The notes under the pieces: model-generated
The model's input: only the letters and a program-made list of their open reading frames with translations
Databases searched by the model: none
What the model was told of the DNA's origin: nothing
Program-made: the position numbers and the translations under genes
Assembly: GCA_010093705.1 (NCBI GenBank)
Contig: MU006094.1
Span: 967,550 to 1,031,549 of the forward strand
Length of the DNA: 64,000 nucleotides
Direction: 5' to 3'
From: Patellaria atrata CBS 101060
Taxonomy: Eukaryota
Shown: positions 1-64,000 of the stretch, one piece after another
Layout of the letters: each line of letters opens with the position of its first letter
How positions within the stretch are numbered: the first letter of the stretch is position 1

Positions 1-116
1 ACTGCACGACCCAGCAATTGATCCAGCATTTCGGCCTGTGTTGGCGCTTCCACATCGCATATACTTAGATGATCATCGCATCGGCGTGACAAATGGGTGG
101 GTAGCGAAAATGACAT
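1..116 (-). CDS. possible 5' end of an unknown gene running off the window
   Basis: ATG at 116 opens a frame (MSFSLPTHLSRRCDDHLSICDVEAPTQAEMLDQLLGRA...) that stays open to base 1, divergent from ATG22. No recognisable motif. Confidence 0.2.
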   Translation of the reverse strand, partial: MSFSLPTHLSRRCDDHLSICDVEAPTQAEMLDQLLGRA

Positions 117-537
117 CTTTGATGAAGAGCACGACACTTATGAAGGTCATGTTGAAGCTGTTGTAGGTTTTAGAGCTCGGGTAGACCGAGGACTCTGGCG
201 AGGAGACGAGACGACGTTGATTTTTCGGCTCGTCCGGATTCCGTGCACTTCCACCCGTTTGGACTTCAACAACAACAATTATACAAAGATTTTGTAACAA
301 TACACCTATCACATGCCGTCATAATCATTCATCGTTTGAGAACGGCCCCCATTCATTGCAAATTTACTGAATACGTGAGACCTAGCATTTGGCTAGTTCT
401 GGGCAAACGAAGCGTGTGAACCCTGCCTAAAAATTCTCCTGAATGTTGCACGTCCAGTAACCGTATGAAACATAGCAACGTGTAGAATTAGATGGAATAG
501 TAGAGATCACAGGCCTCCTGCGTCATCTGGAGTCCGA

Positions 538-2466
538 ATGGTGCGAAGGAAACGCGAAAGGAGAGTTCCACGATACCAAGATGATGACACTAGGCCCACA
601 AGTAAGAAAGAATTGTGGGGTTGGTATTGCTCCGGGATAGCAGCTGAGGTATTCGCTGTCTGCGGTGTTGGTCTGTCTTTCTCAAGCCCAATTTCCCCAA
701 AGTCCTAAGGTATATGACTGATAAAAGCAGGTTCATTCCTACCTGTGACCCTAGAGCAACTGGCCCGGGACCGAGCAGTACTCAGAAATGGCAAGCGAAC
801 CCCGTGTACTACCGCTTCCCTCTCAGATTCAGACAGGAATACACACGTGGCGTTACTATTCAGGTCCATTCAGCCAAGGGAAGAAGACCAATGTGTAGTT
901 TATATCCTGGGCGTTAAAGTCAACACTGCTAGTTTTGCTTTGTACACCTTCTCCCTCGCCGTTTTAGTTCAAGCTCTTACTCTTGTGTCAATTAGTGCTC
1001 TTGCAGACCATGGTAAGATATACTTTACACCAAGAATGTCAATATAGCTAATGTATCAGGTAGGCCAAAACAGGAAGAGACTTCTACTTCTGTTCGGATT
1101 ATGTGGTGCTCTCGCGAATATGCTCTTCATATTAGTCTTTCCTCCCATTTATTTTGTCGGATCAATTCTTGCTATTATTGGTGTTACGTGTCTAGGATCG
1201 TCATTCGTATTGCTCAATTCCTTTCTTCCACTCCTTGTCTCAAACGACCCTGCTATACGGAGTAAAAGAGGGGACATGTTACATAATCAGTCTCGTATGT
1301 CTCATGACGACGAAGATGGCTACTTGATGGAGGATTATGGGGAGAATGCTCCCCAGTCTACTTCAGCTGAACGTCCAATTTCACCGGCTCTAGATGATAC
1401 TGTGTCTATAACATTGGAACAGTCTAATCTTTCGAATGCAATCTCGTCAAAAGGTGTTGGACTCGGTTACACTGCAGCTGTCATTGTCAACTGTGTCAGT
1501 ATCGCAATACTTGTTGCATTTTCAAAGCAGTTTCCAAACGCGTCACATACACTGCCAATGCGAGTCATATTATTGGTTGTAGGATTATGGTGGGCCGGAT
1601 TTAACATTCCTACTGCGCTCTGGCTACGACCACGGCCAGGACCACCCCTGATTTCTGATACAGCATCTCAATCAGGCAGATTGTTTATACTGCTGCGTTA
1701 CATTGCTTTCGCATGGCAAGCTCTTTGGAGAACCGTTCAATTAGCTTTTAAGCTCAAACAAGCTTTTCTGTTCCTGCTTGCTTGGTTTCTTCTTTCTGAT
1801 GCAGTTGCGACAATATCCGGTACAGCAATTCTCTTTGCTAAAACTGTGTTGCAACTCTCGCCTCCATTACTCGGGCTCTTGTCGATCACGACGATGGTCT
1901 TTGGTATATTTGGTGCTTTTATATGGCCGAAGATATCCCACTACTTCAAGTGGAAAACAACTCAGACACTCGTAGCATGTATAATACTTTTTGAAACAAT
2001 TCCGCTATATGGGCTACTTGGATTTTGGTCATTGTTCAAGAACTGGGGAGTTGGCGGTCTCCAACAACCGTGGGAGATCTTTCCGGTGGCCGCTATGTTT
2101 GGCTTTGTGAGTGGTGGGCTTTCATCACATTGCCGCTCACTTTTCGGAATGCTCGTTCCACCGGGAAAGGAGGCTGCTTTCTTTGCATTATATGCATTCA
2201 CAGACAAAGGGAGCAGTGTTATCGGCCCCTTCATCGTTGGCCGCATCGTGGACGGATCTGGAGATATTCGGCAGTCATTCTGGTTTCTTTCAGTACTCAT
2301 TATCCTTCCTGCGCCCATAATTTGGTATATCGATATTGATAAAGGCAAGAAAGATGCTTTAGCTATGGCGGGAGGAAACACAAAAGTCGCTGGAATATCT
2401 TTTACTCGAGCGGATATGGATCCCCAAGAAGAAGAGGAGGAACTTCTAGCGGGGTCAGCTCAATGA
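538..2466 (+). CDS. ATG22: autophagy-related vacuolar effluxer Atg22 (MFS)
   Basis: Exon 1 reads [35 protein letters not shown]. Introns at about 671-730 and 1012-1063 join it to [13 protein letters not shown] and the multi-TM ORF with [11 protein letters not shown] and [20 protein letters not shown]. Confidence 0.92.
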
Positions 2467-2543
2467 TCGACCTATGAGTTGCTTCCCCTATCTGATTTCT
2501 CACGGTTTCGTGAACGCCATTACCAACGGAAGTGTTGTACTTT

Positions 2544-3646
2544 CTATTTGGGACTCTCTGTTTCTTCTTCAGCTCCCGTAATCTTCGTCGGCTTTCCATA
2601 CTCGGCCACAATTTCCTTCACAACCGTCTCAACATCCAACTCTTCGATACCCAAAAGCGCATTATCTGCGTCATCCCTCTCAACAACTACGCTTTTCCTT
2701 AGTCCCTCGCCAAATCCGCCACCCCACCCGAAGATTTGCGCTACCACAAGATCCAAGTTGTAGCTTTTCTCGCCTCGTTCCTTCTTTGCCCGACCTTGCT
2801 CAAGCAGATCCCGAGTATTAACATTTTCAACCATCCACTTCTGTCCTGTTACAGCCTCAAAAGCCGTGAGGATCTCGGATTGCGTCGTCTCGACGGACCG
2901 GACAAGGAAGTGCTTGTTGGTTTTCCCCAGAGGCAACTTCAAGATACCAGCGATCGCCTGACCGGTATGCGCCATTGTGACGCCAGTAATGGGAGTGTCC
3001 CCGCCATCATAAATAATAGCTTTTTGGGTAGGCAAACTAAACCCGAATACCGGAAAGCGCTTGATCGACTTTCACGTTCGATTCCGTTAGCCTAGTCTCA
3101 AAATCCTTAAGGGGCTACAGCTTACCCAATCGAAAAAGTTCCCAACTACCAACCCTGCCCACTCCATCCCCTTCTCATCCTGCAACTCTTGCGCCCTTTT
3201 GGCGATCCTCGTTTTCATCTCTCTCGGCCCCTGAAAGTCTTCCAACCCCACAAAATCCGGCCTGTTCGCAAATTCACTCAGCACGAACCGCTTGATCCCC
3301 ACGGCAGCTGCCACTTCCAGCATAAGGATCTGATCGTTGTTGCCGGTAGCACTGATGGAGCACACTACGGCGTCTTGGTTGGTAAAGGCAGCCTGAAGCC
3401 CCTCGTTGTCATTGTAGGCGGCGCGAAGGATAGGGAGATTGCTGTAAGGGGGTTCATTTGGGAGTGTGCTGGTGGGACGAGTGAGGAGTGTCACGGTGAA
3501 TCCAGCGGAGAGCAGGGAGGGGAGGATATTCCGACCTACTTCGCCGGCAGACTGGTGGTGTTAATTTCGGGCGAAACTCTGGTAAGAGGGTAAGATAGGG
3601 GGGTATTTACACCGATGAGAACTACGTTCTGGATATGAGTGCTCAT
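2544..3646 (-). CDS. NmrA/isoflavone reductase-like NAD(P)-binding oxidoreductase
   Basis: Spliced N-terminus MSTHIQNVVLIG|SAGEVGRNIL (Rossmann motif), then QDAVVCSI, GIKRFVLSEF and VVGNFFDW. A second intron near 3060-3125 leads to the IYDGGD C-terminal exon. Confidence 0.85.
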
Positions 3647-4607
3647 GTTGAAATTTGTCCTTAATGCTTATGGTGGATGTTTGGTAATAATATGATTATG
3701 ACTTAGAAACTTAGAACGGAAATGAGTATTTTCTTGGTTTTCAGAGAATAATTGGTTTTCTCTACTGGTATTTCAACAAATAAAGAATACACCATGTCTA
3801 TATTTATGTTCCTCCTTCCTGCCTCTAAAACCTCTCGGATGTCGCAGGATGATGACTCAAAGTTTAGCTCCGTACTGCATTCATCCCGAATCGTACGAGA
3901 ATCCTCCACCATCAACAGATATAGCGCAAGTTATACGGGGGCAGAGTGACCTCGCACAAATGACCATTTCTGTTTTCAGCGTGAGAGTGCCTGCTTGAAG
4001 CCTAAGCTACTGTACTTTTATTGTCCCTGACCCTATCCCTACTGTAGAGAGGGCCTAAAATGGGGTTTAGTTCTAACTTAGTTTCCAGACCCTAGTACCG
4101 GCAATACTTTCCCTTTACTCAAAACCAGCAATGCTTTTCTAGATAATTGAATCTTATATTTCTGGCGGGACCTAACGGTGCTGAGGCGATGAAGGGCTCA
4201 GTAACATACTGTAATTACATTTAATACTTCAATTTCAACTCGATTATTCGTAGGGTCCCATTTCCACGCAATCTGCTCAATGTGCGCTGCCCGTGTCTCG
4301 ATGAACACACATTTGAAGGCAGTCCTTATTGCGACCATATGTAAGCCCACCAGAGAACTCTGCTGAGATGCTCTAAGTTTGATTCTCATCATCGTATTGC
4401 ATATGAAAGCCGTTCGCAAGAAATCAGGTGAGGTTACTCAAATCAGCCCTCCGCCCTTGCCAACATCCGATAAGTCTACCACTTTCGCAAAGGTCGTCCA
4501 TTTCAGCGGAACTGACAGCACTGACACCGACGCCATCCCCATGGCCATATCCTACCTTTGACCATTTTTTGCGTGTGTTCTTTTCCAGTTGACCTGTTTC
4601 TCCTCCG

Positions 4608-5792
4608 ATGCATCTCAACCGCCTTGGACTTCGTACAACATTCAATCGACTTACCTACCGTGCTAGCATCACGATGGCATCCAGCATAGTGGGCAAATCC
4701 GGTCGCGTGTACGTTCAAGACAAGGTGCTTCAGCATCATCGCCAGGACCATAAGCTCAGCGTCTTCATGGCTGTGTAGGTTTCAAACTACATATCGTTTT
4801 CACAGTGTAGCCATATCTCTGACCCATCTCGCTCAGGTCGGGAACTAAATCATTTGTCTTTAAGCGCGTACCTTGGCCGTCCTATGACCTGTCCCTAAGC
4901 CTCGTAGCCGAGTTTTTCCATCGGCTCCGAATGCATATCGGTTGCTATGAAAAGGAGGGTGGTCTAGTCTATTCCTATCTCAGAGACACCCTACTTGCCA
5001 TTATGCAGGAAGATCCGGACTTTCCTCTAACGGAACGAAAGAAGATCTTGCGACGTACAAGAGAGGCAATACAAGAACTTCATGGCAAAGATTGGATCCA
5101 CATCGGTACTCTCCACGATCCAGAAAGCATGGTCAATACATACCTCTAACTAACTAACTCATCTTGGTAGATGTGAAGCCTGATAATATTTTTGTCAATT
5201 GGACTTGCGATGAAGAGAGTAACAAAACGGTCAGCGATGCGGCCCTGGGCGATTTTGATATCGTTTTCAAGTCGGAAGGTGGTGAAGCACGTTAGACCCC
5301 TTATGCGATAGGGAATGCCATGTGACGAAGCCCAGAAGGATAGACCGGAAGAGGTGTGACAAAGGCCTCAGGCATATTCTCTTTCGGCCTAGTGGTAAGC
5401 AAACCACGTTCAAGTTCAAGCATTCATGCTAAGCTCTGTTTACAGTGCATATATGCTCTGGGGGGTGGGGAGTTGCTGCTTTTGAACGGATACAAGGAAT
5501 TAGCAAAGCATGGTATAAAGTCGGAACAAGAGACCCTAACTCGACACTTTTCCTATTTTGGGCCGGTTCTGGAAGGCTCCTCAAGCATGTCAACGATGAG
5601 AATTGTCGTCATGCTCTGAAGGGAGCGTCTGGAATGGCTGAGGATTCAGTCAGGGAACAACCCCTTCGGAGATTCGAGCGGTGGGGTGAGGACCTTGTGC
5701 CCGAGGCTCAGAACATGATATCTAGAATGACAAACCTAGACCCAGCCGGTAAAATAACGATAGACCAAGTCTTGACTCATCGTTGGTGGTAG
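4608..5792 (+). pseudogene. fungal Ser/Thr protein kinase pseudogene
   Basis: Spliced frame gives FVFKRV, HI|DVKPDNIF, LGDFD, GNAM*RSPEG*TG and IFSFGLV. In-frame stops at 5293-5295 (TAG), 5323-5325 (TGA) and 5341-5343 (TAG), plus a frameshift near 5576. Confidence 0.85.
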
Positions 5793-6312
5793 GACGCTAC
5801 TTGAATAGCTAATGGAGGTGGCTGCAAGCGTAGATTAAAAAAGTTGCCTGTACGGTGCCTGTAGATGAGATGTTGCCTTAAATGTCCCCTCGCCCACCCT
5901 AACCAAAAAGGGTAAGCAGTATAACGGTTAAGTCCACGACATGGGAAGTGGTTGACATGTGCTAGAGTTGTACTTGTAAAATATTCCTTCCTTGAGCGTA
6001 CTATTCGACGTTTATTCGCGGTTGTACCAAGATTCGCGGTGTAATTATGTTTCAATCGAACCAGATCATAAAACTACTTGCACGCTACAAAGGTAGAAAT
6101 AAAGTTCTATTGTATTCGACTAACTTTTAAACATCTCCCGACTAATACACCGCCTAAAGATAAACACCAGACCTCAAGCAGACCATCGTTCATATGAAAA
6201 TCCAAGGAAAATATAAAACAAATGTGCCCGTACAAATATGAAACTGCCATCTCAAACAGATACCGTCGTAGAACTACTCCTCAAACCAGAAGTCCCTCAT
6301 CCCCAATATCAT

Positions 6313-7831
6313 TCACAGAACAACCGGAAAAACACGTCGTAGAACACGATCCCGAAAATCTCGAGGCGGGTGAGCCTTCTTTGTGAGCTTGTTGCTACTC
6401 TCGCGCTCAACTGTCTTGCTCTTATGCGACTTTCCTGCCATCTTCTCCTTGAGCTTGCAGATGAGACCGTGCTTCTTGTGGGCCTCCTCGTGATCCGGTA
6501 CAGCGGTGATATGTCCAGCTGTGGCAGTCGAACCATCAATTTGTGTTGTCGCTTTGTTCTCGAGTTGTTGGTGTTCGCGAAGTCGTTGTACATCGCTGTT
6601 TTCTGTAGCTTCCTTGGTCTTGACAGGCTCATGTTCCTTCCGATGCTCATCTCCTTCATGTTCAACCTCACTTACTCGAGCAAGCTTCCTGGATCCATGG
6701 ATGGAGGGTGCGAAATCTCTGATGATGATTCCTTCCTCAACTGGTCCATTTGCTTTAACTTCAGGGATAGTTGTTCCGCTTGCTATGTTGTTGTACAAGG
6801 CATGGAGGTCATGTGCAGAAGCATAGCGAGGAATCGTAGTATAAACAGTCGTCGCAGGTAAAGGAGTTGGCGGATCGATGTTCTTGTTAGCATGAGCCTG
6901 GAATAGAAGCCTTGTTGGAATCTTTTGGGTCATCGTCAATGGACGAGCGGGGTAGATAGGGCGCGGTATCTTAGACCGGAAAGGAGTTGGCGTCTTTGGT
7001 GATGCTGGAGGTGTCGGTAGAGTCATGGTCTGCGCTGCGTTTACTGGAGTAGAATCTGCTTCGGCGAGAAGGGCACTCAAAGACTTGGGCAGGTCCAGTG
7101 GAGGCAAGAGAGAAGGTTTGGACGGGGTGTCGATTATTGAGAGAGGCGAAGCTATCGATGGCGAAACTTTGCTCATAGGTGTTCCCTTAACGTTTCGTTG
7201 CTTCCGGATACTTGTGCCTGTACCAGCGGTGGAGGGACTGTGGATCGTGATGCTAGACTCAGCTGCGAGTTGCAACAGCTTGTTCTTGAGCGGTGTCATG
7301 ACGGGACTAGCCTTGAACGGTGTTCCAGATGGACTACTCTTTGACTATAATCCATCAGTAAAGGTCTGTAAGAAAGTATTTAAGTAAGGAATAACAAACC
7401 TCCTCCCTTCTAATCCTTTCGATCTCATCTCTATCGACACTGCTTGGAACCGTAATGTCGGTCCAACAGCTCCGGTCTCCGTCTCCCTCACCCGCCGCAC
7501 TGCTTAGCCAGGTCATCACTGTCTGGCCACTCGTGGCCCTAAATGCCGCACCAGGTACCGCAATACCAACCTTCAACATCATACCACCCGGTGGACCTAC
7601 CGTTTTAGACACCAAGTCTGCTATGCGAGCACTAGGAGGACCCGTCTCACAGAGCACTTCGAGCTCTTGACGACTAAGCATATTCATCTTTAGGAATTGA
7701 TGCCACACCCAGTAGAGATACTCCTCCCAGGTGAGATCTGAGTACTGGGGCCCGTATTCAAACGGGGACGGATGAGATCGAAGGGTAGTCTCAAAGGGAA
7801 GACGGATGACTGGGAAATCCGAGGGCCGCAT
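6313..7831 (-). CDS. hypothetical protein, Pro/Ser/Thr-rich with charged C-terminus (about 487 aa)
   Basis: ORFs 7355-7831 and 6313-7299 join in frame across a 55 nt intron at 7345-7399 (GTTTGT...TACTGAT...TAG). Confidence 0.7.
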
Positions 7832-8861
7832 TGTCGCTGCTGCTTTAATAGAGTGTCTATCTGCTTTAATAATGAAAGATTGATGATAATTAGAAGATGG
7901 AATAATGGTTTAGTTCAGTTTTTCAGCGCGTGAAAAGTTCTTTTGTTTATAGATTGTGTTGTAGAAATAGAATGCAGGAAGCAGGATGCTGGAGACAAAC
8001 TTATAGAAATTTATGCATAAAGGTTGGTGACCTTCGGAGGCATGCCGGCAAGGTGGTCGCCTGCCGACATTGTTAAATGAGGATGTAGTTAATTACTGTT
8101 ACTGTTTATTATCCCACGTGTGAGGGACGCTAATGTGTAACGCCGACGAAGAACGTCTCAAACGTAGGGCAAGAACGTTAAATCACGAAGCGTCAGCGCG
8201 ACTAAAACAAACGGAACCACCGTGTAAAACTTGGACTCTCTAAAAAGTAACTTGACACAGTAATGGCCTCCGAAGGTGTGGAAGAATCTAGGGAATGGCG
8301 AGAATGGTGTAATGAAAAAAGCTCCCCTCTTTAGAATTCAGAAAATACTTATATTCACTAAGATTTTTGTCAACGGAAGTTCTATCGTCATAGTCAACAC
8401 CTAAGAATGCCAGTGTGTTTTACGAAGTTGCAATTGGAAAGGAGAAAAAGGACAGAGTTTTGTTTGAGGACTAGAACACAGGAACGAAGTCTTTTGAGAC
8501 TGTTGGGGCTAAACACATGTACATAGTAACAAACTTGTACCTAAAGATTGAATTAGTTTAGATCCTCAAAACTACTACCGATATGTCAATACTGTCCGAT
8601 CAGGGCATGGAAAAAGGGATATGATCCTTGTGGATATCATAGATCCCCTGTGTTGAAAATTTGGATTTCCAGTTACTGTAGACTATACCGTAATGAGAAA
8701 AACTTGTCTACCATATCAAAGGGTTTTCTTAATATAGAAAATCATATCGGCGCCAGCTCCCGTAATAAAGGAACCCTTTAACAGTCGGAGATTGCGCCTA
8801 TCTATCGTGATCGCAGTAGCTATGAAAGATAGCTCGTCAAATTTAAATCCCAACTCCAAAA

Positions 8862-9479
<618 letters not shown>

Positions 9480-10084
9480 GACTGAGGGAAAGAGACGTCT
9501 GATAAGATGTAGACGCTATGTCAATATGGGATGTGGAAAGGCTGAGGAATTATCGTTCAAAAGAGATACGGAACAGTTGGAAGTGCAATCACAGCTGGGA
9601 GATGAGGGGCGGATAAAGAGCTATGATTCAGTATGACTCTACAATGTCAAAAGGGTGGAGAATATAATGAGGAGAAACAAAGAGGGTAAAAAAAAACAGT
9701 TGTAAGGCGACAGAATGACAAAGCTCAAGCATAGACTTCTCATGAGTGGTAACAGGGCTAGAATGTAGGCTTCCAGTGGCTGCGAGATGTCGTCTACTAA
9801 CCCCACCATCCTTGGCATTAGCGGAGCGGAGCTCGCTAGTTCTACTCGTATGAAGCTTGACCTAAGGTGAACTCCATGCTCCATCACGGTGTCGCATCTA
9901 CTAGCGGAGTACTACTCCTACTACTACCTTACTATTTCAGCCTCTTCTTTGTCCTAAACTGAACAGTGATTTCCACCATCGCTTCATGGCGCAAGGCCTC
10001 CTCCACTCATAGTGGTCTTGAACTCAACATGCACCCGGTGAATGACAACACTTAAGACGCGTTCCACCTGGGTGCGGAGGCAAT

Positions 10085-13000
10085 ATGAGGGATCGTGGAG
10101 ATGGGGAACGTGAAAGCAACAAAGAGATAACATCAGCTTTTCAAAGCCCGACGTTTGATAAAGATGTTTCTATACGTGTTAACGAGGCGATTGGCGCTGC
10201 GTCCATATCACCAAGCGGCAGAGATGTTGTTCTAGCTTCGTGGGTATCTCACTTTCAGGATTTCTTGAAATATTTGATCTAACTTTGAACGAATGTTAGA
10301 CGCGCAGGACTATATATCATTGATCTCGACTCGCCCTATTCCCCACCGAAATATCTCCCCCATAGATCGCAATGGGATGTTGCGGATGTCCAGTGGTCTC
10401 CTTTCGCTTCTCGAGACAGGTGGATAATAAGTACGTCAAATCAAAAGGCACTTGTGTGGAATTTGGAACTTTCGAATACCCGTGCTCCTATAGAGTTTGT
10501 ATTACATGGTCACTCTCGCGCCATCACAGATATAAACTTTTCCGCCCATCATCCTGATGTCCTGGCGACATGTGCTGTCGACAGCTTCGTTCATTGTTGG
10601 GATTTACGTATCCCTTTAAGACCTGCTATGACATTTGCAGATTGGTTTGCTGGTGCTACACAAGTTAAATGGAATAGACAAGACCCTAATATTATCGCGT
10701 CTTCCCATGACAAAGTTCTCCGTATTTGGGATTTCCGAAAGGGAGCGTATCCACTTAGATCAATTGAGGCACATTCGACGAAAATTTATGGTGTTGACTG
10801 GAACAGAACAAGATCTACCGGAATACTGACGTGCTCATTAGATAAAACTATCAAATTCTGGGACTACTCCAAACTTGAAGATGAACCGGAACGTGTGATT
10901 CGTACCCCATTCCCCGTATGGAGAGCGCGGCATACGCCATTCGGATGGGGTGCTCTTGCCATGCCGCAGCGTGGTAATTTCGACCTCCATCTATACGATA
11001 GAAGACTGGGTAAAGATATGAAGATCGACGCTCCCGTATCTCCGGTCCACTCATTTGCTGGGCATACAGATCACGTCAAGGAGTTTTTGTGGAGATCTCG
11101 CGGAGACATCAATATGGGAATGGATAATCGAGATTTCCAGCTAGTCTCCTGGAGTAACGACAGACAATTACACCTGCACCGGATTGATGCCAAGATTCTC
11201 GACAAGGTCGGCTTTGAGAAAGGAAAAGAAGTTCGCAAGAAACTAAATCTGACACGAATGGGAGCAAGATATAGGACATTCACCAAAGAAAGGGTCGATG
11301 GATATATATCTGTCTCTAGAGATATGTACCCAAAGCAGAGGAGTGAACTGAGCGCCATGCTCAGAGCAACCCCCGACCCAGGCATGCAGAGAGGTCTGCT
11401 CACAGCGAACCGTGAGCACAAGAATGTAGATCGTCTCAGAGACCCGACAGGAATGCAGGCTAGAAATCAGACCAAGAACACAGTTAATCATATCGCTTGG
11501 ATGGCAGGGGTAAAGATCGGCAAACGCGAGTCCGGTGCGCTTTCAAAATACGGAGCAAAACCTACTATCAAGTCTCCAGCACATCAATGGGTGTGGGACA
11601 CACCGGAGAGCCTCGGGGATGAAATTACTTTCGTAGGCAAGAAATTCAAAAGGGTCACATTTGAGGACGTAGATGTGCAGCAACGTACAGCAACCGTTTC
11701 AATGAATGGTCCTTGGGGTGGTGATGGAAGACCTGTCTTCGTGAGAATTACGCTTCAGTTTCCTCCAGATTATCCGAAGGACGCGGCCCCAGAATACAAA
11801 CTCGAAAAGACCACATCGGCCATATCTGATGAGACGATCGCCAAGATGCAGACTGAGATCTATTCAATCATAGAAATGTACAAAGTGAGGAAAAGGGGCT
11901 GCCTTGAAGCGATTGTGAGTTACTTAGTTGGGGAACGGGGGCTTGAAGAAAGTTACTCCTTGCTGTCTATTGAAGAAGGATTAGACGGAGAAATTGTTAT
12001 TCCGCCCGCAGATGAAAGTTCAAGCGATGAAGAAGACGCCGTTGGACCAGGCATTAACGGTGGTCAAACTCATGATTTGGAGATGAGTGGTACTGACCTC
12101 ATGGGCTCAGTCAGCGCTAATGCTAATGTACCGCTACCTAAACAATGCGGTGCTTTTTGGGCAGCAGATGGCCGTCTAGTCTGCTTCTTTCCACCGAAAC
12201 CACCTCCAAAGCCACTATTTGACCTAGAGACTTTACGAAATAATGACCGGATGCCGTCAAGTAGAAATATCTTTGAAGGACTTGCACGTCTTCATAATCC
12301 TTCGCCTGGAAGCAAAAGTAAAGATATATCTACTGTGGATGGTGATGACGACGGTATGGCGACATCAGACGGCTCCTGGACTTCATCTTCAAGTAGTTCT
12401 TCTGATACCAGCAGTGATGGCATCGGAGGTCTACCTGGACGCTTTCAACCACCAGCTGCCTGGCGTGGTGCAACTTTACGGTTCCAGCGGACTTCACAGC
12501 ATTCCAGTGCTGGTTATGTGAGCAGAACTGAAAGCGGAAATGTTAAATCTATTATATCTATCCACACACCTGCGGAGTTTCTACCTGTCAAAAAAGAATT
12601 GGCAGAAGAATACGAGCTGTTTGGTGATGGGCCGGCGGTTTGTATTCACAATGCTGACGTTGCCAAACGGTACGGGTACGATGATCTCGCTGGCATATGG
12701 CATCTTGTTAAACACATTCTTTGCAAAGATGTGCCGTTAGAGATTATGCCGCAAACTATACGAAAAGAACAGATCCTTGTCTTAGCCCGCCGCTCTCTCG
12801 TTCACATCAAGCGTAAAGATAGTGGACTTGATCTATCCTTTGATGAACCGGAATCTGTTTCTAAACCGAAACTTACTGGACGAATCAAATGGGGAACTCA
12901 TCCTTTTGCCGGTCGCTGGCTCATTCCCGCCCTTTTTGAATTCTTCGAAAATCGCGCCGATGTGCAAATGCTAACCATGTTAGCATGTGTTTTTGCTGAA

Positions 13001-14455
13001 CCCGCTGGTAACGAAAGTGTGGCCAAAGCTATGGTTCGCATGAAACAACCAGAGCTTCCATTATCAATGAAGGCGCCAGCGTTTTCACTAGACTACTTCC
13101 CATCAGAGGATGTAGCATGGAGTCTTTACCAACCAGAGAAGTCCGTTCCGCCATCTCCATTACCGAATCACCGCCGTCAAACATCTTCTCAACTCTGGGA
13201 TCTCAATAGACGTCTGGATACTTATGGCTCTGTTAATTCTTCTAATGGACCCTGGGGCGGTAGTGATACTGCTATAAGTGATCCGATCACCCCTTACTCT
13301 ACTGGACATACTCCTCCAGTGGCCCTGTCCCGATCTAGTACCTTCCGAACAAGCGCTAATCAGAGCTATTCCACTTCCCCGGAGAAGTTTCATAGCAGCA
13401 AACGGTCAAACTCTAATTTAACCTCTGCTTTTGCTTCACTATCTCGGCCTTTTTCAATCACGGCTTCCTCTTCTCCACCTACGCATGTAAAATCGCGTAC
13501 TAGCGAGGCAGACCTCTCAACTTCTGCACCCACTACAAGTATCACATGGGGTACCAATACATTCTACAGCTCAGGATCCAACACTAAACCTTCAGGACCA
13601 CGTCACATCAGTAGGAAAAGCATTCCGCATTCGCAACACGAAAACACTACATTCGAGCTCTCGGACATTGAAGACGATGAATATAGCGCTGATGAAGAAG
13701 ATATTTTACCGCCCATTACAAGCCCGGTTCCAGCCGATGAGATAAGTATCAAAGTAACCCTCAAGAATCAAAACCAGTTCGACGAGGAAGCCAGTCTAAG
13801 CTCTCCACTACTTGAACCAAACTTGGAGTGGAAATACCGGGCTTATCGCAACGCATATGCAGACCAGCTCACTGTCTGGGGCTTAAGTGTCAAACGCGCA
13901 GAAGTACTGAAATATAACGGACTCATCAGCTATTGGCCGGATCTGGATACACCGGCCACTGAGACCCCACCTCAGATAGAGATCGGGAAACGCGATGTAA
14001 CGGCGTCCTGGCTGAAACCAAACGGCGCCTCAATCCTAGCACCACATCTTCACCCTAATGTGATGATCGATCCGGATCCAGGTCATAGACACGCACGAAA
14101 TAAAGACAAGGCTAGTGGAGACTCAAATCCGACGGCACAATACGGTAGCCCCAGGGACAGCTTGCGGGCGAGGAGTCGATCACCGTCACCCAAACTTATG
14201 AGGAAGTCTTTAGAGGTACAGGGTAAGGACAATATCCAAGCAGTTGGTGGGAGAGAGGATGGAGAGGGTCAAGATTTGCTGGGACTAGTATCCAAAACTT
14301 CGAAGAAGAAGACGGCGACAAAGACAGAGAAAAAGTCCTGTACGGTGTGTTGGCTACCGATCGAAGGACTTTATGCCGTTTGTGCGACGTGCGGGAGGGA
14401 TGCGCACGTGAGCTGTCATGGCTGTGAGTGTGGGAGTGGATGGCATAAGGAGTGA
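10085..14455 (+). CDS. MTC5: SEACAT/GATOR2 subunit Mtc5/Sea3 (WDR59): WD40 + RWD + C-terminal Cys-rich region
   Basis: SISPSGRDVVLAS, intron at about 10240-10299, WD40 repeats (LHGHSRAITDINF, GATQVKWN), RWD-type FPPDYP, DVQMLTMLACVF and a C-terminal CxxC cluster. Confidence 0.92.
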
Positions 14456-15110
14456 GGGAAGGCATGCATTATACCCATCTGATTTCCGGATAGAGCTTGG
14501 TTCATATTTGCATTGGCTTGCAATAGGAATCCGCGCTCTTCTATTGTTCAACTTAGTGATGATTGACCATGGTTGTAGATACATCCCAACCATGTAAGAT
14601 TTCTATTTTAACTTATCCGTTTGCCGTCGCAGCATTTCCACGTCTACTGCACGCTCAGCCTCAAGGGTGTGTCCTACTGTACAGATAAGTGGAAAATATA
14701 TAGGGCGTCCGTAACTTAAAGAACAGACTTAAGATGCGGATTCTTTTTATATACGTCTACCCCTAAGGTGTCTCTAATCCCTGAATATGGTAAAAGTCGA
14801 AACGGATGAGCTAGGTACGCCTATATAGTGTTAATATATAACGGACCTTCAAGGGATCGTGGGTAATATAACTGGATCATAATCATTAGCAGAATGGCGA
14901 AATGTAACAGTCGCTATAATTTTGTGATTTAATCTCGACCGAATAAACATATACCACGTTTCTTACCCTCGCAGAATACTATAGCTATAACAAACATCAT
15001 TAAGGAATATCTCCCAGTGCTCTACTAAACTATGTACTTCTGAGTCTCAACCCCCTAGGTTGCTTCCAATCTCGTCTTTAACGAAGGAATTTCATTAGCT
15101 CTCTTATCCT

Positions 15111-16020
15111 TCACAATGGCTTCCTTCCCTTCGCCAAAAACCACGTTCTGAACATCTCTTTGTCATCAAACTCAATCCTCAACTTCTCTTCCATGACCTT
15201 GAACCCAAAGTCTGTGAGTCCTGACTCTTCAAACAGTGCACGCATACCATTCTCATCGAAGCCGAAAACGTTGATCGCCTTGCGAACAGTTTCAGGGAGC
15301 ATGGCCTTGTGTTGTTCATCTATTTCCTTTCCACTATTTTGCTGATGTTCATGCCCATGCCCATGATGGTGATGGTGATGATGAGCATGCTCGTTCTCCC
15401 CCTCTCCATGCAAAAAGTCCACAACAGCCAATACACCCCCGGGCCTCAATCTTTCAACTAGCCTCTTAGTTGCTAGTGCCACATCTTCAAAATGATGATA
15501 CGCTCCAGCAACAGTCACGATATCGAAGTTCAGAAACTCGCCTTCATGCTCCTCTTGCTCTCCGAGCTGGAGCTCAGGGGGAGAAGCGAAGAGATCTCCA
15601 ACCACGGCTCTAATGTCTTTACACCTTTTCACTTCCCCTGCCTTTTCAGCTGATTCTCGGTCTTCAGCAAATCTGCGGGTAAAGATCTCGACCATGCCAG
15701 ATGAGAGGTCGATACCGCGAATAACATCAACGTAGGGTTCGAGCGCGCGGGACACCGCACCAGTCCCGCAGGCGTAGTCGAGGAGCCTGACTTTATGTTC
15801 TGGCGAGTCATTGTCGGGCGAATCTACGGAAAGACCGGCGACGTCGAGCCAGGGGATCGAGGAGAGAAAGGCAGTGGAGATTTGGGCGCCAATTTTGAGT
15901 TGCCAGGGTTTGATGTCGTAGGAGGCGGCCATTTCACTAGAAGAGCTCAGAGTATGGCTAAGAAAAGGGGAATTGGAAGACGTACTCGAACATCTTGCGG
16001 TTGGCTTCTGTGACAGACAT
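15111..16020 (-). CDS. class I SAM-dependent methyltransferase with His-rich insert
   Basis: Exon 1 MSVTEANRKMFD, intron at about 15937-15985, then LLDYACGTGAVS, GIDLSSGMV, YHHFED and LRPGGVLAVVDF. Confidence 0.9.
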
Positions 16021-16856
16021 TTTGGAGTTACTTGGGTGTTGGGTTAGTTGAATGAAGTAAGTTGATGAAGGTGGAGTCGATAGAGAACAACTGATAGAAT
16101 GATTCTAGTAGCTCTATACCTTGATGGTCTGTGAACATGCGCAAACTGAAAGTGTGTATGGAGGTCGAGATTGGTGTTCCAAAGACGTAGGGGCAGTCAC
16201 ATCTTTTATACTAATAAGTATTCATGGATCTACAGACTATTGATCAATATCAAGACCTTGCTTCCGTCTAATTTGCGTGAAGATTTCGTGAACATATTGA
16301 CTAATCCAGTCATTATTATGAACGAAAATACAGCGAATTTGGTACAAAAATATGAATAACGCGGACACATTTCGGAATCTTGGCATCGTACTAATCTGAT
16401 ATTTCCCCAGACAAAAGTTGAGAAAGGCGCAAGTTCTGAATAAGTGGAATGGTAATGACGAATAACTTACGAGTACAACCTTGAACCCGATATTTTCGGC
16501 GTATTTTAAAGAAAAGTCAGAAAGAGATCACGTGATCCAAAATGATATCTGCGGTTACGATCTTCGGATCATGACTATCTGGATAAAGAAGCCCTGTGGA
16601 AGCCACTACTTGACCAAATCACTTAGTCTAATGGTATTCAAATGATTGTGATCTTCAATGAGAACTACATATTGCTTGAGCATGCCAGAGAGACTTCCGT
16701 TGGTATATCGAAGAAGCCATGTTAACGTAAATAGGGGTTTCACCCCCATCTGACTACGTGACACTCACCGTAGAGCTGTGCCACATGTGGGTGTTGTTCG
16801 TAAGGTAGGTAGTGTTTCTTTTTCCGATGGATAACCTGATGTGTTGACCTTCCCAA

Positions 16857-17861
16857 CTAGGTAAACAGACCATCTGCGTACACCTCACGATCTTCTTGAG
16901 ATTCTGAATGGACATCGGTGGTTCCTTTAAGCTGGCTTTGACGTTCGAGACCTTCCGCGCGCTTGCGCCGCTTTCTAGCAGCACCGTCTTCCCAGCCTTC
17001 TGTATCGGCAGACGGGGGGGCGGACATGTTGTATAGTTTCAACAACTCCGCTCTAAATCTGTCAATTCGGGATTTGTTCACTCGGAATCTCTCGTTGCCC
17101 AACTGGACAAGGGTGTGCAGATATTCTTCGCTAACTATGGCGCATATCACGCCTTGTGACATCTGTTGACCTACGATTGAGTCAAACAAAAGCCCTGTAG
17201 AGCGGATTGCAACCATCGGAGTGATGGTACCGTCCGCTCGTGGGGAGAGCCCAACCGTGCCGCTCTCTCGAAATCCGGCTTGGAGTGCAGCCGACAGAAC
17301 GCGCTGCGCGTCATCCATAGATTTTGTCATTATATGCATGATCTATCACAAAGATGAGCAGACTCTGTAGCAAGAACTAGGGGTTTGTGCTAGTACCATT
17401 GGTTCAAACTTCAAGTGAACAAGGCTTATTCCCGATGAGAGACTGTAACGAGGGACAACTTCGTGTGGTCTAAGTCCAAAAAGACGAGTAAAGTGATCCC
17501 CCCAATTAAAACGATCTCCCTCATTCCGCTCCGGTACATCGACTGGAGAATGAGATACGAAAAGCCAGGTGCCGCCTCCTTTTCCGCCAGGACCTGCAAT
17601 TCCTGGAAGGTCTTTATCTTCGTTCTGTCTTGGGAGATCTTCTGGTGTGTCTTTCTTTCTTTTTCCTTCAAGAAAGACGCTAATTCTACCAGAACAACTA
17701 CTTGTAGTTACGAGACCTTCAATTGCATTGATATCATCAATCAGTGCTCGAATCGGTTCGTCTATAGATCCCTTTGGGGAGAGATCATTGTATTGAGCTT
17801 GTGGCACTGACAATTGCTTGAGGATCGTGGCCTTTCTGTGCTTGAAGGCCCCCATGGACAT
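16857..17861 (-). CDS. TYW3: tRNA wybutosine-synthesis methyltransferase Tyw3
   Basis: DLSPKGSIDEPI, TTSSCSGRISVF, WLFVSH, LKFEPM|IMHI, AGFRESG and MVAIRSTGL. One intron at about 17343-17397. Confidence 0.93.
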
Positions 17862-18111
17862 GATCGCACAAGCGTATCACTTGCAACTAATTTTCTTTGC
17901 TTGTTATTGAAAGTGAGGTTGGGGGAAAAGGAGGAAACGAAGCGAAGTCATGCGGCAGCGCGTTGGTTTGGCTCAGAGCCAAGGGTGAGATCATCGCCAA
18001 GAACGGATCTCAGACGCGCATCTCAACATGTACCTGGAGGAGGGGAGCAACTCCAACGATATTATTGAGAATTTCTTCTTGACTCCTAATACAAAGAGCC
18101 TATATCTGAAC

Positions 18112-21100
18112 ATGCCGCGCCGCTCTCTGAGACAGTCCGTAGGATCAGCTTCACGAAGCTCGTCCAAACGAGTTACACCTCCTACGACCACCCCGAGTCG
18201 CCAATCTAAGCGTACAAAACTTCAAAGTACTGACGCAACTGCAAGAGCCACTCTTACGAAAAGCAAATATTTTGAGCCAGCGTCCTCGGAAGCTGAAAGC
18301 GAGTCAGTCATAGAGAACGAGGAATCAGGCTACGAAGACGAGGATGCAGCGGTTGAGCCTTCATCAGAGGAGTCTGAAGTGGAAGACGATACAGCATTTT
18401 CAACTGAGGAAGACACTAAACCGAAAAAGAAAGCTGGAAGAAGGACTTTAAAATCCCAATCATCCTCCGTTGGACTACAGAAACGAGGCAAAGGTAGCGA
18501 GCTGCTGAGAGAGGGCGCAGATATAGGACTTCTGCCGGGTACTCAAGTGATCATTGATAAACCAAAGGCGAGACCGGCGGGAGGCACGCCGTATTCTGAT
18601 GATACTATACATCCTAATACGATGCTTTTCCTTGGGGATTTGGCAAAGAATAACCAGAGGGAGTGGCTTAAAAGTAGGATCTTTCTTTTGAATGCTTGCT
18701 GGATCCACTAGAAGGGGATCCGGGCATTGAGTCTAGCGTGATATACTAACTATCCTTATGTTTTCAGCCCATGACTTAGACTATAGACAGTCCTTGCAAG
18801 ATTTTCAATCTTTTCTCGAAAGCATGACCCAGAAATTGATCGAAGTAGATGAGACCATTCCAGAGTTACCTGTCAAAGATATTGTTAGTAATGTGAGGTA
18901 TCCCTAATTCATCTTGCTAAAGCTTTGGTAGATATTTCGGATTTATAGGGACGTTCGGTTTAGCAAAGACCAAACACCGTACAAGGTATTTTAGACCCAT
19001 AGTCCTATGACCTCCTTACTGATACCGCATTGTAAGACACATTTTTCAGCAGCGTGGTAAGTCTAATCCGAAACTATCTTTACGTCACACTTACAATTGT
19101 CCAGGTCTCGTACAGGAAGAAAAGGTAAGTCACCGGTGAAGAGGGCTATTACCAGAGAACTGATCTAGGTACAGGACCATACGCTGCCTATTATCTACAA
19201 ATTAAACCTAATGGTAGCTACGTGGGTAAGTGTATTTCACTTAGGACTCCGCTTCACTACGATCACTCCAGACGGTTGCGACATGAATGAGTTTTCCATT
19301 GAGAGCAGCGGTATATATTCTAAGCGGTGCACAAACATTTTGGAAAGACATAAGCGGCTATTGTTGGAAGGAGAGCGCTCCCTCTTATCAGTTTGCTTTC
19401 GCCACAGCCTGGGACTAAATGGTATTAAGTGGTCACGACGTTTATAAAGCTTGCATTCTATGGTACGCACTGTCGAGTTCTGGCAAATCCTATGATATTG
19501 CGGGTTTGTTGTCGCACCGTCATGAAGTCCAGTGGACTAGACCCATCTACTTTAAGTGGCATCATTACCTACTATATTTCTCTTCCCTGCCACGGTCTGC
19601 TTGACTACGAACTCTGTGGTTACCCGACTTGGAGGGTAGATGGTTCATATTAATGCACCTCTTCAGTGGAGCTCGGCGCACATGTGCCAGAGAGTGATTA
19701 CATTACCAAACATACGAATGGACGCCAGAGCTTATCAGGCAATCCGGTCATATTTATTCTCCGTATTGAACTCCAGCGAGAGTACGTGGCTTCCTCGCAC
19801 CTCTAAAAGCAGAAATGGAAAGATAGCGCGAAAACTTGTCCGTCCTAGATCGATTTCTGGCAAGAACTCATCAGCCTATTGAACAGTATTGTAAAAGATA
19901 TCGGCACGCGTCGGCACGGACTTACTGGTGTTGGATGGATACCCACGAGTCTTTTTGAGAGTGGCTAGACTACCGACTACCTGACGACACTGAGTTGCTG
20001 AATTCTTTCGAGTCCGATCACCACCACATTCACGTTGGCAACTCTTTAAAGCGTTCATAATCCCTCAGTGTGCTACCATATTGGATCGTGGAGCATTAGG
20101 ATCAGACAATTGTACAGTACGAAGGTGTAATGGCTGTTGCCTTTCGAAGTCTACCTGGTCTCCCGCTCAAGGCTGGCAGCTTATCGATATCCTCGCCACT
20201 GTTAAAGCGCTTTATGTTGACCGGTCGCAACCGAACGGAGTTATTCATCGCATTTCTTATGGCTCTCTCTTCCAAGTTTCTACCGAACTAACGATCGCGC
20301 AGGTGGAGGATTGTGGCAACCGGAGTCCCAGCCTCTTGCAGCTCTTCGAATGAACATCAATCAAGATTCGTCGCAAATCAAGAGTGTTCTTATAAATTCG
20401 CAGTTACGAAAAGAGTTCTTAGGAGGTATATCTAATGATGAGACGAAAGCTGTGAAGGCCTTTGCAGGTCAAAACGCGGAAAATGCGCTAAAAAGCAGAC
20501 CTCAGGTAAGCAAGATCCAGTGTATCTCATTTCTAGGAGTCTATTACCTTGATATACTCTTAAGACAGTGGTTTAAGATGCGAATTTGGGGTACGCGAAG
20601 GATGTCGAGAGTATCCCATACTGTTGTCCATTACTATAACCTCCGGAACTCTGGACTTTCAGCTCACACGAAGAGGAACGATCAACATTCGGTACACTAT
20701 GCTGTTATTGAGAGTTGAGATGCAAAGCTTTGAGGTTCCAGAGCAGAAGTTCCACGGCACTAGACACCGTCAAAGGAATAGTGACTAGACCCTTGGGTCT
20801 CCCTAGTATTTCTCAAAAGCCGGGCACTCCTTTGGTGACGCTACTACGGACATCTTGTGCTCCTATGGCCCAAACAAGCAAATCTTCACAGCCGATTATT
20901 ATTGAAGTTTGAGGCTATATTAGAATTATCTGCGGACTGTTATTTCCAATACCAAACCCTAGGGCTATAGAGAACGATTTCCCGTAATAGAATAAGAAAG
21001 AACGAGCCCCCTGACCTGAGATTCGGATGTAACATATCAAAAATCTCAATACACTGGACTGAACGCCTAAGAACACTGCCGAGTTGAGAAATTCGCTAAC

Positions 21101-21754
21101 AGATAATGATGTAGGGATATGATGCGGACCACAAAGACATTGAACTTTTACGACTCAGAAGTTTTACTATAGGAAGAAAACTGGGCGATGATGAGGTGCT
21201 CGGGGCAAAAGGGTTTGCCCGCATGGCTCATTTGTTGTCTTGCCTTGTACCTTTTGTAAGTCTATCTGCTTCTTCGCTTGACTTTCTTAATTCTCAGCTT
21301 TCATAAACTCTCCTTCCCAAAATGCATTTTATCACGAGCGAATCAATGTTGTCGAATTTGTCATCTGTCATAACACGACTTTTTTGAAGCAACCCCTGAT
21401 TCGGTTGAGCAATCCGCTCAATCACAACCTAATATTTACACCAGAGCTTTAGCGTACCAAACTTTGCATGAGAATCGTCCTATCGATCTATCAGGGGACA
21501 TCACCGATAATAGGCCACCATAGCCTTTAGTCATTGTTCTCAATTGCTTCTACGCTGGCTTTGCGGTCTCGAACTTCGAGAGTCTTCTGTTTCGATTTTA
21601 TGCTGCTCCAGATCCGCAACCCTGCACCCTGAATTAATAAGTGGCATTCATCGATCGCTAACAAATGTGGTGACGGTAGATCACATATCTGAATAGCGTA
21701 GTAATGCCTGATCAAGAGGACGAGGAGGATGAGAGCGACAGCGAAGGCGCCTAA
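18112..21754 (+). CDS. DUF2461 (TIGR02453-family) protein with acidic/basic N-terminal extension; 9 exons
   Basis: Spliced frame reads FLGDLAKNNQREWLK|THD...|IFRIYRDVRFSKDQTPYK|THFSAAW|SRTGRKG|PYAAYYLQIKPNGSYVG|GGLWQPE...RPQ|GYDADHKDIELLRLRSF...PF|ITYLNSVVMPD...EGA*. Includes two micro-exons of about 20 nt and long introns at 19226-20302, 20506-21114 and 21256-21679. Confidence 0.9.
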
Positions 21755-24700
21755 GTCTGACGACGTGAAGGACGATGATGGGAGCAAAACGGATTAGTGA
21801 GGATTAAGCGCTAACGGAGATTGCACTAGGAACATAGGATATGCACGGATTACGGCGAAGTACATTGGCGATGACTTGTCAGTTCTCGAGGGATTCTGCG
21901 TTGTTGACCTCAAGCCCTCACGCAATATGCCATCAATCTTGGCCAGTCTTTTCTTCTTACTCTAAAAATGCAGGGTGAGAATTATGATAGGTCTGGTCGA
22001 ATATTCGATATATTCATGAAGGCAGATGCGAATTAAATTAGCTCCCTTACAGAACTCCCCACCACCGATTTACACGGTACGGCAAAAGGCGTGGTGGTCA
22101 GTTTTTATCTGCAACCTGGAACTAATTCGAGGGGAAGCGTCGCGAGATAGGTTATTAAAACGATCCATCCCAAACAAGGTATGGTCCCGGCAGTGGCGCT
22201 GCGGGTCCTATGAAGTGGCATGCATCGAATATCAGTCACGGGATCTCTAGTCTTTTAGGTGCTGCAGGGGTTCAAGGTTTCTTGCAGCAACGCGCAGGGC
22301 CGCCCAAAAAGTAGTGCGGAGAACTGGGACATCCCGGACAGGCTAAGTGAATAGATAGGATTTGTGTTATTTCGTTTCCGTCTCTGTTCTATCGGTATCT
22401 TCTCGGAATTAACTTTCGGTCTTCCTCCTCGCCATCCAAGACAAGACATCACAGGTCGAGATTAGCATTTCCCCAACACCCGCTGTAAGGCTATCTGAAA
22501 TTGCCTATGCCCTACCGCATCCCGTCTAGGACTGATCGATTGCTGCTCCAGTTGTCTGCCTGACGGAGATCACAGAGAGCGGGAGAGTGATTCCCTATCA
22601 GAAGGGCTACTTTAGCTTTACAGGCCTGCACAATAAGCAGTTGTACAGTACACTTCCACAGGTACGAGATCGGTCTTTCATTCAGTGGATGAAGCGCCCC
22701 CGGTCACCTACGCTGTATCTAGGTAGCTTAAATTTTTCCTCTCAAGTCGCGTAAGCAGGCCCGACATGTTCTCCCGCCGTGTTATCTGAAAAATGACGCT
22801 GATGCCGCTTGAGGCGGTGATACCCTTGGTTTACTCACCGTATCCTCGCATTCAACTTCACTTCAAACAACTATACCGCATCGCATTTTCTTCCTCGCAA
22901 GGTTCAGAAAAAGTTAGGAGCTGGTGGAGGGTGCGCTTCGTCAGGCTAAACAAGGCTCCGGGGACAAAGAGCAAGCCAAGCAAACATCTCCAACTTCCTG
23001 GTTCCACGCTTTGTTTTGCTGATGAATACCTTACCCGTCATACTGATAGGGACGGGCCGCAACACTCTATGGATGCAGCAGGGTTGTGGTGGTAGAGCAT
23101 CCGATATCTGCAGCTCGCCTCGTTTGTGAAAGCGACCGATCCCGACCTGAGATGCCCCTTGGGCCATCCGCCGCAATTTCTACGGACAGTATCAACAATC
23201 ACATGGCGTGAATAACCTTTTTCGATCCTCTCGCTAGGTCTCAATATCAGCAGCGAAGGACTCTCATACTTTCGTAACATTTAATAAGTGGTTATCAAGC
23301 TACCTTGACATGCTCGTAAGCACAATAGGCGGTGAGAACTCAAAACCGATACCCAACCGTCCCGCAGGACCAGAAACGTTCTCTCGGCTTGATGCCTTAC
23401 TTTCCTTGACTGATTCATGCTCATCGTCACCATCTGCATTTTACAGGAAAACATTCAGCTCCAGGTGGTCACATGAACACGGCAAAGGCGTCGTACGTTA
23501 CTCCATTACGGCAGCAGTTCCGTCCCAGACACCCTCCCATCATGGCTCGTCCCGCTTGATCGTACACACAATCCAGGGATTTCACGGGTATGCAGTCTCG
23601 CGGCGTGGATGTTACCTTCTCGTCGGTTACGCTCACCTAGGATGGGCACCACTCAGAACTTACAACTACGACAGAATTGTTCAACACAGAAGCGCGACAA
23701 AACGTTTCCGCTCCCTAGGAAAATAGCCCCTTTTCAACTTATCCCACACTCTGTGCGAGATCTTCATCAGTTCGCTGTTGATGACAATAATGCAGCTTGC
23801 CCATATTAGTCCTTCTGATAAACACGGCATGATTCATTTTGTCGAATCATAATCACACGGCATTAGGAGATATGACAATGCAGCAATGTGGCACAACAGC
23901 GCCAGAGCAATCGAGCCGATGATTATGCATCATAAACCATCTATCACACTCGGGCCCTGCCGAGTAAGATTCTAAGTCAACCGAGCTGACATCGGGATGC
24001 CGAAATATGTTTTGTACTTCTTTTGTAACGTCGTCGTATCGTTCGTATTGTATTATATAGTGCCTTTAGTACTACTGTGAGTGAACCGTGATATTCCTGG
24101 TTCTATTTTCAAATGGAGCGGACTAGAAATACTTCCTGTCTCAACTAAAGCACTAGTATCATATTCTGCGGTATTTTACAGTATAGGTAGGATCGGCGCT
24201 TGCATTGTCTGATGTAAGTAGTTGTGCGACAATCTGGAGTCTACTTTTGTATTTGCCGCGCTGTTGCATGCACCTTTCGCACTGTAGTCTCCACTCTTCT
24301 GCCTTATTGTCGCGCCGTACGTAGTTCTATGGGTTGGAATCATTCATCATCAATCTTAACAACCGCCACGGCCCCGTTACCATGTGTGGTGGCATCTCCG
24401 TGCATTTCAACGAGAGTCCATGCGCCATGTGCGCGCAGCCAACATTGGACCCGGATATTCGCCTGGAGGTTATTCAAAGGGTCTGGCGGCCTGATCATCA
24501 TCAAGAAAAGGATACGAAACGCATGCGGTTCAGCTACCAAATAATGAAACATGATATGCACGTTGGTCACCCGTGTGGTCGCGAACAAGTCGAAAAGCCC
24601 TCAACACCATCCTAGTGGACAAACATATCTAGATCTCTACAGAGTGTACAGTACAGTAGGGAGTACAAAACTGTCTCTTGCGTATCAAGATGGATGTTTA

Positions 24701-27700
24701 ACTGACTCGCCCTTGGCCAAGTAAAAACGCCTAGTGTTGACGTTTTCAGTCTCATGCAGCAGTAGCATTTCCGGCTACCTTCAAATCTTGTATAGTATCA
24801 ACGGACCGTCTTCTCCTCGAATTTCTTAGCGGAAACCAAATAAAAGCGTCGCAATCGCGCCTTGAAATTTCTGATTGGCTCCATTGAATATTTATACGAG
24901 GTAAATCGTCAGCAAACGGATTGTCCCAGACTCCTAGGCTAGCATTGAACGCCAACCGGTGTCTATAGTACACTATGATCCTATGACCTGAAGATGGAGA
25001 ATCCCCGTTTTACGTTAATTCCACATTTGCTTCATACTATGGCTCGCTCACCCATACGATACTAGGACTAAATAATCTCTAACAGATTCGCCGATTACTT
25101 CCTTTTGTTCTTCCTTCAACAAGAAAGAGATGATGATACGTGGGTAGCTCTCCCAGGGGATTGATTGTTGGATTCTCAACGGTCATCAAGACCTTATTCC
25201 ATCGCGGCTTTCAAGTTCAAACTCGTCCGTCATTGCAACTTTCCAACTATTATCCATCCTCAGTATAGAATCGACGCCGATTTCAGGGAACGAGTCACAA
25301 AATCAACTTTCATTATTTCCCGCACGTAGCATCGAATGTCGATGTCAACGCCAACGCTATTCTTCTGCGGCGGGACGGAGGACACTAATATAGATCAATC
25401 GAGTCGGTAGTCTGGTCACATCCTTTCCACAAATCAAGACCTAGAGGATTGCAATCCTAGCTCACAGTATTTAGGACCAGTCCCACCGTTCCAGGTTTAC
25501 GAGCGTGTGAGCGAGGGTAGGGAACGGGGATTACACACCTTGTTCTAACCCATTTCTGCGATCGAATACTAGTCTCGAGTTCAAAATGGTACGTCATCGT
25601 CCCTTGCTTCACCTTGTTGACCCTGACGGATCTCGTCGGCTTATGGCTCCACATACCACTCCCGTACAAGCACTCTGGAGCAGATGGAACTCCGCCTTGG
25701 GACATCGTCACCGACTCGACTACTTTCTCGGATCTCTCTTGATTGTAGAGCAGTATTAGCGCTGGTGGACGGCATGAACATGGACGCAACCAACAGTAAG
25801 CCTAGATAAGGTATCTCACAATGACTATACCGGCATACAATATCGGGAAAAGATTGGGCTGCAAGCAGTCTACGGAACAGAGGCAGAGGTGTCTCAAGCT
25901 TGACTTCAACTGTGCTACAGATGAGCGAAACTGGACCGGTTGTGTGTAAACAGTTAACCCGTAAAGGACTGTTCCTCATTCACATAAAAAAAAAATCAGC
26001 CCTACAGCGTATGCGTGGACCCGATTTGTCGATGTTGGGCACCAGGTCCGAGGAATCGTCCATACAGGGCCTCCGAATTCAGCAGAGTTGCTCTCATGAG
26101 TAGCACTCGTCGGACACAGTACGCACTTGCCCTACACTCGCCGGAGCTCATTGTGAGCTATCCGTGAGTAAGACTACTTACTGTTTTCGTGCGCTTCTGA
26201 ACTCCGAGTCGAGTTGCGCAGTCTTATCATTACTGACAGCTGAAACCAACGACTCTTCTGCTAGGGGTAAGGTGGGCAAGCATATAGCAAGAAAGGAGTA
26301 CAGTACCACAGAAGGAAAGCAAAGTCCAAACTAACAATTTCTACTGTACTCCAATATTATTGTCCCAAGATTGGGGGGAAGCGCGCCATTGTTGGTGCCT
26401 CTCTATTTGTAGGTTCGCACTACTTCGTTGAAGGAACTTTCCGGAAACAAACCGCGGATGTGGTCTCTATCAAGAATTAGGGCAAGGTGATTGCGGCTTG
26501 AGCCGTCTCCAGTCCCCACAGGCGTTCGTTTGAACGATACGTTACTGCCACGTCCACGGTATAGAAACCCGACAAGAAACGAGTTGATGTTGGTTACCTT
26601 GGAAGCTTGGTTGGAGGCGTTTTGGAAATCATGTCACCGGTGTATAAGTCGAAAATGGCGTCGTGCAGCGAGCTTGGTGTTGGTGGGGTGGGTAGGGTAA
26701 GGTAGTTATGCATGAAGATCGATTTTAAAACACACGCCAAAAGCGTGTAATCTCTTGCGGCGTTAGGCGAGCTTTATCTGGTTCGGCACCGCACTACTTT
26801 CATGGCTTCCGCAATCTTGATTGCTCAAAAGCAGATTTATGATTTATTTCAAGCTGTGGGACGCAAAATAGTGTTTGCGCCAAAAGAATAGAGTTGAGAA
26901 AACCTTTTTGCCTCCCGAAAAGGGCCGGAAGGAAAGGACCTTTCCGCCCTTCCGCTACTACTTCGAACCGTCAAACGTCATGCTTCGAACCGGCTTCCTC
27001 GAAGTCGGAACAAAGTCAGTAGTAAAGTTTAGCTGAGGATACGTCTGCGAGATAGTGGACTCGATGGTGTGTCGGCAGCGGGAGAAGCGCTCCAGAACGA
27101 TCAGGGAACGTCGCGGCAAAAGTCTTGACTTCCTCAGGAAAAGCTTTGAGCATCTGGGTATCACGGCGTAGAGGAGAAACATCATCTTATCTCCTTCTTT
27201 TCCCCTCAGTTGGACAAGTTTGACGCGGGGAGCGGCACAAGTAGTAGTGAGTTAAGTAGTCAGTCAGTCAGGTGTAAGGCAGTGACAGCATAAAGGGGTG
27301 ACTGTGCGTCGGTGCATCACATGCGTCCATGACTGCACATCATCTCGACGGGTGCGGAACGGCAAGAGATTGATTAGCAAAATTCCCCTTTTTCTCCTTT
27401 CGCCTGAAGCGCCTCGCTAATGGAAGTTCTACAACAGTAGTGGAGAGAGGGAATGGCGCCGGTTCCCGTTCCACGCATTTCTTCAGGCCTGAGGTGTCAG
27501 CCAGACCTGGTCCAAAAGCGCTTTTACTGTACTGTAGAGTAGTACATGTACTTTACTTGTACTGTACCGTGGTTGTACAGGTCTTTACGAAAAATCGAAA
27601 GCTAAAGAGCCGAATTCAGCACCGTTTGAGTGTGACAGGACCAGGCACACACGTAACCTACCCGACCGCCTGTGGGATTTCCCGCGCGAAATTTGAGGAG

Positions 27701-30529
27701 GATCGTCGGGTGTTCAAGGAAGCACGCGAGGTGTGGAGTCTTGTCACTCTTGTGGGATTTGAGGAAAAAGCCCTTGTGTAACATCTTTAAACAAACTTCG
27801 GGTCACGTTGACGCCCACATGAAGAATCCCAACGCGCTGTTTCGCTCTCGCGTGGCAAAGGCTGGGGAATATACAACAGCAACGGGTCCACATCACCTTA
27901 GCCCAACTTTCTTCATGGATTTCGTCAAATCTATTTCGCACTTGTCTAATCTTGTCAAACGCGTAGCGGCATTAAATAACACTGCAGCACATACCGTGCA
28001 CAGCGGCGATTTACAGGTGTCAAAGTAGAAACTAGGGACTTACGCATAGCAAAGCATAGCAAAGCATATAGTAGGGGGGCCTTTTTTGTATCTCCCCTGG
28101 CTGTGTATTACGCCGCTTTCGCGCCGCTTCCGCTACTTTACATGTACGGAGTAGTTTCTGCTTCCATGTGAGGTTTCTCGAGTCTATTTTATCCAGGATA
28201 GGTAAGCCGAGGAGTAGCCGAAGCGAAAAGCAAGCCCAACGAGAGAAAGGAAGAAGGGACTTCTTCAGACACTCATTCCTTCCCCCCTTGTTCTTTACAA
28301 GTGCAGAAACTCGTCAAGGCTAGCACGCTAGCAAATCCAGCAGGCATGGCCGGGCTGCCCACCTGGCACCTGCCCCCAGAATGCTAGAAGCCTATACGCG
28401 ACCCCGGTTCCTCCGCGTAGCCGTAACCTCATCTAGCCGTCCTTAGCAACGTTTAGCTGCTTTGCAAGCCCCAGGGGTGCTTACCGATCCGGTCCCTCCA
28501 AAAAAGCCACTTTCCCTGCCGCTGGTCTTCCCTTCCTGGACGCTGATCAGACTTTCACAATCCCCAAACCATCCACTTTCATCCAAGAGAGAGTCAGGAC
28601 CTCAGAAACAACCAGGCCGCAGTCACCGCCAACCAGAGAAGAGAGAGAGAGGGAGAGGAAAAAGGCACTTTGACCTTTCATCTCGATCATAATCCATCGT
28701 CGTATCCGCCCGTACCTTACGTGATTTTTTACCTTTTGCTGTTGCGCGCCTTGTTCCCTTGTGCGGCTAAGGCCTTCTTCGCATCACGCTTACTACGGGC
28801 CGAGCAAGCAAGCTCAGGTTCATCATCTTTTTTGTCTCTGATCTTTGTTAATGGGAATTTGCTCACCCAGAATACGGAGGGTACTATACTGTACAAGACC
28901 AGCGCTCGATTGTGACGACGCCACCTGGATCAAAGAGGCGTAAAAGGGTAATGATATTATAATCTGTTACGAAGATAGCGAAGAGCAAGGAGTTTGGGGC
29001 ACCGGGACAGGCATGCTCCCCTGATAAATATGCTATCCAATCCGTCCACTATCACACCTCATCATTCTCTTTACTACTGCTACTTTACTGTGTACTTGCA
29101 TGGGTCCGGTAGTCGTATGCCAGCTGAGTAAAATACGGCTAGCATAGGGTACCGTCGCACCCTCACGCGTCGTTGGTTTTTACCAGTAAGAGTGTGTGGA
29201 GTGGTACTTTCGGCGTTCCGAAGATTGGCCCTTTTTCGCCATCGGACGGAAGTACCGTACGCTACGGTGGTATAAAGCGCTAGAAATACCAGCTGTCAAG
29301 AAAAGTCAACCAGTCAAGGTTGGTGAAGGAGGGAAAAAGCTAGTGAGGAAAGGCCTGCGCAAGCCGTATCCGACCCGCACCAAGTCTAACCATAGCTTGT
29401 AACGCTTCCGTCATAAGGGCATAAAGGCTTTCCATTGAAATCGCATTATTATTATCACACCAACAATCACATTCGCACATGCCGCCTCTACCCTTGGCCT
29501 TTTTTTCTTCTCTCTCTTCTGCACTTTCGGAGGTTTGTTCGCTTGTCGACTAAACTCTTGTTACCTTGGTTCTCTCATCATAGTTGGTCGATCGGGCCAG
29601 TTTACCATACCGAGAGAGAAAGTAGCAAAGTACTGTAGGGGTATCAAGGGCAAGTCGGAGTTCGACAAGTGCCTTTACTACTGTACTACTGTACCCGTAC
29701 CGTACAGTATACCCTTTAATAGCACCAAAGCAGGAGCCCCCAGGCCGAAAAACCCCCCCAATCCCCCATCCCCCCAGGCCCCAGCAGAAAACAGCAGGCC
29801 CAGCAAGAAGCAGCAAGGCCCAGCAGGTCTTAAGACGGTAGGCACGGACTTGGGCTTATTAGCGTTTTGGTTGTGAGGTTTGTGGGAGGGCAAAGCCGCA
29901 TCTAAAATACCAGCGACCCCACCGCTGGATCTGGGACGTCCCCTTCGCCTCCCTACTGTCGGTTCTTCTCTGACAACAATTCACTTGCAAAACTCCATAA
30001 CCGCCTGTCACCACAAGAAACTCTCCAAACGACTGGATACCATCACATCTGCATCTCAGACATCTTGCAGCCTCTTTTCCTCCAATAACAATCTACCCTT
30101 CCATATTTCCGACTCTCCCCCACCATCCTCGTCGTCACTTTCGCCATCCCGTAAGTTGCGTTCCAGTAAATCTGTCCGTCACGTTTTCTTTCCGCTGCCT
30201 GTCATCACCCACCCTTCGAAACCTATTCCCACCTGTAACCCCAGCATACAACTATCAGAGTTTTTTCCCCTTTGACCGGAACTCTACTACTACTGGCATA
30301 TCATGTAAAAAAGGGTAAATGCGCTCTTTAGTTCTTTTTAAATAAACATACCCTGATTGTCTCCCGCTCCCGTCTTTGCATCACCTTGCTGACACGAACT
30401 CTTCCCCCATCTTGCAGGCTGCATATAGATCAACATAAACTTGTGGCCCTCCCACCGTTCGTGCAACCTTTCACACGATTCGAATCGACCTTCCGTTTTT
30501 TTACCGGCTCTTATTTCAGCCTCAGTGTT

Positions 30530-30547
30530 ATGATCTGCGTTGCTTAA
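30530..30547 (+). promoter_or_regulatory. candidate uORF (MICVA*) in the transcription factor leader
   Basis: ATG ATC TGC GTT GCT TAA lies between a putative 5'UTR intron (30151-30417) and the main ATG at 30614. Confidence 0.35.
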
Positions 30548-30613
30548 AGTACTGAGTTACAAGGCGGTATATAAGGCGATTTGGTGACTCTCGTCCCACA
30601 ATCTCACACTCAA

Positions 30614-32109
30614 ATGTACCCTCATCATTCGAGTACATCCGGACAGCCTCCATCTTGGAACACAACACCTCCAGTATCTCAAACTTCCTCAGCTGCTCCA
30701 AACGCTTCTTATCCACCTCCCCCCGGCTCATATCTTCCACCACCTCATCACACTCAAGTAAGTACAATACTATTGAAGATCTCAGTCCTTAACAATCCTC
30801 CGTATGGACCCGGCTTACCCATCTGATCAGCCGGCTCCCACTCCGCAACACTCAAGTATGGCCTCGACATATCCTCCACCTCATTCTGCTCAGCAACCAT
30901 ATCTACCATCTCCACACCAGTTATATCAAGACCAGTACCGTTCACAACCGCCTCCTTCAACTCACCCGCAATATTTAAATCATCAGTATCAGACAGCACA
31001 CGAACGGCAACCGCCACAGCAACCTGGAGCACGACAGAGGACTGCAATCGCATGTCGATACTGCAGAAGACGCAAGGTATTTCGTTTTGCATGCCAAGTC
31101 ATTTCACCGCCTCCTGACCGCTCATCCTTTGCAGATCCGATGTTCGGGCTTCGATGCGAATGAGGATGGACGTTGCACCAATTGTGTACGTTTTTCCCAA
31201 GAATGCGTTTTCACACCAGTTTCGGCGCAGACGCAAGCTTTCGTTCCCGCGCACGCTGCAGCGTATCGTGGTAATGGACCACTTCAGTACTTTGGACCTC
31301 ATGGAAACCCCCTTCCACGAGAAGAACAGCTGCGGATACACCAACAGCAGCAGCAGCAGCAGGCGGGTTATGCTCTCCCGAGCCCAACAGGTCCGTACAG
31401 TACCACCGCCCCTCCAAATGTTTCATACCCACCCTTCCCTGCCTACGACGACCGGAGCAGCCGTGACGTTCCGCCCCCCAGCTCAGCTTCTAGCGTGACA
31501 AGCACTAGCAGCCGCAAACGACCTGCCGACTCTCCTCATACGCCCACTCTTCCACCCCCAAATCCAGCGACGACGTCACAGCTGCCCGGTCCACGATCAG
31601 GCTCTTCACATGATGCTCACCCCACTCATGCATATCCCCCTCCTCCTTCAACTCATCAACATTACACTTATCCCGATCCCACCTCTCTAACCCCCGCCGC
31701 CGTGTCTCCAGCGTCGTCCGCCGCCTCCTATCACTCCAACGTCCACCCACCGCCGGGTGCTCAACCCCTGGCACAACCTTACTATGCGCCTCCTCCCCCG
31801 TCCACGACCAACGCAAACAGCATACCCATCCAACGTAGAGCGTCACCCCAGAGTCCGTATAGCTACGATCCCAGTCGCACGAGCTCATCGCCGCACACCC
31901 AAGGTGCACCAAGCACCCCCGGTACGAGCGCCAGCGCATATCATGATAGCGGATTAAGGCCACTAATTCGCTCTGATGGACGTACTCCACCTCCAAGCAA
32001 CGGGACAAGACCGGGTATCAGCATTTCCAGCATCGTAACGAATGATTCAGGCGGGAGAAGCGCGGCTGATAGTGACATGCTCAATGCGTTAAACAGGAGG
32101 GGTATGTAA
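30614..32109 (+). CDS. Zn(II)2Cys6 transcription factor, Pro/Gln-rich (tentatively McrA-like)
   Basis: RQRTAIACRYCRRRK|IRCSGFDANEDGRCTNCVRFSQEC fits CX2CX6CX10CX2CX6C. Introns at about 30758-30830 and 31077-31134. The McrA resemblance is from memory and unverified. Confidence 0.9.
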
Positions 32110-34118
32110 ATGCGGCGCAACTGGTGGTAAAAGTGCATTTGCAAGGGATCAAATGTTGAAATGGAGTAATAGGAAAGAGAAAGGTGCAATCTGTTCTGAG
32201 TGGGAGATCGGGGAAACCAGAGCTGGCTCTCCGGCTTCTTCGTTTCTTAAATTCACATATACTATCAATTCGCGACCTTTAAGCTCAAAGTTCTCGATTC
32301 GGAAGTAACATGGGGACTCAAGCCATCGAATGATGCTTCCATCCTTTCATCAGCCGAAAAAGGAAGTCACCACGCACGCTAGCTTCGATAAGGTCAAGAT
32401 TGAACATATGAGAATGCTTTCTCGAATCTATTTTTTCCACGGATACACTTCAGAAGCCAAAATTCACCACCGGCTCTCATCTTTTCTTTCTGTTTTTTCT
32501 TTAAATGGGCGGCTCTTATTTGCAGCGACTTCTGTCATTTCCCCGCGTTTTCATCTTTCCATCGTCGGTTCACTTGCTATTCCCACTCCACACGCGCGCG
32601 CTATCGTTCTTCAGGGTGGTACATCTGTCTCAGTTTTATAAGTTTTCGCACGCGTGCACACAAGTTTGTTAAGGGGGGGATTTTATATTTCCGAACTATA
32701 AATCGGGGATTTGGGGGGGGAGGGTTGGTATTACACTGCTTTTAATCTTTCCTCGAATGGTAAAAGCGGGTAGGGGGCCGGGGGCTTTTTGTTGGTTTTG
32801 ATTTTTTTTTTTTTTTTTTGTTTTTTTGTTTTTTTACCTCATAGCGTAGTGTTGCTGCTGTTACGAGTGGTGCGGGGGCTGCTTTTGCTTTGCGTGTTTT
32901 TGTTGGTTTTCGAGGATTGAGCATATCTGGTTTTTATTTTGTTGGTTGGTGGGTGAAGCGGAGTGGATGGAGTGGAAATGATGTACTGTCATTATAATAG
33001 TGGGATTTATTCTTGCTGACGTTATCTGTTGTGTTTCATGGTCGGAATCGAGCAGCGTTGTTGTTGTTGTGTGGCTGTTCTGTGGCCGTGAGTGACCGGT
33101 CCGACATAGTAGGAAGTTGTGGAGAGCGAGCGAACGTAATGTTGTTGCCGTCATACATGTGTGCATTTGAGCTTCATCCTTTGACTTTTTTGCATGAAAG
33201 CTGGTTTTCTATCCCAGGTGAACTCTGCCCGAGGAATATGACGGATGTACAATTCAATACAGTTCGAAACTAACTTCCCACGTGATCTATCTCCGCTTCG
33301 AAAACTCGAATCTGTACAACCCAATATCCCATCCTCTCCCTTGTAGCAAAACATGCAGACCCCTCGCCATGCAACCTTAAAGGTTCCCCACGTGCACTGT
33401 ACGGTACTCACAAAAGCAAAAAATAAAAATAAAAATAAAAATAGTAACGGACCGGTACCGTATTAGGGCGACGACCATGGCAACCAACAATAACAGCGGG
33501 AGAGCGGGAAGCGGGAAGGGCGGGAAGAGGGAGGAGGGGAAGTGGGTATAGCACGGATCGGGACGGCGATGCGAGATGCGAGACGATCAAACGTCGGGGT
33601 TGTCGACTTCACGCTGGCCCCGGAATTAGGAGAAATGGCGAGGTCGGAGGTCGAGACTGTACGGAGTTCAGGATGATTGTTTTTCGCGGAGACGGGAGCG
33701 GGAGTGGGGACGACGAGTGACTCGATACGATATGACTTGATATGACTTGATTGTCCCGGCCTCCCCGATCCCCGTTTTTGGTGGAGTTGGATGGTGGGGT
33801 TGTGGTGGGCTGGGACGTGGGTGCTGGGTTACGTGGATAGGTTCGGGTATGTAGATGGGTTCGGGTTTCGTGGATGGGGGTTAATTTCTTTTTTTTTTTT
33901 TTGGGGGGGGGGGGTTGGGACCGGGTTTGTTTTTGCTGCTCCTCTAGGAACGGGGGGAGGTCAGGGTTGATGTGGTATACCGCGTTCTGCGTGCGTAATC
34001 TAGGTTGGGATCTGGGGGTGTGGTCTGCCGTTTTCTTTGTCGTGTGGCCTAGAGGTTGGTATTGAGGAAGTGTGAGTATGGGTCGATGGTAAAGTTGGTA
34101 TGCTGGGGGGGAAGGGGA

Positions 34119-34197
34119 TATTGGGGATGGGGGTGTATTGGGGATAGGGGTGTATTAGGGATAGAGGTGTATTAGAGATAGGGGTGTATTAGGGATA
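34119..34197. repeat. 17 bp G-rich minisatellite, about 4.6 copies
   Basis: Units: tattggggatgggggtg / tattggggataggggtg / tattagggatagaggtg / tattagagataggggtg / tattagggata. Confidence 0.85.
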
Positions 34198-35771
34198 TGG
34201 GCTTATAGATGCATGAGGGTATGGGCATAGGTGAGAAGAAGGGTAAGGGGGACTACTACACTTAAGGTGCTCAGATAGAAGTTTTGGTCATTCACACTCT
34301 CTTGTTGATATGGAATAGGGCTGTGTTGTCGATTGTTTCGTAGGTTTCTTTACCGTCTCCCTCTCTCTCCCCCTCTCCTTCTCAATGTCTTTTCTCATAG
34401 TGGCTAGCTGTACTCATACTTCCTCTTTTTTCATCCCCTTTTTCCACCACTCATCTCCGTTCCCTCACATTACTGTCTGAAGATTGCTCCCGTGTGGGCC
34501 ACACGAGGATATCATCGCTCCTAAGTCGTGGAAGGGGGTGATATGTACAGTACCCGGGAAGAGTGAGTTGGTGGGGGAGAAAGTAAGGACGTAACTACGA
34601 GTCCTCCTCTTCGTCTTCTTCGTCTTCTTTTCTTTGTTGTCCAGATCTGACTCTAGTTCTGAGTCTGATTCTGGCTATGCTTCTGGGTCTGTGTTTGAGT
34701 AGGGATACATATGATTTGATTCCATACGACACTACTACAACAGCCACGGTCTACAGTTCGGGATACAGTTCGGTCCATGGTTCGGGATAGGGATTGTATA
34801 GGGATTGCGTAGAGCTCTCTGGATTTATCGCGTTCGGTGGTGTGTTTGAGTAAAATCTGCGGATACTGTCTGGTAAGAATGCTGTGGTATATGATTGGTA
34901 TGTGTAAAACTGTGTGGTTGGATGGAGATAGGGAATATGGTATGGAGTCCGGTTTAGTTTAGAATTTACGTGTTGCATTTCTTTTCATATCAGGGGTGGG
35001 ATTGGTATTCTAGTTTGAATATGTAATTGAGTAGGGTAAGGAGAGAGGTTGGGTGGTGGCTTTTACTATTATAGGTAGGTGAGGATGGGATGAAAATTGG
35101 AGAAGGGGAGAAAGTGAAAAGAGATGTTAAACGTCTAACATAGTGAGGTACTTTGGAACTTTTCGCTGGTTGGGGTGGGATGTGGTGTATCCCTTTCCTT
35201 AAGCTTGGAGATAAAGCTAAGGTTCGAGAAGGGAGTGTGGGAGGTGATGGGATTCCGAGTATGGTGTTGGATAGATGGTTGTAGGACAGATTGTAGACCA
35301 TGTAAGGAAGTTAGATCTATCAATGTGTTATGTGAACATCTTTGCCCTGTTGGGCTTGTGGCTCGTTGTTAGGCCACTGGAGATTTGTACCGGGCTGGAT
35401 ATGGGTTGGGATAAGCTGCTTTTTGGACAGTGTGTAATGGGTAGCGCATGGTGTATGTGTTTGTAGAGTCAGTCGATATCTGATAGTGTGGTTGTCCCCG
35501 AATACTCTAGAGCTGTCTATGCGTTTGCGAATTTTGTGGGTATGGGAATAGGGGTTGGTGAGGGTATGTATCCCTGATTAGCACCATCAACATGCAAGAA
35601 TCAATAATTTGGTCTGGTCCAGTGAATGGTATGTTGCTCCGGCTGGCATAGAAAGGTGGTTGTTGAGACGTGATAAAACTTACATTCGCCCGACCTTCCT
35701 TTTCTTTTACCACTTACACGGAGTGAGTGATGTATCCTTGGAAGAGAGGAGACGAGGGAGAGTACAGGATG

Positions 35772-35823
35772 AGCAGGGATAGAATAAGCAGGGACAGAAT
35801 AAGCAGGGATAGAATAAGCAGGG
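35772..35823. repeat. 15 bp tandem repeat, about 3.5 copies
   Basis: Unit agcagggayagaata. Confidence 0.85.
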
Positions 35824-36540
35824 TGTACAGATATGCAAAGGATACGGAAAGTCTCACAAAGTGGAAGCATCCGTGTGTAAAAGGGAACCAGACATGAACC
35901 TGAGAGGAGACGACTAGACGCTAGAGTGTAGTGATTGAAAGGATAGGATGATGAAAAGCTGAGTGCTGTGCATCGTTATCATCCTCGCGGATGCCTCTTC
36001 ATTCCGAGCCATAAGGATCTATTATAGCTCAATCAGAAGGGTCTCGAGAAGGGGATACAGTAATCCCAGAGTGATATGGCGAATCAAAAGATACTGTAAC
36101 ATACACCACAACTATTAGATGTTGCCCAGTGTCCGAGCGATAGTAAGGAAAGGGAATGAAAGGCGATATAGCACGACTGTATTCATCTACAAGAGCTACA
36201 CAGCAGCGCGTATCGAATTTTCGTAGTCCATAAACAAGACTACGCTCGATCACCAATGATATCCTACATAAGTGAAGAGTTTTAACCTAGCTAGCAAGAG
36301 GGTATCTAGCATTCCCTGGCGCCCTTTTTAATGCCCGAAACCTAACCGACTTCATAAGCCATGCTCCCTGATTCCTTTTCTGAAGATCGAAAACGCCTTA
36401 CGCCGAACCGAAAACCTATCCTGATGCTCATCCATGACATATCTAGCGACTTGTTATACAAGCCAACACCAAATATTCGTAACTCATCCGGGCCGCGCTA
36501 AAGGATGCTAAATACGAGACCCTTCCATCGTACACTTAAC

Positions 36541-39057
36541 CTAATAAATCTCAATTAGACTGTCACTCCCCGTTCCTGCACTTGTTTCACAGATTCCTCC
36601 AGAACCCGCAGTCGGTTGGTTCCTGATGCCGGGAGTTGCAGGCACCGACGCAGTACCGCCAGATGACGGGCGGGACCGTGAGATAGTGATAAGCTTGGGT
36701 CTAGCAGAGAGCGTCATCGGCTGGAGAGGGGGTGTCAAGCCTGTTCGAGTGGTAGTATGGCCGTAAGGCCGTGGTTCTCGCTTTTCTGGATACGACGAAA
36801 GTGATTTCCGCTCTTGATATTCCTCTGTGAGATCGATTACATCATGTTTGTCGGACGTAAGCTCATAGGCATTGCGTCGAGCACTTCCCCCCACACTCCT
36901 TTGTGGGACGTCCGCATCCTCGGTGAGATCATAAAACTGCGCCTCTTCCTCGTTGGTAATATCTGCCATACTGCCCATTTTCTGCTTTGCTTTCTTCATC
37001 CACCTTCCTCAGAATGCCGACAATATGTTCTAGGAAGATTTTCCAAATGCTCGGAGGTATGGCATTCCCGATCTGTTCCCTTACCTTCGTTTTCGACATA
37101 TCCGATGGGTATTTATGAAAATCTAGAAAGCCATTAAAACGTGCCAGTTTCCGATTTGTCCATCCACGCCTCCCGCCGTGATGATTCACTAACTTCCCGC
37201 TGCAAAATACCACCACAAGTAATGGTTGGCATAATATGTTTCTTAGGATCCCATACTTGGAAGTTACCGCGAGGCGCCGCGGCTATATCGTGATGATTAG
37301 AATTGGGAGGGATCTGGTATGGAAAATATAACGCATCATGTATGGTATGTGGTGGGCGAAGGATCCGGTCGTAACCTTTGGTCAGATTGTGCGTTTCGGG
37401 AGGAAAGTTCGGCTGTGGCTCACCCGGGCTGTGGTAGTTAGTAACAACGACTTTGGGGAACTTTGTAGATGGACATGAAGACTCACGCTGTTGCGATTAT
37501 CACTAATCGTTTTCTGTCCTGCGGCAGCCCGTACGCACAGAGGTTAATAACCTAAAATGCTACAGTGTAACCGAGGGAGATGAAATCCCCAATCAAGATG
37601 TTGAAGTAATTTGCGTGTCTTATTATTAGTCCGTCCGTCTGCTCCAGAATTACAACGCGTGGCCTTAGTTTCTCAACGATAGGTTTAATGGTGTACAGAG
37701 CTCTCCTGTTATCATCATCGTTCTTCTCTCTTTCCGGATTTCTGGCGTACAGATCCGCTGCTCTTTTCCGATATTTCATCCCTTTTAACCAATTGGCATG
37801 CGAAAAGTATTTGCAAGGAGGTGATAGGTGTAAAATATCACAGCTTCCTGAGAATGGATAATATATGAACGCCTCAGCGTTCATAGTAAATAGCTTTGCT
37901 TTCTGGAAATTCAGTTTATAAGATCTGCATACTTCGTGGCTGTTATCCATAGCGAAGAGAACGCGTATATCGGCCATCTCTGCTCCGCGGGATGCTCTTC
38001 CTGAGCAGCAGAACATGTCTGCGAATGTGTACTTCTGAGGCACATTTTGTTTGATCGGAACCCGTCGCTGCGAAGTATTTGCGTGTTGTTCCGCACCTAC
38101 GGCCTCCGTGGAGTAACGTCTAATGCCGACTAATATTCTTCTGATTGACCTATGTTTCTGTTTGTGGAATGGAATGTATTGGCTTCATGCGGTCGAATTC
38201 TCCGAAATACGCGCATATGGTCCTTACTGTTCGCCTTCTTCTCGATGGCATTCTTGTACATGGACATGCAGACATAGCGACATACGAGCTTGTAATTGTC
38301 CATGATATGCTGTTTCACGTTTGGTTCCTTGTCATCCCATCGGCTTGGATATTCGAATCGCTCAGCCGAGAAATCTAAAGAAGTTATTGTTAGAGTCCGT
38401 TTCTTAACAAGCCTCTTCAACCTAATGTCAGTCATTCCGTCCCCAATCGTACTGCTCGAATTACTCCCATAAACTTGGAGAATTAGGATAACTTCGTTAA
38501 GTTTCCTTGGAGGCATTGCCCCAAAACCACGAGTTCACTTGAATAAGTGCCCTCGTAGAAATATTTCCCCATTCATATCATTCTGAAAAATGTATCTGAT
38601 TTTAAGAAAATTATCACGCCGGGAATTGATTGTGTATTCCACGGCCAAGCCAGGGTATAAGTTGATACCATTGTACTGGTATGAGTCTATTGGGGTATGT
38701 TGGAAATACATCGAAGGATTATGGAAAGCCAACTCGGCCGCGGGCGTTGGATCTGTTCGGTTCTGGTCATGGAATCGCGAGTTCCGCAGAGTTGCTTCGT
38801 ACATTTCTTTTGGGATCTCGTCAATTTCATCATCAGAATTCCTGATCGACAGATCTTGTTCTAATTCAGACGACAGATCCTGGACTTCATCATCGGAATC
38901 TAAATCTCATATGTGGGGCTCTGGTGCGCGTGAAGGGTCATTAAAAGGCCCATCGATTTTTGTGCGCTTCGGCTGGTTTTTCAAATTCAGATTATTGACT
39001 CATTTGATTTGGAAGATGTACTGTACTTACGAGTTTGGAAGACATCATCTTCTTCAT
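36541..39057 (-). pseudogene. rid: RID/Masc1/DmtA-family C5-cytosine DNA methyltransferase, disrupted
   Basis: Motif I YTFADMFCCSGRASRGA, motif IV DILHLSPPC, family-diagnostic motif VI LEQT, motif VIII YGLPQDRKRL, TITCGG and motif X QIGNAIPP. Introns at 38973-39030 and 37429-37486. In-frame stops at 38907-38909, 38535-38537 and 37552-37554; frameshifts near 38135-38185 and 37200-37210. Confidence 0.88.
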
Positions 39058-40640
39058 CGTCTAGGATGCGTATGGGCTTGTTCGAACTAATATTTTGAAA
39101 TCCGGAGAGACTAAATCTTGTTGACAGAAAGAAACAGACAAACGGTGCGATGCTGACACTTCGCAGAAACGATGACTGCTTGGATAGAAAACTCGCGACA
39201 ACGAGTCAGTAACTCAAGGTAGGTCTTATTCCATGTTGATTGTTCAGTCAAAGAAAGAAACGAAGTAGGACTAAGCCTTGAAGGCTGTTTGACAAACAGA
39301 GAAGGTTGACTTGTTGAAACGGTCTGGTCGTCAAATAGAACTCGGGCGGGGACTTCCACCTGACCTTGACGGAAGAGACAAATAATCATGGGTCAAGATG
39401 ATTCCACCTTGTCGAACGGCTTCCATTTGGTTGTGTTAGTCTGAACACTTTAGAATTGACGTGCAGAAATAATAAAAGAATTAATCGACAAGTAAATAGA
39501 ATAGACATCACGTGAGACGGTAGATCTCTACGTAGTTTGATCAAGATTGTGATACATCACAACATATATACAGAGGAACAGAGTACTTCAAAATTGGGGC
39601 TACCTAATATACCATCGCGATGAGAAGTGGCTTACACGTGATGGGAACTCATGCTCTTCTACACAGTGGTCTCTGCACCTCGAGGCAAGTATATGCTCGA
39701 AGAACGCATCATATATAGGCAATGGCCAAAGTACTCCAGGGAAAGATTGCGAATATCGGTATTCTTCCTGCGGACACAATACAATATGGTACAGAATATT
39801 ACTCTCAAAGGAGGTCCGTTCTGAAGAAGACCCCATCAGCAATGCTAAGAACAACTCAATTCATAGTCTGTTCAAATGATTGCTCAATTTATGTGTGGAA
39901 TCAGCTGAACCCATGCCGGTAGAGATGGATAGACGAGAAGGAATGCTAAGAGACGGTATGGTTGTATTATTCGGCAACTAGTACCGGTTAGACCTTGATT
40001 GTCATATGCCAACATATAATGACATATCAAACCGCTATTTACAATCGGATGAACATCATACTCTACGGTGATACATGTAATGGTAACGTCGAAGCATCGC
40101 AAACAACGAGATGTAATCGCAGGAAGAGTAGTGGGTAGAAGGAGGAGGGTGATGAACATGTATAATTCCTGCATTCAACGCTCCATAGAGAAAAACCAAG
40201 GGATGTGAATGGAACGGGTGGGATTGAGAAATTGTCTGCTTATCAAGAGGAGGTGTAGTTGAAGTGAAGGGAGATCGCGTTAAAGTGTGGCGGGATATGA
40301 GTGCACGGGCCAGTGCCGTTTATGAACCAATCGGTGTGGGCAGGGAAGCTGCGGCAAAATCTTTCAGAGCGAAAAAACATCTAAATTGATCATGGAGAAG
40401 GTTTTCCCAAAAATTACTTCTAACAATGGGTTTGCATTTCGACCGTACAATCGAGAAGATCCTCTACCCTCTTTTACATCATCAACACATCTATCCTCCC
40501 TGATCGAACCATCCTAGATCCTATGCGAACCTGACCTATCTCTAAGTTCCTGCTGCCCGAAGCTATCGATATCATTTGAGGGAGATCACATATTGTAAGT
40601 CTCAGTGCCCCTTACCACTATGGCAGTGAACCCTATTCTC

Positions 40641-40722
40641 TACCTATGATGAACATGTGATTTCAAATTAGATGTTAGACTTCCGAGCTCTATGTCTGCG
40701 GAAAACTTCACGTTCTGAACTT
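40641..40722 (+). ncRNA. snR58: box C/D snoRNA, snR58/SNORD104-like (guide for the LSU rRNA Cm663-equivalent)
   Basis: Box C ATGATGA at 40646-40652, D' CCGA at 40683-40686, box D CTGA at 40715-40718. Guide TAGATGTTAGACT (40669-40681) complements the LSU sequence AGUCUAACAUCUA as recalled for filamentous fungi. The D'+5 base pairs with the C of GGAGUC, yeast Cm663. Confidence 0.8.
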
Positions 40723-41177
40723 CCTCAATTCTTATCTCGTTCCCTGTCACGATTGGCATTCTCGACCTCTGTACGCTTACTGAACAACTACCGGCTGGTC
40801 TGTCACTCTTGGGGATTTTAGCGATCACTATTCTGTATGCTTAGAAGTCTTGAATATTCTCAGCTTTTATGTATAGCAAAATCGGCGAGGCTTTCATGGC
40901 TGGACGCACCGAAAAGATATCTATAGAGTGAGGTTACTTGTACGGCCGCGAGCTCCCGGACAGTATCTTCTTTCGCGCACATTAGATTTGGAGACAGCTT
41001 GAGGAGGTAGCGTACAGTGGGCAAAGAATGCCACCTTAGAGTGCGGGGTGACTTTATTGGATTCTATCTCCTGGCTTTTGCTTTTATCATGACCTCATAA
41101 AGCCTCTTGTTCGGATTTGAACTGACATCCAAAAGAGCTAGACAATATTTTCGATATTCCTATATTCCACTATCAAC

Positions 41178-43227
41178 ATGTGTGGCATCATTGCCGTCAT
41201 ACATGCGGATCCCAAGTCTTCTGCTGCTGTTGAAATCCACGATGCCTTGTACCTGCTTCAACACAGAGGGTCAGCAGCCAATTGAACCTGGAATAATTGA
41301 ACGTATACTGAGCTTTTAATATAGACAAGATGCATGCGGAATTGTAACTAACGGTGCTGGCGGAAAGTTCTTCCAATGTAAGGGAAACGGTATGGCGTCC
41401 AAAGTCTTCCATGACGGTGCTAGGGTCGCAGATCTTCCCGGTTGGATGGGTTTGGGACATCTTAGATATCCCACAGCTGGAAGTAGTGCCAATTCCGAGG
41501 CTCAGCCGTTCTATGTAAACAGTCCTTATGGTAAGTGGTAACGTCTCAATTGGTGATTTGACACTGACATTGAATAGGTATCTGTATGACACACGTAAGC
41601 AATCTACATATATACTCGATTCACCTTGTTCATTGGTAGTTTACTTTTACTAGAATGGGAATTTGATTAATGCGCCTGCACTACGTCGATTTCTTGACCA
41701 AGATTCTCATCGCCATATCAACACCGAAAGCGATAGTGAGCTTATGCTCAACATTTTTGCAAATGAGCTGAACGAGACTGGAAAAGCGCGAGTGAATGCA
41801 AATGACTGCTTTGCTGCCCTTGAGAGGATGTATAAACGATGCGTTGGTGGTTGGGCATGCACCGCTATGTTGGCCGGTATGCTACCACTTCAGGAAAACA
41901 ACTGTGTAATGTTTTACTTACTCTGCATTAGGTTTTGGTTTGATTGGTTTTCGTGATTCATATGGTATCCGCCCCATGGTTCTCGGCTGGAAACCTTCTG
42001 CGAGTGGATCTGGGAAAGATTACATGATGGCATCGGAATCAGTAGCTCTGGTCCAGTGTGGCTATAAGGAGTTCGTTGACATCAAACCCGGCCAAGCTGT
42101 GATAATTGAGAAAGGCAAAGAACCAGTTTTCCATCAGGTAGCGGAGCAACGCGCCTATACTCCGGACATCTTCGAATATGTTTATTTCGCCAGGCCTGAT
42201 TCAATAATTGATGGAATCGATGTGGACGAAAGTCGTCTTAACATGGGCAAGCTCCTAGCGAAAAAGGTTGAAGAACAACTCGGACCTGAAACTGTCGCAC
42301 AAATTGATTGTGTTATGCCTATCCCTGAGACCTCTATTACATCTGCGCTTGAGGTCGCGCAAGCGTTGAACAAACCTTATTGTCAAGGCTTTGTTAAGAA
42401 TCGATACATCTTCCGAACGTTCATCATGCCCACGCAGAAACTACGACAAAAAGGAGTCCGGGCAAAGTTAAACGCCATGCCAAAGAAATTCAAGGGCAAA
42501 AACATTCTACTCGTGGATGACAGCATTGTAAGAGGTAACACAAGCCGTGAAATCGTGCTGATGGCGCGTGAAGCTGGTGCGAAGAAAGTCTTTTTCTCGA
42601 GTTGCGCCCCTCCAATTACGTATGATACGTTGACCCTTAATTTATCCGGTTATTGACTAATGCGCTTATAGAAATGCACACATCTACGGCATTGATCTCG
42701 CATCATCTACTGAATTGATCGCTCACGGTCACCGTGACTCCCAAAGCATCTCCAAGATTATTGGTGCCGATGCAGTCATCTACCAGTCTCTTCAAGATCT
42801 AATCTCGGCATGCGCGAATGTAGAGTCTGGAAGTTCTCATCCAACCTCCTTTGAAGTCGGTGTCTTCTGTGGCAAATATGTTACCCCAGTTGATGATGGT
42901 TACTTCGAGCACCTCGAACAAGTTCGGGGCGAAAGGAAAAAGGAGAAAGTCCGCGAAGAAGCTAAAGAGGCTATCATGCACGGTGAATTTGGGGAAAGAG
43001 AACTCCGTATGGCTACGAAAGGTGTTGAAGTGGATCAATCCGGGAACGTTGTACCAGCTGATGGCGAGAACGGCGAGAATGGCGCTGCTTGGGTGAAACT
43101 GACGAGTCCTACCAGAGAACATGTTTCCGACGCAACGACAAATGGCGAGTCTCATGAAAATACCCATGGTATGAGGAAAGCTTCAACACAGGATGTGGGA
43201 TTGCACAATCTCAATGATCAAATGTAA
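41178..43227 (+). CDS. ADE4: amidophosphoribosyltransferase (PurF)
   Basis: MCGI N-terminus, [35 protein letters not shown]-binding [10 protein letters not shown] and HIYGIDL. Several short introns and a 17 nt micro-exon at about 41578-41594. Confidence 0.97.
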
Positions 43228-44051
43228 AAAGTAGGAGACCTATATTGAAATGAGCATGATGGCGTTGATTACTGGCAGCAGGATGATATCGGGTCCTAGA
43301 TGATATAGAGACACCTTAGTTCTATGAAAAGTGTTTCAAGTGATAATTTCCTTCTCTCTCGTGCACCTATATTAGATTTCTGTTCCTGATTTTGATCCCT
43401 CTTAAATTGAACCGATCTCTAGGTCCGTGCATGAAACCCCACGATCTAGTCATCTAGAGATCCAGATAGACGTCACCCCGCAGCTGATAGCTTGAACAAC
43501 CCCACGACGCACGACCCTCAATGTCTCTACTGCATAGTACAACAACTTCATACAAGTTTAGTTAGACCGATGATGGACGGCTTCCTAGATCAACTCCCCT
43601 CTTCCCACTTTCCAATCCCTTCCCTCCCCAGTCCTCCCATCCCTTCCCTAAGTATAACAGTTGGACTCTCGTACGCTCTTTCTTCAAACTATCTTCTATT
43701 CTATCTTATGGAAAAAAGGAAACGTACTTAGTGACTATTACACGTACAATCAACATTATCGTGAAGATATATTTATCGCGCACTTTCTCTTCAAGCTGTC
43801 TCCGACTCCACCGCACCAAGAAGGAGAGAAGTGAGCGTAGGAGGACTCGCAATCGTTCAAACTACACATAACATAAAAGTGGAGATATATCTCCCCAGTA
43901 CTCTTCTCACCAACCTCTCTCAAACCCCACCGTAACAGAAAGGAAAAGCCCTTCCAGGATCTCATAACCGTAAAATCGACGTGACCCTACCCCCTCCCTT
44001 TCGCCAACCTTCAAACCTTGCATTAGGATAATCCACACAATCAAATCGCCC

Positions 44052-45879
44052 ATGATGCCCTCCCCCGCAGCCCGCCTTCGCCACTTCTACAACTCCAAAA
44101 AACAACATGTCGTCCTATTCTCCTCGATCGCAATCGCCCTCTACGGCTACGACCAGGGCATGATGTCCCTGATCAACACAAACCACTCCTACCTCCGCAC
44201 CATGGGCATCGGCGCCGAGTCGCCCCTCGTCGGCATCATCGTCTCGGTCTACTACCTCGGCTGTGCCGCCGGCGCAGTCCTCTTCTCCTACTTTGCCGAC
44301 CGTCGCGGAAGGAAGCGCGCGATTTTCGCGTGTCTGGCCACTGCGAGCTTGGGGAACCTGATCATGTTCGTTGCGGGACTAGGTAGCCAGAGGGGAAGCG
44401 GGGCGCTGGCGACGATGCTACTGGGACGTGTGATTATGGGCCTAGGTGTCGGGGGTGTGGATAGCGTGATTCCGATATATAGTTCTGAACTTGCGGCAGA
44501 TGAGGCGCGCGGGAAGGCGCTGGCGCAGGAGTTCCAGATGAACATCTTCGGGCTCAACATGGCGTTTGGGATCAACCTGGGCGTGACGGTGGCGCTGGGG
44601 AAGGAGAGCCAGTGGGCGTGGAGGACCCCGATCGTGGTTATGCAGGCATATCCACTACTTTTGCTCGCGGCTATCGCGGTACTGCCCGAGAGCCCGCGGT
44701 GGCATATTTACCATGGACGCTTGGATGACGCGCGGAAGGCGTTGGAGAAGATTTATGGTGAGGATGCGAAGCAGGTCTTGGAAGAGATTGTGGAGAGTCA
44801 TGATAAGGAGGCGGATTTGCACGTGAGTTATTTGAATATGCTCACGCCGGGACATGCGCAATTTCATCCGACGGTTATCACGGTCATGGGACAAGTGAAT
44901 CAGGCTTTGACCGGGTATGGAGCGGTATCTGTTTATGGACCGCAGATATTCGAGGTAAGTTTTGAGTATTACCATTTTTTAGTCTCTGTACGCTTGCGGG
45001 GACGATTACTGGCGAGCTGTTACTTCCGCTGTATCCACTAAGCTCTCTAATTTGTACGGTCAAGACATACGTACGGCTGGATGTCATTTGAACGTATTTG
45101 ACTTTCCTGTACGAAAAGGTCGGAGACTACCTTGGAAGCGAGGGGAGCACAAAGCAAGCGAAGAGTCCTGTGAGAGAGGAAGAGTTATGATTTTGCTAAC
45201 TAAACCATAGCTACTTGGATTCGATGTCCGTACCGCAGAATACCTGACGATGGCAAACTACATATCCTACTTCATTCTCATGACCGGTGCATGGCTCTTA
45301 ATCGATGCTGTAGGACGTCGCAAGCTCCTGGTTGGTGGGAGTGTCGTACTAACCGCATGCTTCTTCCTACTCACGCTATTCAGCGCGCTCGCCATGCACA
45401 GCTACGACCTACACATCCCAACTATAGCCCCTGCCGTCCCAGGTATTGTGACGCTATTCGTAGCAACCGGCGCCTTCGGTATCGGATGGCTCGCAACGGT
45501 CTGGCTCATTCCCACCGAGATCTATCCCACAACGGCACGTGCTCAGGCAGCCGCGATCAGCGTCATCGTCTGGGGTCTTGCGAATTTTGCCATCACCCTA
45601 CTCTCTCCCATTATGTTCAATAATCTGTACTACTGGATATTCCTCATCTTCGGGGCGACAAACGCGTTTGCGGGATGGTGGACGTACATCTACGTTCCTG
45701 AGAGCGGTGGCCGGAGCTTCGAGGAGAACCAGGAGTTCTTCGTGACTGCTGCGCACGCGGGATCGTGGAATGTCAGGAAGGTGGATGGCGGTATCTTTAA
45801 GACGTTGCCGTATGGGGAAGCACATGAGCCGGCAGAACGCACACCGCTCCTCGAGAGAGTAGAGGATCAGATGCCTTGA
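44052..45879 (+). CDS. MFS sugar porter family transporter
   Basis: LYGYDQG, ADRRGRK, GRVIMGLGVG, PESPRW, IDAVGRR, PTEIYP and PESGG. Intron at about 44955-45210. Confidence 0.92.
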
Positions 45880-47012
45880 GCTGGAAAGCAGATGTGGAAT
45901 GCCTGGTCCTCGAATGATCTTATCTTTGTCCACCACAACAACATCCGTACTCAAGTCACGAGACGTATACGCATCGCACTAACCGAATCCTTGTTTAGGA
46001 TAGGGTCAAGTGGTAAGGTACTATACTATACAAGGACATTTGGACGGTAGGCTGTGCTCGACAGTCCTAGGGCAGAGATACAACCAGCCGAGATGGCTGC
46101 ATAACTACTATCCGGATGATGCGATCACGCAAACAATGGAGTCTTACCTATCAGGCTGTAAGCAGCTTGAACGCAATCTTTGGCTAGAGATATGGATAGG
46201 AACTGGTCTCGGTGTTGATAAGAGCCGTCCTTTGTGATTAAATCAGCAATACTGGAACAATGAGGAACAGGGCGTGAAAATGGCTTCTTTGAACCTTGAT
46301 CATGCAGATCAAATGTGTATAGATGTCGTTTGGTGCAAAAGAAATGATATTGGAGGTCTCTACCTTTTGTAATCAGAAGCGAAGAGCGAAGACGCGAAGC
46401 CGAAGAGTCGGCTACGGATGCTCAATGGAGCCGGTATCCGTACCGCACGGTGCAAATACCGAACCTTACTCAAGCTGTTATAGCGAAAATTATTCAGCAG
46501 ATGAGCTTTTTCGCGTGCTGGCCCTGGGGAGCTTCTTATTTTCAAAAATGCACATAGCAACAACAGCAAACTAGAAACTGTTATTTATTTAACCACTCTT
46601 CTGTTTCCTTGGATCCTTGATATTGCATTGCCTGGGACTTTTCACTTTGGACTCCCTGTTAGATTTACCTTTGAAGGTGCTTACGAAAGTTGGATCTCGG
46701 CACCCCGCTACTCATTCCCCGGACAAATTGAGTATCAAATAGCACACAAGTTTCCTGGTTTGTCCAACATTAACCTCGCAGAACTGTTGTACGCTCAAAC
46801 CAATACTTATTTGGAAGATCCCGTGCCCACAAGTTTGCGCTCTTCGCTCAAAAACTCTCTTTCTGAGTCTAAAAGTCCCTCGCGTGAGGATCGCAAGCAA
46901 TATACGTACCTAGACTATCAGATCCAAATCTTCGTACCTCCAACATTCCATTCGGAATACGTCATCAAACTATTAAAATCACGCCTACGTACTTCTATCC
47001 ATTTATACTGCA

Positions 47013-48266
47013 ATGGCGAGCGGCGAACTTAATATCGTCGTGCTGGGTGGCTCCGCGGCCGGCCTTGGGGTATCCCACTACCTCCTCAAGCACTATATAC
47101 CGAAGCTGCCAAAGGACAATGGTAGATACAAGATCATCCTAGTCAATCCTTCGGAAAAGTTCTTCTTCCGTATTGCATCTCCGCGCGCTTCTCTAGGAGA
47201 GAAACATATTCCGTCAGAAAAGTATCTTTTCGACCTCAAGGAAGGATTCAAGGAATACCCACCAGATAGCATTGATTTCGTCAAGGGTAAAGCGATTTCT
47301 CTCGAGTACGAGAGCTGCACTGTCACCGTCCAGGCCACAGATAGGTCCAATACTACCAGCCAAATCCCTTATTACGCTTTAGTGATTGCCACTGGAAGTC
47401 GAGCTCAGGAGTCATGGTACCACCAGAGCGGTACCACCGAAGAAGTCAAGGCTTCCTTTGCAGATTATCAAAACCGTGTCAAGGACGCAAAGAGTGTCAT
47501 AATCAGCGGTGGAGGACCTGTTGGAGTGGAGACTGCAGGAGAGTTAGGAGAGCTGAAGAATGGTTCGCCTGGTTGGTTCTCTTCTACACCGGCCCACAAG
47601 ACGACCGATATCACTCTTTACTCTGGAGGGGAGAGGCTTCTCCCGACTCTGCGTCCAGCTATTGGCCAAACAGCGGAGTTATTTCTCAGACGTCTTGGTG
47701 TTGACGTCGTACATGGCTTGCGGTTCACCTCGACCTCCAAAGCTGCCAATGGCAAGACTGTTGTCACCTTCTCTGACGGGTCTACTAAAGAGGTTGACAT
47801 CTTTATCAATGCTACTGGTGTCACCCCAAATTCGGAATGGCTGCCATCGGAGCTCCGTGATGCGAAGGGCTTCGTCAAGACTAACAAGCAGACACACCGT
47901 GTTGACGATGCCGGACCTCGCGTCTACGCAGTCGGGGATGTCTCAGGCGTCGGTAACCGCACGGCCATGTGCATAAATGATGCCGTCCCCGCCGCCTCAA
48001 CTAACATTGGGCGGGACTTGGAGGCCGCGGCCAAGGGTCTGGCTAAACCAGAGGGCCCGGATAGGATCTTCAAGTTGAACGAGAAGGAGACGATGGTCGT
48101 TCCCGTTGGAAAGAGCAAAGGTGTTGGCGCCTACAACGGAACCCGTCTCCCTAGCTTCGCGGTATGGTTGATTAAGGGTCGCGACTATCTGACAAGCTTA
48201 GCGGGCGGTACACTGGATGGATCTAGCTTTAAGAAAGAGTCGAAGTGGACTCCTGATGTCGTGTGA
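47013..48266 (+). CDS. AIF/AMID-like FAD-dependent pyridine nucleotide oxidoreductase
   Basis: Intronless ORF with IVVLGGSAAG, LVIATGS, IISGGGPVGVETAGE and VYAVGD. Confidence 0.9.
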   Translation: MASGELNIVVLGGSAAGLGVSHYLLKHYIPKLPKDNGRYKIILVNPSEKFFFRIASPRASLGEKHIPSEKYLFDLKEGFKEYPPDSIDFVKGKAISLEYESCTVTVQATDRSNTTSQIPYYALVIATGSRAQESWYHQSGTTEEVKASFADYQNRVKDAKSVIISGGGPVGVETAGELGELKNGSPGWFSSTPAHKTTDITLYSGGERLLPTLRPAIGQTAELFLRRLGVDVVHGLRFTSTSKAANGKTVVTFSDGSTKEVDIFINATGVTPNSEWLPSELRDAKGFVKTNKQTHRVDDAGPRVYAVGDVSGVGNRTAMCINDAVPAASTNIGRDLEAAAKGLAKPEGPDRIFKLNEKETMVVPVGKSKGVGAYNGTRLPSFAVWLIKGRDYLTSLAGGTLDGSSFKKESKWTPDVV

Positions 48267-48806
48267 GTTATTGGTGGGGCCAAATGAAGTGCTACAGTAT
48301 GATTGGCATTAGATACTATTTCGCTTGCATTTCCCCCAGCGACCGGAGTAATACCTGATTCGGCTGCTTGTTCGTTGTTGTGTGGATATAATACCCTGGG
48401 TAGGGAGTCTTGATTAAGAGTTGTGTTTAGTAGTCCTTATAATGGAAATTGTTTTATGATGAAAGTGTTGGTCCTTCATTACCGTGACAGCCCCCCCGTA
48501 CTATCCTATTGTACAGAATTGTACAGGTGAGGCAAAAGACGACCTAGGGTCCGCTGTACAGGATAAGGTAACTATGTGGTACATGTGAAGAGAAAGCCCT
48601 TCGACGGGACGATTATCTCTAAAGTTATAGGATGGCTGGAATGGTTTAATCATACTGAGCGTGTAATAAGCGGGGACAATCCCTGACGTCATACTCTAAC
48701 CTCTCGTCCCCTACTCCATACACCTAACCCAACTAACACTCCACCTCACGCGTCCAACACCAACAACGCGCAATTTTCGAGACATCCTTAACCACCACAT
48801 CCCACA

Positions 48807-50123
48807 ATGACAATGGGTTTCCGCACGCGCCGTATCTCCCTCTCCATCCTCGTCGCCCTCCTCGCCCCTCCCAAACCCAAACCCAAACCCAACGAAGCAG
48901 ACAAAAAGAAACCTGGTGTCTTGGCGCGCATCCTCGCATTCTTCTCCGTGTTTAAGCTTTCGTTGGAACGGTTTAGAGAGGAGCTGTTTGGGGAGTTGAG
49001 GAATGAGGTTTGGGGTATTGAGGAGGAGGGGTATGTGCGAAGTTTGAAGGGGACGGAGGGGACGGAGGGGGGAGCGAAGGGGAGTTTGAAGGGGCTTGGT
49101 GAGGGATTGAAACAGGCGGGAGATATGGGGTATTCGGGGAGTGTGAGTAGCGAGATTTTGTTATGTACTTGTGGGCAATGTACAGATCTATCGGACAGCA
49201 ACCTACAAGTTCTACACCAAACAGCGGGATACGGACAGCTCCAATAATCATGAGTGTTTCAGCTAACAAGATCATACTAGACCTTCTTCACCACACCCGA
49301 TTCGAAATACCTCATCAAATCCCTCCCACGTCCCTCCGAATACTCCTTCTTCAAAGACGACCTTCTCGATGCCTACGCCGCCCACATGAAAGCGAACCCA
49401 GACTCGTTCCTCGTACGCATCACCGACTTCCTACATTCACCTACCCCTTCGATAGGGATTCTCCTAGGCCTCACACCCTCCCACCACATCGTCATGGAAA
49501 ACATTCTCTACGGCAAAGCAGAGGGAGAGTGGGAAGGGGCCATCCGAGAAGGCGAATGGGAAACCTATGACCTCAAACCCATCGACTACTTCTACCCCGA
49601 ACGGGATCTCGCCGGCGGGCACCTAGCCAGCGATGCGGTGAAGGATAAACTGGTCGACAAGTTCGAAGACAAGGTCCGTCTCACTCGAGATGAAAAAGCG
49701 AAACTCGTCGCTCGGCTAGAGAAGGATACGGAGGTGTTGGCGAAGAGAAACGTCACGGATTACTCCCTCTTCTTGGTCCGCTATCCGAATCCCGAGGCTT
49801 CGGGGATCGTGGATGCGAGCGTACCGATCCCGCCGTCGAAGTGCCTGAGCGATTGGAGAAGGGGCGTCGTTAGCAGGGATGGGAAGTGGGTGTATAGGGC
49901 TCTCTTGTTGGACTTCTTTTGGGCGAAGCATAAATTGCAGCCAATTGCGATGACGGCATTGGTTAAGTCTTTTAATGTCCTTGGGGGGAAGAAGGTCGGG
50001 GGTGGGAGGATGAGCATCACGACTGAGCCGGGGGAGTATAGAGAGAGGTTCTTGGGGATGGTTGAGACAATTGTGGTCGGCGAGAGTGAGGATGAGAGTG
50101 AGGAGGGGGAACGAGAGGAGTAG
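48807..50123 (+). CDS. PIP5K-like (SAICAR synthase-like fold) phosphatidylinositol phosphate kinase family protein
   Basis: GDMGYSGS|TFFTTPDSKYLIKS across an intron at 49143-49280, then HIVMENIL, YDLKP, DYSLFL and LLDFF. Confidence 0.85.
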
Positions 50124-50615
50124 ATGGGTGAGAAGGGTGAATAAAGGAGGTGGGTGATTATTGACATGATACCCCTATAAGTACTTGATCTGTTCTTCTT
50201 TTCACCCCCGTCAAAGTCCTGACCAACTCCCTAAGTCTGTTCATTCAAGCACATCCCCGCTCGCAACCTACTACCCGCAAACTCACACTTGGCCATCAAT
50301 CCCCTCCCTAACCCGCGCTCTCTCTACCATACACGACCACGTATGTCCCGAACAGTCGTAACCCGTACGTTTCACCGATCCAAAATCCACACCAAGCTCC
50401 CAACCCATCCGTCGAAGCCACGAACAAACGTTCCTTTCCTCCAGCAGATCTCCACCAACCACCCTACACGCCTCATCCTAACCCCCACCCCTTCTAAAAA
50501 AAAAAAGGACAAAAAAATGGGAAGGGAAGGGAAGGGAAAGGGGGGGCCGGGGGTGGGAGGAGGGCGGGGCGGAGGGGTAGAGTAGGAGCGAGGTAGCTGA
50601 CTAATTAGGGGCACT

Positions 50616-50846
50616 TCACACCCTCCTCCACCGCCCCAGCTCCAGATCCCGGATCCGCTCCTCCCGGCGCTTTACCCGCGCTTCCAGCTCTCTGACCACT
50701 CGCTTCTGGAGCTCGAGCTCGTAGACCGTGGTGCGGAGGCGCCTTTCGAGGGAGGTGAGGTGGGCGGTGAGGTGTCTCGCTTCGGATAGGGAGGCGGTGA
50801 GGTGGGTGAGTATGGAGGCCGGGGCCGGGGTTGTGTGGGGTGACAT
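50616..50846 (-). CDS. small hypothetical coiled-coil protein (76 aa)
   Basis: ATG start, heptad-like LTSLERRLRTTVYELELQKRVVRELEARVKRREERIRDLE, and the same C-rich to G-rich polarity seen in nearby genes. Confidence 0.45.
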   Translation of the reverse strand: MSPHTTPAPASILTHLTASLSEARHLTAHLTSLERRLRTTVYELELQKRVVRELEARVKRREERIRDLELGRWRRV

Positions 50847-51864
50847 TGTGAGTTGGCTTTGCTGGGGGTGTGGGAGGTGGGTGAGGGTGAGGGGTTGGGG
50901 GGTGGTGGTGGCGAGGACTTAATGTTGATGTTGGATTGGATTAGGTTGGGTTGGGTGACGGTGGATTGAGGTGGATAAGAGAAGCAGTGCTTTTATGGGA
51001 GATTTGACTGTCTTCTGCTTCGTTTAGATAGACAAACGTTGATGGTTGGATTGGTGTTGGTCTTTGTACAAACTGTGTTGATGTCCCTGTTATAGTTGGT
51101 ATACCCAACCGGGCTTGTGTGCGGTTGCGGTTCGATTTATTATAACACTACATGTCCGACGTACAAAGTATGTTGACCCTCAAATGTTTGACCGATCGAG
51201 TTTGTAGTTAAAGCTCCTTTGTACTATAATGCGTCTGACAATGGACCACGGTAAGTAAGACAACAATACCACCCCCGTTATATAACGGTGAAAACCCTCC
51301 ATACTTGCTCCAATCGACTGCTCGATATACCTAAGGCGAAAACCTGTGGGTGTGCAGAAATCGTGATTGTGACAATTTCACCAGAGTATAAACAGGGGTG
51401 TTTGTATACACGTCCCCTGCTGTCCCTCCCACATTCGACATATGCAATAGGGGAGTAGTCGGCAGATTTTGGTCTGGAGCAGGAGATTTGTGCGCATTTC
51501 CTTGGCCGGGGACTCTGAGATGCGGTTGTGTGCGGTGGTGCTGGGGTCTGATGCTGGATAAATCACAGGAGAACTTGTGGAGCTTAGTTTGAGGGAGGGT
51601 ATTGGGATCAGATAGAGAGTGGAAACGTTGGGCAGCTGACGATAGACCAAAAGGAAGTGGAGAGAACTGTTATCTCCGCCTAAACGGTTATGACGCCATC
51701 AATATAAGGAATGGACCTCTTTAGGACATGGGGGATCTTAATACAATTAGAGTCACGGGTGTTCAACTGTTATGGGATTACTGATATTAAAGCAAAGCTT
51801 TTTATTCCAACTGTGAACTACTCAAGAGAACTACAGTGAGACCACTGTGTACATCCAAGAACCA

Positions 51865-52006
51865 CACACCATGAATGAGCAAGGGAAGTCCAGCCGATAT
51901 GACGGCTTTGAATGATGACAGAATCCAACTCCACACCATTGAAGAAGCAAAGGGAGTCTGACCGACATGATGGACTTGAATGAGGACAGGATTCAACTCC
52001 ACACCA
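51865..52006. repeat. degenerate tandem duplication, period 67-68 bp, about 2 copies
   Basis: cacacca recurs at 51865, 51932 and 52000. tgaatgatgacagaatccaactc aligns with tgaatgaggacaggattcaactc. Confidence 0.7.
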
Positions 52007-52231
52007 CAACTCCACCATTTTTGACTGAGAATTTTTTGAGGCACATCGTGTAGACAGTTATAGACGAGTTATGGTAACAGACTTGACCATAATGCCGTGC
52101 ATAGAAGTGTATGGAAGCACACCGGGGGAAACGAGCCAGAGACATGATATAGACCGATGATAGAGGCCGGATTCGAACGATGTTGAGGTTGCTAAAGAAC
52201 ACCGGTTGCACCGGAACTTCGCGTCAAAGGA

Positions 52232-54481
52232 TCAGAATCTGGAGCTCTTGCCGCTATTGTCATCTTCAAGGACAATGCTGAACTCCTCGTAACGGTTGAT
52301 GCCCATCCAACCCCAACCACCTTGCTTGGTCCTGACTAACTTAATGCGCTTCCAGAAATGAACCCTCTCACTGTCTTGCTCGAACAAGTTCTTCATGTTG
52401 GTGGCACTCCTGAGGTAGTGAGGTGAGAACGCGGTAGCGGCGATGCCGATGATACTAAGCCTGGCGTGGACCTCCGCAACTCCTTGAGTCTTATCCCAGC
52501 AAACAACGAACGCGTAGATACCCAGAGCGAGGGCGAGAAGTGCGTATGCTAGTGCGCTTCCACATAAGATGTAGTAAGGGATCTTCATGATATATAAGAT
52601 CGTGATGACATCCAAGGGTTGTGTGATCGGGATTGGTTTCGCAACACCTGCTACTGATGCAATCGCCATCATGCTGAATCTAGTCGCGAGAGATTGAGCG
52701 AAGAGTTCGACGGGCGGATCTTTGCGGGAAATTCGATCTAGTCCTTTGACGTTATTGGCGTGGAGATCCTGCAAGACGTTGTTCATCAATACGGATTTGA
52801 ATAAATTCTCACGACCGGAGCCTTCGCCGTCGAACATCGGTTTCAACAAGATATCCCGCACACTTTGATCAACGAGCGTCTGCTCAACGGCTTGATATTT
52901 GAGCCTGGGCTCATACGAGGGGAAGTACTCATATGTGACGTTGTAGACGAATGACCAGCACGCAAAGACCAAGATCAACGAGTTCTCTCCTGTCTCACCA
53001 TCACGATGAGCGAGGGAGCTGTTATAAGCCAGGTTGAAGGGTGCGAACTGCTGCGTAATATTCATCGGGGGTTTTGTGTGGATGAAGAATCCCCATCTAC
53101 GAAGGCTACTGATCTTATCTGCCTCATTGTTGAAATCCGTGAGCAAGTCGATCTCCGACGTGGTATTTTCGCGAATACGTGGGACAACGCAGCTGCCTTG
53201 ATGATTGCTCTTCGCACTCTCCCAGCACTTTCGAGAAACGGATAGGCATGAAGAGCTGATTCCGATAGCCTGTGACATGAACGACAAGTGTTCCTTGTCC
53301 AAAGCGGGGTCTGTAAGAATTGCAACTGGAGACAAACCATGACCGGCGCCCAGCATTGTGATTCGATTTTCGGAAGACTTATTCATCGACGTCATCCAAG
53401 ATTCATTTTGCGGGCTGGAAAGATCAGGACGAGTACCACAGTGCGGTTCATTAAGGTTTGTAGAATTGTAAATGGTCGAAACATTGGAAGTATAGCAGCT
53501 GTCGATGATATCCCGGCCGAACAGATGGACACGTTCGGGAGATGGCTTCTGCGCGTATCCAGATTTCGCAGTAGCGAAGATAGCAAGAGCCGAGCCAATA
53601 ATCATGATTCTATGATGAAGCAAAATTAGCAAGCTTGAACAGATAATCTTTTGGCCGCATCGTCATAGAGAATGCTTCTCAAGGAGGCAGCATTTCCGTT
53701 TTCACATTTGAGAATCATATGTCTTACATAATAATTATGTTGGAAATATCACTCGGCAGGATTCCTTTCGTGAGAAGCAGGATCACCGAGTGAAAGATTG
53801 ACAAATCATTCATTTTCTCTTTGCTTATTGTTGTTAGAAGAGACTGTTGAGGATAACGTACATGATGACCGCCAGGAGAAAATTAAGATAAACCGCATGA
53901 CGTATATACCGCTTGTGGCGTGCAAGACGGCCGAAGGGACGGGCGCCCGGTACCAGAGTCTGTTTGAATGCATCGAAAATCTTGAAATAGTCTCCGTAAG
54001 ATAGTTCAAGGAGAACAGCGATGTCGTAGGCTGTCGGGAGGGTGAGGCGGCCGTGTTTACGGTTTGTGAGGGTATCCGTGTCATCAAGCAATGCTTTCGC
54101 ACTCACGTAACGAAAGAGGTACCGCATAACCTGCAAGAAAATAACAGCAAAAACCGACAACAAGGCCGGTAGGACAAGGATAGTCGAAGCTTGCTCAGAG
54201 ATCGCCCAGAAGTCATTTCGACGCCATTTAGTATCCTTGGAAAGCTTGACGTCGATGTTTTTCAACGTAATGAGCGTTACGAGCGGAACGGTCAAGCCAA
54301 CCATGACGAGAACAACGATGCTGGCACGGATAAGATAGTCAAGCCATGGGCGACTTAGCTGATTGGGGGGGAGTGAGCTGCTCGTAGATTCGAAGACTGG
54401 GTTGATCAATCTGTTAGACTTCTTTACGGGTGGCAGATCATGCCCGAAGAAGACGCCATTTTCGAGCTGTTCTCCAGTCAT
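52232..54481 (-). CDS. hypothetical membrane protein with several TM segments and a Cys-containing, N-glycosylation-rich loop
   Basis: ORFs 53834-54481 and 52232-53632 join in frame through an intron at 53610-53861 (GTACGT...GCTAAT...TAG). Hydrophobic segments near both ends. Confidence 0.7.
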
Positions 54482-55419
54482 GATGCTTGACGTTCAGTGT
54501 AGAATGAGAGCTGTAGATAAAGATTGACTAAATTCGCTGCTCACACCGCGGTGCGAGGCAGAGAGAGAAAGAGAAAGAAAATGATGTTGAAGAGCGAAGG
54601 TTTGATGTCAACAACGCGACGCGACTTAAATCAAAGGAGAAGACGCCAAGACACGAAGGCCCGTTTGTAATGACATAAAATCTTGGTAGAGTAAAGGGTA
54701 CCAAGGGTTTCAGTAACATACGTTTGTATAAGAGTAGTTGTGAATATGTTAATATGAAGTAGCACGTGAAGGGTAAGTCGGAACATTTGAAAACATTTCC
54801 TTATTTCCCCGGACGAGCATGGTTACTTAGTAAAGAGAAGAGTAGTTTACTGAGCTAGATATTCATGCTTGACTATTGATAGATGTAGCGATATCAGCTA
54901 TTCCCTAGAAGGCTACCAAGTGTATAAACCCCTCTGATACTATCTACGGACGACAGTATTAATGATCAGCAGTGAGATACGCACTGATAGCTGCATACTC
55001 GGAGATTTCAAGATGACCAAAAAGGAAATACGACGTTGAGAAAGAAGAACTCCAGATTCAATCATTCTAAAGGAAACGCATATAGTACCACGGGACTATT
55101 GTAATAGATGGAGCACTCCCCATAAAACTACACTCTGAGATTTCGTTATGAAGTACAGTTAGTGTTGTTATGCTTGGAAACTCATTGACAGTAATGCTAC
55201 CTGTACTTAATTCAGTACAGGTGTATTATATTCAGTTCGAATTCTCACATACGGGAAGTATGAGCAGAATGGCCACATTCATCAACAACATACTCGGAAT
55301 TTTGAACCACCTTTTTCGAACATACCAGGTATGGATGGACTGATAACTTCTGTATCTATCCTTTTCGCGTATATCCCAGTACCCAAGTGTTAATTTACTC
55401 AAGACTCTTGATCCAGTAG

Positions 55420-56055
55420 CTACAACCTAGCTGCTCTGCCCAATTTGATCCAGATCGTGTCAACGGTAGCTAGCTCTTCGCTTTTTGCGTCTTTCATCAC
55501 ACCCCTTATTTTCATGCTCTTTCCATTATTCTCGATGACCCGTGTATGTACACCGACAACATTAGGACACAACACTGGCCGCAAAAATCGAATATCCAAA
55601 TTTGCAGTGACGTAGAACCCCTTAAGCTTCTGCATCATCGTTACAGAATCCATAGTCTCCAGCAAGGAAGCATCGGACGCCGGATTCCAGTCATTCCACG
55701 GGCTATCTCGCTGTCTCTCATTCGCAACCATAGCAAAACCGACGCTTTCATCGAGCATCGTTGCCAGCGCCCCGCCATGGGTTATACCGGAAAACCCCAT
55801 GAGCCCTTCTGCAAAGGAAAAGAGTGATACAGTCTCTTCGATGGAAGAGGATGGTGATGAGGGAACTTTGTACAGTTCGGCTTGATAGAGAAGCCCATTA
55901 GGCCCATGGACCCGGTCGCGGACGAAACTATCGATTGGATACGCTGGGTCCATTCGGAAACGTTCTGCTACGACCCATTCTGGAGAATTGAGCAGGGGTA
56001 GCGCCCATGGGAGGGCCGAGAAGATCGAGTGGAAATCGGGATGCGGTTTGGACAT
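55420..56055 (-). CDS. hotdog-fold thioesterase (PaaI/4HBT-like)
   Basis: GITHGGALATMLDE and VTANLDIRFLRPV. Confidence 0.88.
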   Translation of the reverse strand: MSKPHPDFHSIFSALPWALPLLNSPEWVVAERFRMDPAYPIDSFVRDRVHGPNGLLYQAELYKVPSSPSSSIEETVSLFSFAEGLMGFSGITHGGALATMLDESVGFAMVANERQRDSPWNDWNPASDASLLETMDSVTMMQKLKGFYVTANLDIRFLRPVLCPNVVGVHTRVIENNGKSMKIRGVMKDAKSEELATVDTIWIKLGRAARL

Positions 56056-56255
56056 TTCGGTTTCGCGTTAATCGGAGATGAGGAAGCTGCAGAGAGTGAG
56101 AGTGGAAGTCAAGCCCATTTTGATGGAGTGGGTAGAGTAGCCCTGGACGGAAAGCCTGAAGCTACTCAGTGATACGTCCATACGAACATACGGTTGTAGA
56201 TGCTGGCACAGGGGAATGAGGTCGTATAATCCACCTTACTAAGCTGCCCGTCTTA

Positions 56256-58084
56256 ACGTGCTTTACCAGTCAGTGGGACACACCACTCAGTGGGACACCC
56301 CACCAAGATCAACCAGCGTTTTCATACAATTACTCCACTACAACAAAATATATTCAAATAAAATTATACTTAGGAGCTACTTGAGACACTAGTACATTGA
56401 CGCCTTGTGTGGCCTTGGATATGGCAGTTAGAGCACGTTGGTGCTGCTCGCTGTCGCGTCTGACCAGCCCAGTTCTGGTNNNNNNNNNNNNNNNNNNNNN
56501 NNNNNNNNNNNNNNNNNNNNNNNNNNNNNNNNNNNNNNNNNNNNNNNNNNNNNNNNNNNNNNNNNNNNNNNNNNNNNNNNNNNNNNNNNNNNNNNNNNNN
56601 NNNNNNNNNNNNNNNNNNNNNNNNNNNNNNNNNNNNNNNNNNNNNNNNNNNNNNNNNNNNNNNNNNNNNNNNNNNNNNNNNNNNNNNNNNNNNNNNNNNN
56701 NNNNNNNNNNNNNNNNNNNNNNNNNNNNNNNNNNNNNNNNNNNNNNNNNNNNNNNNNNNNNNNNNNNNNNNNNNNNNNNNNNNNNNNNNNNNNNNNNNNN
56801 NNNNNNNNNNNNNNNNNNNNNNNNNNNNNNNNNNNNNNNNNNNNNNNNNNNNNNNNNNNNNNNNNNNNNNNNNNNNNNNNNNNNNNNNNNNNNNNNNNNN
56901 NNNNNNNNNNNNNNNNNNNNNNNNNNNNNNNNNNNNNNNNNNNNNNNNNNNNNNNNNNNNNNNNNNNNNNNNNNNNNNNNNNNNNNNNNNNNNNNNNNNN
57001 NNNNNNNNNNNNNNNNNNNNNNNNNNNNNNNNNNNNNNNNNNNNNNNNNNNNNNNNNNNNNNNNTGACGTATGCGACGGCATGCAGAGGGTAATAATCTT
57101 ATTTTCCATACAGTATTGGTCAAATTCAGGCGTTGCGTGGCTACCATGACCGTCAAGTATAAGTAGACGGTAGATCCCCTTTGTATAAGACTTTGTACAG
57201 TTGTCAAAGTGCTTAATCCATTCGAATCCTAACTTATTTGTTGTCCAGCCATTATCGCTAACAGCGAGCATCCAGTCACCGGGTAGATCCTGATACCAGC
57301 TTGACTGGTGGAGCTTTCCTGGAAGGATAACGAAGGGCGGGATTGCCCACCCGGTGGCATTAATACATTCAATCACCGTTGACCATTCGCGATTGCCTGG
57401 TTGTATGAGAATTGCTCGGCCTATAGTATCAGAGCTTGTAACGACTTTTGATGTCGCAGATACACCCATCATAAATCCAGTCTCGTCAAAGTTGTAGCTA
57501 TCTTCGTCTAGGATGCCATACTTCTGGCGCGTCTCGTTTACACGCCCATACCACTCGCGAAATATGTCTCGATCTTCGCATTTCGCGCGTTGAGAATGGA
57601 ACTTCCTATTCCATTTTGTCTGTAGGTCTGGCTGGTTGTTGATAAAGCGGCATACCCAGTTCTTACCAACGGGTGTGGGAGGAGGATTCTGGCCGCGTGC
57701 CGCGAGTAAATGGTCTGCCATTCGTCGTACGTCGATGATATGGGGCGGAAATCCGCGTCGGTCGAGATCTAGGACCCATTCTACGAGCGCCTACTACTCA
57801 GATAGCTGTAGCTTTCGTTTTTGCGAATTAGACACGCTCTGAGGTGTTATGCCATGTACGCGACGATGGAGAGTAGACTTTGGAACATCGTACAATCCGG
57901 CGGCCTTCCGGACACTTGAAATTCTGTTTTCTTGAAGCGACTTAGTAGCAATAAGTAATCTACCTTCTTGCCGGAGCTTCTGAAGGTTCTGTGTTAGTGG
58001 CATTGTTGATTTTGTTGAAGACGTGGGGTGGTTTTGGTGGGATGTCCCACTGACTGGTGTGTCCCACTGACTGGTAAAGCACGT
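56256..58084 (-). mobile_element. Fot1/pogo-like DNA transposon (Tc1/mariner superfamily)
   Basis: TIRs of about 49 bp (acgtgctttaccagtcagtgggacacacca...) with 2 mismatches and internal direct repeats. TA target duplication at 56254-56255 and 58085-58086. N gap at 56480-57064. Confidence 0.95.
56370..58003 (-). pseudogene. Fot1-like DDE transposase interrupted by tandem TAG TAG
   Basis: HTH-psq (SVRKAAGLYDVPKSTLHRR), CENP-B-type region, YNFDETGF, LLILDGHGSH and C-terminal CCHC knuckle CSNCHIQGHTRRQC. Stops at 57791-57796. The centre is hidden by Ns. Confidence 0.85.
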
Positions 58085-59547
58085 TACCCGGGCCAACCTC
58101 ACCTCCTCTTTTAGGATGCAACATCTCCTTGATACTGTAGCTGTGCGTTCAATCATTATATTTCAATATACACGGTGTGATGATACTGGGAATACATAGA
58201 CAAAATTGATGCAATCATGCAAAGGACTATGAGATCAAACTAACATCCTCGCCAAGCATCATCCCCACGTTGAAGCGAAAGGTGTTACCCCTTTTGCCTT
58301 TTGTAGGTAATATAGGTTCACCACCTCATCCGCATCTCCTATTGTCTAATAATCCTTCTAGACGTATTGTACTCACTATCCAAACCTCTCCACTGATCTC
58401 CCGAGTGGCGAGGGCGATAGATTGGAATCTTCTTTGTCACTAGTCGATTTCCTACCAGTAGTGTTATGGTCTACAGTTAGCTGCCAGTTCACATCTGTAG
58501 TTTCGTTTTTTATGACACCTGTAAAGACCATTATATTTCTGTCTTTTGGTCTCTTGAATATTTTTTTTCCCCTAGAACCGTAATAGCAATCTGATTCGCA
58601 TTGTCCAAAACGTCCATGACTCCGTTGATATCTAAACATAAAGTTGTCGAAAGTATATACAGCTTGTCCTAAAGCGGATCACCTAAGCATCATCTCGTTC
58701 TTATCATGGTGGCGACACTTCCGCCATATGTAACAAACTCGACTGTCCCAAAACCCGCAGTTGCACAGAGGCTCAAGTTGTGATTCAGAGTATCCCTTGT
58801 CACCCGACTTAACTTAACCAAACAATAATTTCAGGCTTACCGTTGTCAATCTCACGGCGGTCTTATTGCAATGGTTTATGTATTCAGTCCTTTCCCTCCT
58901 CTACATTTTCCAGAGATTGGTTTCATAATCGTTAGTGGTGGAGAAGTTCCAAAAGAAAGTTTCAGTACTTTCAAAAGCAGACCTTATTTCCTAGTCACCA
59001 TCGGGTGGTTTTAATATTTCGAGATCTTCAATTGTAGGGAACTTAGTCATTAAACTGTTAAAAGTTACCTCTACTGTGTGGCTCGCTCGAGTTCTACAAG
59101 CTCATCGACACCTTACTCCAAAAGTATACACTCGCAAGGTGGATTATGAAAGAGAATTCGAACTTTATGACATTACAGGGAATGCTAGCTGACCATATCT
59201 AGGCTATTGTCATGTGAGAATGGCTTGGGTCGATTTATGCTTCACTGGTTAGAGGTGATCGCCACTGTTTCGTCCACCTGCCTATGTGGGATGGTTTTAG
59301 AAATTGCTCGAATTGAAGGCGGAGGGCAGATATGTATGCATAGTTCGTATCACCTTGGAAATAGACCAGAATGTGAGTTAAAGGATTCCCATTATGAACA
59401 GTTGTTGATACCTTGGGATAGTAATACGCAATGGACATTTTATTCAGCTCAAATCTCACAATACGATCATCACATGGTCACCGAATCCAACATCCTTTTC
59501 AGTAAATTTTCATCATGAGATCCAGTCCAAGGTAGTGAGATACGTCC

Positions 59548-60324
59548 CTAGAGCAAATTCTTCCCGTCAAAATACTGATACTTCAGCTTATCCATTTCGA
59601 TATCCTTAAACATCCGCGCCTACCACTAGTCAGCTCACAACCTCCCACCATCAGCCCACCCAAACTCTCGTACACCCAAACAAAGGGAAAGAAACCACAA
59701 CTCACATTCAACCCCAAACAATCATTCCCCTCCCACCTTCCCCTCGGATCAAACCCAATAGAACTAGCACACCTTCCACAACTCAAATGGCGAAAAACCC
59801 CATTCCCAAACCGATACTCCCTCAACCCCAACTCCTCAAACCCAACCCTCCTCTTCCCCTCACCTTTCTCCCCCTCCCCATTACCCCTTTCCCTCTCCTC
59901 CCGCGCCCTCTTCGCCTTCCCTTCCGGACTCTCCCTCATCCAATCGAAGTCTGGCTTCACCTCCTCCTCCCCCTCACCAAGCGTGTCCTTAAGCACCACG
60001 CTTTCGGGAGAGGGGAGGTGGAAGAGAACGTCGGCTCGACGGGGGTAGACGAGCATGTAGCCGGATTTGGTGCAGAAGGAGCAGGTGCACACGTTCACGC
60101 GGTAAGTCGAGAGGGAGGGGTAGAGGGTTACGGTGTAGGCGATGTTGCCGCAGTGACAGGAGGCTGGGTAGGTTCCGGAGTCGGAGGCTGCGAGGAGGGT
60201 TAGGTGAGATGGTGTTGAGGGAGGGTTTGGAGTGGTTGTGGTGTGTGACTAGATGGGGGTTGAAGTTTGGTTTGGTGAGTATGGGGATTGCAGTGTAAGG
60301 GGGTTACTTACTGTTTTCCGTCAT
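59548..60324 (-). CDS. GFA/CENP-V (Mss4-like) zinc-binding protein
   Basis: MTEN|TSDSGTYPASCHCG, CTCSFCTKSGY, HLSCGRCAS and LGLN|ARMFKD. Two introns. Confidence 0.85.
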
Positions 60325-61686
60325 ATCTGGACTGCTTCGAGATTTTGAAGTTTTTTTTTATTATTGCCTTCAATGGTTCCAGTTTTTAATAGATCTGTGC
60401 CGTAGTGAGGCGTCTGGCTTAGACACTTCCGAGCTCTTTAACTAGACCCGTCAAATACTAAACAGCTTCTCCAACTAAAGAATTGAACCTAGCAGAATTC
60501 CTCAAAGGGATACGTTGGAATTTATATGACAGCTCTAGGGAAAGTCAGAAGTTGCACAACATATGACGCAAAGCGAACGAATCAGTCTCGCCGTTCGAAA
60601 CGCATTCAACTACAAAAATTGCTATTGGGACAGATGTGTAAAAAGAGTTGGCATCTTATCTTTATATCTGTCCACTCCCCAACCGTTGAAATGGGAATAT
60701 CACAAAGCGGCACGGGAGATAGCGGAGAGCTGCATAATGAGGAATGAGGTAAGGTATGTTATCAAGCTGTCTACCTGGGATAGGCGAGTCTAGACCTCGA
60801 AATCCGAAATACGATATCCATTAAAGCTACGAGTTTAAGGAGATAGAGGTATATCGTACGTGGTAAGAAAGTAGTGTACTGCACCAAACAATGAGGAAGC
60901 ATAGTATCATGAGTTCAGCTTAAGCAGTTTGTGGGGTAACTCTAGTTCTATTACAAGTCGCGTAGATCTCATATCTATAGCTATTTTAGATGGCAAAATA
61001 GATCCTTGGCTTAATATCCCCCCCTTTGTTCTTTGGCCCCTAGGTTGTAAAAATCTTACGATCTAAACTTCAATAACCACATCTCGTCTTCTTCTGGACA
61101 GTATGTAAGCGTGCCATGAGACCCACAACCTCAGGAATCAGTGCGGGTCAATTTTACACGCTCTTAATTCTCGGAACAGTTTCGAGGGCCGGCGACGAAG
61201 TGAAAAAGTGCTTCGTGCTGGCGTGACAATTAAGTTCCTGATATAGCTCCCGTTTGAGCGAATATTTTGCAGTATAGTTCGCTGACAATAGCGGAACCCC
61301 GGGTTCAGTGTAGGACGAGCGGCGTGTTGCCTTCGCGTTGGGCAAAGGGGAAGAAAATTAGTCCAATTCAAATGTAAAAAAAAGGCAAATGAAGAGGTAC
61401 GAGGAGGGAACTCACCAAATAACATGGAAGTAGGAGCCATGAGGAAATTGAAGATTGAGTCTTCTGAAGTAATTTGACGAGATTTTACAGATCCTTATAT
61501 ACCTGCTAAAGACTTTGCTCCCATGGAACACCCGGATGATGAAGAAAGAAAGCGACAGATAACTCCAAGTATCCCATGAGAAAGAAAATTTGCAAAAGAA
61601 TTACATGCCTCCTGTCGCGGTGCAAAGCCGCGAACATACGCAGATTACGTACTTACAACCAAATCCAAATGTGCAACCCAAGTTGC

Positions 61687-63144
61687 TTAATGAACAAGCC
61701 ACCAAGCGCCACCACAAATAGCCGCGAGAGCAAAGGCAGTCAAAATACCGGCTCCAGCTTTGTCGCCGGTCGTGATCTCATTAAACTTCAATGGAGTTGT
61801 CTCACTCTGACTTCCGGCATTATTATCGCCTCTAGACCTACCGCCGGTTCTGTTCGTAAGGGGTCCAGAAACCTTATCAATCAGGTTCGCTTGGATAACT
61901 TCGAGAGCACTCATTTGCTCGCCGACACCCACGCTTCCGTCGAATGCGGCGGCGTTTGTCCAGCGAAGACCGCATTGTTTACCGTCGTCTCCACCGGAGC
62001 ATTGAAGCGCAGCATTGGTAGCAGATGCTTGAAGTTTGGGCATGATGTAATCTCTAGTCCAAGGGGCAACCTTAGTCGTAGCGGCCATCCAGCGCGCAAG
62101 ATAGGCTTTGAAAGAACGTTGATCGACGTCGCATTTGCCGTTGGGTTCGCAGGCTACCTCGAACATAACGTTCGTATTATCCTTGAAGAAAACAGATGTT
62201 CCCTCAAGGATTCCCTGCGTCCGCTGGCGCCAGACGTCTGACTCGGTCTGATATTATTAGTAAGGCCCCAGCTTGATTCTCTGTGATAACTTACAATATT
62301 CCACATGGTTGCGGCTCCTAGCAAGTACACACCGGCATTGTAGCTCCATTGGATGTGATTGACTCTTGTGCAATTGATTAAATCATCGGATCCGTCGAAG
62401 AAATGCCACCGCTCGTTCATCAAACCAACATTCTGAGTCCACTCGAATGCCCTCGTGGCCCATTCCGCATAAGTCTGGTTACCGGTGTATTTGGCTAAAC
62501 GAGCGGCCATGTTAAAGAAGCAACCATTAGAAATGGTGTTCTTATAGTTATAACCATTATTGAAAGTGAAGATTTGCCATTTCAGCCCACCACCGCAAGT
62601 GCTATTATCCCAACGAGGAATCTGTGTGTGAACAACAGCTTGAGCTAAAGCGAGCCAATCTGGTTGATCGTCCGGAGGTGAAGGGAAGTTGACTTCAGCA
62701 GCTTGTAGAGCTGCTAGACCCCAGAATGCTTGATCGTCGTTACCCAAAGTTCGTGACTGATTTGGTGGCATATAATCATTATTAGGCCCAACTTGGAACA
62801 ACATAGCTTGTTTAGTGATCTCGTTATAGGTCTCGTCTCCTGTGTAATACCAGTAATCCACCAACGACCCGAACATAGCGCCTGCTTCCCACCAGTAGTA
62901 TGGATCCGGGAGATTGCCTGGTACGTCGCCGGTATTGTTTCCAGTGTAGTATTTGACCATGCCATATGCTACCTCGCTCGCTGCTTTCTTGATGGAGTCT
63001 GGACGTAACAAAGGACATTAGAATTGTCTCACCCGGTGTAGAGTTTACTGGGAGGTGCTTACCATCAGACCCTAAGTCTAAGTCGATTCCCTTTACTGCG
63101 GACATGCCCAGCAGGGCCGCCGAGGCTAAACTGCGCAATTTCAT
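61687..63144 (-). CDS. GH76 alpha-1,6-mannanase, Dfg5/Dcw1-like, predicted GPI-anchored
   Basis: Signal peptide [23 protein letters not shown], catalytic [23 protein letters not shown] and a hydrophobic C-terminus. Introns at about 63000-63062 and 62248-62294. Confidence 0.93.
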
Positions 63145-64000
63145 GTTCTGACTGTGAAGGTTTGTTTTGTCTCCTTTGAAGAACAAGAATGGAGGTTCCG
63201 CAAGGTTTGGTCAAAGGATATGATCAACGCACAGCGCTGAAAGAATACCGGGTAGTGATTCGAGCGGAGCAATGGCACAACTTGGAGGTTAGGAAGACTA
63301 TTCGAAGATAATACAAATACGCACACTTCAACACAAAACGAAGCGAGGGAAATGAAGGCGCGGGCGGCAAAAGCGACGGTGAGGCTAAACGGAAACCTGG
63401 GAAGCGACCGAAGAGCGACTGTGTCTTTGCGAGTGCAAAAGAAACCCACGATCGCTAAGTTATTAAAGACGTATTCATGTGTCGTAGAAGGATGTTGAAA
63501 GAGTGTAAAAGCAGTGGTATGCTTTGAGTGGAAATGTAAACCTGCTTTCGATCAGGGGCCGGGCCTGGGGTGTGATTATGGATGAACACTATGGGTCTAG
63601 TTTCTTGGCTCCGAGGCTCTGCGCAATGACTACTATAAACAGAAGCACAACTCCCGTCAGTAGCAATAACTGTCACAGCGATGACAGGATACAACTAAGG
63701 GAAGGTATTTCAAGGCGTGTTAAACAGTGTGGACGAAGTGTTCGATATTTTGAGAGAACGATCAGTTGCATTTGAGATTCTAGTTCTAGAGTTGACCACT
63801 TTTTTTTCTTTCTGAAGCGCCAGTTGTTTGGAAAGTGCATCAGCTGGGCAACCAAAACAGATCTCTTGGAAGTCGAAGAAACTCTGCGAAAGGGAAATGT
63901 CACGGGAATTGATTTTCGTTCCACCTACTTGCGTTGATACACCGTTCATTAATTCAAAGAGTCTTTCTGAGGTTCTCGTATCTCAAACCAGGAGGCACAT

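Follow-up and report, generated by a model that had tools for sequence, protein, structure and literature searches.

A RID/Masc1-type methyltransferase gene split over three reading frames

The minus strand of Patellaria atrata between positions 36541 and 39057 of the window (the whole 64-kb stretch of DNA analysed here) carries a C5-DNA methyltransferase gene of the RID/Masc1 type, the homology of which is split over three reading frames (Table 1). The Pfam model DNA_methylase (PF00145) matches two open pieces of this strand, at 37552-38184 (E 4.3e-14) and at 36929-37282 (E 3.7e-4). When a family profile was built from 11 intact RID-family proteins, it matched frame f2 (positions 37-269 of the profile, E 6.8e-31), frame f1 (221-486, E 5.3e-74), frame f2 again (486-557, E 1.2e-12) and finally frame f0 (551-625, E 6.1e-21), i.e. 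in the order of the profile, and a profile made from Dothideomycete proteins only produces an identical frame map.

The N-terminal domain retains the blocks FLKIRYIF, LRG, PRKLNEV, KRTLTIT, LVCRY and RVFRRIRPHEAN, and the PF00145 motifs I, IV, VI, VIII, IX and X are present in order, with the triad EQT (EET being the other variant of the family) in place of ENV. Motif VI reads VVILEQTDGL (37656-37627), where Glu 433 and Thr 435 agree with the family columns, and the catalytic Cys of PPC is retained. In the RID/Masc1 group the target-recognition region (TRD) between motifs VIII and IX is remarkably short, at about 80 residues; the spacing from motif VIII to motif IX amounts to 92 residues (one X included) in the relic versus 83, 87 and 91 in the intact proteins P0152, P0155 and P0179, respectively. 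EQT and a short TRD are described as marks of the RID/Masc1 group (PMC6709928). The Pfam and profile matches agree with the original prediction, made from the letters of the sequence, of methyltransferase motifs in order with a RID/Masc1-type EQT motif VI, and the short strings FCCSGR, SPPCK, ILEQT, TITCGG, RKLA, GFL and GNAIPP are all found at the locus. What the locus does not possess is the intact reading frame with catalytic residues that would mark a working member of the family.

One interruption of the homology is a genuine intron (37486-37429), the removal of which restores VIIATAPGEPQPNFPPETH, compared with VIMASAPGIPTPEFPKPTH in P0152, and yields IIATAPGEPQPNFPPETH, collinear with the relatives; it had been overlooked in the original prediction.

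Table 1. Features of the RID/Masc1-type locus, listed from its 5' to its 3' end (positions within the window)
Feature	Position	Strand	Basis or remark
Whole RID/Masc1-type pseudogene	36541..39057	-	Profile matched in order over three frames; lower end at the tail's TAA, upper end uncertain
Putative first exon MKKMMSSKL	39031..39057	-	Start codon of the original prediction; family N-terminus unconserved, hence without homology support
Putative 58-nt intron GTAAGT..CAG	38973..39030	-	Sequence signals; would link ATG 39057 to frame f2
In-frame TGA, probable lesion	38907..38909	-	Acidic, unconserved N-terminal stretch; profile alignment begins just downstream
RID-specific N-terminal domain	38160..38906	-	Frame f2; 11-protein profile, and E 2.9e-38 with the Dothideomycete-only profile
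TGA nonsense codon	38535..38537	-	LFK*TR versus RTR in relatives; the corresponding profile column has Arg in 163/174 homologues
Frame change f2 to f1 before motif I	38133..38184	-	Probable indel
Catalytic motifs I to VIII	37489..38031	-	Frame f1; PF00145 and 11-protein profile
FCCSGR, motif I	38013-37996	-	Frame f1
AGA (Arg) at invariant last Gly of motif I	37996..37998	-	Gly in 192/192 homologues
SPPC	37824-37813	-	Frame f1; SPPCK present
EQT	37644-37636	-	Frame f1, within ILEQT
TAG nonsense codon between motifs VI and VIII	37552..37554	-	GYTVAF*VINL versus GYSLRWKIMKF
QDRKRL	37521-37504	-	Frame f1
Genuine 58-nt intron, phase 2	37429..37486	-	GTGAGT, TACTAAC, CAG
Short target-recognition region, ends TITCGG	37209..37427	-	Frame f2; 11-protein profile
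Frameshift f2 to f0 in conserved block before motif IX	37196..37208	-	f2 and f0 profile matches overlap (551-557)
Motifs IX and X (TNRKLARFNGFL, QIGNAIPPS)	36983..37195	-	Frame f0; 11-protein profile
Frame change f0 to f1, C-terminal tail	36929..37008	-	Indel, or intron such as 36971-36899; several candidates possible
C-terminal tail with DVIDLTEE motif, TAA end	36541..36969	-	Frame f1; 155-codon open frame; weak likeness to relatives' tails

Stops, frameshifts and changed invariant residues

Three of the breaks are firm lesions, namely TGA 38537-38535, TAG 37554-37552 and the frameshift at 37208-37196. At the last of these, the matches of the two frames overlap on the profile and all seven GT..AG candidates, enumerated exhaustively, would remove conserved residues, so that no room is left for an intron; the frameshift predicted just after TITCGG is thereby borne out. 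In general, splicing cannot remove any of these three without loss of conserved motifs. TGA 38909-38907 and the two other frame changes are probably lesions as well, it being understood that three of the six breaks hinge on how the gene model is chosen and could be overturned by RNA data. All three predicted stop codons do occur where they had been placed, although the outermost one (38909-38907), taken in the prediction to break the frame, lies in an unconserved stretch of uncertain gene model and counts as a lesion only if the N-terminal gene model is right. Likewise, a frame change does precede motif I, as had been predicted; an indel is its likeliest cause, but an intron of 53 nt (38149-38097, GTCAAT..TAG) with weak signals, the sole GT..AG candidate there that spares the conserved RR....EA block, may account for it instead. 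The C-terminal frame change (37008-36929) is an addition to the breaks originally described.

Besides the breaks, residues that are otherwise invariant have been exchanged. The erosion of motif I proposed earlier is real as far as its last Gly is concerned, which has become Arg, whereas the rest of the deviation from the canonical motif is native to this branch of the family, FCCSGG being the form found in the sister Coniosporium proteins. In motif IX, Glu (95/95 homologues) has been replaced by Lys (37150-37148), and nearby a Pro that occurs in 93 of 95 homologues has been replaced by Leu (37126-37124).

The locus is represented in GenBank by the P. atrata protein KAF2839821.1 (P0003), all 267 residues of which match it exactly, in three pieces. 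This model begins at an internal Met just past a stop, ends at TAG 37554-37552 and needs both a 131-nt 'intron' (38225-38095) that removes the conserved RR....EA block and a 30-nt 'intron'; it comprises none of motifs VIII to X and carries Arg at the invariant Gly of motif I. Although annotated as a working enzyme, it is an artefactual 267-aa model stitched together from the relic, and surveys of presence and absence that rely on BLAST thresholds might score it as an existing RID gene.

Sequencing support

The lesions were compared with sequencing data in the form of Logan contigs from two runs (X1 and X2), which stem from one sample, possibly the source of the assembly itself. Over 36300-39400 (3101 bases) these contigs are identical to the locus, with no other letter, no gap and every lesion present, at a word depth of 314 (X1) and 462 (X2). 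Because both re-assemblies show no difference, the lesions are not assembly errors; with one sample sequenced, a strain-specific state of the lesions is possible. The genes beside the relic carry long clean ORFs, for example one of 1388 aa.

Constraint, phylogeny and the search for other copies

How far has the encoded protein drifted from its family? Of the 57 columns with a conservation of at least 85%, the relic keeps 42 (74%), a smaller share than in any of the 178 scored homologues (minimum 81%, median 96%); in the C-terminal half, 24 of 30 conserved columns are kept. Its end branch in a FastTree phylogeny of 178 rows measures 1.04, compared with a median of 0.38. In this tree, which holds no DIM-2 or Dnmt1 outgroup, the relic is placed inside the RID clade, within a group of 21 rows (support 98) from Dothideomycetes and Arthoniomycetes that includes Cenococcum, Phyllosticta, Aulographum, Zopfia, Lojkania, Massariosphaeria, Diplodia, Coniosporium and the lichen fungus Chrysothrix; RID of Sordariales and rid1 of Metarhizium, which belong to the same match set, occupy neighbouring clades. 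Its sister group consists of three Coniosporium rows, with an SH-like support of 87 at a node that joins two long branches.

The closest intact relatives are Coniosporium apollinis W97_05538 (P0152) and C. tulheliwenetii H2199_008374 (P0168). Like the relic, they have FCCSG in motif I, EQTDGL and, behind motif IV, an insertion of about 18 residues; unlike it, they are intact (752 and 754 aa) and keep 84% of the conserved columns as opposed to 74%. The relic is 41% identical to P0152 over 282 tree columns, and its piece from motif I to motif VI is 46% identical to P0001, a member of the same 90% cluster as the Coniosporium proteins. With the nearest intact relative only 41-46% identical, synonymous sites are saturated.

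A HMMER search of all against the library for the closest intact copy returned P0003, the model of the locus itself (98% identity), and then nothing down to 46%. A protein search with the family profile, one of two word-indexed searches, gave KAF2839821.1 as the sole P. atrata match; both of these searches are insensitive (27 and 28 matches among 8000 scored candidates), and their silence is weak evidence.

RIP signature and surroundings

Sequence mutated by RIP (repeat-induced point mutation) is usually recognised by TpA/ApT of at least 0.89, (CpA+TpG)/(ApC+GpT) of at most 1.03, a positive composite index and a reduced GC content. At the RID locus the corresponding values are 0.66, 1.23 and -0.57, i.e. 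the opposite of a RIP signature, and GC, at 0.458, is similar to that of the window (0.473). Of eight single-step transitions at conserved sites, inferred by hand from codons and flanking bases, two are in CpA context. The relic is surrounded by a gene-dense, repeat-free housekeeping region, and neither direct repeat families of at least 60 nt nor transposon domains were found within the 64-kb window. When 1-kb windows were slid along it, 9 of 64 passed the three RIP thresholds, the best having a composite index of 0.50 (29-30 kb, GC 0.50); since all passes are weak and none of these windows is AT-rich, they were rejected as RIP. A low-GC block at 56-58 kb, considered as a possible RIP region, corresponds to a gap of 585 N (56480-57064).

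How the gene was probably lost

Taken together, the multiply disrupted RID/Masc1-type pseudogene of the original prediction is upheld, its lesions being present in the sequencing data. It is probably the orthologous RID (Masc1/DmtA) gene of a Dothideomycete, decayed in situ by ordinary point mutations together with small indels. The prediction had also entertained a dead duplicate, that is, a redundant paralogue that decayed while an intact RID persists elsewhere in the genome. Two RID-like entries come from Zopfia rhizophila (P0015 and P0212), so duplicates do occur in the class; furthermore, the relic groups with Coniosporium in a divergent sub-branch, which has unusual motifs and could be a paralogue lineage, and protein searches, from which the evidence on other copies comes, would be compatible with a paralogue that is unannotated or below about 46% identity. 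On the other hand, every other named species of the 21-row clade is present once, neither word-indexed search brought up a second Coniosporium or Patellaria protein among its 27 or 28 matches (8000 scored candidates), no protein in the HMMER library search exceeds 46% identity except the locus's own model, and there is no repeat or transposon context. Given the position in the Dothideomycete clade and the repeat-free surroundings, we regard a dead duplicate as unlikely and less well supported than decay in situ.

Far less probable still are the remaining explanations. Damage by RIP itself, another suggestion of the prediction, would have followed a transient duplication. It might be read from a series of C>T or G>A changes at conserved sites (R149 stop, P205S, G331R, G340D, T431I, E572K and P580L) and has a precedent in the DIM-2 gene of Zymoseptoria, lost after amplification (PMC7882544); however, the indices and the GC content described above, the scarcity of CpA contexts, the indels, which RIP does not make, and the lack of a second copy or a repeat nearby make it highly improbable. 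The same can be said of a sequencing or assembly error, or of a culture-acquired mutation confined to the sequenced strain: the reliance on a single sample, possibly the assembly's source, leaves some room for it, yet two runs agree without a difference at high word depth, and at least five independent breaks, combined with missense changes at invariant residues and a long end branch, need far more time than culture affords. Finally, it is very unlikely that a truncated product resembling the 267-aa model, or the transcript, keeps some non-catalytic function. Open pieces of 120-210 codons remain and a protein is annotated in GenBank, but the construction of that model, with its internal start, its two odd 'introns', its end at a nonsense codon, its missing motifs and its altered motif I, speaks against it.

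Could anything active still be made from the relic? The longest piece covers motifs I to VI only, with Arg at the invariant Gly of the S-adenosylmethionine-binding motif I, and motifs VIII to X sit beyond a stop and a frameshift. Since translation from any start ends short of a complete catalytic domain, the relic is incapable of yielding an active enzyme.

Possible consequences for RIP and sexual development

We infer that the RID-dependent branch of RIP would be inoperative in the P. atrata lineage, together with whatever steps of sexual development depend on RID. The fate of RIP as a whole hinges on DIM-2, a DIM-2-dependent route to RIP having been described (PMC7882544; PMC11381340). RID, Masc1, DmtA, PaRid and rid1 are needed for RIP, MIP or sexual development (PMC11381340; PMC6709928), and RID is reported as necessary for the latter in four of five species tested (PMC11381340). 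These genes closely resemble the relic: RID of Neurospora crassa, Masc1 of Ascobolus immersus, DmtA of Aspergillus nidulans, PaRid of Podospora anserina and rid1 of Trichoderma reesei have in common with it the C5-DNMT fold with EQT in motif VI, the short TRD and the N-terminal domain typical of the family. All five are intact, in contrast to the stops, frameshifts and changed invariant residues seen here. The loss of sex that the prediction had raised as a possibility finds no support in these data. Patellaria atrata is described from apothecia, its sexual morph, and is known mainly from sexual fruit bodies. Tentatively, and with somewhat more doubt than conviction, it is conceivable that the species has no working RID at all, that RID is dispensable for its sex and that its defence relies on DIM-2 alone or RIP has been lost; it would then resemble Neurospora and differ from Ascobolus, Aspergillus, Podospora and Trichoderma.

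The loss of RID as such is already known from other fungi. Nearly all surveyed Pezizomycotina carry the gene, but its natural loss occurs within this group, Dothideomycetes included: powdery mildews (Blumeria) have lost RIP genes, and in a survey of 58 Ascomycota Blumeria alone among the Pezizomycotina was without RID (PMC7882544); it is also missing in most Pseudocercospora (PMC13041039). Patellaria is not mentioned in the main text of PMC7882544, whose Supplementary Table S3, like the species tables of Bewick et al. 2019, may bear on presence or absence of the gene, and RIP is not mentioned in the text of PMC7082219; the literature searched contained no report on a RID or methyltransferase of P. 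atrata. In Blumeria and Pseudocercospora absence or fragmentation was deduced from BLAST thresholds, whereas here a near-full-length relic, with each lesion mapped, stands in a gene-dense, repeat-poor region. A related case is DIM-2 of Zymoseptoria tritici (MgDNMT), inactivated by RIP after amplification (PMC7882544; PMC6710886). Both are genome-defence DNA methyltransferases that turned into pseudogenes in a Dothideomycete, but DIM-2 is present there in many amplified copies with RIP transitions, as opposed to a single copy with indels and without a RIP signature here. If loss of RID holds true, such a well-preserved relic would allow the loss to be dated and compared across Patellariales, and a mapped natural RID knockout in a non-pathogenic Dothideomycete would serve as a useful test case for RIP sustained by DIM-2 alone and for sexual development in the absence of RID.

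Identity and decay of the gene

A fungal C5-cytosine DNA methyltransferase gene lies in pieces between 36541 and ~39057 on the minus strand. When its three reading frames (f0, f1 and f2, stops written as X) were searched with a profile built from 11 intact relatives, homology kept its order along the relic, from f2 to f1, back to f2 and on to f0, and a second profile of 19 Dothideomycete-clade proteins gave the same frame map. Such ordered multi-frame homology cannot be a product of chance, and the frame changes are as originally described. The RID/Masc1-type EQT motif VI of the original prediction was likewise recovered, as VVILEQTDGL; passages of PMC6709928 give as marks of the Masc1/RID group an EQT (or EET) triad replacing ENV and a short target-recognition region of ~80 residues, and motifs VIII and IX are 92 residues apart in the relic, three intact members having 83, 87 and 91. 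The N-terminal domain common to the relatives (LRG, PRKLNEV, KRxLxIT, LVCR) is found as well, and when the motif I-VI piece was run by HMMER against the full library, 1052 proteins came out at E <= 0.001, including 'rid1 [Metarhizium robertsii]' and Sordariales entries named 'putative DNA methylase essential for RIP'.

Homology matches, disruptions and other features of the window
Feature	Position	Strand	Evidence	Reading
Pfam DNA_methylase, ORF piece	37552-38184	-	E 4.3e-14, profile 1-138	
Pfam DNA_methylase, ORF piece	36929-37282	-	E 3.7e-4, profile 269-322	
11-protein profile, f2		-	E 6.8e-31, profile 37-269	
11-protein profile, f1		-	E 5.3e-74, profile 221-486	
11-protein profile, f2 again		-	E 1.2e-12, profile 486-557	
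11-protein profile, f0		-	E 6.1e-21, profile 551-625	
TGA	38909-38907	-	Acidic, unconserved N-terminal stretch	Possible lesion
TGA	38537-38535	-	Column with Arg in 163/174 homologues	Firm lesion
f2 to f1 change	within 38184-38133	-	Single candidate intron sparing the conserved block: 53 nt, poor donor GTCAAT	Probable lesion
TAG	37554-37552	-	GYTVAF*VINLCAYGLPQDRKRL, collinear with GYSLRWKIMKFVDYGIPQDRKRL of P0152	Firm lesion
58-nt intron	37486-37429	-	GTGAGT, TACTAAC, CAG (textbook signals); excision restores VIIATAPGEPQPNFPPETH	Intron; lesion ruled out
f2 to f0 change	37208-37196	-	Between TITCGG (f2) and KLVNHHGGRRGWTNRKLARFNGF (f0); profile matches overlap	Firm lesion
f0 to f1 change	within 37008-36929	-	Unconserved tail; f1 tail open for 155 codons	Probable lesion; possibly an intron such as 36971-36899 (GTATGG..AAG)
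167-aa open frame	38587-39090	+	Antisense to N-terminal part of relic; no Pfam match	Probably spurious
TYW3 tRNA-wybutosine methyltransferase	16860-17876	-	Two adjacent ORFs: 17349-17876 (profile 2-120), 16860-17342 (profile 118-210)	Looks like a putative ordinary short intron
376-aa ORF	30979-32106	+	Low-complexity, Pro/Ser/Thr/Gln-rich; CTNCVRFSQEC near start; no Pfam match	
Short tandem repeats	34108-34201; 35764-35823		Periods 17/34; 15/30	
Tandem repeat	51865-52006		Period 68, 2.1 copies, 80% matches	
ORF	52235-53662	-	No Pfam match	
Assembly gap	56480-57064		585 N	
Inverted repeat	56254-56324; 58016-58086		71 nt, 89% complementary	

The predicted stops at 38535 and 37552 thus hold as lesions, the latter by comparison with P0152 (Coniosporium apollinis W97_05538, an intact 752-aa relative). 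So does the frameshift after TITCGG, where an intron was rejected because all seven frame-fixing GT..AG candidates would remove conserved residues. The predicted stop at 38907 is present, and would be a lesion only if ATG 39057 followed by a 58-nt intron (39030-38973) were the true gene start.

Missense decay accompanies these disruptions. Of the 57 columns between the N-terminal domain and motif VIII that are conserved in at least 85% of 192 homologues, 42 (74%) are retained by the relic, and each of 178 sufficiently covered homologues keeps at least 81% (median 96%; Coniosporium 84%). For the C-terminal half the figure is 24 of 30. Changes unique to the relic include the last Gly of motif I (192/192) to Arg (AGA), the Glu of T.RE.A (95/95) to Lys (AAA) and the Pro of GFP (93/95) to Leu (CTA), the last two having been anticipated as RKLA for RELA and GFL for GFP. 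Erosion of motif I, also proposed, is confined to that final residue, since FCCSGG is native in Coniosporium.

Reality of the lesions and the public gene model

Assembly error had been named as what would undo the lesions. Logan contigs of two sequencing runs, X1 and X2 (one sample of one study, possibly the source of the assembly and not an independent strain), each span 36300-39400 in one piece with no other letters and no gaps, at mean word depths of 314 and 462; errors of the original assembler are therefore excluded. Neighbouring genes are clean, with strong Pfam matches for a 1388-aa WD40/RWD/RING ORF and for ATG22, TYW3, sugar transporter, PIP5K and GH76 pieces nearby.

The best library match (98% identity, 267 aa) is P0003, that is KAF2839821.1, 'S-adenosyl-L-methionine-dependent methyltransferase [Patellaria atrata CBS 101060]', all 267 residues of which match the window exactly in the pieces 38516-38226, 38094-37933 and 37902-37555. 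This model starts at an internal Met directly after TGA 38535, ends at TAG 37552, leaves out 30 nt and crosses the frame change by a 131-nt 'intron', losing RVFRRIRPHEAN, which corresponds to the conserved family block G..RR....EAD. The model is an artefact of gene annotation, pieced together from the relic, and the mapping corrects the public annotation.

Orthologue, duplicate or victim of RIP

A FastTree tree (178 rows, 287 columns) places three Coniosporium rows as the sister group of the relic (support 87), together nested in a 21-row clade (support 98); ten members looked up include six Dothideomycetes (Cenococcum, Phyllosticta, Aulographum, Zopfia, Lojkania and Massariosphaeria) and one lichenised Arthoniomycete (Chrysothrix), and Diplodia and Coniosporium are likewise named members. 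Both the relic and Coniosporium have FCCSG in motif I, EQTDGL and ~18 extra residues inserted behind motif IV. This placement and these shared features argue against a dead duplicate, as does the window, in which neither direct repeats of at least 60 nt nor transposon domains were found. Besides P0003, no library protein exceeded 46% identity to the motif I-VI piece in the full-library HMMER search, and no other Patellaria protein was among the 28 matches of a family-profile search, although such word-indexed searches are insensitive. A second copy has a precedent in the Dothideomycete Zopfia rhizophila, with two distinct RID-like database proteins (P0015 and P0212, both marked partial) and a genome of 152.8 Mbp (PMC7082219). 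On balance a duplicate seems unlikely, and the relic is rather probably an orthologue that decayed in situ.

Mutation by RIP itself, also raised originally, was not borne out: no RIP signature was seen at the locus in dinucleotide indices (TpA/ApT 0.66, (CpA+TpG)/(ApC+GpT) 1.23, composite -0.57), GC (0.458 vs 0.473 for the window) or transition contexts. Eight single-step transitions at conserved sites, inferred by hand from codons and flanking bases, fall in CpA (two, one uncertain), CpG (one), CpT (two) and CpC (three); several further changes are transversions, and indels are not a product of RIP.

Possible implications for RIP and sex

Patellaria atrata is described from apothecia and, if the relic is truly the only copy, its lineage would resemble Neurospora, in which RID is not needed for sex. 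Ascobolus, Aspergillus nidulans, Podospora and Trichoderma, though not Neurospora, need RID orthologues for sexual development, and for some targets Trichoderma dim2 and rid1 are redundant, according to passages of PMC11381340; parts of PMC7882544 describe RID-mediated and DIM-2-mediated RIP as each possibly dispensable. Loss of RID is already known, and the relic is a further, well-mapped case: Blumeria lacks RID and DIM-2 (in sections of PMC7882544, the main text of which does not mention Patellaria), and most Pseudocercospora lack RID orthologues, RIP-machinery losses being termed common among ascomycetes (in portions of PMC13041039, 2026). A search for literature linking Patellaria atrata to RID or methyltransferases found none.

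Other features of the window

GC skew shows strong strand asymmetry, from -0.37 at 30-32 kb to +0.21 and +0.35 at 32-36 kb; the two short tandem repeats lie in a G-rich stretch downstream of the 376-aa ORF. The period-68 repeat lies just downstream of the minus-strand ORF listed after it. An apparent low-GC block at 56-58 kb is due to the assembly gap, which the inverted repeat flanks at a distance.
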